A stretch of DNA of 63,315 nucleotides, counting the filler, from Intoshia linei (Eukaryota; Animalia; Orthonectida), in the NCBI GenBank assembly GCA_001642005.1. It is 6 parts of 6 records of this genome, joined end to end, with 100 filler letters (N's around TTAATTAATTAA, not from the genome) between each part and the next. Parts side by side here need not be neighbours in the genome. Positions count along the whole stretch, not along the records: positions 35,537 to 51,195 come from LWCA01000900.1; 5 more parts are not named here. One strand, given 5' to 3'. The notes beneath the pieces are model-generated. The model saw nothing but the letters and a program-made list of their open reading frames with translations. It did no database searches and was not told the origin of the DNA. Made by a program: the position numbers and the translations under genes. This document shows, piece after piece, positions 1 to 63,315 of the stretch (the stretch's first letter is position 1; each line of letters opens with the position of its first letter).

Positions 1-285
1 TGATTTAGTTTGTAGTTTTAATTTCGATTTCATAAATCTTTCACTTTTCTCATTTTCGTTGGAATTAATGTTCTAATTCTTAAAATCATCTCATTTCTTC
101 TTTATGAGTTATTAAAAATTTCGCTTTAAATGTTTTTCTATAAAATATTTCAATGACTTATCAAATAGAAAAAACTTATGTACTTCGTACAAACAGCACC
201 TAGCTCTCCATTAATCAGTCAATTTTTGAAAATAATATTCATGAGACTACAATCTATCTTGAAAATATATATAAAATTTGTTTTT

Positions 286-503
286 TTAAAAAATAAAATA
301 GTAGATAAAGACTGGTTTATTTTTATTATCTACTAATGAAACATGACTATTAGTTACTGTGAGCGATATATTGTTCAAAACTTTAGAGGCAATGCCCCCA
401 GTGTTTTTTAACAGTTGAGAGGTAAGATTGGGTGCAAATTGAATATTTTCAAAATGTTCATATGTTGGAAGAGCGCAATTTTTATATAAAAATTCGTTCA
501 CAC
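286..503 (-). CDS. possible exon of an unidentified gene
   Basis: Open frame (VNEFLYKNCALPTYEHF...) directly after an AG acceptor-like site; no recognisable motif. Confidence 0.2.
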
Positions 504-1237
504 CCCTAATATATACACTAAGATTTTATTGTATATATTTTATTTTTCTTGTTTCAATATTCCTGCCTTTCTCAAATTTTCAATTTTATTTATACATTTT
601 TCAATAGTACATCTATCTATCATGTATAAGTATATTTTTTAAATAAATGCATTTTTTTTGAAGTATCGCATCAACGTATCATTATCCACTTACTAAATCT
701 GATTAAATACCATCATGGTTCAATTAAAAAGAATTTTACCATTACTCTTAGTTTTTAGGGCACCGCCGCTTTTGCGCACTTTTGAAAAAAGATACCCAAA
801 ACGGGGTTATACTCTATTTAAAACTTGAAAAGTTCAAAAAATATAAAAAAATAAATTTTTTTTATAAATTTAGCCTTAACCCTTTGAGGAATATTTGTTA
901 TTTTAAAATGAAATGTGTTTATTTAAAATGGATCCTCAAAAAGTTAAAAGATGTTCAACACGTACCTGTGCACTCAAAAATTATTTTATAACGTAAATAC
1001 TCGTGTGGGGTACAAAAAGACCAATAATATGAAATGTGGTTCAGTGCTTTTTGACGGTGAACACGTCACTGTGAGATTGAAATTTTTTGTGTATTAACTA
1101 ATATATCTTATGAGCTGTATTTTTTTTATATTCTAGGACTTTTAACTTTTTGAATTAAATGATAATACTCACATACATTGAATTGTATACAAGAAAAGGA
1201 TATAATAAATATGTAATAATGTAAAATAAATAAATTA

Positions 1238-2841
1238 CTTTAACGACTGATCCAACAATTTTTGTCGCCCAATCATCAATAATATGACTATATGTAGCAC
1301 TGAGTAGCATATAGTTTATTAAATCATTTTTTACTTGTTCTTGAATTTTATTCAACTAAAAAATTATCAATATACAAATTTGAATCGAGAAAAAAAACCT
1401 TAAATATTAATAAATAAATAAAATTTATAAAAATATACCGCAACAAGGTTAGCATTTGATGAATCAATATTCTCAAATAATTTATCACATTCATCAATAA
1501 TTATCCAACAAATTCGACTATACCATTTTTTACAATCTAGATGTAATGCAAACCTTGCAGGTGTTGAAATTATAACGTCTAAACGAGTCAGTATATATAA
1601 ACGTACAATAAATTTTTCAATTAATATATATTAAAACAAACAAACAATCATTATAATATTAATAATAAATATCAACAGCAAAGTTAAATCACAAAAAGTA
1701 CCAAATTTTCGAAATTTTTCCTTTTTTGGTAATTTATCGAGACAAGCAAGTTTAATTTTCAAATCTTCACTCAATAGAATAAATTGTTGATAAATCTAAA
1801 ATAATTAAACTGATTTAATTAATTAGTTTTCGTAGATGCCTTGATTTAGTTTTTGCATTAAATTTTTATTTTTTAATGAAATACTTTGACAATCATGTAT
1901 AAATAAATGTTAATTTGCGTTTAAGACTGTGAAGATGGATATATTTCTAATAAAAAAAAGTCCTAAAATTACTATTTAAAAACACTAGCGCTTACTTTTC
2001 TAAATAAACCGCTACAAAGAAACACACATAAATTAACTTTTATATCAGCTAAAATTTTGCGCACTGACAACTCTGAGACATTTTACCCAGCTTAAAAATT
2101 ACAGAATTACACAACACTTACAAATGTTAACCAATTTGATTACAAATAACAATTAAACCTTGACAGTAACTATAAAACATTTATTATGAATACGTGGAAA
2201 TAGAAAAAACCATCGAAACATTATAAATTAAATATATGCACAAATTCAATATCAATTTTTGAAACAATTATTATGTTAATAAATCAATAAATGAGTAATA
2301 TTTTGTATAATATCTCAGCTTATATAATTTCATAAATTACTTGATATGACAATTCACGAGTCGGTACAAATATGAGAGCAAATGGTGAAGTATATGTATA
2401 ATTTGAGTGAATATCTTGTTTGCTATTCAAACACATTTTTATAATTGGAATAGCATACGATGCTGTTTTTCCACTTCCAGTAGGAGCAGTTAATAGCACG
2501 TTTTTTTCTTCTAAATGATTCCATAATTTTAAAAATAAATCTGAAGTAACATTACCCATTAAAAGTGGGATAGCTTGCATTTGTGAAGGTGTAGGTAAAG
2601 TATAATTTAAACTGGTAATATTTTTCTGTAACTGAGAATTAAATTGAAATTTTTTAAAAATTTCATTAAAATTATCAATGGGACTAATTAAATCAAAATC
2701 ATTTTCAACAAAAATTTTGTACTTTTTACGTACAACTGTAGCACCATCTTGACTTTTAGATTCAAGTTTAATTGGTTTTGATTCAATTATTAAATTTTTT
2801 CGTGTTTTGATACCTATCGTCAATTTTTGAATTACACTCAT
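1238..2841 (-). CDS. DDX52: DEAD-box RNA helicase DDX52/ROK1-like, N-terminal RecA domain exons (3' part not found in window)
   Basis: Spliced exons read RKKYKIFVEN..PTPSQMQAIPLLM (Q motif), APTGSGKT (I), PTRELSYQ (Ia), IYQQFILLSE (~1701-1795), VIISTPAR..IIIDECDKLFE (Ib/II, ~1440-1578) and LLSATY (III, ~1238-1355). The pre-Q segment and DExDKLFE resemble DDX52/Rok1. A 45-nt intron lies at 2511-2555. Confidence 0.8.
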
Positions 2842-3125
2842 TTAATAAAAGATAACTTTATTTTATTTATTATAGATTATTTTATAAACGTAACTTTATT
2901 TATGATTAAAATACTTTTTGATATTACTTTACTTTATGATAAATTTTTAATTATAATAAATAATTGTAATAACCATGGAACACATGAGAATGAACTATAG
3001 AAACACAAGTTTAATGTGGCGTGTTTATTTCGAAAGTATTTTTAATGATAGAAAGTCCGTGTTAATGAAATTTACAATTTAAAATATTTTAATTTTATTC
3101 TCAATTATACTTATTTATTATCATC

Positions 3126-5029
3126 ATGATTCTTTACACTCTGTTATTGTTAGGTATTATTGAAATTGCTCATTTTGTTATGGTTCTCATTTGGTCACCA
3201 GGTATGATCAATTTTACTAGATTTTAAATTTTAGTATTTAAACAAATAAAAATTAGCGAAACAGAACTCATATTTCAAATTATTGAACCTAGAAAATATC
3301 ATTCTTCTATACCCATATTACCGGGATTGGATTTTGGGAAAATTGAACCGGTTTGATATGGTTTAATTAATATTTTATTTTTTAGGAAAATACTAATCAA
3401 CTTTTACTTGCTTATCCAATTACTCTTTGTAGTGATATTACTGATGTCACAGATGAATATAAAAATTCCTACATTTTGGCTAAACGCGGGTATTTTTAAT
3501 TTGTATTGTATATTATGGCATTTTAATAAGGCGGTAGATTCTGGAAATGTGAGTCTGAGTAATGCTCTTATCCAGTGCTTCTCATGGGGGTGACTGCACC
3601 CCAAGGGGTGAATAGTTTTATTCGGGTGTCAATACTAAAATTTTAGATGATTGTGGGTGAATAGGGGTGGATGATAAATTTTAAACATATTTTATTTAAT
3701 TCAGTCAAATATGTGAAAAAACCAAAATTTTACCAACCCTTAAGGGAAAAATCCAATTTTACCAAACTTTTAGATAAAAAATTCCTCTATCAGATCCCAA
3801 AAGAAAAAACTATTTTACCAACCCTTAAGGAAATAATCTCCTTTTACCAATATTTTTTTGAAAAATTTTATCAAAATTTGATATAGAAATCTCTCTATCT
3901 GATTCCAACAAAAAAAAGATCAAATTTAGATGTTTTGTGTACAAAATTGACTTAACCCTTTCATACATTCAGTTTAAATAAATTTTAAATTCAATTTTTT
4001 TTAAAGTTGCTCAAATAATTGATATTCTTATCAATAAATAAATTATTGCAATCACAATCACTATATTCTTTTATTTCTGAATTATAGTGGTATCTACAAC
4101 GTAGATTTAAACATGTTTACTCTCATGAAAATATTGAAAATACCATGCATTATTTATGATTCCTGAAACAAACAATAAAAATTTAAAATGACGTGATGTG
4201 TACTTAAATTTAATTAATTCATGACATTTTATAGGTGCAAACTGTGTATTACTACATAATTATGACATGTCATAATAATTGTTATATTGGAGATGAATAG
4301 AACAAAAATATGTGTCACAGGGGGTGAATGCTCAAAAAAGTTTGAGAAGCACTGCTCTAATCACTAGTGATGATGTTTTCTGAGTATACGTTTAAAATTT
4401 TTTAATATTTTGCGTCTATAAATTGTAATTATCCTATCAGCTTTTTAAAATAATTAATCTTTTATTTATTTTTTACAAACGGAATTTTGTATTTTTCCAA
4501 CAGTTTTGTGGAGATTGACAAGTTTATATAATATCTTATAAAGCTTTTTTTATGTTTGTGTTGGATTATATTGTAAAAAAATTATGGAAATAATGTTACG
4601 AATCCGAACCTTTACTGAAACTGGCCAACTCTAGTTTCAATAATATTATATATACTTTTTTTGTCTATTTAATTATTTTTAAGTTATTGTACTTTTTTGG
4701 AAAAGGCAATCAATGCTGAAAAACTTAAAGCAAATGGTGTTATAATTTTTGATTCTGAACGAAGAACTGAATTGATACACATGGGAGCAGATCATAACGA
4801 CACCAAAGTCAATATAGGTGTTTTCTTTATGGATGGAAATTCCGGGTCTATTTAATTTATTTTTTATTTTTATTGAACATTACTAATTGGATCTATTTAT
4901 TTTAAATTATTTAGATACATTTTACACGAATTAATGGCAAACAAATCCATTCACATTGTTATTCGAATACCTGTAAATATATCAAACACTGATATTCCAG
5001 TAACATTTTCACCGCATGTATTAGGGTGA
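3126..5029 (+). CDS. PRADC1: Protease-associated (PA) domain-containing protein 1
   Basis: Exons 3126-3201, 3235-3350, 3386-3489, 4684-~4846 and ~4916-5029 splice in frame: hydrophobic leader MILYTLLLLGII, LIFQIIEP..PGLDFG, LLAYPITLCS..YILAKRGYCTFLEKA..GVIIFD, IVIRIPVNIS. This parallels PRADC1 (LYFQVLSP..AKDFG, LVERGGCSFLSK, IISIPVNVT). Confidence 0.85.
3573..4354. mobile_element. non-autonomous hAT-type element in PRADC1 intron 3
   Basis: TIR CAGTGCTTCTCA...TGAGAAGCACTG; 8-bp TSD ctcttatc/ctctaatc (1 mismatch). Confidence 0.8.
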
Positions 5030-5972
5030 TTTAAAATTTTATCAAATAAAAATTAGCTTGCATTTATAAGTATGATCTGGACATCTGCAATTCTTAGTAT
5101 TTAACTATACTCAAGTGTTAATTTATTCACCCCTTCACCCACCTAGTGATTGTGCCGGGGAAAAAACCGGGACAAAATTCCTGGGATTTCCTGAAAAACA
5201 TGTACTATAATACATAATACATATATAACCTGAAAAACATACCTGTATTTGATTTATGTTTGTTATTATTATGAAAATATGATTATATAATATTTAAAAA
5301 ATACCATTTCAAAAATGTCCACTAATAAAATTTAATCAAAAATACCATTTCAAGCCCTCATGAAAAAAATGACTTACACCGATATTCTTTTCAAAAATCC
5401 AATTTCACGAAATCTTGTGAAAAAAATACACTTCAAACCACAAATAAAAAATCTAATTTTCCAGTTCGTAATGGAAAAATATCATTTTTCCAATACTTTT
5501 TTTAAAAACTCTCTCTAAATACTCTAAGAATTATACTCTTTTTAATATTATTATGAGTTGTTATGAAATAGAACGCTATCATCAAGATTGTTAAAATTAA
5601 AGGAAACCCTTATGACCGTTTAACCTACGTCAACACAAAATGAAGAAATTTCTTTACTGCTTCTAATTTCGTTACAAAACGTAGAACGCGTTTAAAAGAC
5701 GAATCTATCAATATTATGTGTTTTGAAACACTTTCAACAATCTAAAATAACTTTTTTTTCTAATTAAATTTGTAAATTTCAGTCTAATAATGAAATAAAA
5801 TTTATTTTTGTTTCTAGGATTAATTAAGGTCTTTAAAATTTTAATGCTTTTATATTATATATGAATAAAAAATTTTTATTTTTCCCGGGAAATTAAAAAT
5901 TAAATTTCCCCGTTCTCAACTTTTGTCATTTCCCAAACACTGAAAAATGTATGTTAAAATATATATGATTGT

Positions 5973-6541
5973 TAGGGTTCAACATTTTAGTGTGAATCTG
6001 TTTAATCATTAAATGAATCTATATATAATAAAGTTAAAGTTTGTGTCAATTCGGGCGACGGTATGTCAGGATTAAAAGGATTTTGAAAATTTTTTGCTTT
6101 TCATTTGCATTTGTAAAACATATTTTCTATGGTTCTGTGTCGTTTTAAGATCAACCTGACATACTTCACAAAACGGAATTGTTTTTTGTTGTAAAAAATA
6201 ATCAACTGAATTTACAAGGGAACCAGGTGAGGATGTTTTCGTAATTTTTTATACTTAAGTTTTACCCATTTCAATATGGTTTAAAATGTATTGATATTTG
6301 AGATAGTAAAATCTATTTTTTGTCTTGTAAATATTTAACAGTTTACTGTCCAGCGTTCCATTAATTGAACACTTATTTAATTATTCATAGCCTTTTAATA
6401 CATGTTATACGAAATTTAAATTATCAACAGTTCTTAGTTTTATATTTTTAATTGATATTATAAAATAATTGGGTGTTTTAGTAACATCATTATTGTGTAA
6501 TTGAAGTATTAAATAGATTCACACTAAAACTTTGAACCCTA
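5973..6541. mobile_element. hAT-like MITE
   Basis: ~33-bp TIR TAGGGTTCAAcaTTTTAGTGTGAATCTgTTTAAT and its inverse; flanks atgattgt/atcattat (6/8). Confidence 0.7.
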
Positions 6542-6632
6542 ATCATTATACTCAGTTCAGAGAGCAGGTAGTTTCTATCAGATTTTTGTTTAAGATTGTC
6601 TTCGAAAGTTGTTCCACTTTTAAAATGTGAAC

Positions 6633-7157
6633 GGTTAATTATTTCACATTTTTTGTTTTAATAAAATATTAATACTAGAATGCTTTTTTAATCTTTCACT
6701 TATTTAGATTGAAATTTTTTAAATTCTAGGGCTGTTTTTATTAATAAAAAGGGTAATTTGGGGTTTTGGCCTTGAAGATATATTTTTTTTAAATTTTCAA
6801 ACTTTTTTTCAAAAAAAAGACAATTGGGCCTTTATCACCCGTAAGATGTGAGTTTTGGAGGTTGAAATTTATTATGCTAACACCCCCGTAAAAAAACTAT
6901 AATTGAAGTGTGGACTTTATTAAAATTCTTTACACAAATATTAACAAAACAAAATTAAGATGAAAAAATTCACTTTAAAGTAAAAATTAATGTAATATGA
7001 CGGTTCCATCTGAAACAAGTTTGGGAACCACTCCTTTAAAGGATTGATAATAGTCAATAGTAGGATTTTTAACGTGAATTTATTTTTTTAATATAATAAA
7101 AATGTGCATCGGTAGAGCTAGGTGCTGTTTGTACGTAGTACATAACAATCAACCTAA
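6633..7157. mobile_element. Helitron-family fragments in opposite orientations
   Basis: 6633-~6920 matches the repeat body seen at 31398-32057; ~6920-7157 is the 3' part on the + strand with the hairpin ctgtttgtacgtagtacataac. Confidence 0.65.
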
Positions 7158-7762
7158 TAATATAATAATACACTAATCCAAATACTTTATTATACAAATT
7201 ATTCTACATAGGTTAATTGATTTTTTATATTTTCACGGGTTTTTACAAGTCTATCCATTGCAATGTTGTATTGTTCTAAATTCGTCAATTTTATAATTTG
7301 TAATACAGTCATTAATACACAGTAATACACGGTTTGGAGAAAAACTTTTTAAAATATAATTTCTACATTTTAATAGTAATGTATAATGATTAATTTTAAA
7401 TTATGTTTATTTATTATTTTAATCATATTCCACAATTGTTTGGTATTTATTAAAAAAAATTTGTAATAGCTAAGATTTTGAATAAATAGCTTAAAATGTA
7501 TAATTTCTAAATAATTTACTTCGGCTATATTATATGGTCTAAATATTTTCAAGATTAACTTGGAATAATTTAATTTGTTCAGAAATTATTGACATGAAAT
7601 ATATTTTATTAACTAATATAAATACACCAATTAAGATAATATAACATTTTATTTTTAACCACATTTTCAATATTGTTATTAAACTGTACGCCAAAACCAA
7701 TTTGGATAAATAGTTAACACTGTTAACTTAACAGTAATTATAAATTACGTATATACTAACAG

Positions 7763-8028
7763 CAGAACCGTCGAGAAGGGCTAAGGCTATATGGCCCAGG
7801 ACTACAATCATGGGGCCTAATATTTTAATTTATAACTACGTAATGTTGGAAAATTATAGTCACCAATGCGATTTGCAGCTGTTATTCTCAATTTTTAGGC
7901 AATACATGATCGATAAAAAAATTATTAGTATATGATACATTGTATAGACGTCCCAATTTAAAACAATTTTATATAAGGCCTACAATTTCCATCTGGACCT
8001 GGCCTACTGTTGGCTATACACGGCCTTG
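7763..8028. mobile_element. hAT-like MITE, same family as 18674-18911, inverted
   Basis: Shares atttccat..ggcctact and ggggccta blocks with 18674-18911 in reverse; flanks actaacag/acgaccag (6/8). Confidence 0.55.
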
Positions 8029-8425
8029 ACGACCAGTACAATCCAAATAAAATAATATTTTTACCAATTATCATATCCAAAATGTTTTCATTTTTAAGTC
8101 TAAATTTAATATTAATATTTGATAATAAACACACACTCATAATCTATTGTTTCAATAACACGGGTATGGTCGTATTTTATTGCACTCTTTTCAATGATAT
8201 TGCTAAAAAACAAATTAAAAATGCATGTACTAAATGTTGTAATAAATAAATTATTATATTATAGTTATTATTTATAGTTTGTTATAATAAACTACACTAA
8301 TGTAGCTTGACTGTTACTTACTCTGTACAATAAGTATCTACCTCTACACGCAAATAAATAATACTGAATACTGAAATGCTTCTTTATAAGTCAAGATGTT
8401 AATTTTAAATATACTACCTGCACTA

Positions 8426-8702
8426 CTGTCTTTTCTCGATTATAAGCAGACTCCTGAAATACAAATTTTTAGTGAAATTTTTAACTAAATAAAATTTGAA
8501 TATAAGCAGTTTCTGCTTGTATTCTAAATAAAAAACTTTAAACAAAAAATACACAACATATCAATTTATTTCTAAAAAATAACTTTCTTCATACAATAGA
8601 ATGTCTAATTTATAAGTTTATACTAATAAGAAAGAAACTTTTAGTGCATTTTTCCTTTTACTGTCGAATATAAGAAGACTTCTTATAATCGAGAAAAGAC
8701 AG
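8426..8702. mobile_element. Tc1/mariner superfamily (pogo/Tc2-like) MITE
   Basis: Perfect 21-bp TIR CTGTCTTTTCTCGATTATAAG flanked by TA on both sides. Confidence 0.85.
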
Positions 8703-8891
8703 TAGGGGTGTGAATTTTTTCATTTTTTTGCTAAAATACAAAAGTGGCACCCTATAGGTGGAAGATGAGGTTGAATGATACACAATTATATAAAAAGCAT
8801 TAAAAAACATCCTGGGGCAAAGCACTTCAAAATATGAATAATTAGCAAAATTTAATTTATTTTGTATAGTAAATTTCATAGTAATAATTAT

Positions 8892-8991
8892 NNNNNNNNN
8901 NNNNNNNNNNNNNNNNNNNNNNNNNNNNNNNNNNNTTAATTAATTAANNNNNNNNNNNNNNNNNNNNNNNNNNNNNNNNNNNNNNNNNNNN
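8892..8991. other. artificial assembly spacer N44-TTAATTAATTAA-N44
   Basis: 100 bp; the 12-mer gives stops in all six frames; identical spacers at 31298, 35437, 51196 and 62069. Confidence 0.9.
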
Positions 8992-9540
8992 CGCCGATTT
9001 ATCAGGGTAAATCGTATAAAAACATTAAAAGATTGGCCCGCGCAAAGCCCAGATCTAAATATTATTGAACATATGTGGAAAATGTTGAAAGATAAAATTT
9101 ATAACCTACATCCAACCAATTTAGAAGAACTGTGGAGATTTATACAGGAAGAATGGGACCCCGTACCTCTAGAAACTATTCAAGGTTTGTATGCCTCATT
9201 GCCCAGAAGAATTGCATCAGTTATACAAAATAAAGGATGGAATACTAGATAGTAGTAATTTTATATATATTTATCTAATATTTTCATCTTATTAACATAA
9301 TTAATTATATTATTTTATAGGTGCCTAAGACTTATATCGCTCGGAATTTTGCAATTTTAATTAAAAATACCTATATTTCATTAATTATTAAAAAAAGTTT
9401 ATAGTTTTTACTTTTTTAGGGTTGTTAAATATTTGTTCTTGATAATACACTGGATATGATATAAGAAAATGTCTTAAATAATGAACCAGGAGTGTTTAAA
9501 TTAATTACAATAAGGTGCCTAAGACTTATGTCGCGCACTG
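8992..9540 (+). mobile_element. Tc1-family transposon 3' end (transposase C-terminus 8992-9252 plus IR/DR-type terminal repeat)
   Basis: Frame reads DWPAQSPDLNIIEHMW..LWRFIQEEW..YASLPRRIASVIQNKGWNTR* (SPDLNxIE motif of DD34E enzymes). It ends ..CACTG|TA. A 22-bp direct repeat aggtgcctaagacttat(a/g)tcgc occurs at 9319 and 9513. Confidence 0.9.
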
Positions 9541-10145
9541 TATAGTAGTATTAAAATAATTAACTTTTTTATGAATATAAAGTACATGTTAATTTTTTTA
9601 AAGCAGCGGTTCTCAATCTTTCACAGCGCATGGCCCCTTTAGCTATTTTATTCGTGGTTGAGATTAGAGCTGAGTCGATTCAAATGAAACTTTTTGCCGG
9701 CGTCAATATTCTAATGGCACCTTAAGAAGTCTGGTATAGTATATAATGGATTTATTAAACCTTTTATAGAAATATTTATGAGCTGACTTCTATCAAAAAC
9801 ATTGGTTCCGAGTCGGTTTCAATCCTTATTCTTGGCCCCTTTTTGTAAATTAATTTTTATTTTACTACTGTTAAATTAAACTTTAATTTCTACTGTTGCT
9901 CCCCAAATGTTTCATGTCAGCTCATTATCAATTTTATACAAAATTTTATTGATAAAACAAAATCTTAAATTTAAAATAGACGAAAATAATCGTTATACGT
10001 GTAATGTAAATGGGATTAATTTATAGGAAAACTTTAGGGTTTATATGCCAAAAATTTTCAACATTATTAGTTAAACATTTTAAATCTTAAAAAGGTTCCA
10101 CTTGTTTTAAATCAACAACCATTGTATATTTATTCATTATTTTAG

Positions 10146-10947
10146 AATGCTGATTGTGACTATAACTTTGAAAATGAAAATATTTTTTTTGAAAAAATTG
10201 TTTTATCTATTATAAAAAAAAGATTCAAAATTTTTGACAAAATCAAGGTACAATGTATACTATACAGTTAGTTCTTAAATTTCTATCATTCCATAATTTT
10301 AAAATTGAACCTGTAAGATTATTGAATATAATAATCAGACCCGAACCTACCAAGCTCGAGGTCATCCGACAATGAAAAATAGGCCCTAAAACATTACTCA
10401 ATTTGGAATTTTTAAACCAAAACTTAACAAATATTTTTCTTATTTGTGTTAATAATTTCTAAAATATTTATCGGAAATCTCCGGATGATGCGACTTTTGA
10501 GAACTGACTGGAAATGAAATAAATATGTTAAAAATGCAATGTAATAAAATGACTTATTGTATACTTTATCACTCGTTTGCTGGTTACATAAATTTATTTA
10601 TGATAATTTATTTGTTTATTTTATGATTTTTTTAAATGTAAATATTGAAGATTATGCACTCTTGGTCAAAACTACATGGTCATAATTATCAAGACGAAGG
10701 TTTGATTGTTGGACAACATCCAATATTTCTGTCAATGATATTTAACAACAGCGGAAACCAATTATTGGATTTTTCTTTGGGTCCGTCTATGGCACACTAT
10801 CTTGCGGATCAATTTAGAAGTATAAAAAAAACAACTTTCATCAAAGAAATCAACAATTTTAAATACCACAGATTTTTGAAACCTAAAGAAACACTTAATC
10901 TAGATACTAGCGAAAATGAACTGATGAAATCAGTTAATGAAAAATAA
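10146..10947 (+). CDS. FOXRED1: FAD-dependent oxidoreductase FOXRED1-like, 3' exons (divergent; 5' end not resolved)
   Basis: Exons 10146-10247 and 10651-10947: FFEKIVLSIIKKRFKIFDKIKIMHSWSKLHGHNYQDEGLIVGQHP..FKYHRF aligns by eye to FOXRED1 [51 protein letters not shown]. Confidence 0.6.
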
Positions 10948-10973
10948 AATTTTTTACTAACAATATTTATACA

Positions 10974-12734
10974 TTATAATAATTTAGCTATTGTATTGAG
11001 CATTATATTACTTGTTCCTTCATAAATTGTTCCTACATTCTATTTAAATTGTGTAATATACTTTTTTACCAACTTTACAATCACGATAAAATTTTTCAAC
11101 CGGGTAATCCTTTGTAAAGCCAACCCCACCCATTAAATCTATACATTTACTTGTTATTCGATTGGCTGTCTATATTTAATATTTTAATGTAAATAAATAA
11201 AAAACCTCACTAGCTGTTAATTTGGCCATGGCGCTTAATTTTGAAATATTTTGATTGTTTTCTAATGCTCGAGCGCACGTGTATACCATTATTCGAGCAG
11301 CTTCTAAATCAGTGTACATTATGGCCATATCGTGACGCACTGCCTAATTGAGTTTCAAAATTATCAAATTTAGTTACTTGAAAATCCCAAATGGCAGTGT
11401 TAAATTGTTTCCTTTCTTTTAAATATTCTAAGGTGTGATCGAGAGCAGAATTGGCTGCACCAACCATCTTAAATGTGAGATTTTATCAAAATATAATTTA
11501 CTTGGGCACCAATTCCAATTCTTCCTACCTCCAATGTTGTTATCGCGTGCTTATAACCCTCTCCCAGTTTCCCAATTAAATTTTCTTTTAGTAGCTAACA
11601 TTTCGCTCAATACATTTCAATAATATATACCTCAACATTTTCAAAAACGACTGGACAAGTGGATGATGCTATCAGCCCCAATTTATCTTCAGGTTTCCCC
11701 ACATATACCCCTGGGGTATCTGAATCGATTATAAATGTGGATATGCCTTTGTAGCCCTAAATGTTACGTTTGTTATACAATAGTTAAACCCCTAATAACC
11801 AACAGATTATCTTATGGTTTTAACTAAAATATAAATTATAGTTACTATATACGTGAGACCGGTAATTTATTTTCAAAATTAGTTAAATTTATTCTTTTTA
11901 ACGTTCTATATTAAATGCCACTCTCAATATGAACAAATACAGTGTATACTGTAGTCTAAAATGGTTCGTTAGCATTCAATAACGAATGGGCGCCAATCTT
12001 AACCAGTTCATTGTTAAAGGGTTGATTGAATATGCAAATTACCTTTTCAGGATTTGCATTAGCAAGAACGAGAAAATAACCAGCCTCTTTAGAATTACTA
12101 ATCCATAATTTTGAACCATTAATAACAAAACCATTTTTGGAAGGCTTAGCAATGGTTTTGAGAGAAAAAGCATCAGAACCAGAAGACTCTTCAGATAAAC
12201 AAAAGGAAATTATCTATAGTTATATGTATAATTAATGTATTATCAATATTTACGTCTGATTGAACAGCAGCTTTTAAATATTTATCTTTCTGTTTTTTTG
12301 ATGCGTACTTATCAATTAATCTGTTACTCAAAGTGTTCTGTATGTCTACCAAAAGACTCGTACAAGGATCTACACGGGCTAACTCCTCAATAATTATAAT
12401 AGAAGCAGTGAATGACATATTTGAACCACCATATTCTTCTGAAACTTCAATCCCCATAAACTATTCATTAAATCATTAATTACATTTCTTACCCCTTGTT
12501 CAAATAATTTTTTAATAATTGAAAGTTCCATCTTTTTGTTCTTTTCCATTGTTGGAACTTTGGGTTTAATCACATTAATTGCAAATTTTTTAACTAAATT
12601 TTAAACATTTCAGATTCAAATAGTCGTATATAACCATTTTCGCGAATTTCCAGTTCCTGAGGGCTAAAAGAAAAATCCATACAAGAATAGAAACGGGAAA
12701 CATGAGATTTTATTAACTTTCTGATTGTAAACAT
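10974..12734 (-). CDS. ACADSB: short/branched-chain acyl-CoA dehydrogenase, mitochondrial
   Basis: Multi-exon gene: [15 protein letters not shown] leader, [126 protein letters not shown]. Confidence 0.92.
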
Positions 12735-14019
12735 GTTTATGTACTATTAATCATTAAGCTTATTTTTCCATTTTGATAGTTTTGAATAAAGTTTAAATTG
12801 ATAAATTTTTTATGATGAATATTTTTTAATTTCGAATAATTCCAAATTATTATCTGTATACAATACAATTATTCAAATTATTAAAAAGGTTGTTTATAAA
12901 ATATAACCTAACACTGGCATTTTGGTGTAAAGATATACTGAATTAAAACAGCATTCTCAATTTGGCGATAAGAAAATTGATATACACCATGTATAATTTG
13001 ATATCAAAAATAAATGATGTATGGAATTAATTACAGAATTGTAATTAATAGTAATGTTAGAAAGATGCCAAGTTTAGCTAAAAACCATTTAGTGGAGGGT
13101 TGGCATTGCTGAGAAAAATATTAATAGTTTAAAATTTTATTATAGTAAAAAGTTAAAAAATTTGGTACGTTGTGCGGGCCTTCAAATTTCTAAATGAAAT
13201 TTTGTGACCTCACCTCCACTTTGTCTGGAGATACCTGACATATACATGTATATTTGGCCTGATAGGATCTACCCAATTCAAGGCCACTGAAAATCAAAAA
13301 TAGGTTCTATGAAAGTTTTAGACCAACGATTACAGTGTGATATAGCCCTATTCACCTCTCCAAGGCTTTGACTTGATATTTTACACACAAAATAGTTGAT
13401 ATTCAAGAATATATTTTTTTAGTAGACACTTTGGAATAATTATTTTCCTTGCTACGATAGATTAGACACTTAGATTTTTTGCATATTCATGGTAAATAAC
13501 CACTTATTAAAATGTCATCCTAAGTCAGGTGTGGCCAACCTATAGCGAATTACGTGATTCGAGGTAGCGCAATGCCAATTTTTATAAATTAAAATTTTAA
13601 GTAGGATTGATTTTCTTTCAGTAATCCGTGATAGTCGAGAAATAACCTGATAACTTTCCGAATCTACTGGAAAATCCGTTCACCTTATATTTTTTATCAT
13701 TCATCTACCGGCACTTTAATAATCTCTATTTACTTATTAATTAAGTCTATATGAATGTTTATTATATTTCTTGAAAAACATTATACTCTTAGTGACGCAT
13801 TTAAATCCAAATATTGAAAAACTGGCCCAATCAAAATACCCTAAAAGTGTCATTAATGAAGGACCACTACACCAGTGGTTCCCAAATGGGGTATATATAA
13901 GCACTATGTAAATATTTATAACTGAACAAGTTATTCTTATAAGACGAGTTTGTACTGAGAAAGATGTATTCCACTATACAATAATGTAATACATTTCAAA
14001 TTAATATTAGGGTAAAACT

Positions 14020-15810
14020 TTATTTAGAAAACATAGAATGCATATACGCTGCAACTCTTTTAGCAGTATCATCAGCAGTTGGTACATCATCTAAATAATG
14101 ACAAATTTATTATGAAGGATTTCATTTAAAATTTAAATCAATTAGTAAATTACCCGATGTGTACAATTTATCGGTATTTTGGTTTTCTTTAGGATTGTAT
14201 CCATCTAAAAAGAAATAAAAATTTAGCTAATGAAATAAATACTATGTTTATTTATATATGAAGTTTCTGCATTATTAAAACCATAAGTTTTTGATTTATA
14301 TGAATTATTTTCAAGGCCATAGGTATTATTCTCATCGTATTTATTTTGTAATTTTTTTTTATAACTGTAATTATCAGTTTGATAGTTATTGTTCCAGCTT
14401 TCATCGTGATGTTTTTGAGGTTTATCATTATGTACATTATCAAAATCAAACGAATAATTTTTATTATAATTATCATATCCTTCATTCTTTTTATGTATTA
14501 ACGAATCATTTACATCTTCTAAATCTTCATCAATCCATAATTGACTATCAGTTGTAGTTTCTTTTGGATCAATGATAGATTCATCGCTTTCATCAGCCCA
14601 ACCAATGACACCACTGTTGCTTTCATCCTTTTTTTCTGTAGATTCCAATTTTTTCGAAATATTTTTATTGTCATTAACATTATCATGTACAACTAATTCA
14701 TTCATGATAAGATCGTTTTCGTCCATCCAGTTGTTAAGCATATAATCATTATCAATGTTTTTATCAGCAGTATTATCACATTCGTTTTTTATAGATTTTT
14801 CATCTAAATTGATCGAATTTTCACAATGACCATTGGTTAACGATATTTCATTATCATTTTCCGGAGTTTTTTCGTCGATAAAAGAGCTAACGTCATATTT
14901 TATACCTAAATCATCTTCAATGGTTTTGTTAGTATCAATAAAATCGTCATCATCCGATTCATATTCATTCACCAAATTAGCACATTCATAGTTTGATGAG
15001 CTATTTACATCTTTTTCTTTATTAAGATAAATATCTGAATTTATTGGAGCATATAATAGAATCTTTGATTTTTCTTTCTCTTCACATGCTAGAATTGATT
15101 CAGAATGTTTAAATTCACTTTTTTCATTGTGAACAATTTCATTGGAGTTTTCTGGACTATTACAAGATATTAATTCTTTTATCGGGGATTCATTATTAGA
15201 TGAATTCTGATCAACTTTAATGAGAGCGTTTATAGAATTTGGCTGTGTTTTCGCATCTTTAATTAGTTCAGGTAAATCAGATGTCACATTATTTTTGGAT
15301 AAATCATTTTGTTTTTTACATTCATCTTTGAAGATGAAATCATCTAATGTATTCATTTCGTTATTAATGTCACATTCATCATCGTTCTAAATATATAAAT
15401 GAATTAACTTTCAATCTTACTGATAATAATTCACAATCAGACACATTGGCGGTACTTTTCTTATCGGTTTGTTGGTCTCCACTATTTATATTTGAATTAT
15501 TTTCTTCACTTTTCGATGTTGTGGAAATAGTGTCAACTTTACATGCATATCTAAAATAAATATATTTAAAATCTTTGTTGATATACCTAGATTTTAAAGT
15601 ATCCAAATAAGAAATGAATTTTTCAAATGTTTCATATCCATGTACTTTAAAATCAAATTTTTTTTTAAATGAACTTTCATACCATTCTAATTATCACAAT
15701 AGTCAACATTTTTACATACTCCTTAATTTACCTAGCATATCGTTTTTATATTCAGGTGAATAGTAATACATGGCTAACACAGCAATTTCCATTGAGATTA
15801 TATTTGGCAT
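14020..15810 (-). CDS. hypothetical protein: possible N-terminal LOTUS/OST-HTH-like domain plus long acidic D/E/N-rich disordered region
   Basis: Predicted exons: MPNIISMEIAVLAMYYYSPEYKNDML / EWYESSFKKKFDFKVHGYETFEKFISYLDTLKSR / YACKV.. / 1.1-kb acidic exon / two short exons ending AKRVAAYMHSMFSK*. GT-AG junctions keep the frame; the start is uncertain. Confidence 0.6.
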
Positions 15811-16220
15811 ATCTTAAGTACAATATATCAATAAGATTTTTTTAAAAAAAGCTTCAAATTAAATGCAACGCTAGATAAAACGGGTATATAACTTGACGAT
15901 AATATGCATGTCGCTATGTTAAGTTTCGTTTAACTAAAGTAGTAGAAAAAAATACGTACTATAACTTTTTACATTTATCACCAAATAAACTAAAATTGAT
16001 AGTACCTATTTTTTCTGGGCACTCTAATTAACATGTAAGTTAGACATGGTAATCTTATAAAATGTTTATAGTATTAAAATTTTTTATAGTACAATGCTAA
16101 ATACGAGAGTGAGGTCTTAGCTATTCCAGTACAGTAGAATTAGTACAATTACATTTGTACACTCTGTAGAAGAATTGCATGACTGTACCAAATTGTATTT
16201 GTTTATTTATTGTCGTATAC

Positions 16221-16605
16221 CAGGGATGCGCAACCTGTCAATCGCAGATGATTTTCTAGTCGATCGCCACAATTAGAATTAATTTTTTATTTTAATAATA
16301 CTCGTGATTAAAATGATCTCTATTTTTTTTAATTTATTGATAAAATTTAATTGTATTTATACATATTGTTAAAAAGGAGTTAATTATATGTGCAGTGGGT
16401 ACCGGAACTATATTTATTTAAAGTGCTTCGAATTATTCCGAATTTTAATTTTTATGTTTTCTACGATCAATGATTACGATCATCCTTTTTAATTGTTAAC
16501 ATATATTCCGATCAGAAACATTTTTCTAGTCAATGTATTAGTCGATCGCCACTCAGTGAAAAATTTTAAAGTTGATCGAATCAAAAAAAGGTTGGGCACC
16601 CCCTG
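16221..16605. mobile_element. hAT-like MITE
   Basis: Imperfect TIR CAGGGATGCGCAACCT / AGGTTGGGCACCCCCTG; TSD tcgtatac/tcgtatat. Confidence 0.75.
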
Positions 16606-16935
16606 TCGTATATCATTGATGGAACAGTCAAAATTTAAATAAAAGTTCAGTTCAAATATAATTAACTTAGAAATTGTAAATTAGAATTACAAACTATAAA
16701 TAAACTTTACAATTTAGCAAGAACAAGTTAAATGTTAAATTTAGTGAGAATTCTTTTGTTTCATTAGTTATTATGATAACATCAATTTACTTTCTATTAC
16801 GAGTATTTCAATAGAAACCCGGCCTATTCTATGAATAACTTAGAATATATAATGTTCTCGGAATGTTCAATGTAAATTCACTCTTCGAGTTCATGCATTC
16901 TGCCAAACTCGTATTGTAAAGTGAATAATTTATAT

Positions 16936-17590
16936 CAGGCGTTCTCAACGTGGGCCACATAGAATTTTTGGTGGGCCACAGAAAATTTTTAACATTAAAA
17001 AAAATTTGGTGTATTAAGCGATAAAATTGCTAACCAAAACAAAATCTATAAATTACATAATGAATTTGAAATATAAATTTGGAATTATGGTTTACAGATC
17101 TTCAAAACTTTAAACCAGATGATAAAACCAGTCCTGAACTAACTGAAAAACTGTTGGACTTTAAAAAAAATTTGAAATTAGTAAGACGAATAGAAAACGA
17201 ATGTGTATTGGATTTATGGGAATTCAAGAATCAAATCCAACTGTGTTTGATTATGTTTAACCAAGCATTATTGCTTTTCCTACAACATGGCTTGTAGAAG
17301 CTGGATTTTCAGCAGTGGTCGATATTTTTAGTAAGAAGAGGTCAAAATTGAATGTGAACAACCGAGGAATAATGCGATTAAGATTGAATAAACTAATAGA
17401 AATTGATTATGATTCATTGTGCTACAAACACCAATCCCAAGGCAATCACTAACTAGTATAAATTTAAATTTACTTGTTGATTATTATTTTTTAACTTTTC
17501 TTGATACATTAAAATTTAAATAAATAAAGAATGTTACTGTAAATAAAAGTAGATATTTTAAGGTTTTTTTAAAGTGGGCCATGGAATTTT
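16936..17590 (+). mobile_element. internally deleted hAT (Buster/Charlie-like) element with disrupted transposase C-terminus (~17079-17452)
   Basis: Starts CAGGCGTTCTCAAC. After a frameshift and stop it reads AFPTTWLVEAGFSAVVDIFSKKRSKLNVNNRGIMRLRL..HQSQGNH*, the Buster-type dimerisation-domain end. Confidence 0.8.
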
Positions 17591-17609
17591 AGGCAAAACT
17601 TTTTTAGGC

Positions 17610-17694
17610 ATTTTTTGCTGTGCATATCATGGAATACACAGACGCGTGAAGTGAAATTGCTGTGTATAGTATAGATTACACAGACAGTGAAAGG
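17610..17694. mobile_element. piggyBac-like MITE end
   Basis: Ends GACAGTGAAAGGG|TTAA; the subterminal gtgtata..aatacacaga repeats are shared with 24590-24669. Confidence 0.55.
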
Positions 17695-18673
17695 GTTAAA
17701 AATAATATCAAATTAGAATACTATTATGTATTATACTACAAATGTTTATTAATTAGATCATTTATTATTATTAGTGAACGTAAACATCATTTTATCAAAA
17801 TCAAGTGAAAATTTACTGAATAACGAATAATTTTTACGTGCGTTAAATTTAATCTAGGTAACGATTTAACTTAGTTCGATTGTAGTTTCCGGAACCGAAC
17901 GTAGCAAGCTCCCCGCCACTCCAAAAATGAAAAATTTGAAAACGAAATGTAATGTCATAATCCTATCCTCCTTTCTAAGACTCTTGAGTTGACATTCTAA
18001 ATTTTATACTCAAATTATGATATTTAAGAATTTTTTAATGCTTATTTAGTGAATTAAAGCCTCCATTTTAAAAAAAATTCGTCGAAATCTCTCAGTTCGT
18101 TCGTTATATGTGGTAACCGTTTTGAAATGGTATGATAACATTACAGATGATATGATACAGATACCAATAATATCTGTTTTGACATACTACAATTAGTGTT
18201 GCCAATTTATCGAAATATTTTTATTGATAAAGATATCGATTTGATATACTTTTGACACTGTTTGTAATCTAATAATTTATTATGCTCTGGTTTGAAAGAA
18301 ACTAAAGCATTGAAAACCTCTGGCGAAACATAAGTTCTTTGTTTAGTTATATCATGTCCAGTTATTGAGAACACTCTCTCAGTCTTACAACTGGTTGGTT
18401 TAATTGTAACCAGTGCAATATAAATTTTATCAAGAGTACAGTGGAGATTATTTATAGTGACACAGTTTTATTATGTGTATTATAATTACGGTTTTTTTAT
18501 TTCGATTAAAATGAATCGATAAATTTATCGAAACTCTTTTATCGATTGTCAACATTAATTAATAACACTAATAATTAGGTTATAATCGGTTTAACATAAG
18601 CAAAGGTAGAATCGGGTGGGTTGTAATTTCCATTTTGTGTAATTGCATCAATCTAGTACTGATGTGTTCTCAA

Positions 18674-18911
18674 CAGGTCGTGGAGAGCCAGAAGTAGGCC
18701 AGGCCAAATGGAAATTAGAAACCCTATAAAAAAATTAAAAATATGGGACCTCTATACATTGTACATTGCTAATCGACAATTCATTATCAAAGCATTGATT
18801 ATCGAAATTTTGGTATACTTAAGACAACCTTATCTATGAATAAATTTATAAAGTAGGCCCCTCATGATTATACGCCCAGGACATATGACCCTATTCCTCT
18901 CTACGATCCTG
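18674..18911. mobile_element. hAT-like MITE with perfect TSD
   Basis: TIR CAGGTCGTGGAGAG / CTCTCTACGATCCTG; perfect 8-bp TSD gttctcaa. Confidence 0.8.
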
Positions 18912-19139
18912 GTTCTCAATACAGGTAATTTATACATTGAATTTATTCAAACGACCAAGTAATGCGACGATATATTCTCATGATACATTTCGACGTGAGT
19001 GATTTGTTTTTAAATATATTGCCAATTTTTTGAAATGATTTATTTATGAAAAATTAAAGAAATGTATATAAATTTTTATTTGAAAATTTTAAGTTGTAAT
19101 TATATTAAAATCAAAAAGCTTAAAAAATATTTGGCATAA

Positions 19140-21988
19140 TTATGTAATCTCATTGTGTAATGTTGCATTTGGTTTATATTTTTTATTTAGAAATGGAGAA
19201 TCGTTTTCATTGTACATTTTTCTTTTAGATAAATGGCTTGATATGTTAAATTTACTATCTAAATGAGATAGTTTTCGAGTTGATTGACAAGTGTGTGAAA
19301 TTATCATATTAAAGGTATTATATTGATCATTGCATTTGCTGCACGTAATTTTAAGCAGATTGAGTGGATTTTTAATCAAGTCAAATTGATTGTCATCAGT
19401 AATAACATTAACTGACGAATGATTCACATTACGCTCATCACATTTTATTCTGCTTATTTCACTTGAAGAAAGAGTTGAACTAAGTGTTTTATAGGATAAA
19501 TCTAGAGCTTCTTCTTTGACTTCATCTATTATGGAATTGGAATTTTGGCTATTAATTCTTAAATGTGACATATTCAATCTGTTGATCATCGTGTTCCACT
19601 GAATATTATTTTCCAAGTTTTTTAGATAAACATTTTTTTGTATAACAGCATTTTCTATATACGCCTCTAATACAGAGAACTTGGTAATTTTGTTTTTAGT
19701 TGATCTTTTTTTAATTGGCCACGATTTGATACAATTTGTTCCTTCTGATCGTAAAATAATTATATTTCCATCGTCTCCAATAAAAAAATTTGGTCGATGT
19801 TTGCACATTAATCCTTTCGACTAAATTGAAAATATTTATATTAAAATTAATTTTAAAGTTACCCCACAAGTAGGACATGTTTCAGAACTAAAATGTGATT
19901 TCAAATGAGATTTTAACATTGATTTATTCACACAATCATATGTGCAGGATGGGCATTTGAACGGTTTCATATGGAAATGGTTTCTAGTATGGTATTCAAG
20001 ATGATGTTTATGTTCAGTTAGAAAAGGACAGATTGCGCAAAATATAATCTTTTCCTTTTCCATGTGAATCACAGAATGGTGCCACATGTCGATCTAAAAT
20101 TTTAAATTAGTTTTTATTTTTTTAATGAATATAGTAAAAATTACCTTTGTTGAAAATTTGCTTTTACAAATTCGGCACTGAAAAATTTTACTTTTTGATG
20201 CTTGACGATTTTTATTTGTCCATGTTTCATATTCGGTTTCACCCAATTCTGTAATTATTATGGATCTGATAGATTCCATAACATCACATGTTTGATGATT
20301 AAAATATTGACGAAACAATTTCTTGTCCATTAGAAGCCATTCACTTTTAGTGAAATATTTACGATCTAAATTTTAATTATTTCTAAATATTCCAATATAT
20401 CATTTAAAAAAGGCCATCGCAGAATTGGTAAATAATACAAATAACCTTAATTATATCTCTGGAGATCAACAGAATGTCCATTTCTTAAACCATGAATATA
20501 CTAGTTAAGTCTACTTTTTTAAACACGTATCTACCAGCTAGTAAATATACGATTCCTCGGATAAACCAATGAAAAAATTGTCTTGTCTGTAACTATTCAC
20601 AATATCACTTTAAAAGTTGATAATTCCTTGCCTAAGGTTGTTGTCGAGGTGTGGTATTCAGTGACAAAAAATTAAAATATGAATATTAGGTGAACTGGTG
20701 CATTATAATTATATAGAATTGGTAGGATTTTTTTATTTCTATACAAAATTTAAGTTTGTTTTGGTTTAATCTATTCATTCGGTAGTACATGCATCCTAAG
20801 TTAGGACTCCTAACATTACGTAAAAATAAATTTTGAATTGTAAAAATAAGTTGACACAAATAACACGTATGTACTGTATGAATTTAACAAATTTATTTGT
20901 GATCTCGTGGGTTATAATTTGATAATTTGATATACATTTAAAATTTATGTTTCGATATTATTTATTTATATAATGTAATATAAAATTTTAATAAGATATA
21001 TTTTAGTACTTATTAATCGCCAAATGAAATGGGCATGTAGTGCAGTAATTCCTAATTGAAATATTGTACGGCGCCCCATTTCAAAATATTTATTTTTTTG
21101 GACATCAAAGAACGCATGAAATATAAAACATTTATGAAAAAATTAAAGCTTTTTTTTTTTCAAAAAAATATTGGAAAGGGGGATTTTATTACGTTTTCGA
21201 TTAGGAAGTTGTTGCTCATAGATTTTGTAAAGTCAAATTTTTCAAAACAATATTGAAAAAAGAGGATATTTCCTTGAATTGAAAGATTGTTGCTAAAATT
21301 GGATTTTTATTTTAGGGTTGGAATAAGAGGTGTTTCTGATTATATTTCATAGAATTGTGTTTTTCTAAAAAATATTGGAAAAAGAGGATTTTACAAAAAT
21401 ATATCGGTAAAAGTCGATTTTCTTCTGAGGGTTTAAATATGTATTTTATTTTAAATTTTATTAATGGTGAGATAAAAGTGAGATTTTGAAATAATAATGT
21501 ACCGGTCATATAGGTTTTGGGATACATTGCCAACATTTGGAAAATCTGTAATAAATATTTAAAATTCTCCTATAAAAATAAACAAAAGGTGATAAAATTT
21601 TTTTATATTTTATTTAAATCACAGGAATGTAGTTTTGGATCCAGGGATCCCATCTGGAACCACTGCTGTAGTGCTATTTGAATAAATTGCATCTCAATAG
21701 AACAAAAATACCCAGTATACATTAAAAATATAAATATGGCATTTTTTCATAAAATAATGTTATTACATGACTTAATATATACATTTACCTTTTATAACAG
21801 AATATTTTTGAAAATAATTGATCCATTTCGATCGAGGAATAAAATAATTTTCGTGATATGTTGGGTGCTTTTGAGTAATTAAATTTTGCGAGGTATTCCA
21901 TTTAACAGGAAAAGAACACTGCTTTTGTATTGGTACATTCATATGTAAAGGAATAGGCGTGTGTAGAATTGAATCTTCAAGGTAGGAT
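19140..21988 (-). CDS. hb: Hunchback zinc-finger transcription factor (divergent; first exon uncertain)
   Basis: Exons 21790-21988, 20144-20365, 19863-20093 and 19140-19820 splice in frame: [74 protein letters not shown] and VNKSMLxSH are Hunchback signatures. Confidence 0.9.
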
Positions 21989-23364
21989 CTAATTTTAAAT
22001 TGAATGATTTAAATATCAATTTTACTTAATCATTTATTTTTATTAAAATTTAACAGTTGAATCTTTTTGAAAATATTATATGTATATTAACCAGCGTACA
22101 AACATTTAATATTAAAAAAAATGTAATTTAAAATTATTTGTAAAGTAAATAGACATAATAAATTATTTTATTTTTTCTATTTGGCTTTACAGAATACACC
22201 TTAACATGCACACTTTTGCATGTTTACATTTATATAATTTTCACAGCCTTTAAAGTATTTATTATTGAAATGTGGTTCATGTTGTAATTATAAACTTTAC
22301 ATTAGTAACTTATAAATTTTAAAAAATTGATATGTTAATTTTTATGGTAATATTCTTATACGCGTATTTACATACATATATTAAAAAATATTTATGTTAA
22401 ATTTTAAATATTTTTTAAAATAAATTCAATAATTTGAAATTAAAATTGGTGCATTACATGATTCCCAACGTTAAAGTAATATTGTTCATTTAGATATTAA
22501 TATTACCATTTCAATCGTATCAAAGGTATGTTTAATTATGCAAATTATATTGAAAATTAAATACCACGATAATTAATTTATAAAATGTACTTTTAAGACA
22601 ATCACGCAATATGCAATAACAAATAAAATTAGTACTGGGGTATAAATATTTCTTAATTTTAGATTACATATTCATATCGGAATGAATCTCCAGCTAAAGA
22701 AATTGTCAAGTGGGATCGTTAAAAAGGGTAATGGAATGCATTAATGCAACATTAATATAAATTTAATTTCATTTTACAATATACATATTTTCTAGTTAAT
22801 TTTTTAGAGGTAAATAAACATTGGCAAATAAATTGTGCAACACAATTATAGTGATATTACTATCGTAAATGTAAAATTATGCAAATACGAAATGATAGCG
22901 TTAATATAACCATTATGGTTAAATTATGTGAATTTTGTGTTATATCAATCGCAGCATCACTTATCTTTTGGGTTTAAAATTGTTGGGTTATAATTTTTAT
23001 ACTAAAACATTCGTATTCTAATTAATCCAACTTTTACAGAAGTACCAATTTTAACTTTAAAAAGGCACACATTTATAATGATTAATAAATAGAATTGATA
23101 TCACTTCATTTACATTTCATCATGTAGATTTTTCATAAGATTTATTTTTTTCAATTAAAATTCATAAATCCGTAGAGTTTATGAGAGTAGAGAGAATTTT
23201 ATGAAATTAGATTTTATCCCTAAAATTGTCTAATTGATAATAAATAATAAATAAAATTATATACATAAACGTCAAGATGTATTCACTTTGTATTTATTTG
23301 TTTAATTTTTTAATGACTCATGTTGTGAAAAATTATCGCCAACATAATTAAACAAAATTATACA

Positions 23365-24232
23365 AAAAGAGAAAATTTTTTCTTATATATATTTCTTTAT
23401 TGGAAATGTGTAAACGTTCAATGCACATTTTTTTGATATTGTAGGATCAATATTTACATTTTCAATTTTTATTTTAATCAAAATATTTGTAAAATATTGG
23501 TTAATAATATATTAAAAATTATTTTTCACCAGAGAATGCGTAGATTTCTGGGGTAAAATTTTGTATTTATATCAACTGGAAGAAGCTCTATCAAAATAAT
23601 CTCTTTTTTTTGATTTTCGGACCGGTAATTATTTCATATTTTTTGTTTTAATAAAATATTTCAGAAAAAAAATATATGAAAACTAAAATGCTTTTTTGAC
23701 CATGAAGGTGTCACTTATTCAGATTGAAATTTTTTGTGTGTCTTAACAGGATACAACTGTACTATCCGTAATTTTTTTAAAATTTTAGGGCTCTTTTCAT
23801 TTCAAAAAAATGGTCATGTGTGGTTTTGATCGTGAAAATTATTTTTTTTTCGGGTTTCCATTTATGGTGCTGTTTATGATTTTACCAACTATCCCAGAAT
23901 TTATGTTTAAAAAAAATTTAGGACATGTTTCATTTTTAAAACAAATGGTAATTTGGGGTTTTGACTATGAAGATATGCGATTAACAACAATGTTAATGAT
24001 TTTATAACGCGTCCCAGAATTTAAGTTTTATTAAATTTTTGAGCTGATTTATGTTTCAAATAAAAGAGGAAATTGAGTTTTTTACTCTGAAGTACTCAAA
24101 TTTTGAAATTGAAAAATAGATAAAAACACGTCCAGGGAAAAACTATATTAGAAATTGTGGTTTTAAATGCTACCACTGTCAATGTTTTTAATAAATGGTT
24201 ACACACAGACATTCATTTTTATATAAGTAAAA
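23365..24232 (-). mobile_element. non-autonomous Helitron, 5' portion (subfamily B)
   Basis: Repeat body shared with other copies; ends acacacagacattcatttttatataagtaaa as at 52120-52152. Confidence 0.65.
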
Positions 24233-24457
24233 CATAAGTTAGTTTTTCACAGTAGTAAGGCTTACTAATTATAGAGAAAATTTGAGTAATCTGGTCATTA
24301 ATAATAATGAATTGCATCAAATGTTCGTACTATTGATTTTAGTTGACTATTGATCTGGTCGCATTACATTATTTGAATTAAGAGTTGTTTCTCGTAGGGT
24401 TTGGTAAAATCCAAATATTCCAAAAAATAGCGGAAAAGGATTTTTCCATTAAGTTAA

Positions 24458-24669
24458 CCTTTTCACTGTCCAGTACAATTTTATGTACTATCACTAAGTC
24501 TGGATTTTATGTAAATAAATAAAAATAATTGAAACTTGTATAATTTCAAATTACCAATGTGAAAATAAAAGAATGAAGTGTTTCAAAATTATGATGTGTA
24601 TATCAGAATACACAGAAGTGTGATGAGAAATTGATGTGTATAGTATAGAATACACGGATAGTGAAAGTG
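24458..24669. mobile_element. piggyBac-like MITE
   Basis: TTAA|CCTTTTCACTGTCC ... GGATAGTGAAAGTG|TTAG; consensus TIR CCCTTTCACTGTC taken from the copy ending at 17694. Confidence 0.6.
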
Positions 24670-25592
24670 TTAGTAAAATTTGAATAACACCTTGCTTATA
24701 AGTGATTCTGCCTAAAATTGGCAAAGTAAATTTACCTATTTGTATTATTAATTTTATTGTAAATAATTAAATTGGTAAACTTAATAAATAAAGAAGAAAA
24801 GGTTGATTATAATTTACTAAAATGTGCTATGGCACCCTATGATTCAATGCGAGACCCTAATGAATTTTTTTATATTGATCAGTTGGAATACAAGTCTCAC
24901 GTAGCTAAATTCGACATTTAACGATCAAACAGTTATATCTAAAAGTGGTATGTATTTTATAAACTCTTCGATTATAATTGTATCTAACAGTTGCTATTTA
25001 ATGAACATCAGTATCACAAAAAGCCTATGAAAATAATATAAAACTATAAAAATAGATATTGGTTCTAACTATCATAATTTATAACAATTAACAAATAAAG
25101 GAAAATAAGCCATATATAAAGATTCGTTGTTATTAAATAGCTATAACAATTTAATTAATTTTAACTTTAATTTTATTTTAATAGTTTATGAGAAATATAA
25201 CCAAACAGTATAATTTTTTATTCGATTAATGTAAAATAATAATCTCTGCGTGTATAAAAAGTAAAATAATGTCTTACATGAAATTATATGTAAACAATGT
25301 TCACTGAACAGGTTTATTATTGGAATAGAATTCACGATTTAATCTGAATTAAAATGTCAAAAAAGTTAAAATATTAATTTTGTTAATGGTTAAGAAGTCG
25401 CGGTTATTTGTATTTGTATATAAAAATATAGAAACACACCAAAATGTTAAACTTCACCAATCGCACTATAATTAATAATTAACTTTACTTAAACATTTTT
25501 AAACCATCGAATGGAATTTATATACAAATAAACTTTTTTAAATAATATCTTTAATCATTATTACTAATTATTTTACATATTATATTATTTAT

Positions 25593-26095
25593 AGTTAATT
25601 ATTTCACATTTTTTGTTTTAATAAAATATTTCGAAAAAAAATATGAATACTAAAATGCTTTTTTGACCGTGAAGTCGTCACTTGTTCGGATTCAAATTTT
25701 CTGTGTGTGTTAACAGAATACAAATACAATAATAACATAACAGATACAAATGTACAACCTGTACATTTTTTGAAATTATAGGGCTGTTTTCATTAAAAAA
25801 AGGAGGGTAATTTGGGGCTTTGGCCATGAAGATATTTTTTTAAATTTAAATTTATGATAATGATCCCAATCAGCGTAAATATTTTTTAAAATTCTTCAAC
25901 TCATTTGATTTTTAAAAAGAGGGACAAATGGGGTTTTTGACCCGTAAGATGTGATTTTGGGAAATTGAAATTTATCTTATTATACGTACCGGAAATAACT
26001 GTAATTGAAATGTGGACTTTATAAAATTTTAAGACTGGTAGTTATTTCAATAATGTGGAACACAAACAAAAATAGCGTAGCATATTATATAAGGT
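25593..26095 (-). mobile_element. non-autonomous Helitron, 5' portion
   Basis: Collinear with 31450-32057. Confidence 0.7.
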
Positions 26096-26502
26096 ATATA
26101 GTATAATGTAGTATATTTATTTTGGACAAGTTAATTTTACATAGATATATCTTAAAACCTGTACGTTAATACAAATGTAATGACTTTACGAGCTTTTTAC
26201 TAATATTAATGGATATTTCAATGTAAAAATTTCCGAAGCCAAACTATCGAAATATATCAAAAATATACAAAATATATAGGGCCCTCCTTGTAGGACCCAC
26301 GGCTCTAACCATGACTAACATTTTTTAAGTTTGTGTTAAAGTAAATGAGTATTAACAATTATACCTTATTCCTTTATTGTACATTAGAATTAAATTAATT
26401 GTACATTAGTTATAAAATTAAAAAATAAATGATTTAAATTTATATAAAAAATAAGACAATTTTTGTATAAATAAGAGTTAATAATTTAAAATATATATTA
26501 AA

Positions 26503-27017
26503 TTATTTGGTGCATACAGACTTGATAAATGTTTGAATAAATTTGTTATTTTTTAAAGTGTTTTTTAAGTTTTCCAGCTTGTCCATTTGATTTTCATTAC
26601 CATTGTATTGTTTAACTTCAATTAAAGCATTTTTTAGTGAGGCTAATCCATTCTAAACAAAAATGAATTATTTATAATTTGTAATAAAAATAATTGCAAT
26701 ACTTTACATACAATTATATAATATACAGTTATAAATTTTAAAAAAACCTTTTTAACAGATTTATTCATTGTTGTAGGCAAATAATGAAAACTAGTGAGTT
26801 TTTTATTAGCCATCTAAAAAATATAATAAATTTATTTAAAAAAAGATCAAAACCTCTATAACGTTATCAGGAAATTTTACTAATTTTGCCACATTAATCC
26901 CAAAACTATCACTTGAAACACCCTCTTTTAATTTATATAATAAAGTAAATTGATCATTTGCAGTAATGGCATTCATGTAATAATTTTTAATTTCAGGGAT
27001 TTCTTGATGCATACACC
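26503..27017 (-). CDS. MSH2: MutS homolog MSH2-like, last three exons only
   Basis: IPEIKNYYMNAITANDQFTLLYKLKEGVSSDSFGINVAKLVNFPDNVIE / MANKKLTSF.. / NGLASL..NNKFIQ..* matches the MSH2 C-terminus ([51 protein letters not shown]). Confidence 0.75.
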
Positions 27018-28219
27018 CTAAAAATATCCTTTAATGTTATAATAATAAATATTATATTAATAGTTTTTTCAATTATACTATCTATAAATTACAACTTTTA
27101 GAAGATGCTCTAGGAGCGTTCAACCGGTCGTAGCGATCATGGTATGGGTTACATTTTAAATTTTATTCTTATGTAAATATAAAACTAGAAACAAACAACA
27201 CATAATTTAATCATTAATTAATACCTATATAAAATTTAACCATAGTGATATGTAATATAATGATTAATTAGCCTGATGAAGTTACAATTATTCTATTGTA
27301 ATTTTAACGAAATTAAAGTAAAATGGCCGAGTTTACCACCTCTAATAAAATTAAAAACAAGTTATGATTTTATTGTATTATTACTTACGATGTACATTGT
27401 ACGTCCTAATTCGTCAGTTCAATCATTAACCATTTTTGGTCAAGCAGAGTTTTAACAATTTTTTTAATTGATACGGGTAATAGTTACACCCAATTTAAAT
27501 TATTATGGAGTACCATTTTTTTTATGTTTAGGGGTATAAACTGTGAAGTATGTTGGGAACCGCTGTTCTATACATAACAAATATGTATAAAACAAAAAAT
27601 TATATTTAAAAATATATTGGTAAATAAGATAATACATATATTTCATAAGTTTATGTACATAAAAGGATGCGCCAAAATAATATGCTAGTCATTTAATTTA
27701 TATCGAGTCGTATAGAATTCAAACTTCATAAAGTATCTTAAATTAACTAAAATTTTTTTTTAAATAATATTCTGTTACATATTAATGAATTCCGTATAAT
27801 TATATATAATTCAATAATGACTAACAAATTAATAAATATTAACAAATTCATCATTTAAAATTTTTTTTATATTTTACTAAAATATACTTGGGTACCCAAT
27901 CTCTACAAAATTATGTATTAAATTTATTGATTACAATCCCAAATAATCAGTAATATCAATATATAATATATTCTTATTTTTTCTGTTTTCAAGGATCTTT
28001 CTGTATAAAAAATATACATATAATGTACTATAATAAAAGTTTTTTTAAGTCGGACTGTTTGTATAAATTTTAAATTGATGCGATCTGGTATATCAAAAAG
28101 TTCACCAACCTAGGCCTAAAGTAAACTCTGATTAACATTTTAATTAAAGTAGTCAAAATTCTTATATTTAATTAAAAGTATACGAAAATTATTAAAAGTA
28201 GATAATATTGTAATTCCCA

Positions 28220-28670
28220 ATTATGATCGCAAACAAATATTTGAGATAACATCTAAAAATTTTAAATATAACCAATTCAAGAAATTAGAATTTAAAAATT
28301 CATAGTCGAGTTTTTCATACTGCATTGAATTCAACTGAAATAAAATTTAAGCCTTACACGATATTATAATTAATGGACACGTAATTTTGTCTACGCTTTG
28401 ATAAAATCTGTAAAAAATTTCTACATTTTTGTAAAAATATTTCACGAGGAAATTAAACGATTTATGTGGACTGAATTATTAAAAGTATGAAATTGCCAGT
28501 GTCAAACCTACCGTGTCCAAGGCCCTTTTCAGGGCCTCAACATAATTGTTCAACCTAGTCTCGTCGAGATGGCTACTAGGTCTATTATTTTGGATATTAT
28601 ATTCATTCATCACGTAATACATGTCGATAAATTTTTCTCGTATTTTAAGTATTAAATTCTCACTACTCAT
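28220..28670 (-). CDS. hypothetical small multi-exon gene
   Basis: MSSENLILKIREKF..KRALDT|gtaggt, then phase-0 exons ILSKRRQNY and LNSMQYEKLDYEFLN; 3' end unresolved; no motif. Confidence 0.3.
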
Positions 28671-28685
28671 TTAGTTTAATACTGT

Positions 28686-29300
28686 TCCTTTACTTATATA
28701 AGATTGAATGTCTGTGTCCGTTTATTTAAATAATCGACAATTGTAGAAATTAAAAAGGCTAAATTTCTAATACAGTTTTTCCCAACACGTGTTTATATCT
28801 ATTTTTCAGTTTCATAATTTGAGTCCTTCAGCGTCAAAAAACTAGTTTTAATATACAAAAAGCAATATTTGTTTGATTATATAGAAAAATGCATGTATTT
28901 ACCAATTTTACATTTTTAAAATATTTTTGATAATTGGTTAAAGCGTAATGAGAATTAGACGATTAAATTATTAACAAAAATTTGGATAAACAGAAAAAGA
29001 TATGATGGATCAAATACATTTATAACAGGTTATGACTAGCGAATGTTTATATATTATATTTATATACATTGTATAAGATAATATTATCCATAAACAAACA
29101 ATTTACAGCTTACACTAAAATATCAATATTGCATCAAGTTTTATCAAGGTATTCTTTTACGAATCAATTTAACGGTACGAAAATGATGATAAATGTAAAT
29201 AAAAAGTATTACTCAAAAAGTTAGTAAAATAAATTTAAAAATTATTCTTAAAATTACAAAAAGATTTTATTAGAGCCGTGTTACGCACCGGATCTTACCC
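28686..29300 (+). mobile_element. degenerate Helitron copy (subfamily B)
   Basis: Starts TCCTTTACTTATATAAGATTGAATGTCTGTGT; a GC-rich hairpin-like gccgtgttacgcaccgg lies near 29276. Confidence 0.45.
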
Positions 29301-30378
29301 AATATGATTTATATAAATTTCTTTCAAGAGAAAATTTACTTAAACAAATATATTTCTTTACTGATCAAATTAAATTGGAACACGATCAAAACAAACAGTG
29401 ACTTAAATGATCTACGAAAATTTCATGTACAATTGAATAAATGTATGGCATCATTTTGAAATTTGTATGCAAAAATTCAAGGTTTTACCCAATTTACTTA
29501 TGATATATATACTTATTGTATACAATAATCTTATGTGCTCAATTAATAAAAAATTAAAAATCCAAGCTTTGTAATATTACACGGGTTAACTTTCGGAAAA
29601 ATAGTAACATTAAAAAGTAAAATTAAATATCAGTTTATAAAGCAAAAGTCGGCAACCAATGGCCACAGAATAATTTTGGTGGCCCTTTGAGTAAATGTGT
29701 ATATTATTTATTTTAAAATTTTTCAACTGTAAAACATTGTTTTAAACATTTTCTACCATAATTAGCTCATCATAATGATTTTAATACTCAATTTTCAGAT
29801 CGTCCAGGATTTTATTTTGTTGAATATACTAGAAACGTTTCTCTTCATTTAATTGATAACATTCATAACACCTAGTAATTTAAAACAATTTAAAAAGGAT
29901 TATTAACAGTGTTACTTGACTATGGAAAACGGAATAGAGAAAACTAATACATAAAAAAGTAGATTTAAAAGTTAGTAAAATATTATCAAATATTGGACAA
30001 ATTTCAATCTCACACACCTGCTGATATTTTAATTTAATATAACGTCTATAATAAAAATAAATTAATAAAAAGGTTGTTTCACAACAGGATAAAAAAGAAA
30101 ATATTGATAAATATAATTTGTAAAATATATACTAAATATCATTGAATCACTGCAAAAAAATGAGTTTTGATCTTATGGGTTAATGCATATTGTCTCTAGA
30201 TAATATAATAAATGACATTTCATGAAAAGAATTATAATTGTAAATTCAAAGATTGTACGTAATTAGCAATATTTAAAAATAGTTTACAAAACCCATGGGC
30301 CATGCTAAGTTTATGAACCCGTTATATACGGTTCGTAAAATTGAATGCAACCATGTTTGCTGATAGTGGGATGTATAC

Positions 30379-30964
30379 TATGGAGTCCTGATTATTCGAA
30401 AATTTGAAAAACCGGTTATCGAATAATTCCGGTTATTTGAACAACGATTATCCGAAATTTAAAATTTTTATCATAAAAACCAACAATCCTTACTTATATA
30501 ATATGTACGCGATTTTTGTTTGTGTGTGTGTTCCACTTTATTAAAATAACTACCAGTCTTAAAATTTTATAAAGTCCACATTTCAATTATAGTTTTTTCC
30601 GGGGGTGTTCGCAAAATAAATTTCAACATCTCAAACTCACATCTTACGGGTCAAAAAACCCCAATTGTCCTTCTTTTTAAAAATCAAACAAGTTAGAGAA
30701 TTTAAAAAAATTATATCTTCAGGGCCAAAACCCCAAACTACCCTTCTTTTTTTAATGAAAACAGCCCTAGAATTTAAAAAAAATTACAAGTGGTACAGTT
30801 GTATCCTGTTAACACACACAAAAAATTTCAATCCGAATGACTTCACGGTGAAAAAAGCATTTTAGTATTCATATATAAATTTTTGAAAATCCGATTATTC
30901 CAAATATATTCCGATTATTGTAAACGATTAACCGAATTTTCAATTAATCGAATATCATTCCCTA
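30379..30964. mobile_element. hAT-like element with nested Helitron 5' fragment (30487-~30870)
   Basis: Perfect 8-bp TSD atgtatac; right end ..ATCATTCCCTA; subterminal ccg(a/g)ttat repeats; the insert begins A|TCCTTACTTATATAATATG. Confidence 0.75.
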
Positions 30965-31397
30965 ATGTATACTATACATTGTATAGGTTAGTCGAAATTT
31001 AATTTTTTCTGTAAAATTAGAAAATTTCACCCTCGGCAGAACTAGCAGCTGTTTGTACGAAGTATATAACAGTCAAGCAAGCTTAATTATACTTTGTATA
31101 TGACAATCTTATATTCAATTTTATTCGAAATAAATATTATATTAAAGTAAAATAATACCCAAAACTATGTGAAATCCATGAATTTCTTCGAATGGTATTT
31201 TTGAGATACCATATAGGTTATTTATGCAATATATAAATGTCTTTGTAATGTTTTAGATACTAAGATATTTACAATATAAATCTTATATTTAATTTAANNN
31301 NNNNNNNNNNNNNNNNNNNNNNNNNNNNNNNNNNNNNNNNNTTAATTAATTAANNNNNNNNNNNNNNNNNNNNNNNNNNNNNNNNNNNNNNNNNNNN

Positions 31398-32057
31398 TTA
31401 TATCAACTGGAATAAGCTCTATCAGAATAATCTTTTTTTTAATTTTTGGACTGTTAATTATTTTACATTTTTGTTTTAATAAAATATTTCGAAAAAAAAA
31501 ATATGATTACTAAAATGCTTTTTTGACCGTGAGTTCGTCACTTATTCGGATTGACATTTTATGTGTGTGTTAACAGGATACAACTGTACCACCTGTAATT
31601 TATTAAATTCTAGGGCTGTTTTCATTAAAAAAAAAGGGTATTTTGGGGTTTTGGCACTGAAAATATAATTTTTTTAAATTTAAATTTATGATAATGTTTA
31701 TGATTTTAAAATCCGTATCAGCGTATATATTTTTTTAAATTCTCGAACTCGTTTGATTTTCAAAAAAAAGACAATTGGGATATATATTTTTTTAAATTCT
31801 CCAACTCGTTTGATTTTCAAAAAGAGGGACAATTTTTGAAATTCTCCAACTCGTTTGATTTTCAAAAAGTGGGATAATTGGGGTTTTTGACCCGTAAGAT
31901 GTGAGTTTGGGAGGTTGAAATTTATATTATTATACGTCCCGAAAAAAACTGTAATTGAAATGTAAACTTTATAAAATTCTAAGACTGGTATTTATTTAAA
32001 TAAAGTGGAACACACACACACAAACAAAAATCGCGTAGCATATTACATAAGTTAGGA
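31398..32057 (-). mobile_element. non-autonomous Helitron, 5' portion with internal tandem triplication (~31725-31880)
   Basis: Minus-strand start A|TCCTAACTTATGTAATATG followed by (GT)n; truncated by the spacer. Confidence 0.75.
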
Positions 32058-32238
32058 TATAACTTTAATATTTACAAATACTTTAATAATTTACCCACAT
32101 AAATGCAAAATGGGTTTTTTAATAAAAAAACTACATAAAAAGTGGACACCCTAATGCAGATATTTTTAATCATATGTAATAATAGGATATTCCCCTGCAT
32201 TAAAATTGTTTTTAAAACTTTTAATGATCATAAGCATA

Positions 32239-34356
32239 TTAATTATTAATTACCAAAAAACATGTATACATATCACGACATTTACGTCTATAACACATGA
32301 CCTTTCCACATAAAACACACAAAACTCTGATTTTATTGGTATATTTGATTTGGCAATTGTAGCAAAGTATGTTTTGATATTTTGCAATTAAGGATATGTA
32401 ATCCTGAGGTAAATTAATAAACGATGGATGTATATAATCAATCAAATTCATATTTAATAGAGATACTAAATCTGGTAAATCTGATTTATTTTTGATATTG
32501 ATGGCCAAATGAACCACCCACTTTTCCAAGAGAGGGGTGGGATAATTAGGATATAAAAAATTTCGGTTCATACGAACATTGTCTTTTGAAATGTCGATTT
32601 TAAAGACAAATTTATACAATTCTACAAATTCATCAGTGCCGTCTTGATTAATTTTGTTTGGTTTTTTATTTGGAAAAGTAGCATTTTGAATAATTGAAAT
32701 AATCCGTAATAAATGAAGTCCTAATTTATGTATTTTTTTCTCGATAGTGGCATTGGACCACGGAATACTTTGAAGTTTATTATTTACAAAACTGTCAAAG
32801 TTTTTATCATAATTTAATTGAATATGTTCTAATATAATAGATAAATAGTGAATGTGGTCATCTCCATTAATCGAGTTTGTTCTTTTACGAGATGCATAAG
32901 TATTAGCTTCATCCCTTGATATAGTAAAAGCAATGTAGCATAATATCTGAATATATTTTAAAAAAAATACAGCTTTCGATAATGACATAAAACCCTCCAA
33001 ACTTATTGCATCGCAACGACTAGATAAAAGAATGTGAAAATATACTATACTAACCTCTTCTAATAAAGTGGGAGGGTCGTTATGGTTAGCTGGAGACTCA
33101 AATATATCTATATACAACATATTGCATCGTGCTTGTAGATATATAGCATTCAATTTGGTTAACATGGGGTAAATAAAATTTGAATTTTTATGAATTAAAG
33201 AAACCCTTTTAATGCAAATCAAATAGTCCACATTCAATTTAATTGTACAAACGCACCAATTTTTCATTAATCGTATTACATTTTTATTATAATTGTTGCC
33301 TACATTGTGTTGTAGTAAATTGTTGACTTGATTATTAAAGAAAGAATACAGTGATCTAACGGGTACCTTGTTCATGTGAAAAAAACGTGGAAAATTGCTA
33401 TGGTTTTCAAAATAATATAGAGGGTATACATCATTAGGAGAAAATTGACTTGGTTCCACTGACACTGCAAAGTTGCAGGTAAATCGGCACCTTGGACAAC
33501 AAAATGGTGAATTGTGTATCATTATATGGTTAAAAAATTTATGTCTGTTTAAATTGTAATATTCAGCGAAACAACGTTGGTGGGCATAATGACCACAGGA
33601 TGAAATTAAACTTACGCCTCTTATTTGTACATAAGATAAGTATTTAGAATACTGGTCGATAAAAGTTTTGATCAATTCCATTCGACATAAACTCAGATTG
33701 AAATACGTTTTTTTAATAATATTGTGACATAAATCTGAAAAATCAGGAGACAATAAAAATTGCAGACCAGTATCAGAAATATTAACTAGCACAACATATG
33801 ATGAATGTATTGTCGACATTTCAATCAATTTGCAAAATTCACAATAATATAATTTATCACATTTTCTATACTTCTTTTTCGCTTCATTGCAATTTTTTAA
33901 TGATTCATTTTCAAATTTTAATCGATTTTTAGCAAATTTTTTCAATATTTCAAGTTTTCTTTCATTGTTTTTTAATTTTATATTATTTGATAAATTTTTT
34001 GATAAATTTCTTTTTTTTTTTAAATGATGGTCAATTATTTTTCTAGACTTTGGGAAATTTGCGTATATACGTGAAAATAGATATGAAAATGTATGGGGTT
34101 TTGAACCTATTCTCGTCACTTGTTTCATTTCAAAATAAAAATTCTTTTTGTCATTTTCAAAGTCGTAGCCCTTTTTTATTGCATCAATATTTCTATAATC
34201 TTTTGGGTCGTAATCTATAAATAGCATCAAATCATTCAAAACTTTCATTTTCTTTGCCAATTTTATTAGTAATGTAAAAAAACTTTCTGGTTTTTTTAAT
34301 TTAAAAAAACGTATATCATCGCAATCATCAGTCGTTTTATGTTTATTATTATTCAT
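32239..34356 (-). CDS. UBR1/2/3-family (UBR3-like) E3 ubiquitin ligase, RING-H2 plus C-terminal region (partial, one long exon)
   Basis: CEFC..GVSLISSCGHYAHQRCF..FCCPRCRFTCN (split RING-H2) and FINLPQDY..CYNC..LCVLCGKVMC of the UBR C-terminal domain; the ORF begins right after a ttttag acceptor. Confidence 0.75.
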   Translation of the reverse strand: MNNNKHKTTDDCDDIRFFKLKKPESFFTLLIKLAKKMKVLNDLMLFIDYDPKDYRNIDAIKKGYDFENDKKNFYFEMKQVTRIGSKPHTFSYLFSRIYANFPKSRKIIDHHLKKKRNLSKNLSNNIKLKNNERKLEILKKFAKNRLKFENESLKNCNEAKKKYRKCDKLYYCEFCKLIEMSTIHSSYVVLVNISDTGLQFLLSPDFSDLCHNIIKKTYFNLSLCRMELIKTFIDQYSKYLSYVQIRGVSLISSCGHYAHQRCFAEYYNLNRHKFFNHIMIHNSPFCCPRCRFTCNFAVSVEPSQFSPNDVYPLYYFENHSNFPRFFHMNKVPVRSLYSFFNNQVNNLLQHNVGNNYNKNVIRLMKNWCVCTIKLNVDYLICIKRVSLIHKNSNFIYPMLTKLNAIYLQARCNMLYIDIFESPANHNDPPTLLEEVSIVYFHILLSSRCDAISLEGFMSLSKAVFFLKYIQILCYIAFTISRDEANTYASRKRTNSINGDDHIHYLSIILEHIQLNYDKNFDSFVNNKLQSIPWSNATIEKKIHKLGLHLLRIISIIQNATFPNKKPNKINQDGTDEFVELYKFVFKIDISKDNVRMNRNFLYPNYPTPLLEKWVVHLAINIKNKSDLPDLVSLLNMNLIDYIHPSFINLPQDYISLIAKYQNILCYNCQIKYTNKIRVLCVLCGKVMCYRRKCRDMYTCFLVINN

Positions 34357-34695
34357 CTAAAATAAAACTATACACATGTATTTTATTTTTCATAGATTAA
34401 AATTAATTAAGAAAATTACATTTTTAATTTTTTGTACATTGTCGGTATACAATTTAAATATTTGTTTTTTTTTGACAAAATTACACACCAAACTTGAAGA
34501 AGATACAATGTATTCGGAAACATGTAGTAAAAAATTTTAGAAAAAACGAAACTGAAGCAATTTTCGTAAAATGAGGCCACGTTTTAGAAATTGAACACTT
34601 TTAAAAAGTATATTTTGGACCATCATATCTATTTTGTATGTCATATGATAAAATTATTGAGCCCACGCGTGTAGAGGTTGCTTAGGTTATATGAT

Positions 34696-35300
34696 ACACT
34701 CCGTCCAATAATTATAACCACACAATCATTTTGTTAATAACAATTATATTTGTAGATCAAAATTTATGAAAATTGGCATGTTGGACATGCACAATAGTGT
34801 CCCAATTTAACATTTTTGTTTGATTTTCAAAAAGTATTTTTGACTGTATGTCCCATTTTGTATACAATGTAAGCTGTCACTTTTAATTTATAATTTAATC
34901 TTAATTTGGTCAGGCTAAGTACGAAAATTTTATTTTAAAAAAAATAATCAATTTAAACGAATATAAGTTTATTTTCATGGATTAAAACTCAGTATTTTAT
35001 AATATTAAAAACATAATGTATCTTTATAGTCGTATAATTAGATAAATATTCATTTTAAATATTTTAATTATAATTGTTAAATTTTTTTATACGCATTTAT
35101 TCCAATTTTTCATCAGATGAAATAGTAAAGCCCGTTTTGCAATTTCGTTTGTGTACGAAATTTTTAGCCTTCTGCTCAAAGTGTTTTTGCGAAGCCAATA
35201 CTTGTTCAAACATTTAGCTACAGTTGGATAATTCAGACATAGCTTCTTGTGTCGCAAATCACCATTGATATTTTATCATTAATATTAAATAACTCCAAGA
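34696..35300 (-). mobile_element. degenerate Tc1-like remnant
   Basis: TA|CACTCCGTCCAATAATTATA terminus; the minus frame YPTVAKCLNKYWLRKNTLSRRLKISYTNEIAKR..KNWN resembles the Tc1 HTH-linker region. Confidence 0.35.
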
Positions 35301-35584
35301 AATTTAGAATTTATTGGTATATTGTAAGATCCTTACTATTATTTAATGACCGTAAAGAAATAAGTATTGAATAATTTTCTCTAGAAATACAAACAGCCAG
35401 TTTCTCAGTTTTATAGCCGTCATATCTAATTATTCTNNNNNNNNNNNNNNNNNNNNNNNNNNNNNNNNNNNNNNNNNNNNTTAATTAATTAANNNNNNNN
35501 NNNNNNNNNNNNNNNNNNNNNNNNNNNNNNNNNNNNCAAAGCTTTCAAAAATAATTATAATCACCAAAAAATTAATATAATTCA

Positions 35585-35613
35585 GGGGGTTCCAACACTT
35601 TTGACCGGCACTG
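35585..35613. mobile_element. Tc1-like terminal inverted repeat
   Basis: ggggttccaacacttttgaccggcactg|TA at a contig start. Confidence 0.55.
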
Positions 35614-36707
35614 TATACGGTAATAAAAATATTCACATAAGTAATGAATTAAATTTTATCATTTTTAAATTTGTTTGACTCTTAATTTTATAAACTTATG
35701 TTAACAAAATTATTTTTTTACAATAGTACTTAAAAAATATTTGAATAGAAACATTTAAAATGTTTTGACCCAATTCATATAAATTCATGTCTATTTTTGA
35801 AATTATGTAATTTTTTTATAAATGACGAAAAGTTTATCCGGGAACTTTGTCTAAAATAAACGATTTTTTATTGATTTTTTTAATTGATATGATTAGTATC
35901 ACATGATCTATGTTATATATTAAAATTATAATAAAAACTGGAAACTAAGGGGAAAAAATGGAATCTAAATATTAAAAGTACTATATTGCCTAAAATATAA
36001 TTTTTTGATTGAAATTTAATTATACAATTTAGTTTGTTAATATTTGTTTAAGTATAATGAAAATTTTTGTATAATAAAAATAAAAACATAAATGTTTTTC
36101 AGAACTTAAATTTCATTAATGGAACAATCAGTTTAACTATTTGATTTGAAAAAATAGCAAATAAAACATTATAACTCTAACACTGAGATATGTCTTTTTT
36201 AAATTACAAAAAAAGTGAAATTACAATATAATAATAGCCATATTGTACAGTGTAAACTGTACAATTACTCATTGACTATATCATAATTGATTTATAACGA
36301 ATTAATGCGTTAATGCTTATTAAATCTATCATAAGATATAATTATTAAACATATCACATAAAATTGATACAATTACATTGAGTGTAAAATTATTGTTTTG
36401 AATATAGTCTATAGCTCATAAACAAATTAATTGTGATTATAATGACTCTATTGATGTTGTCTAATTAAGTGCGAAAAATTTAGATAATTATTGTCACATG
36501 CAATACAAATGGGTAGTGTGACAAATTGAACAATTAATAATAAAAAAAATTGTTGATTCGTTCTATGACGTTAAATATACATGTTATATATTGATTATAT
36601 CAATATGATGTAAAGTATCACATTTCATACTTTTAAAATTTACAAACGACTGACATCACTTATCAAATCTTTCAAAACTCAAAATTTATCAATAAATAAC
36701 GTTAAAA

Positions 36708-38034
36708 ATGACTTTAACGAATATTGCAATTGTATTGATTGTGATGTTCGCGGTAAATATAAAAAATATCAACCTACTATTGTAATTCTAGACTGTATGT
36801 GGAACAGGAAATTTTCATTTTGATTTTATTTCTTACCACAATGAAAATGGAAGAGATATCAATGGATCATATTGTGACTACCTGAGTAAATGCGATCTAT
36901 ATAGCACAGTGGAAATTCAAACAGTAGATACGTAATTTCACAATGTTTGTGTAAATCATATTTTAATTAGAATTTATCAATGGGATAATTCGATGGATAA
37001 ATACTTATCAGATAGTAACGTCTTGGTTGATAATCATCAATTTACGTATAACATCACATTAAAAGAGATTCCAGTAATTTTTAAACTAATAATCTATTTG
37101 AATCTAACATATTCCAGCTTAATTAATTAATTAAAAAAATCAAAATATAACCATTTTTAATATACAGCTTATAGTGATAAGTGTATATATCACATATATT
37201 TTGTAATCATTAATTATATTTATCAATTTCAACTTTAGAAAGTGGTCAATATCGTTATTTATATTTATGATTACGACGAACGTGACGATGACGATTTGGT
37301 AGACATTATTGAAATAAATTATTATAATTATTCACATGTCGATATATATCACAAGGCTCACATAAGCAAGTAATTTACAAATTAACACATTTAATATACT
37401 ATTTAGCGATGCAGAATATATTTTTTTAAAATTTAAGATATATTATATTGAAAACAAAAAAAAGAAAGAAAATTTTCATCAAAGGTAATGTATAGATTGA
37501 AAAACAATATAAATTCTGTTTAGTAATTCTAAGGATAACAAAAGAGAACTCATCGATAAATTGGATATAATTAACAAAAACAAAATAAACAGCCTAAACA
37601 TGATGATAGATAAAAACATTCCAAAACATAATGTTTCAAACTTTATAGATAATAATGATACATTAAATGTCAAAAATGAAATAATGTTAAAGAAGAATAA
37701 ATTTCAATCTCAAATTATTAACAAAATTAGGAAAAATTATAGAAACATCAATATCACGACGCAGAGAAATGACCGTATCGAATTGAAATTAAGAGAAAAA
37801 ATGAGCGAACAAAGTAAAAGATTTGCTAATGATTACAAAGCATTGACTGATATGATGTTTATTTCATTCTGTATTGCTTTAATTGGCTGTGGTGGTGCCC
37901 TTATTCTAATTTTATATGCTAAAATTAAAAAATGGAAAACGGTAGAAAAAATGTCTAATAAACCAAATAAAAACATTTTCTACATTTCAAAGATCATACA
38001 TGGCACGCTAAAAGGGATTGTTAGTAGTAAATAA
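36708..38034 (+). CDS. type I membrane protein with Notch-ligand N-terminal (MNNL/C2-like) domain, no DSL/EGF
   Basis: Six exons (36708-36752, 36792-36931, 36971-37073, 37239-37369, 37407-37484, 37524-38034) splice in frame: signal peptide MTLTNIAIVLIVMFATVCG, TGNFHFDFISYHNENGRDINGSYCD..KCD, IVIYIYDYDERDDDDLVD, N/K-rich stalk, TM FISFCIALIGCGGALILILYA and a basic tail. Confidence 0.75.
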
Positions 38035-38926
38035 AATAAATATTTATTTTATTTGTTCAGTTTATAATTAAATGTATACATTTTAATGTCAATTTCAATT
38101 ATTAGAAGCTCACGTTTTTACCAATAAAAGTCCATTTTACTATTAGTCCGAAATGTTTTGACCAGGAGTGCTTAGACTTCTGAAATTTCAAGATTAAAAT
38201 CAGACATTGAATATTTTTTTATACTATATTGACATGTGAATAATACTAAATTTTTTTTTGACCATGAAGGCTTTATTTTTTTGTTTGTATGCTAATTGTA
38301 TCAGTTGTCATATTTTTTAGAATTCTGGGACTTTTTTCATTTAAAAAAACAAATGGTAATTTATAGTGTTTTGATCGTACAGATGCAAGTTTTAAGGTGG
38401 GCGTTAATGTTCATGATTCTAAAAAAATTTCTACAATTCGTATTTTTAATTCTGGGACTGTATTTTTAAAAAAAAGTCATTTTGGTTTTTAAATAAGTTT
38501 TTTTAATAAAGTGTCAATTTAAGAGAGTTCTAGACTCTTAGTTTACATAGACCCTTGCTAATGTTTTGTATATATTACTTCGTCATGTATTATAATACAA
38601 TATAAATAATTATTCAAAAAACCATAATAACAAGAAATATGATTATTTAATGATTTTTATTTAAAAAAATGAAATTCCGTTAACGAGCGTGTTATTATAA
38701 GGAAAATTCTATATTAACCCTTTGGCGTAATTTACATGTATACAAACAAAAATGAGACCATTAAAAATTTGAAATGTTACTATACGTGTAAAAAATGGAG
38801 CTATCTAAATTTTATTTTTGTCAATGCGTGCAAAATAAGAGGCGGTACAAACATTGCATATGAACTGATTATTTGTATAGAATGTTACGTTAAATTTGAA
38901 ATTTTGATCTTATATAAGAACTAAAT

Positions 38927-39600
38927 TATAGGTTGACTGTTATGTACTACGTACAAACAGGGCCTAGCTCTGCCGAGGGCCATTTTTATTATACTTTAAA
39001 AATAAATTCACGTTGAAAATCTAACTTAACAATTATACTATGCACTATTATCAATCCTTTAAAGGAGTGGTTCCCAAATTGGTTTCAGGTAGAACCATCA
39101 TATTACATTACCTTTTACTTTAAAGTGAATTATTTTATCTTAATTTTTTGTTTAACATTTGCGTACAGAATTTTAAAAACAATTGGTATCCCATTTTTTT
39201 AATTTATTAGACAGAATGTGTGTATAATATTAAAAATAAAGTAAAAACAGTCCAATCCTAAAAATTGTCATAAATAGCATAAATTCCAAAAAAATAAAAT
39301 TACATCCAACCTAAAAATTGTCATAAATAGCATAAATTCCAGAAAAAATATAATTATAAAAACCTATTTTGTAATTTTCAATGTGATGACATTAATTCAG
39401 CACCAATTATGTATCAATGATTAACCGAATCTTCACTTTATAAACATATTTCGGTAGAATTTTACCAATATTGCAAAGGTTGTAATAAATATAAAAATGA
39501 TATTAACAAAGTTGTATTACTTTTAGTTTCGTTGTTGTAGTTTTTATTTAAATTTTATTCAAAGTGTTTTGAAAATGAGAATTTGATATTATTTAAAATT
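38927..39600 (-). mobile_element. non-autonomous Helitron, 3' portion
   Basis: Collinear with 42287-42900, including the hairpin end. Confidence 0.7.
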
Positions 39601-41689
39601 GATTTAAGTTTCAAACATAAAGTTAAATTACTGCCAAATTTATCTATTTCTATTTATTAATTTAACATTTTTAAATATTAAATATTTTAATATGTAAATA
39701 TTAACACTATGCAACGCATGTGTGCATACAATTTGAAATTGTTCTGCTATAAAAAATTGAAAATTTATATTTTCAATGGATTGTAAATGACAATTTTACT
39801 ATTACATTGACTGTAACACCATGCTATATTTGTTATTTTTTAGATACTTTATATGCAGTAGTATAATTATGATTATTTAAAAACCTTAAAAATGAATATA
39901 TTTTGTAATAATAATTATCTACATACTAATTATTGTATAGTATGAAATTATAAATTTATGAATTTTCACGATTTAAACATCAGCTTTCTGAAAAATTTAA
40001 TTTTCGAAAAACACATTTTCTTTTTGGTAGATTTAAATGGAAAAAATTATTAATTTCAGTATAAAAGACTTAAGGGATACTTTGCTATTTTACCGTATAT
40101 TACATATTTACATACATCGTATTAAAAATACATATTTATATATAGTCATTTTTTTGCGACAACTATATAATTCATTAACCAAAATAAACGAAGTGCAATG
40201 ACTCTCAATGTTATCCATATAATAATTTAATTTAAAAATATTAATAATGTATTTCATTAGAAAACTGTAAAGTTGATAATCACTTCCAAATAGTTGACTT
40301 GTATTTGAGATTAATGTATATAAATATAGAATAACATTACTAATGCATTTTAAAAATAAAAATGTAATTAATTAATTTAAAATCCAATAAATACTGTTAA
40401 ATGGTAGAGTAATTTTAAAAATAAAAATATAATTAAATTGCATAAATTTCTTCAAGTGTAAAAATATGAATAGTATTATGAATTGTATTTTTGATTTATA
40501 TAGAATAAAATAGTAAGCTGCGATTGAATTGAGAATATAAAATATATTTGAGAGTAGAATACATAAAATGATTCAGTATTTATTAATATGTAATGTCGAG
40601 ATATAAAAACTGGTATTTTAGTCTGTAATCACTGAAATGAAAAAAATCATAATTAAGAATTTGTATGTGAGATGAAACATCAAGTATTCTAGTAAAGAAT
40701 GTCTTGAGAAATACATTACTTATTGTTCCTGTAAATTCTTTCGATATTACATGTATTTTATTGATATAAATCAATCAAGCTGAACTTGGATTCTTAGATA
40801 ATTCTTCAACTTTTACTTTGTCATTTTTTGGAAAAAAATATTATTGAAGATTAAAATTACATGAAGATATTTCAATATATTTTAATTTATTTGATTTCCT
40901 TTTCATTGGTTTTTTGTACGGTAAATAATATTATTTTGTCGTTTAATTTTTATCATCTTAATTTTAAATATTTAGAATTCATTAAATTTTGAATGTCAAG
41001 AAGGTAATTTTTAATTTTGTTTATATTAAAAAAATTTTTTCTAATTTCTCATAATATTAATTATATTTTATTGCTATTTACATTATTGTTATTTATTTTA
41101 ATTGTTCTAAGTTCAACGAAATTATTCATAAATAAAGAAAAAAATTATGCATAAAGTACTATTATAATAGTATGTATAAGTGAAAATTTTATTTTTGATA
41201 ATGCATTAAATGTATTAAATTCTTACATGTTCTAGATTCATGGTACTAGATATATTCTGTAAAAAATGTTGATTCATCTCATACATCGGGGTTTACAAAA
41301 AACATAATGCTAAATCAGCATCTAAATATATTCCAAATTGGTCGCCACAGAGTCCTGCCTTAAAACATCATCGAAAATTTTAGAGTTAACTGAAGAAAAG
41401 GGTTCGACAAAAATATCGCCAAAATTTGTCGTCACTATGAAGAACCACGAAACACGAATTTCCTAGCAGATTATATTGTATAACATCAGATAAGGCGAAA
41501 ATACTTAGCTCTGACAATATTATAAACATATAAAGATATTAAACACTTACACAACATATTTAATTGATTTTGAGTTTTAATTATTAAATTAATCATAGAT
41601 GCTCAAACACATCAAACATTAAAATTGATCTAATTTAATAATATTTAATTTAAACATGAAGTAATTGCGCAGCAATTGTGAATTTTAGT

Positions 41690-41860
41690 TAAATTAAATA
41701 AGTTAGATTCAAACAAATTCCCAATATTATATCATTCTCTAACCAACGCTCCTTCTACATCTGTCAGCGTAGAAAGAACTTTTAGTCGGTTAAAAAATGG
41801 TAACTAAACAAAGATCATTAACACTTGACAATATATAAAAATACATAATTTTCTATCCCA
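41690..41860 (+). pseudogene. degenerate hAT-like transposase C-terminal fragment
   Basis: LYHSLTNAPSTSVSVERTFSRLK (S-x-x-x-E-R-x-F-S dimerisation motif) followed by a frameshift and stop. Confidence 0.55.
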
Positions 41861-42286
41861 CCAATAAATACTCTATTAATTATCCATCTGCATAATTTAC
41901 TTTTCTTCATTTAAATTAATATTGGATACTGAAGTATTAAAGACTTTTATTAAAGGTACTGGATATAGAAAGTTAATTTTTTTAGAGACAAAATATTTTT
42001 GGAAATATTTTGAATTTTCAAATGGTACGAAATATAAATATATAAAAAATACATGTAAAAAATTAAAAATAATCAATTGAAGTTAACAAGATCAAATTAA
42101 AGATTTATACAAAAAATTTTTTCTAAATTTACTATTATAAATATTAGCTACTATATTAGCTATTATAATAGCTAAAAGTTACTAAAAATCAGTCGTTAGG
42201 TTATTTAAAATTTTTCTACAGTAATAATATATATTCAGTACCAATTATGTATTTATAATTAACGGAATCAGCACTTTATAAACATA

Positions 42287-43586
42287 CTAGCTTGGCTGTT
42301 TTATACTACGTACAAACAGCACCTAGCTCTGCCGAGGGCACTCTTTTATTATACTAAAAAAATAAATTCACGTTAAAAATCTAACTTAAAAATTTTACAA
42401 TTAACTATTATCAATCTTTTAAAGGAGTGGTTCCCAAATTTGTTTCAGGTGGAACCGTCATATCACATTACTTTTTACTTTAAAGTGAATTATTCCATCT
42501 TAATTTTTTTTGTTAACATTTGCGTAAATAATTTTAATAATAATTGTTATCCCATTTTTTTGAATTTATTAGACAGAATGTGTGTATAATATTAAAAATA
42601 AAGTAAAAAAAGTCCATTCATAAATAGCATAAATTCTAGAAATAATAAAATTATAAAAACATATTTTGTCATTTTCAATGTGATAATATATATTTAGAAC
42701 CAATTTAATAAATACTTACAAATACCAATTGTATATCAATAATTAACCGAATCTTCACTTTATAAACATATTTTAGTCGAATTTTACCAAATATTACAAA
42801 GGATTGTAATAACTATAAAAATGATATTAACAAAGTTGTTTTTGTTTCGTTGTTTAGATTTTATTTAAATTTTATTAAAAATTTTTTGAAAATTAAAATT
42901 TAAAATTTAAAAATTGCGTAGCAATAAAAAAAGTTCCGAAGGAATGAATTATATAGATTTTCACCCATAAAATTATAGGATCAATATTTACATTTTCAAT
43001 TTATGATTTTATTCGAAATAATTGAAAAATATTGCTTAATAATATATTAAAAATTATTTTTCACTGGGAATGCGTAGATTTCTGGAGTTAAAATTTTGTA
43101 TTTGTATCAACTGGAATAAGCTCTATTAGAATAATACTTTTTTTAAATGTTTGGACAGTTTATTATTTCATATTTTTTTATGTGTGGTAACATGATACAA
43201 CTCTACCACCTGTAAATTTTTTGAAGTTCTAGGGCTGTTTTTAAAAATTAAAAAAAGGAAGGGAATTTGCGGTTTTGGCCATGAAAGTATAATTTTTTTA
43301 AATTTAAATTTATGATAATGTTTATGATTTTAAAATCACCATCAGCGTATATATTTTTTTAAATTCTCCAACTCGTTTAATTATAAAAAAGAGGGACAAC
43401 AGGGGTTTTTGACTTTTAAGATGAAAAATTGGGAGGTTGAAATTTATGTTCTTATACGACCCGAAAAAAACTGAAATTGAAATGTGGTCTTTAAAAAATT
43501 CTAAGAATGCTAGTTAATTCAAAAAAGTAACACACACAGACAGACACACACAAACAAAAATCGCGTCGCATTTATATAAGTTAGTG
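42287..43586 (-). mobile_element. apparently full-length non-autonomous Helitron (~1.3 kb)
   Basis: Minus-strand 3' end is the hairpin CTGTTTGTACGTAGTATAAAACAG followed by CCAAG-CTAG|T; the 5' end is a decayed TCCTTACTTATATAA plus (GT/GTCT)n; no TIR or TSD. Confidence 0.75.
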
Positions 43587-44664
43587 TAATATAGTGATAT
43601 AAATATAAAAATAGTGGTTGAATATATATTAAAATTTATTTTTCAGCGGGTATGCGTAGATTTCTGGGGTTGAAATGAACAACACAAATTTTTACTTTTA
43701 TAATATAACCATTAGAAAACGTACTATATTAAATTTGGAGAAGAATGATATATCTCATTGTTTCAATTAAGACAGTCAAATATGTTTAATTATAATTAAA
43801 CATATTACATGGATAAATATTCAATTAAAAATTAAAAATAAAATTATAGTTTAAATTTACTATTTTGCGAATAAACAAATTTTCACTTTAACATATAAAT
43901 ATATTTAACATAACATGTAAAATAATATAAAATGCCTATATGATATCCATTGAATATTATTTGACATTATTGATAGTAACGTAATCGTGGGTATAACTCA
44001 TAAAAATGAAGTTATAAATACATTCGGTAACGAGATGATAATGATGTTAACATTGTTAAGTGCTACCAGTAACTTCAATAGCGTACTACTAGAAACTTAT
44101 ATACCATACATAAATTTATGTAGAAAATGAATAAACATTATATATTATATGTATATTCATTCTAGATTGCATTGTAGTTAAGGATAGTTACTCTAATGTT
44201 GCTCTATCGTTAATAATATATGCGAATATTTAACCAGCGGTTTTATGTATATGTAGACTGCGATAATAAATTATGAACACTAAATATGATCTTTGAATAT
44301 ATTTGGAATTTAAAGGATAACATATTGATTAAAATATAATTTCTATTATTAAAATTATTATTAATGTAATTACACAATCTAACTTGGTATATATAAACTA
44401 TATATTGAAATATACATATTAAACACTAATTTGACATGTATGCAATCTTTATGACATAAAGCTATAAATTTGTCTAATAATGCAAAATTTTTTTTAACTG
44501 ATTAAATTTAAAACAAATATTTTTCTAAATCAAACTAAGTATTCACACAATTATGCTAAATCAAGAATTTTTAATCCATAAGTAAATTCATTTGTTGTTG
44601 TCTAATGTAATTAATTAGATAATTATTCTTCGATTATTATTATATGACATATAAAAACTATTAG

Positions 44665-47600
44665 GTTGGACATTAAAAGATTTCAAATGTTTAAAATACT
44701 ACATTGAAAAGGCAACATGGAAGAAAGCATTGGATATATGCTCAAAGTAATCAATTTAATTAATTAATTAGTTTTTTGAGTTTTGATTATTGGAATATTT
44801 GGTTTAAATCAATTTAGTATTTAATTGTGAATTTTAGTGAAGGAGCAGTTTTAGTTAAAATTATTGGTGAGCAACAAAATGAAGCAATTTTTCAATTTGC
44901 TGAAAGTCAAGATACTGCAGTTACTAACTATTGGATAGGTATAATATTGATAATGTAACGTAGTGACTAAGACGCATGCCAGGGAACAAACAATGTCTAC
45001 CTACATGAGTCTAATGTATAGTAACAGTTAAAATAACAGTCTACATGAGAAAAAAATATTAACTTTTTTAAATAATGTTTTTCAGTTGAATGAGCATTAG
45101 AATGTCAAACCTATCAAGAATAAAGGACGGTTAACTTGAGAATGGTGTATTTTAGTGAAAATCAATTAATATAAAATTTTATTTGATAAAGATGTGTAAT
45201 ACACATTGTGTATTCGAGTTGCTTTAAACAAAAAACTAATAACAAATTAATACATATTATTTTTTATATTAATTATAATTTAATACATATTAAATTTTAT
45301 ATTAATTNNNNNNNNNNNNNNNNNNNNNNNTTTATATTAATTTTAATTTAATTTTATTTTCATCAGTTTAAAAAAATAGACGATTTAGAGAGTTGAAAAT
45401 TCAATTTTTGAAACATGAAGTGATTATCAATTTAAAAAACCATGTGTTCAGCATCCAATAAATATATAAATATTGTTCATTAATTATAATTATTGGCGTA
45501 AAGTATGTTCTCTAAATTTAAGAAATTAAATCTTTAAAAAAATAGATGAAATACAGCTAGAACCAAATTTAAAAAAATATTTGTGTAGCTACAAATGGGA
45601 TTAACATATTAAGTTGTGTAACATGACAATTCAATATAATGCTGTTAAAAAAAATAAGTCATTTTTTCATTTTATATACTATTTTTAATCGTTTAGTAAA
45701 AATTATAAACGCAACAAAGAGAATAACATTATATATTTACTGATTTTTAATTTTAATAAATATTGTTTTTATTTTAAAAATACACACCGTTAGTACTAAT
45801 CGTCCCTCAAATTCTAAAATTTTACCAAAAATTGACACCATAATGAGCATACCTTAAAGATTTTTATAATACTCAAATGAACCTTGTTTACTCATGGAAT
45901 CTATTTATTTTATTATTTTTATTTTAACAAATGTACTTGTTGGGATGAATATTTTTCAAAATCCAGTAAAACGGAAACTCATGAATAGATTATGACCCTT
46001 ATCAAGCATACCTCGTACTTCACTCGTGAAATATTATATTAATAGATTAATAAAAAATTTTTAATTTAAAATCATAAACATTTACCTATGTAACTAATAT
46101 TCCAATAGGTATGAACAGAGTAGATTTAAGCGACAAAACATCTTTTCGATGGTCAAATGGAGATGTAATTAATACACTGTCAGTTGGTTTTTGGTCAAAA
46201 AATCAACCCATAACTGATTCAACTACTAACGAAGATTGTGTTATTATTGAAAAAAGCAACGCAATGTATATTTATCCATACGCGTTTAAATTTATAAGCT
46301 GTGAATTGACAAATGCATTTATTTGTGAAAAGAAAATAATTTGTTTGATTGGTATAATTTATTATATAATTATTTATTAGTTCCATTTTAATAAAAATTA
46401 TTATTAGGTTATTTTCCATGTAATCAAGGTAAATGTATTAAAAATGAATTTAAATGCGACGGGGTTAATGATTGTGACGATGGATTGGATGAACTAAACT
46501 GTCGTAATTATTTTAAATATAAAACTACAGACATGTAATGTTAATAATCATATTTAGAGCTTATCAACGGAGTAACACAATTTTACCAGCAATATACAGA
46601 AAGCCCAGGACAAATAACGTTTAGCCAAGCCACCGAATCTGTTAGGCATATTTGGCACATATTGACAGGCATAAATAACAGAATATCATTGAATGTATTT
46701 ATTATTTGTTAAAATTGAATAATTTTTAGATGACAACATTAACGTCATCAACTGGAATTGATACCCTTATCATTAGAAGTGGGTCGCAAAGTATTGTGGA
46801 CGGACAGATTATTGCTGTATATACTGGTACATTAATTGGTTATGAAAAAAATATATACAGCATTGATAATAATATAATTATGGAATACATTAAAAGTCCA
46901 TCGTCCAACGATTTAACATTTAGTGCAGATTATAAGTGGATATCAGGTATTATATTTTGTCAGTTGTTTAATAAAATTCAGACACATCTATAAATCAAGC
47001 AAAAATTCAAAGAATAACAGCTCAAGATTCTGATCAGGTTATAGAATATTCTAATGATGGAAAAACATTTTATGGAGATAAAGAAAAGATATGGATTATT
47101 TCTGTTGATACTGGATCACTTATAACTATAAAAGTAATTTATTGTTGTTAATTTCGTTCACGTGGTGAATTGAGTGTTTGGTTGGTTTGTTAATTCCTTT
47201 AATTTTTAATAGAAAAACGTAAAATGCTGCACAGTTAAATAAGTAAAATTATTAACTACCACTTCTCAAATGATGCTACAAATAATTACTAATAATAATA
47301 AATTATAATTATACTAGCTTGACTGTTATATACTTTGCACAAATAAAGTGCAAAAGTGAATAATTTTGAAAACAATATAATTATAGTTACAACCATAAAA
47401 ATCGTCATAGGCAACATGAATTCAAGAAGAAATAAAAATTTAAATTTAAATATCTGTAGTATCTACTTTTATCTTCTATCATGCATTTCGGATGAAGAAA
47501 TATTACCCACATTGAAATAAAATTTATTATAATAAATTATAATATATACATTTTTTTTATTATTTACTTTTTTGGATTTATTATATGCAACAAATTTAAT

Positions 47601-50600
47601 AAATACTTAAATTAGATGTTCATTTGACCTTAATAGAGGTGGCCACAGTCAGATTTGAGTTTATTACAGTCAGATGTAGTTAATTAAGCATCAAAGTGAA
47701 ATAATTATTATAAACTATTTAAAATCAAACAATTCTTTCATTATAACAATAATTAATCCAAACTAACGTAGTCGATTTTGTAGCAGTTAAAGATGCATTT
47801 AAATTTAATTATAATAGTCCCTTCCTACAAGTAACACCTTGAACATGAAAATTTACTTCTTATAAATAAAAGTAAGTAATCTAAAGTAATCTATAAGTAA
47901 CATTCTCGGGTAAATCAATATTACAAAAATTTATAGGAATGGCAAATGTATGGCAGAGTTGCAAAAAAGTAAATTTAACAGGGATGTTAAGGGTTGGCCA
48001 AATTTTTCAAATCAATTTTTGGGTGTTTATTGGCAATTTTTGAAACCATTTTTTTAATACGTATTGGTAATTTTTGTGTGTAAATTAAAAATAATGCCCT
48101 ACTGCATATTCTTTTACATTTACCAGGATTGCTAAGGGTTGGCCAAATTTTTCAAATCAATTTTTGTGTTCTTATGGCAATTTTTGAATATAGAATATTA
48201 ATAACTTACAAAACAATTTTGTTATATATACCAGGGTTGTTTCGGGCGGGTCGGTTTGGGGTTTGAGTTTTTTTGACAAAATTTGACAAATCTTTTTTTC
48301 TCTTTAACCTATAATCATGGAAATTTTTAATGAAAACATATGCATGCGGGATAATATAAATTTATATTATATATATTTTGTATATCAGTGGTTCCCAAAA
48401 TTTTTCCACCATTTTATTTTATTTATTCATTCTTAATTTTATTTAAAATGTTTATTTTGGACCACTAGTGGTCCATGTGGATCACTTTAGGAAACCACTG
48501 ATATATGGACATAAATAGATTTATTTTATGAAAAATGTACTACATTGAAGAGTTTGAATGATGCACCTGATAATATGCCCCATAAATTTATTAACATTTA
48601 ATAATGTATTTATATATTTAGTTAACATTGTAAATTATACATTTTAGATTAACACTATTTATCTAATCTATGGATCTAGTCTTTCATTTTACAATGGAGA
48701 TTATTTGAAATCGAAGGGAACATTACTGGCTACCTATCAAGAAGTACAAAAAATAGCATCAACCATTACAGTTATATCTACATCTAACGAAATAACAATT
48801 ATATTTACAAACGATTACAATTATGAATCTTATTTTGATGCAGTTTATAATAAAGGTAAACCTAAACTGTAACTATTCAGTTGTTTGTAACGTTACCTTT
48901 TCTGGAAAGCAGATAATAATAAAATTTTTTTATATAAAAAAATGACTTAAGGGGATCGAAATAAAATGAACAATAGAACATTTCATTTTCCATATTTTTA
49001 ATTTAGATCAATAAAACTCGTATTATATTATAAAATCTCAACAAAATTTTATTTTTAGTTTATTCATGTAATGACTAAAAAAATTGTATTTTGGGATTAA
49101 TAAAGTTTACAATATTTGAATATATCTACAATTAGGATGTGGATATGATATGGTTATGTCATACGGTCAATTATCGTCTCCTGGATACGGAATTATCGTA
49201 TATCCTCCATTTGTTATGTGCAAGTGGACAATAAAACCAGAGAGCTATCCATACGCTGCTTCACTCACTTTAGAAATGACACTTTCTGCATATCAAATAT
49301 TCAGTGACGATAATTTAATTATTCGCAGAATTGATGCTGATCTTACGAAATCTATTTTATTTGATTCAAAAACAGATATGACCCCTGATACTCAAATTTT
49401 TGACGCATCTAATGGGTATTTTGAAATTGAATTTACGACAAATTCTATTAATCATGGAAAAGGATTCAAATTAGATTATGCCATAAATTGCAACCCAATA
49501 GTTCCCAATGCGAATACTAAAATGATACCAAATACATCTAGATTAGGAGATAAGCCTGTTTTCAGTTGTGATGTCGGATATTCATTTGAAGAATTTGTTT
49601 ATCAAGGCAAAATAACGTTTACAGGAGAATGTACTGAACAAGGATGGTCAATGTGCATAATACCAACCTGCACAAGTAAATTTTAATTAAACCTTTTCAT
49701 CATAGTATCTTAGAAAAAATTTGTGGTCATCCTCCGGTTTCAACCAATGTTTATTTGGTATCTAAAACTGGGATAACTTATGAATCAACAGCACAATATG
49801 TATGCAAAACAGGAACCATTATAGATACCACGGAAACTGCCGATTTAACCGCAACATGCACTGAGAGTGGGGCATGGACGCCGAGCCCTATTTGTAAACG
49901 TAAATAATTAGTTATAACATTATTATTTTAATTAATCTTAGCATCCGATTGTGTTCCAATTGTTATTACTAATGGTATCATTACTATATCACTTGGCACG
50001 AACCAAGAAATTGATTCTATTTCGGAAATATCATGCGATCCAGGATATTTTGTGAGTGGAGACACAATAGTGCAGTGCAAATCCACTGGATGGGTGCCAC
50101 CATTGCCTACATGTGAAAGTAATAATTGCAGTAAAATTATATACTAAACTATTATATTATTTAGAAATTACGTGTTTTGAAAGACAATTTTTACATACCA
50201 CAACCATGAACGCTGAAGAATTAATAGTAACACCTTTAAAATATAATGATCAACGAGAAATGAGTTGTTTGGATGGATTTTCAGAACAAAATCAAAATAC
50301 TTTTGTGACGTGTAATGCTGACGGAACATTAACAAATTTTGTCTGTATAGGTAATATAATAAAAATTATTTGAAGTAATAAAATAATATTAATAATATAA
50401 AAAATTCATAATTAGCAGAATTTTGTTAGAAACCTGAATATTTAAGTATTTTAAATTCTGTTAATTAAGTAATAAATTAATTAAAAAAAACTTGATACAC
50501 GTTCAAACTTTTTTATATTTGATTCATTTTTATAGATGATGACGACTGTGATCCGGAACCATGTGATGTTAATACATCAACTTGCCAAGATTTGACTGGA

Positions 50601-50896
50601 GGTTATAAATGTAACTGTAATCCCGGATATAAACCAACATTAATTGACTCTAATGTATGCGAAGGTAATTATAATTATAATTATGAACTTAAATTAATTA
50701 TTAGACATCGACGAATGCGCTGATCCTGGAACCTATGATTGCAGTCACAGTTGTAATAATGCTTCTGGATCCTTTCAATGCACTTGTCCAGATGATATGA
50801 TCATTTACAGCCTTAATTTACATAACATACCACTTGGAACAGATGAAACTGGATACGATTACGGAGATAATCCTAGAATAAATTACACATGCATAA
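44665..50896 (+). CDS. uninflatable-like multidomain extracellular protein (C-type lectin, LDLa, CUB x3, Sushi, EGF); partial at both ends
   Basis: [37 protein letters not shown] (CTL); [30 protein letters not shown] (LDLa); CUBs incl. [30 protein letters not shown]; Sushi repeats; cb[13 protein letters not shown].. and [13 protein letters not shown]. The domain order matches Drosophila Uninflatable. Confidence 0.8.
48386..48500. mobile_element. tiny hAT-like MITE in intron
   Basis: TIR CAGTGGTTCCCAAA / TTAGGAAACCACTG; no clear TSD. Confidence 0.55.
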
Positions 50897-51624
50897 GTAT
50901 ATATTTTTCATAACATAATACTATCCTATATCATAATGTATACCCTTAATAGGAGTGTAAGTACAATTTTTTATATTAAAAGTACACCCTCATCTTATGA
51001 GAAATTTTTGTGTCTCTAATTTTCTCCCAATCTTGCTTTACAATTCTTTAATAAAACGTTGGGCTATGCCTTTAAAGTTTTAAACATATTATCATTCATC
51101 GCAACTAATATTTATTAATTTTTTTAAAATTTTATTAATAAAACTATTTTTTTTCAATTTATTTTAATAAAATATAAATTTATATAAATATTAAANNNNN
51201 NNNNNNNNNNNNNNNNNNNNNNNNNNNNNNNNNNNNNNNTTAATTAATTAANNNNNNNNNNNNNNNNNNNNNNNNNNNNNNNNNNNNNNNNNNNNAGGTG
51301 TTGATACACTCGACTTTTTATGTAACGAATACAGTGTAAAAAGGAAGACCCTCTACTAAGTGAACATTTTAGACTCGAATATTTGAGTGTTCATCATTGT
51401 AGAAATGGTGAACAAAAAAATTATTGACAAAGTAACCGTAAAATTAAAGTTGATATTATAACAATTCACAAAAAAATATAACTTATTTAATTTTATATTT
51501 TACAAAGAAAACTAAATAATAAACATTATTATAATAATTATATCAATTCATTTTTTGTTTCTTTAGTAAAACCAAAGTAATTAGATATTTTTAATGATCT
51601 TGCAAATTTTTCAGACTTTATTTC

Positions 51625-52152
51625 CTGCTTTTTTTTTAAATTCTAGAGCTGTTTTCATTTTAAAAAAAAATGGTAAGGTGTGGTTTTGATTGTAAAAATT
51701 ATTTTTTTTGAGATTTTTATTGATGATTTTAAAAACTATCCAGAAATTATCTTTAAAAAAAATGTTAGAATATGTTTCATTTTTAAAATAAAGGATAATT
51801 TGGGGTTTTGACCATGAATGTATGTGTTTCTGAGGCTGAGATTAACGACAATGTTAATGCTTTCAAAACGCGTTCCAGAATGTATGTTTTATTAAATTTT
51901 TGGGTGTTTTTTTTAAACAAAAGGGGAAAATTGGTTTTTGATCTTGAACGACTTAAATTTGGAAACTGAAACATAGATATAAACACGTCCTGGGAAAAAC
52001 AGTATTAGAAATTGTGGTTTTTTAAATTTTTTCCTGCGACTGTCAATTTTTTCAATAAATTATTACTCTTATTCAATAAACTTTTTAAATTATTATTATT
52101 ATTAAAATAATAAATTACACACACAGACATTCATTTTTATATAAGTAAAGGA
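51625..52152 (-). mobile_element. non-autonomous Helitron, 5' portion (subfamily B)
   Basis: Minus-strand start A|TCCTTTACTTATATAAAAATGAATGTCTGTGTGT; collinear with 23780-24232. Confidence 0.7.
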
Positions 52153-53169
52153 TATACTTATAAGTAATGATTACATAAACATCTCACAATTACCAAAAAA
52201 CTTACCATTCACTTTTACCAATCCTTTATAGTAGCGTAAGCAACCTTTTTGAGGTCTAGATTAAAAAAATTTAATTTTTTAAAGATTAATCCCGCTCCCA
52301 AAAAATCTTACACTCCGGTTGCCACTGAAATAAAGGATAACACACTTACAAGTTTATTTTACTTTTTAGGATACCAAATTATTCAATGCTCACGGCACAA
52401 AAGCTTTTTTAAAATATATGAAAGAAACTGAAAATCGTATTCCTCAAGTAATTTTTTATTTCTGATCAAGTATAATTATAAACAAGTTGGTACCAGTTAT
52501 TGATCTAATACCTAAGATACAATGCTTAAATAATGGAAAAATTCTGATTGAGTCACGATAAGTTTGATAATTATTAATGATGAATAAATACATAAATAAA
52601 AAAAAATATAAATTAATATAGTATATAAAACCAAAGTGGTGACATGTTCTAAAGAAAATTTTTACCGAAAAGACGCGGTCTATGGGTAGCATTTTATTCA
52701 CCAGTAGTATAAAATTAAAAAAATAAAATTGATCTGAAAATTCTAATTAACGTGGAAAATAATAGCAGTTAAAAATTATCGAATTATCCACCAAATTGAT
52801 TTAAATTAATAGATATTGTATTTGTGGTGAAAACAAATTTAAAATATTAATTTTACGAGAATGCTGATGCAAGTTGCATCATACAACCATTTTTCCCATT
52901 TGCACAAGCAAATGAACCATCATTGCTTATAAGTTATAACTTATCCTTATAAATTAAAACTGTATTGTCTTAACCAACCTAGATATTAAAAAATGTGGAC
53001 CAACTTATAACTGAAAAATCATAAAATGTGTAATGTCAATAAATTTTAACTTATAATGACTTGCTATTAATCTAAAATACATTTATTATATTCTACAAAT
53101 AACGTCAATGACAACTGGCAAAGTCAATATATAGAAACAGAATAATTTAAAAATTGTTTTCAAATAGAA

Positions 53170-55644
53170 ATGTCAGAAACTTATGGTACTTGCCGCGATG
53201 TATAGTTATAATTATTAAATAGACTATTTGATAAAATTTCTAATCATTGGAAATGCTGGTTCAGGAAAATCATGCATCTTGTATAACTTGGTAGAAAATA
53301 AATGTAATTGGATAAATTTTAAATTTATATTTATTTCAGTTAAACCCATGTCATCTGAAACTATTGGAGTTGAATTTGGTTGTAAATTAATACAAGTTGA
53401 CGACAAACTAGTAAAATTACAGGTATGTAAACTTTTACATTTTTCGTGTACAAAATAACCGTTTAACAAAAATTTAGATTTGGGACACTGCCGGTAATGT
53501 CGATTAAATATTTTTTATTTATTGTAATTTAGGTCAAGAAAGATTTCGGTATTAAATTTTAATCAATATTGCATCATTATATAGAGCTGTTACCAAAAGT
53601 TATTACAGAGGCGCTGCCGGATGTCTTTTAGTTTATGATACAACATGGTTATTTTTATTTACACAAGTTATTTCATTATATTTTCAAAAATTAAATTAGA
53701 ATGAGGATTATTGTGACTCACAATATATTTTTTAATTACATTGAAGTTTGCAGCATGATAATCCCATAATACAGTACATTTATATAAATATGTACATTGT
53801 ACAATTAATTGTAAATGTGTTTCATATATTATTGTTCAAAGAATAATCATACATTTTGTGGTCACAATGTCCCTTAATAATTCAAGTATATAGACCCTAA
53901 TATGTAAATACTAATATTTTGCTCAATATGGACCATTTGGTCTGATCTTGGTTAAAACACAGTCCAATCTACTACATAAAATCAGCAATTAGAAAATGAA
54001 ATTAACTGTTGGAAATTATTGTTTAATTTTCTCATATTGTCAATTTTTCACCAAATATTAATATATCCAAATAGTCATTATACTCGTTGCTTTCACCAAC
54101 TGATTAATTTTGTTCAATGTGATATAGATATTCTCTCACATTGATTAATCTATTGAATTACATCAATATTTTTCGATTTCAATAAAAATTTTACTGTTCA
54201 ATTTCAACTTTTTATAAAATTGGAAACGTACGGATCCCACTCGATAAAATCAATTTTTGGGCCCATTTTGAGACATTATTTTAAATCATAATTTGCTAAC
54301 CTTATTAACTAAAAAATCTGGATTTAAGATTTTTTTAGGTTGGACCCGATAGTGTCGTTTACATGTCACTAACTTGTAGATTACCTTACTTGACTTTGTA
54401 GTATACTGCTCTTTATTATAAACTTTATAGAAAAGTATAAATAAATACAGGTATTCATCGATTATCACGATTTATAAAGCCAGAATTTCAACCGCGTTAA
54501 ATTAACGCAGAAATCGAGGAAAGTTTGATTTTTTATATTTATTTTATACTTTTTGTTGATACTTATCTTCAGATATATGTATATTTTTATAGCATATCAT
54601 TTCTTTTTACAAACCGTTACATACAATTGTGCTTCTTGATATATTCGGATCCATTTCGACAATTTTTCCTTTAATAGCTCAAATTGTAAAGATAATTCAT
54701 TTTGTTTTTTTTCTTCCAATTGATATCATTTTGTTCTGATAATTCGATAAGATCATCATGATTAAATTCGTTCGAATATGAATTGATTAATTTCTTAACG
54801 TTGTGGACATTGATGTTATTCAAGCCCACACGTTCTCAAAATTTAACAATTTCTTTAAATGTACCTTACACTGGGTAAATTGAGAAAAATCATTAGAAAG
54901 TGAAGGAAATAGTTGTTTGTTATTGAAAATTCCAAATTAAGAAATTAATAAAATGAAATAAATGTAAGAAAAATGTACAATTACATGTACGTATTTAAAT
55001 TTACATTATATGTTATTGAAAAAACCGAAAATTTTTTTTAAAAGCACTTTTTTATAAATATTTTAAAATTCGCGTTAAATTCATTTTTCACCACATTAAT
55101 CGGGAATACGTGTATATTTTTTTTGATAATTAAATTTATTAATGTGAAAAGGATCTAGTTTGTTAGTGATAATTATTTTTTCTTTGTAAAATTACTCAAA
55201 TTTAGTCGAGATTCGTATAAAGACTTAATGAATTGGCTTAACGACGCTTATACCCTCGCCACACCAAATTTATCCGTCACACTCTGCGGAAATAAAGCAG
55301 ACAAAGAAAATGAACGTCAAATATCCACAGAAGAAGCAAAAGAATTTGCAAAAGACCAACGTAAACAGCTAATAAAATATTTGTTGAAAAATTTAGAAAT
55401 TACGTTTATGGAGACTAGCGCAAAAAGTGGACAAAACATTGAACACATATTCTTAGAATGCACCCGAGATGTATTACAAAAAGTGGAAGCTGGTAAGAAT
55501 TATACATAAAAATACATTGAAATTAAAAACACTATAGGAGACATTGACCCATCAAGTCCAAACTGTGGTGTGGAATTTGGAAATTTGAATACAAAGAACA
55601 TAATTGACCCAAATGTTAACGAAAAAAAATGTTTATGTCGATAA
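53170..55644 (+). CDS. RAB4: Ras-related protein Rab4
   Basis: [97 protein letters not shown], CGNK and G(E/D)(L/I)DP are Rab4-type. Confidence 0.92.
54448..55112 (-). mobile_element. pogo/Tigger-like deleted element in Rab4 intron
   Basis: TA|CAGGTATTCATCGATT ... AATCGGGAATACGTG|TA. Minus-strand remnants EIVKF*ERVGL..VKKLINSYSNEFNHDDLIEL and MDPNISRSTIVC resemble the Tigger transposase C-terminus. Confidence 0.65.
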
Positions 55645-55723
55645 GTTAAAAATAAATTATATATTTTATTTATAAATAAAATTGAACCATTCTGTAAAAA
55701 CGACAACGGAAATATGGTGAAAA

Positions 55724-58135
55724 CTAAAATATTACACACCCGTTAACTCGTTTGTTCTTTAGGCGCTTTTTTCTCTTGGACGTGTGTTGTGTTGTGTCAT
55801 TTTCAGCAGGAAGAATTTTAACATTATAAAAACTATCAATGTAGTCATAATCATCTTCACTGTCATCTGAAGATGAATTGCTATTCTGGAATTTGTTGGA
55901 AAAATCATATTTACAAAACTCTAATTTAGAGAACCCATTGACGTAACGTCGCCGGTACACTTCCATGGGACTTTTGAATCTAACGTTTCGAGCTAGAGTT
56001 TTTTTTTTGTTTTCACTAAATTTTTCAAAAACACTTTGTAATGGTTTGTCGTTTTGAGAAGTACAGTCTTCCTGGGACATGCAATTGATGTTGGAATAAT
56101 TATTGAATGGTACGTCTTTGAGACAAGTTAAGGACTCACATTTTGTTACTATAAATTTTGGAGAAGAATTAATATTGAGTGAAGTTTCATAGACGTTATT
56201 ACTTTCACTGAAACAGTCGCCGTTAAATATTGGTTTGATGTCAGAATTAGAACTAATGTTTTGATCAAATAAATACTTCTTTCTTTCAGGGTTTAAATTA
56301 TTATATTCTACAATATCGGCTTGAGGGGGAGGAGAAAGTCTCGTTGGGTTGACAAAACTGCAATCGAATAAATCAATAGAGCTAGCATCAACAATTTCTC
56401 CATCTAAAGTACTATTTGATTGGTCTGAACCATTCGAATTTAAACTGCTTGAAGTGACAACATCAACATTTGAATTGGATAGTTCTGTGCTATTTAAAAT
56501 GGGCTGTAAATGTTTAGAGACATCATTAGAAATGTTAGAAAATATATCATAGTCTTCAAATTCGTCAATTTGAGGTACATTATTTTTTTTTAATCCTTTA
56601 TCAAATGTGATATTTCGTTTGAGTTGTATTTGATTGTCTTGGTTTTTTCTAAAATGATTAAGGTATTCTACGGTGGATCGGGAAGAATTGTTGGTAGATG
56701 ATGAGTTGTATCCACTATCTTTGAGAAAAAGATTACTGCATTCTGTTGAGCAAAATATATGAGAAAGTTTTGGTAAATATGGTACGTCATCCATAAGTGA
56801 CTTTTTGCAATAGTAGCAAGAAAAACATTCGTGGTTTTTATGCCAATGAACTGATAAATGTGTAATTTGCGATTCGTTTAGTTGAATGGGGGTTTGACAG
56901 GTGTCGCAAATATCATTATAAATATTCTGATAACAGGTACAACAATACGAGCGATCGTTTTTCATCACATAACGTCGGTCTCCCAATTGCACACAACATT
57001 CATGGCACGTGAAATGGTGTGGATGCCAACTAGAACCTTCTGCATCAGTGCATTCCTTGCAAAAAATGAGTTCATCGCAAGCTGCACAACGCGGTTTAAA
57101 TTTTTCTGCGTGATGCCTACCACAGTACAATTTATCTTTGTGTACAAAGTAAATGAGATCCACCAATAACTCTGTGCAGTCTTCACAGACAAAACACCTG
57201 GTATGGTACCTAAAACATTTATCTTGCTGATTAATTTCAACAACGACATCCTGTTTTGTTAAGTATTGGTGACACTAAAAAGAAATTAATAAAAATAAAC
57301 CGATTATTACTTTGTAACATGAAAAATCGTCTGAATTGTTCAAAAAACTTATGGTTCCACGGCCCAAGCAATGTGTCAATCTCATTTGACAGAAATTGTT
57401 GAAATCCTGTTGGTTAATTTTATCAAGAGATGTGCAATGTTTGAGGTCGTTATCATGTGGAGGTAATTGGCGAAGAAGCTGTTTGATACGATACTTTTCT
57501 CCAATACTATGAATATAGGGAATTTTTTCTTCTGGTAAAGAGCTCATGTATTTTTTAATCTAAATGTAATGGTTAGAAACAAAATAATACTACAAATATG
57601 AATTTGACGCAACATTGAAATTAAAGCGGCAATCAAAGAAAATTGCCACTATAAATCAATACATTTCAGGGGCCAAATTTTATTACGCTTAGAGCGTGAG
57701 ACATGGATAAATCATACTTGTGGTAATTTCAAAGATGGCGGCACCCATACATACTCTTCAAATGAACAACCACTGTCTTTGTCCATTTTTTCATTGAGAA
57801 ATAGCATTTCTTTCGATTTTACAATACTATCCACTGATGTATTTGTCGTGGATTCGTGTAATGCAATAGGACAGCCGCAATTGTCGCAGTCTTTTCTAAA
57901 ATTCAGTCAAATTAATACACTTTGTTTTTGGAATGATTGGTAACTAAAACATTCCATACAAATTTTATCGGCAAAACAAAATTTTTATGAATCAATTTTA
58001 CACTTGATAATTAAATGGCAATAAAACTTGTCTATAAATCACAAATATGTAATACCTATATTGCTCATGATTATTTTTGCAATCTTTTCTGCAGACGGCA
58101 CATGTTTTCATATTTGATTCATCCATAACTTGCAT
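55724..58135 (-). CDS. pk: Prickle (Cys-rich N-terminus, PET, 3 LIM, CaaX)
   Basis: DKDSGCSFEEYVWVPP, YMSSLPEEKIPY..GEKYRIKQLLRQLPPHDND (PET), ELLVDLIYF..YCGRHHAEKFKPRCAACDELIF..ECTDAEG..WH (LIMs), basic patch plus C-terminal CVIF. Confidence 0.92.
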
Positions 58136-60759
58136 GTTGTTTCTAAATTTACAAGTTATTTAGTTTGTGACTTAATTATTATAAGGTAATCCGCCCAAAA
58201 TCTCACATTTCACAAACTAGTCGGATCGAATACAAAAATTGCGATACATGTGTTAGTTACCGCAAAATTTTTCAAATTTCAACCAAAAACGAAATTTGAT
58301 ATAAATAGCAAGCTATTAAAAACATGTGAAATTTTGTCTAAATATATTACCATATTTTTAAAATTCAATTATATAGTTGAAACATAATAGTCTACTTTAT
58401 ATATGATGTTACCTTTATAACTATAATATAAATATAAATTACCAAATTTGATTTGTGCAATAAAATTCTCAGTCATTGTAGTGAAAAGAAATGGCGCGTT
58501 AACCATAACATTCCAAAAAGTTAATAAAGTTTTAATTAATTAATGTAATTAATTTCGCATTATTTAAAAATGTTGACATGTCTAAAATTTGCTCAATATA
58601 CCAGTTTATGTCATTTTATTTAATTTAGTTAGATATCCTCTAATCGGAAAGGAAATTGTTGGCGTTTTTCAAACAATTATGGCAGAATGATTTATAGTCA
58701 CTCATCAATTTATTCTGCATTATTCATATATTTTTAGCCATGTCAGAGGCTATTTGAAATCAAAAATTTTGGTAAATATAATTATGATTTAAAATCTATT
58801 TAAATAGATTTACTGTTATCCAAAAAAGAATTTGCACTTTTTATAATTTAAAATTTAAAAAATACATTTCAGATCCATTATGTTCTGCACCATCTCGTTT
58901 CAAGGATATTGATCTATCCGATTCAATGTAACTGATAATTAAAAACAACCCAAGAATGCATAATTTACTTGATAATTAGATCTTTACACACCACGTTAAC
59001 AGTAACACCATAAATTATTGAATTAGTGCATGAACAATAATAAAAGGGCATACAAGGGTTAAAAATCTCGATATAATAACAAGTCTTAAAACTAATAGAA
59101 AACGCAAACTTTGAAAAGTTTACTACTCGTGTTATCCAATTAGAATGTAACAATTAACTTTTAGCACATTATATATTTAAACAGATACATTTATTGATTA
59201 TATAAAGTCAATGATGATGAAATTGAACCACCAAAAAAGATTTAGTCGTCTGGTAAGTTCAATTATTCAAGTAAGATCAATGAACCTTTACTAAAAATTG
59301 ATACATCATTACAACTGATTAAGATAATAATCGCCGAAACGATTGATTCTTTTTTTGATGTGCAATTTAATAAAATGAAAACTCGAAATGCAACATGTAA
59401 AGACACTCCAAAATCTAAGACGTTGCGATACTTCAATAATGAAAATAAACTGAAACTAAAAAATGGTGCAAATAAAATAAATAAACGGTTAAAATCTTTA
59501 GATACATTGAGTAGGTAAATACTTGCATATTTAATTTTTTATTTTAATAATGCAGGTACAGATTCGTTACTCAAGTGGTTTCAATGATTTCACTCAAGGG
59601 TACGCTCATTAAAATATCTGAACAGTGTTTATGGAATTCAGACTTTGATCGGCAAGTTTTATTAAATTTTATAATTAGAAATGATACTATTATTGCAGTT
59701 TCTGTGTACTTTATATATTTTGAATAAATTTATAATTTACTTAATATATCATGCATTGAAAAGTACGTCTACTTTTTATATATGATTTACAAAATGACGA
59801 GACTCATGATAGTAAAGTCAAATTATATTTTCATTCGATCAATAGAAGTTTCATATTCCTAATATACAGTACAAAACCATATATTGCGTGATTTATTAAT
59901 GTTATGATTGATGTATTTATTTTACGAATTTGATATTTCTCTTCACATTTTTTTAACTTTTCTGTTGTTTATTTTTTTAATGAATTTTTAAATTTATTAA
60001 TTAGACAAGCAATAATAATTTATAAAAAATGAAAAGGACAGACATTTCAGATTTAATTTAACATTAACACATTTACTCAAAATTAGTAACCTTATGTAAT
60101 AAATATACTAATGAGCATATGTTATAGTTGATTATAGAGGGGTAGAATACTGTTTTCTGGGTCAAGTTGATTGATATATTTTCGATTATGTTTCTTAATT
60201 ATGAAATTAATTATAAACAACAAAGTCCAGATTCTGGACTCCATACGTGGTGAGGTGGTTAATTCGATTACCAAGTATAACTAATACAAATTTGATGCGT
60301 AATTTTATATTACAAAAACTATAAAGTAGGCCATACATAATGTATAATTAACGTTTTTTTCAGGCATTTATATTAAACTTTTCCAACATTATTTTATTGT
60401 AGAAAGTATTTCACATTAAATTACATGGTTGGTACTAATTATCAGTTTTATTTATAACATTCAATTACTTTGTAAAAACCAATAAATCGATCAATCGTGT
60501 ATAATTAATAATAGTAGATTAGATACCATATAGATAGTCGCATATACTAAAATATTACCCCTTAGTGATTTTAATCCCATATGTTCCAAAATATCGCACA
60601 AATGCGTGTTTTTCTACAAAATTTATAAGTTTAAAAGAGTGCTTCTTGTAGATATTTATATAATAGTCTTAGGACTTATTGGATTCAAATATGTGGACTG
60701 GGATAGACATTTTCTATTTCGCAACTGCATAATCCTTATTTATATCAGTTAGTTTAGTT

Positions 60760-61037
60760 CAACGGTTTTCAACATACTTCGCAGTTGGTACCCCTAAACT
60801 AAAAAAAATATAATTTGGTACCCCATAATAATTTCTATTTATTGCAACTATGATACAATTTGAATTAAATAAAATAAATAGTTAGTTAAACTCTACTTCA
60901 TCAAAAATAGATACATAAATGTATTATGAAATTTTAAAAATATTTATAATTTATGAATCAGGATGAGACGAACTGGTATTCCAAAATAATTTATGTTACC
61001 CCTAGGGGGTACCAGTACCCCCATTTGAGAACCGTTG
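60760..61037. mobile_element. hAT-like MITE with perfect TSD
   Basis: TIR CAACGGTTTTCAA / TTGAGAACCGTTG; perfect TSD gtttagtt; a related inverted end lies at ~27490-27565. Confidence 0.85.
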
Positions 61038-61199
61038 GTTTAGTTTAAAATGACTATTTATTTGTTTGTCTAATAAAAAGTTTTAAATTCATCAATTATT
61101 CAATTCATTATGATAATTCTCAATTTCAAAATCCTAAATTACTTTATTTTGTAAAAATGAAAAAAATCGTACAATTTTATACTACATAAATTGTGGGAT

Positions 61200-62068
61200 A
61201 GTTTTAAAATCATAGGCATTATCATAAATCGCAAACTCAAAAAAATTAACTTTAACGATCTTAACCCCAGATTACACTTTTTTTAAAAAATAAAAATTAT
61301 CCTAGAATTTAAAAAAAAATTGAGATGATACACTTATATTGAGTTAACACCCACAAAAAATTTAAATTTGACAAAGTGATGCCTTCATGGTCAAAAAAGC
61401 AGCTTATTACTCATTTTTTTATTTCTAAACTATTTTATTAAAACAATAAATTTAACATAATTAACGGTCCTACAATTAAAAAAAAGAGATTTAAGATAAA
61501 TTTCAACATCTTAAGGGTCAAAAATTGTCAATTTCCCAATTGTTCCTCTTTTTGAAAATCAAACGAGTTGGAGAATTTAAATTAAATATGTACGCTGATA
61601 TGGATTTTAAAATCATTAAAATTATCATAAATTTAGATTTAAAAAAATTATATCTTCACGGCCAAAACCACAAATTACCCTTCTTTTTAGAATTTCACAA
61701 AATTTACAGGTTGTACAGTTGTATCCTGTTAACACCACACAGAAAATTTCAATTCGAATAAGTGACGACTTCACGGTCAAAAAAGCATTTAATTGATATA
61801 TTTTTTTCCGAAATATTTTATTAAAACAAAAAATGTGAAATAATTAACTTCCGATTAAAAAAAGCTTATTTTGATAGAGCTTATTTCAGTTGATATAAGT
61901 ACAAAATTTCAACCTCTGAAATCTATGCATTTCCGGTGATAAATAATTTTTAATATATTATCAATCAATATTTTTTTAAATATTTCGATTAAAAATAAAA
62001 ATATTGATCCTACTATTTCAAAAAAAATGTGCATTGAACGTCTACATATTTCCAATAAAGAAATATGG
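61200..62068 (+). mobile_element. two tandem Helitron body fragments
   Basis: Reverse complement of the repeat body at 23365-23800 and 31398-31900. Confidence 0.7.
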
Positions 62069-63315
62069 NNNNNNNNNNNNNNNNNNNNNNNNNNNNNNNN
62101 NNNNNNNNNNNNTTAATTAATTAANNNNNNNNNNNNNNNNNNNNNNNNNNNNNNNNNNNNNNNNNNNNTTGATTGCGAATTAGTTTGTCTATTTTAAAAA
62201 TACACACTTTTAGTGCTAATTGTCCATCGAATTCTAAAATTTTCCAAAAAATGTGACACCCTAATGTACATTGTCTATGCCATGGATTTTTAACCTGGGA
62301 TACCGGAAAATTTTGAATAAAAATCATTTTACAGCTATATTTTTTAAACTTGAATCAAGTTTCGAAAATAATGTTAATAGTTAAGAAACCATGACCTAGG
62401 TTGAATTTTCAAATAAATGTCAAATAAATCTACAAATAAATGAACTAAATTAAACTATCATCATAATATTTTTTTAATTGAATCAAAATTTGAAAAAACG
62501 ATTAAGTTAACAATTTAAAAATATGCTAATTATGAAAAAGTGATTTATGTTATGATAATGTCTATAAGTAAAGGAAGTTACATTAAAAAATTGAAAATAA
62601 ACATTACAAATAGTTTTCAATATTATAAAATGCTTTTTGGGTAAAATGATACATTAAAATACTTTACTGTTTGTTTATTATTTATATCTAAAATTACCTT
62701 GATTGAATTGTTAAACTGCAATTCGTGGGTTGAATTTCCACTAATATCTTTCATTTTTAAAAACGTTGTAATTGGAAAATGCGTTGACATCGTAAAACCG
62801 ATTAATGATTTTTGATTTCAAAAATTATTCTATCTTGAAAATTTGTTTTGTCTGTCTAAAATTTAAAAAAAATTGATATGATTTATAAAGCCTAAATAAA
62901 ATAATTTGTACTATTTATAGACTTATTCATAAAATCGATTTTTAATTTAGTGTACCATACTAAAATAAATTTTTTATTGTCAAAAACATTTTATGGCTAA
63001 ATATTACGTAATGTAGTACTTTGTACAAAGTGGCCACCTTTTTCTTTGTAGCGGGCCTCACTATAAAAATTTTTACGTTCACTTGGTTTCTCCATTGATA
63101 ATGAAATACATAACACAAACATAGATTATTAACTAAATCCTTACTTATATAATATGTTAATTAATATGTTTATTTATTACCCACGTTTAACCATACATTT
63201 CAATTTTTAAAATTTGATTCTAGCTCAATTTTTGTGGGTTTTATCCACGTTCAAATTTCGGTCATTTGAAAACGTCTATAAACATTATTGCATAAATAAC
63301 TGAAATTTGAACGTC

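What the first reader, a model, noticed from the sequence alone, without database searches (positions are those of the whole stretch)
36708..38034. Notch-ligand-like membrane protein with only the MNNL/C2 domain (no DSL, no EGF)
Seen: a six-exon gene encoding signal peptide, G-x-F-x-F-x-F-x-S-Y-x-N-x-x-G-R-D-x-x-G-x-x-C-D..C-D, an acidic loop IYDYDERDDDDLVD, a cysteine-free N/K-rich stalk, one TM helix and a short basic tail. Known: Delta/Serrate ligands begin with this pattern (a lipid/Ca2+-binding C2 fold) and need the following Cys-rich DSL and EGF domains for full Notch binding. Inference: a stripped-down ligand derivative that may act as a decoy or cis-modulator, or as a repurposed lipid-binding surface protein. 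Most of it is invisible in the ORF track.
Basis: partly seen in the sequence, partly recalled or inferred. Interest (0 to 1): 0.8.

Follow-up and report, generated by a model that had tools for sequence, protein, structure and literature searches.

The report
Membrane protein with lone extracellular C2 domain
This is a real six-exon gene of the parasitic worm Intoshia linei that puts a single calcium-binding C2 domain, related to the tip domain of Notch ligands, on the cell surface without the parts a ligand needs to bind Notch. It belongs to a small gene family found so far only in this species.

Summary
Window 36708-38034 (+) is a six-exon gene with GT..AG introns of 39, 39, 165, 37 and 39 nt. 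It encodes 335 aa, identical to GenBank OAF66540.1 (hypothetical protein A3Q56_05736, Intoshia linei).

Architecture: signal peptide, a ~140-aa beta domain, a Cys-free N/K-rich stalk, one TM helix and a basic tail. There is no DSL or EGF.

Four paralogs exist in I. linei, three of them full-length, and they share the intron positions and phases they retain.

Two AlphaFold models, the ESM Atlas models and three fold searches all give a C2 beta-sandwich. Structure alone does not separate Notch-ligand C2 from cytosolic C2 (Z 7-10 for both). Pfam does not reach significance (MNNL 13.3 bits, C2 12.5 bits).

At the sequence level, the best relative outside the family is the C2 module next to the DSL domains of a sea-anemone Delta-like protein (hhalign 90.6%, E 1.3e-6). 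That protein aligns colinearly with Jagged-1 and DLL4.

All five canonical C2 calcium-binding Asp positions and a loop-1 Cys pair are invariant in the four full-length members.

Best reading: a lineage-specific, Notch-ligand-derived, C2-only surface protein that binds membranes through Ca2+. The Notch decoy idea is untested. Interest is moderate.

The parts
36708..36752 (+). Exon 1: start codon and hydrophobic signal peptide (MTLTNIAIVLIVMFA), phase 0 donor
   Evidence: mean Kyte-Doolittle 2.32. The intron sits at the same alignment column in three paralogs and two columns away in P0007, phase 0 in all.
36792..36931 (+). Exon 2: first C2 strand (GNFHFDFISYHN), loop 1 with C43-D44 ... C49-D50, and the next strand
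   Evidence: (Pfam MNNL E 0.06, profile positions 1-27)
36971..37073 (+). Exon 3: middle C2 strands, with the conserved sequon N89-I-T
   Evidence: aligned to synaptotagmin-1 C2B
37239..37369 (+). Exon 4: strand IVIYIYD, acidic loop 3 (D107-Y-D109-x5-D115), and the following strands
   Evidence: (the Asp triad aligns on synaptotagmin-1 C2B)
37407..37484 (+). Exon 5: last C2 strand (YIFLKFKIYYIE; type II topology) and the start of the stalk
   Evidence: strand 145-155 in P0001, 149-158 in P0005
37524..38034 (+). Exon 6: Cys-free N/K-rich stalk, TM helix (about residues 276-298, window about 37852-37920), basic cytoplasmic tail of about 37 aa, TAA stop
38035..38040 (+). AATAAA polyadenylation-signal-like hexamer directly after the stop codon

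Best explanation
The gene (A3Q56_05736 of the orthonectid Intoshia linei) encodes a type I membrane protein. Its whole folded ectodomain is one C2 beta-sandwich of type II topology, starting right after the signal peptide. This domain sits on a variable stalk that is probably glycosylated and partly helical. A TM helix and a short basic tail follow.

The C2 domain is most likely derived from the N-terminal C2 (MNNL) domain of a DSL-type Notch ligand that lost its DSL and EGF modules. It keeps a loop-1 Cys pair and has the full Asp pentad of calcium-dependent C2 domains.

Inferred mechanism: in calcium-rich extracellular fluid, the tip loops load Ca2+ and bind anionic phospholipid head groups on an apposed membrane or on the cell's own membrane. 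The family would then act as a calcium-dependent membrane-recognition or adhesion module of the parasite surface, not as a canonical Notch activator.

Shown: the gene model, the paralog family, the predicted C2 fold, the conserved Asp and Cys positions, and the absence of DSL/EGF. Inferred: ancestry from a Notch ligand, calcium and lipid binding, and the biological role.
For: Gene and family:
- The gene model is exact and matches the database protein.
- There are four paralogs, three full-length. Their C2 domains are 31-47% identical to this protein and their stalks cannot be aligned. Every intron a paralog retains sits at the matching position with the same phase, 0, 2, 0, 2, 2 in order.

C2 fold:
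- AF2 of P0001 and P0005 gives 7-8 strands.
- Foldseek top hits are all C2 domains, including Jagged-2, Jagged-1, DLL4 and DLL1 at E 5e-5 to 1e-3.
- VIA gives Z 8-10 to C2 domains only, in both the re-ranking and the exhaustive search.
- The Atlas ESMFold models match Delta-like proteins at TM 0.67-0.74.

Sequence:
- The family profile hits synaptotagmin-1 C2B at E 0.0016, with D107, D109 and D115 aligned on its loop-3 Asp triad.
- The only convincing hit outside the family among 1.84 billion representatives is the Actinia Delta-like protein P0006.
- hhalign gives 90.6%, E 1.3e-6, over 108 columns.
- HMM score is 30.0 bits, against at most 4.9 bits for 3000 shuffles.
- P0006 aligns colinearly with Jagged-1 and DLL4 through C2 and DSL.
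- Protein-language-model features put an MNNL cluster first for two paralogs, at 0.89 and 0.90.

Conserved positions:
- D44, C49 and D50 are invariant in all five members. C43, D107, D109 and D115 are invariant in the four full-length members.
- The sequon N89-x-T is conserved, which argues for a luminal or extracellular location.

Background: Jagged-1 C2 binds Ca2+ and phospholipid through Asp residues of the equivalent loop (PMC3888931).
Against: - Pfam recognises neither MNNL nor C2 above threshold. MNNL reaches 13.3 bits against a cutoff of 22.5, for exon 2 only, and disappears with the full-length protein. C2 reaches 12.5 bits against a cutoff of 22, in one paralog.
- The models have low confidence (mean pLDDT 49 and 60).
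- Structural Z scores for Notch-ligand C2 are tied with or below those for cytosolic C2 domains.
- No Jagged or DLL chain appears in the profile search of PDB sequences at E<=10.
- The link to MNNL runs through one unusual predicted cnidarian protein, whose own C2 modules Pfam MNNL does not detect.
- The third and fourth MNNL cysteines are missing.
- There is no expression or biochemical data.
- The family is seen in one fast-evolving species only.
Confidence: 0.55

Rival explanations
1. Notch decoy or cis-modulator: the lone C2 domain still contacts Notch EGF repeats, as the C2 of DLL4 and Jagged-1 does, and tunes signalling without activating it.
For: The domain shows sequence and feature affinity to DSL-ligand C2. 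Published work states that the ligand C2 domain has both lipid-binding and receptor-binding properties (PMC5538765 abstract). Some accepted ligands lack a detectable DSL domain, for example DLL3 (PMC12166595).
Against: The DSL domain is described as required for receptor binding (PMC12166595), and it is absent here. No Notch-contact residues could be mapped. Whether I. linei has Notch is unknown. The conserved positions are the calcium and lipid loop residues, not a recognisable receptor-binding surface.
Confidence: 0.12
2. The function is the same (extracellular Ca2+/lipid-binding C2) but the origin differs: a classical cytosolic-type C2 domain (synaptotagmin-, ferlin- or perforin-like) was captured behind a signal peptide. 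The resemblance to MNNL reflects only general C2 features.
For: The family profile finds synaptotagmin-1 C2B as the only C2 in the PDB sequence set. The top VIA hits are otoferlin, cPLA2, dysferlin, CAPS and Nedd4 C2 domains. The Asp pentad is canonical, more so than in Jagged or Delta. A perforin-like C2 cluster is among the top feature hits.
Against: With the same profile, the Delta-like C2 module scores higher (24.3 to 30 bits over 113 positions) than synaptotagmin C2B (17.9 bits over 66 positions). No cytosolic C2 protein appeared in the 1.84-billion-protein search with exon 2. The position directly after the signal peptide, the type II start and the C..CD-x-Y loop match DSL ligands.
Confidence: 0.25
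3. A p24/GOLD-type or DOMON-type luminal beta-sandwich protein, as suggested by UniProt's automatic names for two paralogs. It would act in cargo sorting rather than at the cell surface.
For: UniProt's automatic names are 'GOLD domain-containing' for P0005 and 'DOMON domain-containing' for P0011. The overall layout of signal peptide, beta domain, helical stalk, TM and short tail resembles p24 proteins (this comparison rests on general knowledge).
Against: There is no Pfam EMP24_GP25L, GOLD or DOMON hit at E<=10 in any member. No GOLD or DOMON structure appears among the top hits of three fold searches, one of them exhaustive.
Confidence: 0.03
4. Annotation artefact or decaying pseudogene without function.
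For: There is no expression data. The protein is called hypothetical. One family member (P0011) is a truncated 81-aa model that lacks the first loop Cys.
Against: The reading frame is open through six exons with consensus splice sites. Four full-length members keep the same intron phases, invariant core residues, signal peptide and TM, while their stalks diverge freely. That is the pattern expected under purifying selection on the domain.
Confidence: 0.05

Closest known systems
N-terminal C2 (MNNL, PF07657) domain of Delta/Serrate/Jagged Notch ligands
   Same: It is an extracellular C2 sandwich placed directly after the signal peptide of a type I membrane protein. It shares the first-strand pattern G-x-F-x-x-x-x-x-x-x-x-N-x-x-G, a Cys-stapled loop 1 ending in C-D-x-Y/F, and an acidic loop at the position of Jagged-1 D140/D144. 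Foldseek E values are 5e-5 to 1e-3 and VIA Z scores 7-9.6 (PMC3888931).
   Different: There is no DSL domain and no EGF repeats. Only one Cys pair is present. The Asp pentad is fully canonical. Pfam MNNL is below threshold. The stalk is N/K-rich rather than Cys-rich.
Actinia tenebrosa Delta-like protein XP_031571273.1 (P0006)
   Same: It is the best sequence relative outside the family: hhalign 90.6%, E 1.3e-6, 27% identity over 108 columns. It shares the motifs SSG-x-I/F..N..G.D..G..C..CD and D-x-D..DDLID.
   Different: Its C2 modules are each followed by DSL domains. It has the extra MNNL cysteines (CDTFLKIC). It is a cnidarian protein and a predicted model with three C2 and five DSL modules.
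Synaptotagmin-1 C2B and other Ca2+-dependent cytosolic C2 domains (PF00168)
   Same: The profile match is E 0.0016 over 66 residues, with the D-x-D-x5-D loop aligned. The fold is the same. The family's D-x5-D spacing in loop 1 also fits the classical motif, a comparison made from general knowledge and not aligned by a tool.
   Different: Those domains are cytosolic, lack disulfides and N-glycan sites, and synaptotagmin has type I rather than type II strand order.
Perforin C2 domain
   Same: It is one of the few other extracellular, calcium-dependent, membrane-binding C2 domains. A perforin-like C2 cluster is among the top feature hits.
   Different: Perforin's C2 is C-terminal to a MACPF pore-forming domain in a secreted protein. 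Here the C2 is alone on a membrane anchor.

Membership tests
MNNL / Notch-ligand C2 (PF07657) | Pfam PF07657 score above the gathering cutoff (22.5 bits) | tested here: not met
   Exon 2 alone scores 13.3 bits, E 0.06, on profile positions 1-27. None of the five full-length members gives a hit at E<=10.
MNNL / Notch-ligand C2 (PF07657) | C2 beta-sandwich directly after the signal peptide of a type I membrane protein | tested here: met
   AF2 and ESMFold models were compared by Foldseek and VIA. The signal peptide and TM were identified. This rests on prediction only, with pLDDT 49-60.
MNNL / Notch-ligand C2 (PF07657) | Detectable sequence homology to the C2 of a bona fide DSL ligand | tested here: met
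   hhalign of A1 against P0006 gives 90.6%, E 1.3e-6. The HMM score is 30 bits against at most 4.9 for 3000 shuffles. P0006 is colinear with Jagged-1 and DLL4. Significance is moderate and rests on a single bridging protein.
MNNL / Notch-ligand C2 (PF07657) | Full MNNL cysteine pattern (loop-1 cysteines plus the Cys in CD-x-[FY]-x-x-[IV]-C and its partner) | tested here: not met
   Only C43 and C49 are conserved. The position of the third Cys is E/V/R.
DSL-family Notch ligand (Delta/Serrate/Jagged) | DSL domain (PF01414) after the C2 domain | tested here: not met
   No DSL is found in P0001 or any paralog. No Cys-rich exon lies in the introns or between 38034 and about 44700.
DSL-family Notch ligand (Delta/Serrate/Jagged) | EGF repeats in the ectodomain | tested here: not met
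   The stalk is free of Cys. The EGF-like exons at 50523-50910 belong to a separately annotated downstream gene.
DSL-family Notch ligand (Delta/Serrate/Jagged) | Binds and activates or cis-inhibits Notch | not testable with these tools
   This needs binding and signalling assays. The Notch inventory of I. linei could not be obtained here.
Classical C2 domain (PF00168) | Pfam PF00168 above the gathering cutoff (22 bits) | tested here: not met
   The best result is 12.5 bits, E 0.17, in P0005 only.
Classical C2 domain (PF00168) | Eight-stranded C2 sandwich | tested here: met
   The P0005 model has 8 strands. Only C2 domains lead three fold searches, with Z up to 9.9.
Classical C2 domain (PF00168) | Calcium-ligand Asp residues in loops 1 and 3 | tested here: met
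   D44, D50, D107, D109 and D115 are invariant in the four full-length members. The loop-3 triad aligns on synaptotagmin-1 C2B. The loop-1 assignment is by motif (general knowledge). Actual Ca2+ binding was not tested.
p24 / GOLD (PF01105) and DOMON | Profile hit or GOLD/DOMON fold | tested here: not met
   No such Pfam hit at E<=10, and none among the fold-search hits.

The most novel reading that the evidence does not exclude
Intoshia linei carries a small family of stand-alone Notch-ligand C2 (MNNL) proteins: ligand derivatives stripped of DSL and EGF that still work at the cell surface. This would show that the ligand C2 domain has an autonomous function, either calcium-dependent membrane recognition or a minimal Notch-modulating contact, that selection can keep on its own in an extremely simplified animal.
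Probability: 0.2. Interest if true: 0.75.

Novelty: new variant of a known kind. Interest (0 to 1): 0.5.

Why it matters
C2 domains are almost always cytosolic. The main extracellular examples are the tip domain of Notch ligands and perforin.

A membrane-anchored protein whose only folded ectodomain is such a C2, kept in several paralogs by a parasite with a strongly reduced gene set, would be a natural experiment. It would show what the Notch-ligand C2 domain does by itself, a point still debated for Delta and Jagged (lipid binding versus receptor contact).

It also gives a name and a testable activity to five 'hypothetical' orthonectid proteins. These may matter for contact between the parasite and host tissue.

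Tried and rejected
- Exon-wise Pfam gave only a sub-threshold MNNL hit.
- Exon-wise PDB phmmer gave chance hits for exon 2 and weak synaptotagmin hits for exon 4.
- The word-index protein search was uninformative three times. Exon 6 found nothing. The P0010 domain and the P0006 module each found only themselves, missing known paralogs. Its blanks therefore carry no weight.
- Seven of the thirteen hits of the exon-2 library search are repeat-summed chance matches: five ankyrin-repeat proteins, an LRRCT/Olduvai protein and a short repeat protein.
- A hidden micro-exon in the 165-nt intron 3 was considered and rejected, because it breaks the frame (read).
- GOLD and DOMON readings were rejected.
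- No tandem paralogs were found in the piece or in the four paralog loci.
- Literature searches for Notch or Delta in orthonectids found nothing usable.
- The joined spliced protein was never typed or assembled for a search. Exons were searched by reference. The full-length analyses used the database record P0001 that the exon-2 search returned.

Full report
**1. The observation.**
The piece (window 35537-51195, 24% G+C) is contig LWCA01000900.1 of the Intoshia linei assembly GCA_001642005.1.

Reading the sequence and translating each proposed exon by reference gives a six-exon gene on the + strand:

| Exon | Window coordinates |
|---|---|
| 1 | 36708-36752 |
| 2 | 36792-36931 |
| 3 | 36971-37073 |
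| 4 | 37239-37369 |
| 5 | 37407-37484 |
| 6 | 37524-38034 |

- The introns are 39, 39, 165, 37 and 39 nt. All are GTAA(A/T)..(T)TAG and more A+T-rich than the exons.
- The CDS is 1008 nt, giving 335 aa. An AATAAA hexamer follows the stop codon directly.
These are the G-x-F-x-F-x-F-x-S-Y-x-N-x-x-G-R-D-x-x-G-x-x-C-D...C-D motif (G21 to D50), the acidic loop IYDYDERDDDDLVD (105-118), a Cys-free stalk with 30% N+K, one TM segment (peak at 278-296) and a basic tail.

The whole-library search with exon 2 alone returned a 335-aa database protein at 100% identity, P0001. This is OAF66540.1, 'hypothetical protein A3Q56_05736'. A script confirmed that P0001 is encoded exactly by the six-exon path. All full-length analyses used that record.

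**2. A gene family.**
The same search found four more I. linei proteins that have the motif at the same N-terminal position:

| Protein | Length | Locus tag |
|---|---|---|
| P0005 | 270 aa | A3Q56_07459 |
| P0007 | 321 aa | A3Q56_05243 |
| P0010 | 470 aa | A3Q56_00121 |
| P0011 | 81-aa fragment | A3Q56_05590 |

- The alignment (A1) shows a conserved block of about 140 residues, 31-47% identical to P0001. After it comes a stalk that cannot be aligned and varies from about 40 to about 250 residues. It is rich in N-x-S/T sequons, up to 19 in the whole of P0010. A TM helix and a tail follow.
- Every intron a paralog retains sits at the matching alignment position (intron 1 two columns off in P0007; intron 5 in the unalignable stalk), with the same phase, 0, 2, 0, 2, 2 in order. 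P0005 lacks the fifth intron.
- The genes lie on different contigs, and no tandem copies were seen.
- G21, F23, F25, I28, Y30, N32, E33, D44, C49, D50, Y52, I57, W66, V79 and L80 are invariant in all five members. C43, the Y-D-Y-D..D-L-[IV]-D-I block, A-H..N and the sequon N89-x-T are invariant in the four full-length members.

A conserved core combined with free stalks and kept intron phases is what a functional family looks like. It does not look like a mis-prediction.

**3. The fold.**
Pfam does not reach significance.
- MNNL (PF07657) scores 13.3 bits, E 0.06, for exon 2 alone on profile positions 1-27.
- No full-length member gives an MNNL hit.
- C2 (PF00168) scores 12.5 bits, E 0.17, in P0005 only.

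A profile of the family against all PDB sequences finds synaptotagmin-1 C2B as its top 16 hits, at E 0.0016-0.006 over 66 residues. D107, D109 and D115 align on the loop-3 Asp triad. No Jagged or DLL chain appears at E<=10.

AlphaFold2 with the five-sequence alignment gave low-confidence models: P0001 at mean pLDDT 49 and P0005 at 60. Both show a 7-8-stranded sandwich spanning residues about 20-158, followed by a long helix.

| Search | Model | Result |
|---|---|---|
| Foldseek vs PDB | P0001 | Only C2 domains at the top: Trichomonas C2 2.5e-5, Jagged-2 5e-5, then Jagged-1, DLL4, Drosophila Delta, DLL1 |
| Foldseek vs PDB | P0005 | Same families at about 1e-3 |
| VIA-align re-ranking | P0001 | Z 9.9 otoferlin C2A, cPLA2, dysferlin; 9.6 DLL4; 9.3 DLL1; 9.1 Delta. 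All tied |
| Exhaustive VIA search | P0005 | The first 26 hits on the beta domain are all C2: CAPS 8.8, Nedd4-2 8.7, otoferlin 8.2, Serrate 7.3, Delta 7.0 |
| ESM Atlas own models | P0001, P0007 | Match Delta-like proteins at TM 0.67-0.74 and generic C2 at 0.64-0.73 |

So the C2 fold is supported by two predictors, on two or three paralogs, and by one sequence profile. Structure does not say which kind of C2 it is.

The chain starts with the strand that opens type II C2 domains and ends with an extra strand encoded by exon 5. This matches cPLA2, the ferlins and the Notch ligands. The topology assignment rests on general knowledge of C2 domains.

**4. Is it a Notch-ligand C2?**
Among 1.84 billion representatives, the only convincing hit to exon 2 outside the family is P0006. 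The rest are repeat-summed chance hits: five ankyrin-repeat proteins, an LRRCT/Olduvai protein and a short repeat protein.

P0006 is Actinia tenebrosa XP_031571273.1, named 'Delta-like protein' by UniProt. It has five DSL domains (Pfam E 1e-46) and three N-terminal-type modules.

These modules read SSGRINVVFTRFQNPSGEDVNGKYCELASKCDTFLKICV ... YGFYVAAWDNDDLSSDDLIDTFSYTF. That pattern is close to the Intoshia family.

| Comparison | Result |
|---|---|
| hhalign, family vs P0006 | 90.6%, E 1.3e-6, 108 columns, 27% identity |
| Family HMM vs P0006, best domain | 24.3 bits |
| Family HMM vs module 2 alone | 30.0 bits |
| Family HMM vs the other two modules | 9.2 and 10.8 bits |
| Family HMM vs 3000 shuffles, best score | 4.9 bits |
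| Family HMM vs synaptotagmin C2B, best domain | 17.9 bits |

P0006 in turn aligns colinearly with Jagged-1 C2-DSL-EGF1 (E 6.4e-11) and with DLL4 from its first strand. In that alignment:
- CDTFLKICV lies on CDTYFKVCL of Jagged-1.
- YVAAWD..NDD lies on LLVEAWDssND, the loop that holds Jagged-1 D140 and D144. Mutating these residues abolishes Ca2+ binding and lowers Notch activation (PMC3888931).

Protein-language-model features rank an MNNL cluster first for two paralogs, at 0.89 with 170 shared features and 0.90 with 175. By the tool's own calibration this is a lead, not proof.

Against membership: Pfam MNNL is not met, the third and fourth MNNL cysteines are absent, and the bridge rests on one unusual predicted protein whose own modules Pfam MNNL does not detect.

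I put ligand ancestry at roughly 55-60%. An independent capture of a classical C2 gets about 25%.

**5. What is not there.**
- No member has a DSL or EGF domain.
- The stalk, the TM helix, the tail and the stop codon share one exon, so no Cys-rich module can be hidden between them.
- No Cys-rich open segment with a DSL or EGF pattern lies in the introns or between 38034 and about 44700.
- EGF-like exons at 50523-50910 belong to a separately annotated 823-aa gene with LDLa, CUB, Sushi and cEGF domains. It starts at about window 44717.

**6. Mechanism.**
Shown by sequence:
- The five Asp positions of calcium-dependent C2 domains are invariant in the four full-length members. They form D-x5-D in loop 1 (D44, D50) and D-x-D-x5-D in loop 3 (D107, D109, D115).
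- Each loop-1 Asp is preceded by a conserved Cys (C43, C49). This fits a disulfide staple across that loop.
- The conserved sequon, together with the signal peptide, places the domain outside the cell or in the lumen.

Inferred: in extracellular calcium the tip loops bind Ca2+ and then anionic lipid head groups, as shown for Jagged-1, DLL1 and Serrate (PMC3888931). The protein would therefore tether or sense an apposed membrane (host cell, neighbouring cell or gamete) at a distance set by the variable stalk.

Tyr-based motifs in several tails (YSTF in P0005, YTPL in P0007, NPNY in P0010; read) hint at endocytic cycling. They are not conserved in position.

The decoy or cis-modulator idea is not excluded, but nothing speaks for it. 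Whether I. linei has Notch could not be determined here.

**7. Novelty and verdict.**
The gene is in GenBank as a hypothetical protein. I found no description of C2-only or MNNL-only membrane proteins. The literature defines Delta by MNNL plus DSL and notes variable loss of either domain, always with EGF repeats kept (PMC6040629, PMC12166595).

I rate it a new variant of a known kind, of moderate interest (0.5). The architecture is unusual and testable. However, the link to Notch ligands is only moderately supported, the models are of low confidence, and the family is so far confined to one fast-evolving parasite.

Noticed in passing
window about 44717-51195 (+); ORFs and segments at 46111-46380, 46395-46535, 46730-46993, 49150-49686, 50113-50373, 50523-50910: A separate downstream mosaic gene (annotated product 823 aa) runs on towards the contig end. 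Its exons encode C-type lectin, LDL-receptor class A, CUB, Sushi and calcium-binding EGF modules. It is not part of the C2 gene.
   Followed up: partly
window 39251-39356: A 53-nt unit is tandemly duplicated (2.0 copies, 94% match) in the 6.7-kb A+T-rich gap between the two annotated genes.
   Followed up: no
L004:6001-6321 (P0011, A3Q56_05590): This is a truncated family member of 81 aa with two introns at the family positions. It has a 5-residue deletion that removes the first loop Cys, and no exon-4 equivalent was found in the 3.3 kb of locus downstream. It is probably a decaying copy or an incomplete model.
   Followed up: partly
P0006 (Actinia tenebrosa XP_031571273.1): This predicted Delta-like protein has three C2 modules and five DSL domains and no EGF hit. 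It could be a tandem array fused by the gene predictor or a true multi-module protein. Pfam MNNL misses its C2 modules even though they align with Jagged-1 and DLL4, so MNNL-based surveys may under-count divergent ligand C2 domains.
   Followed up: partly
P0005 and P0011 database names: UniProt's automatic names ('GOLD domain-containing', 'DOMON domain-containing') for two family members are not supported by Pfam or by the fold searches. They look like marginal beta-sandwich profile matches.
   Followed up: yes
window 36708-38034 and loci L001-L004: Most introns in this family are 35-41 nt long, with GTAA..TAG ends in the window gene. A few are longer (52-764 nt). The short class is notably uniform.
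   Followed up: partly
The word-index protein search returned only the query itself, even when known paralogs of 31-47% identity lay within the allowed length range. Blanks from it are uninformative for this A+T-rich, fast-evolving genome.
   Followed up: no
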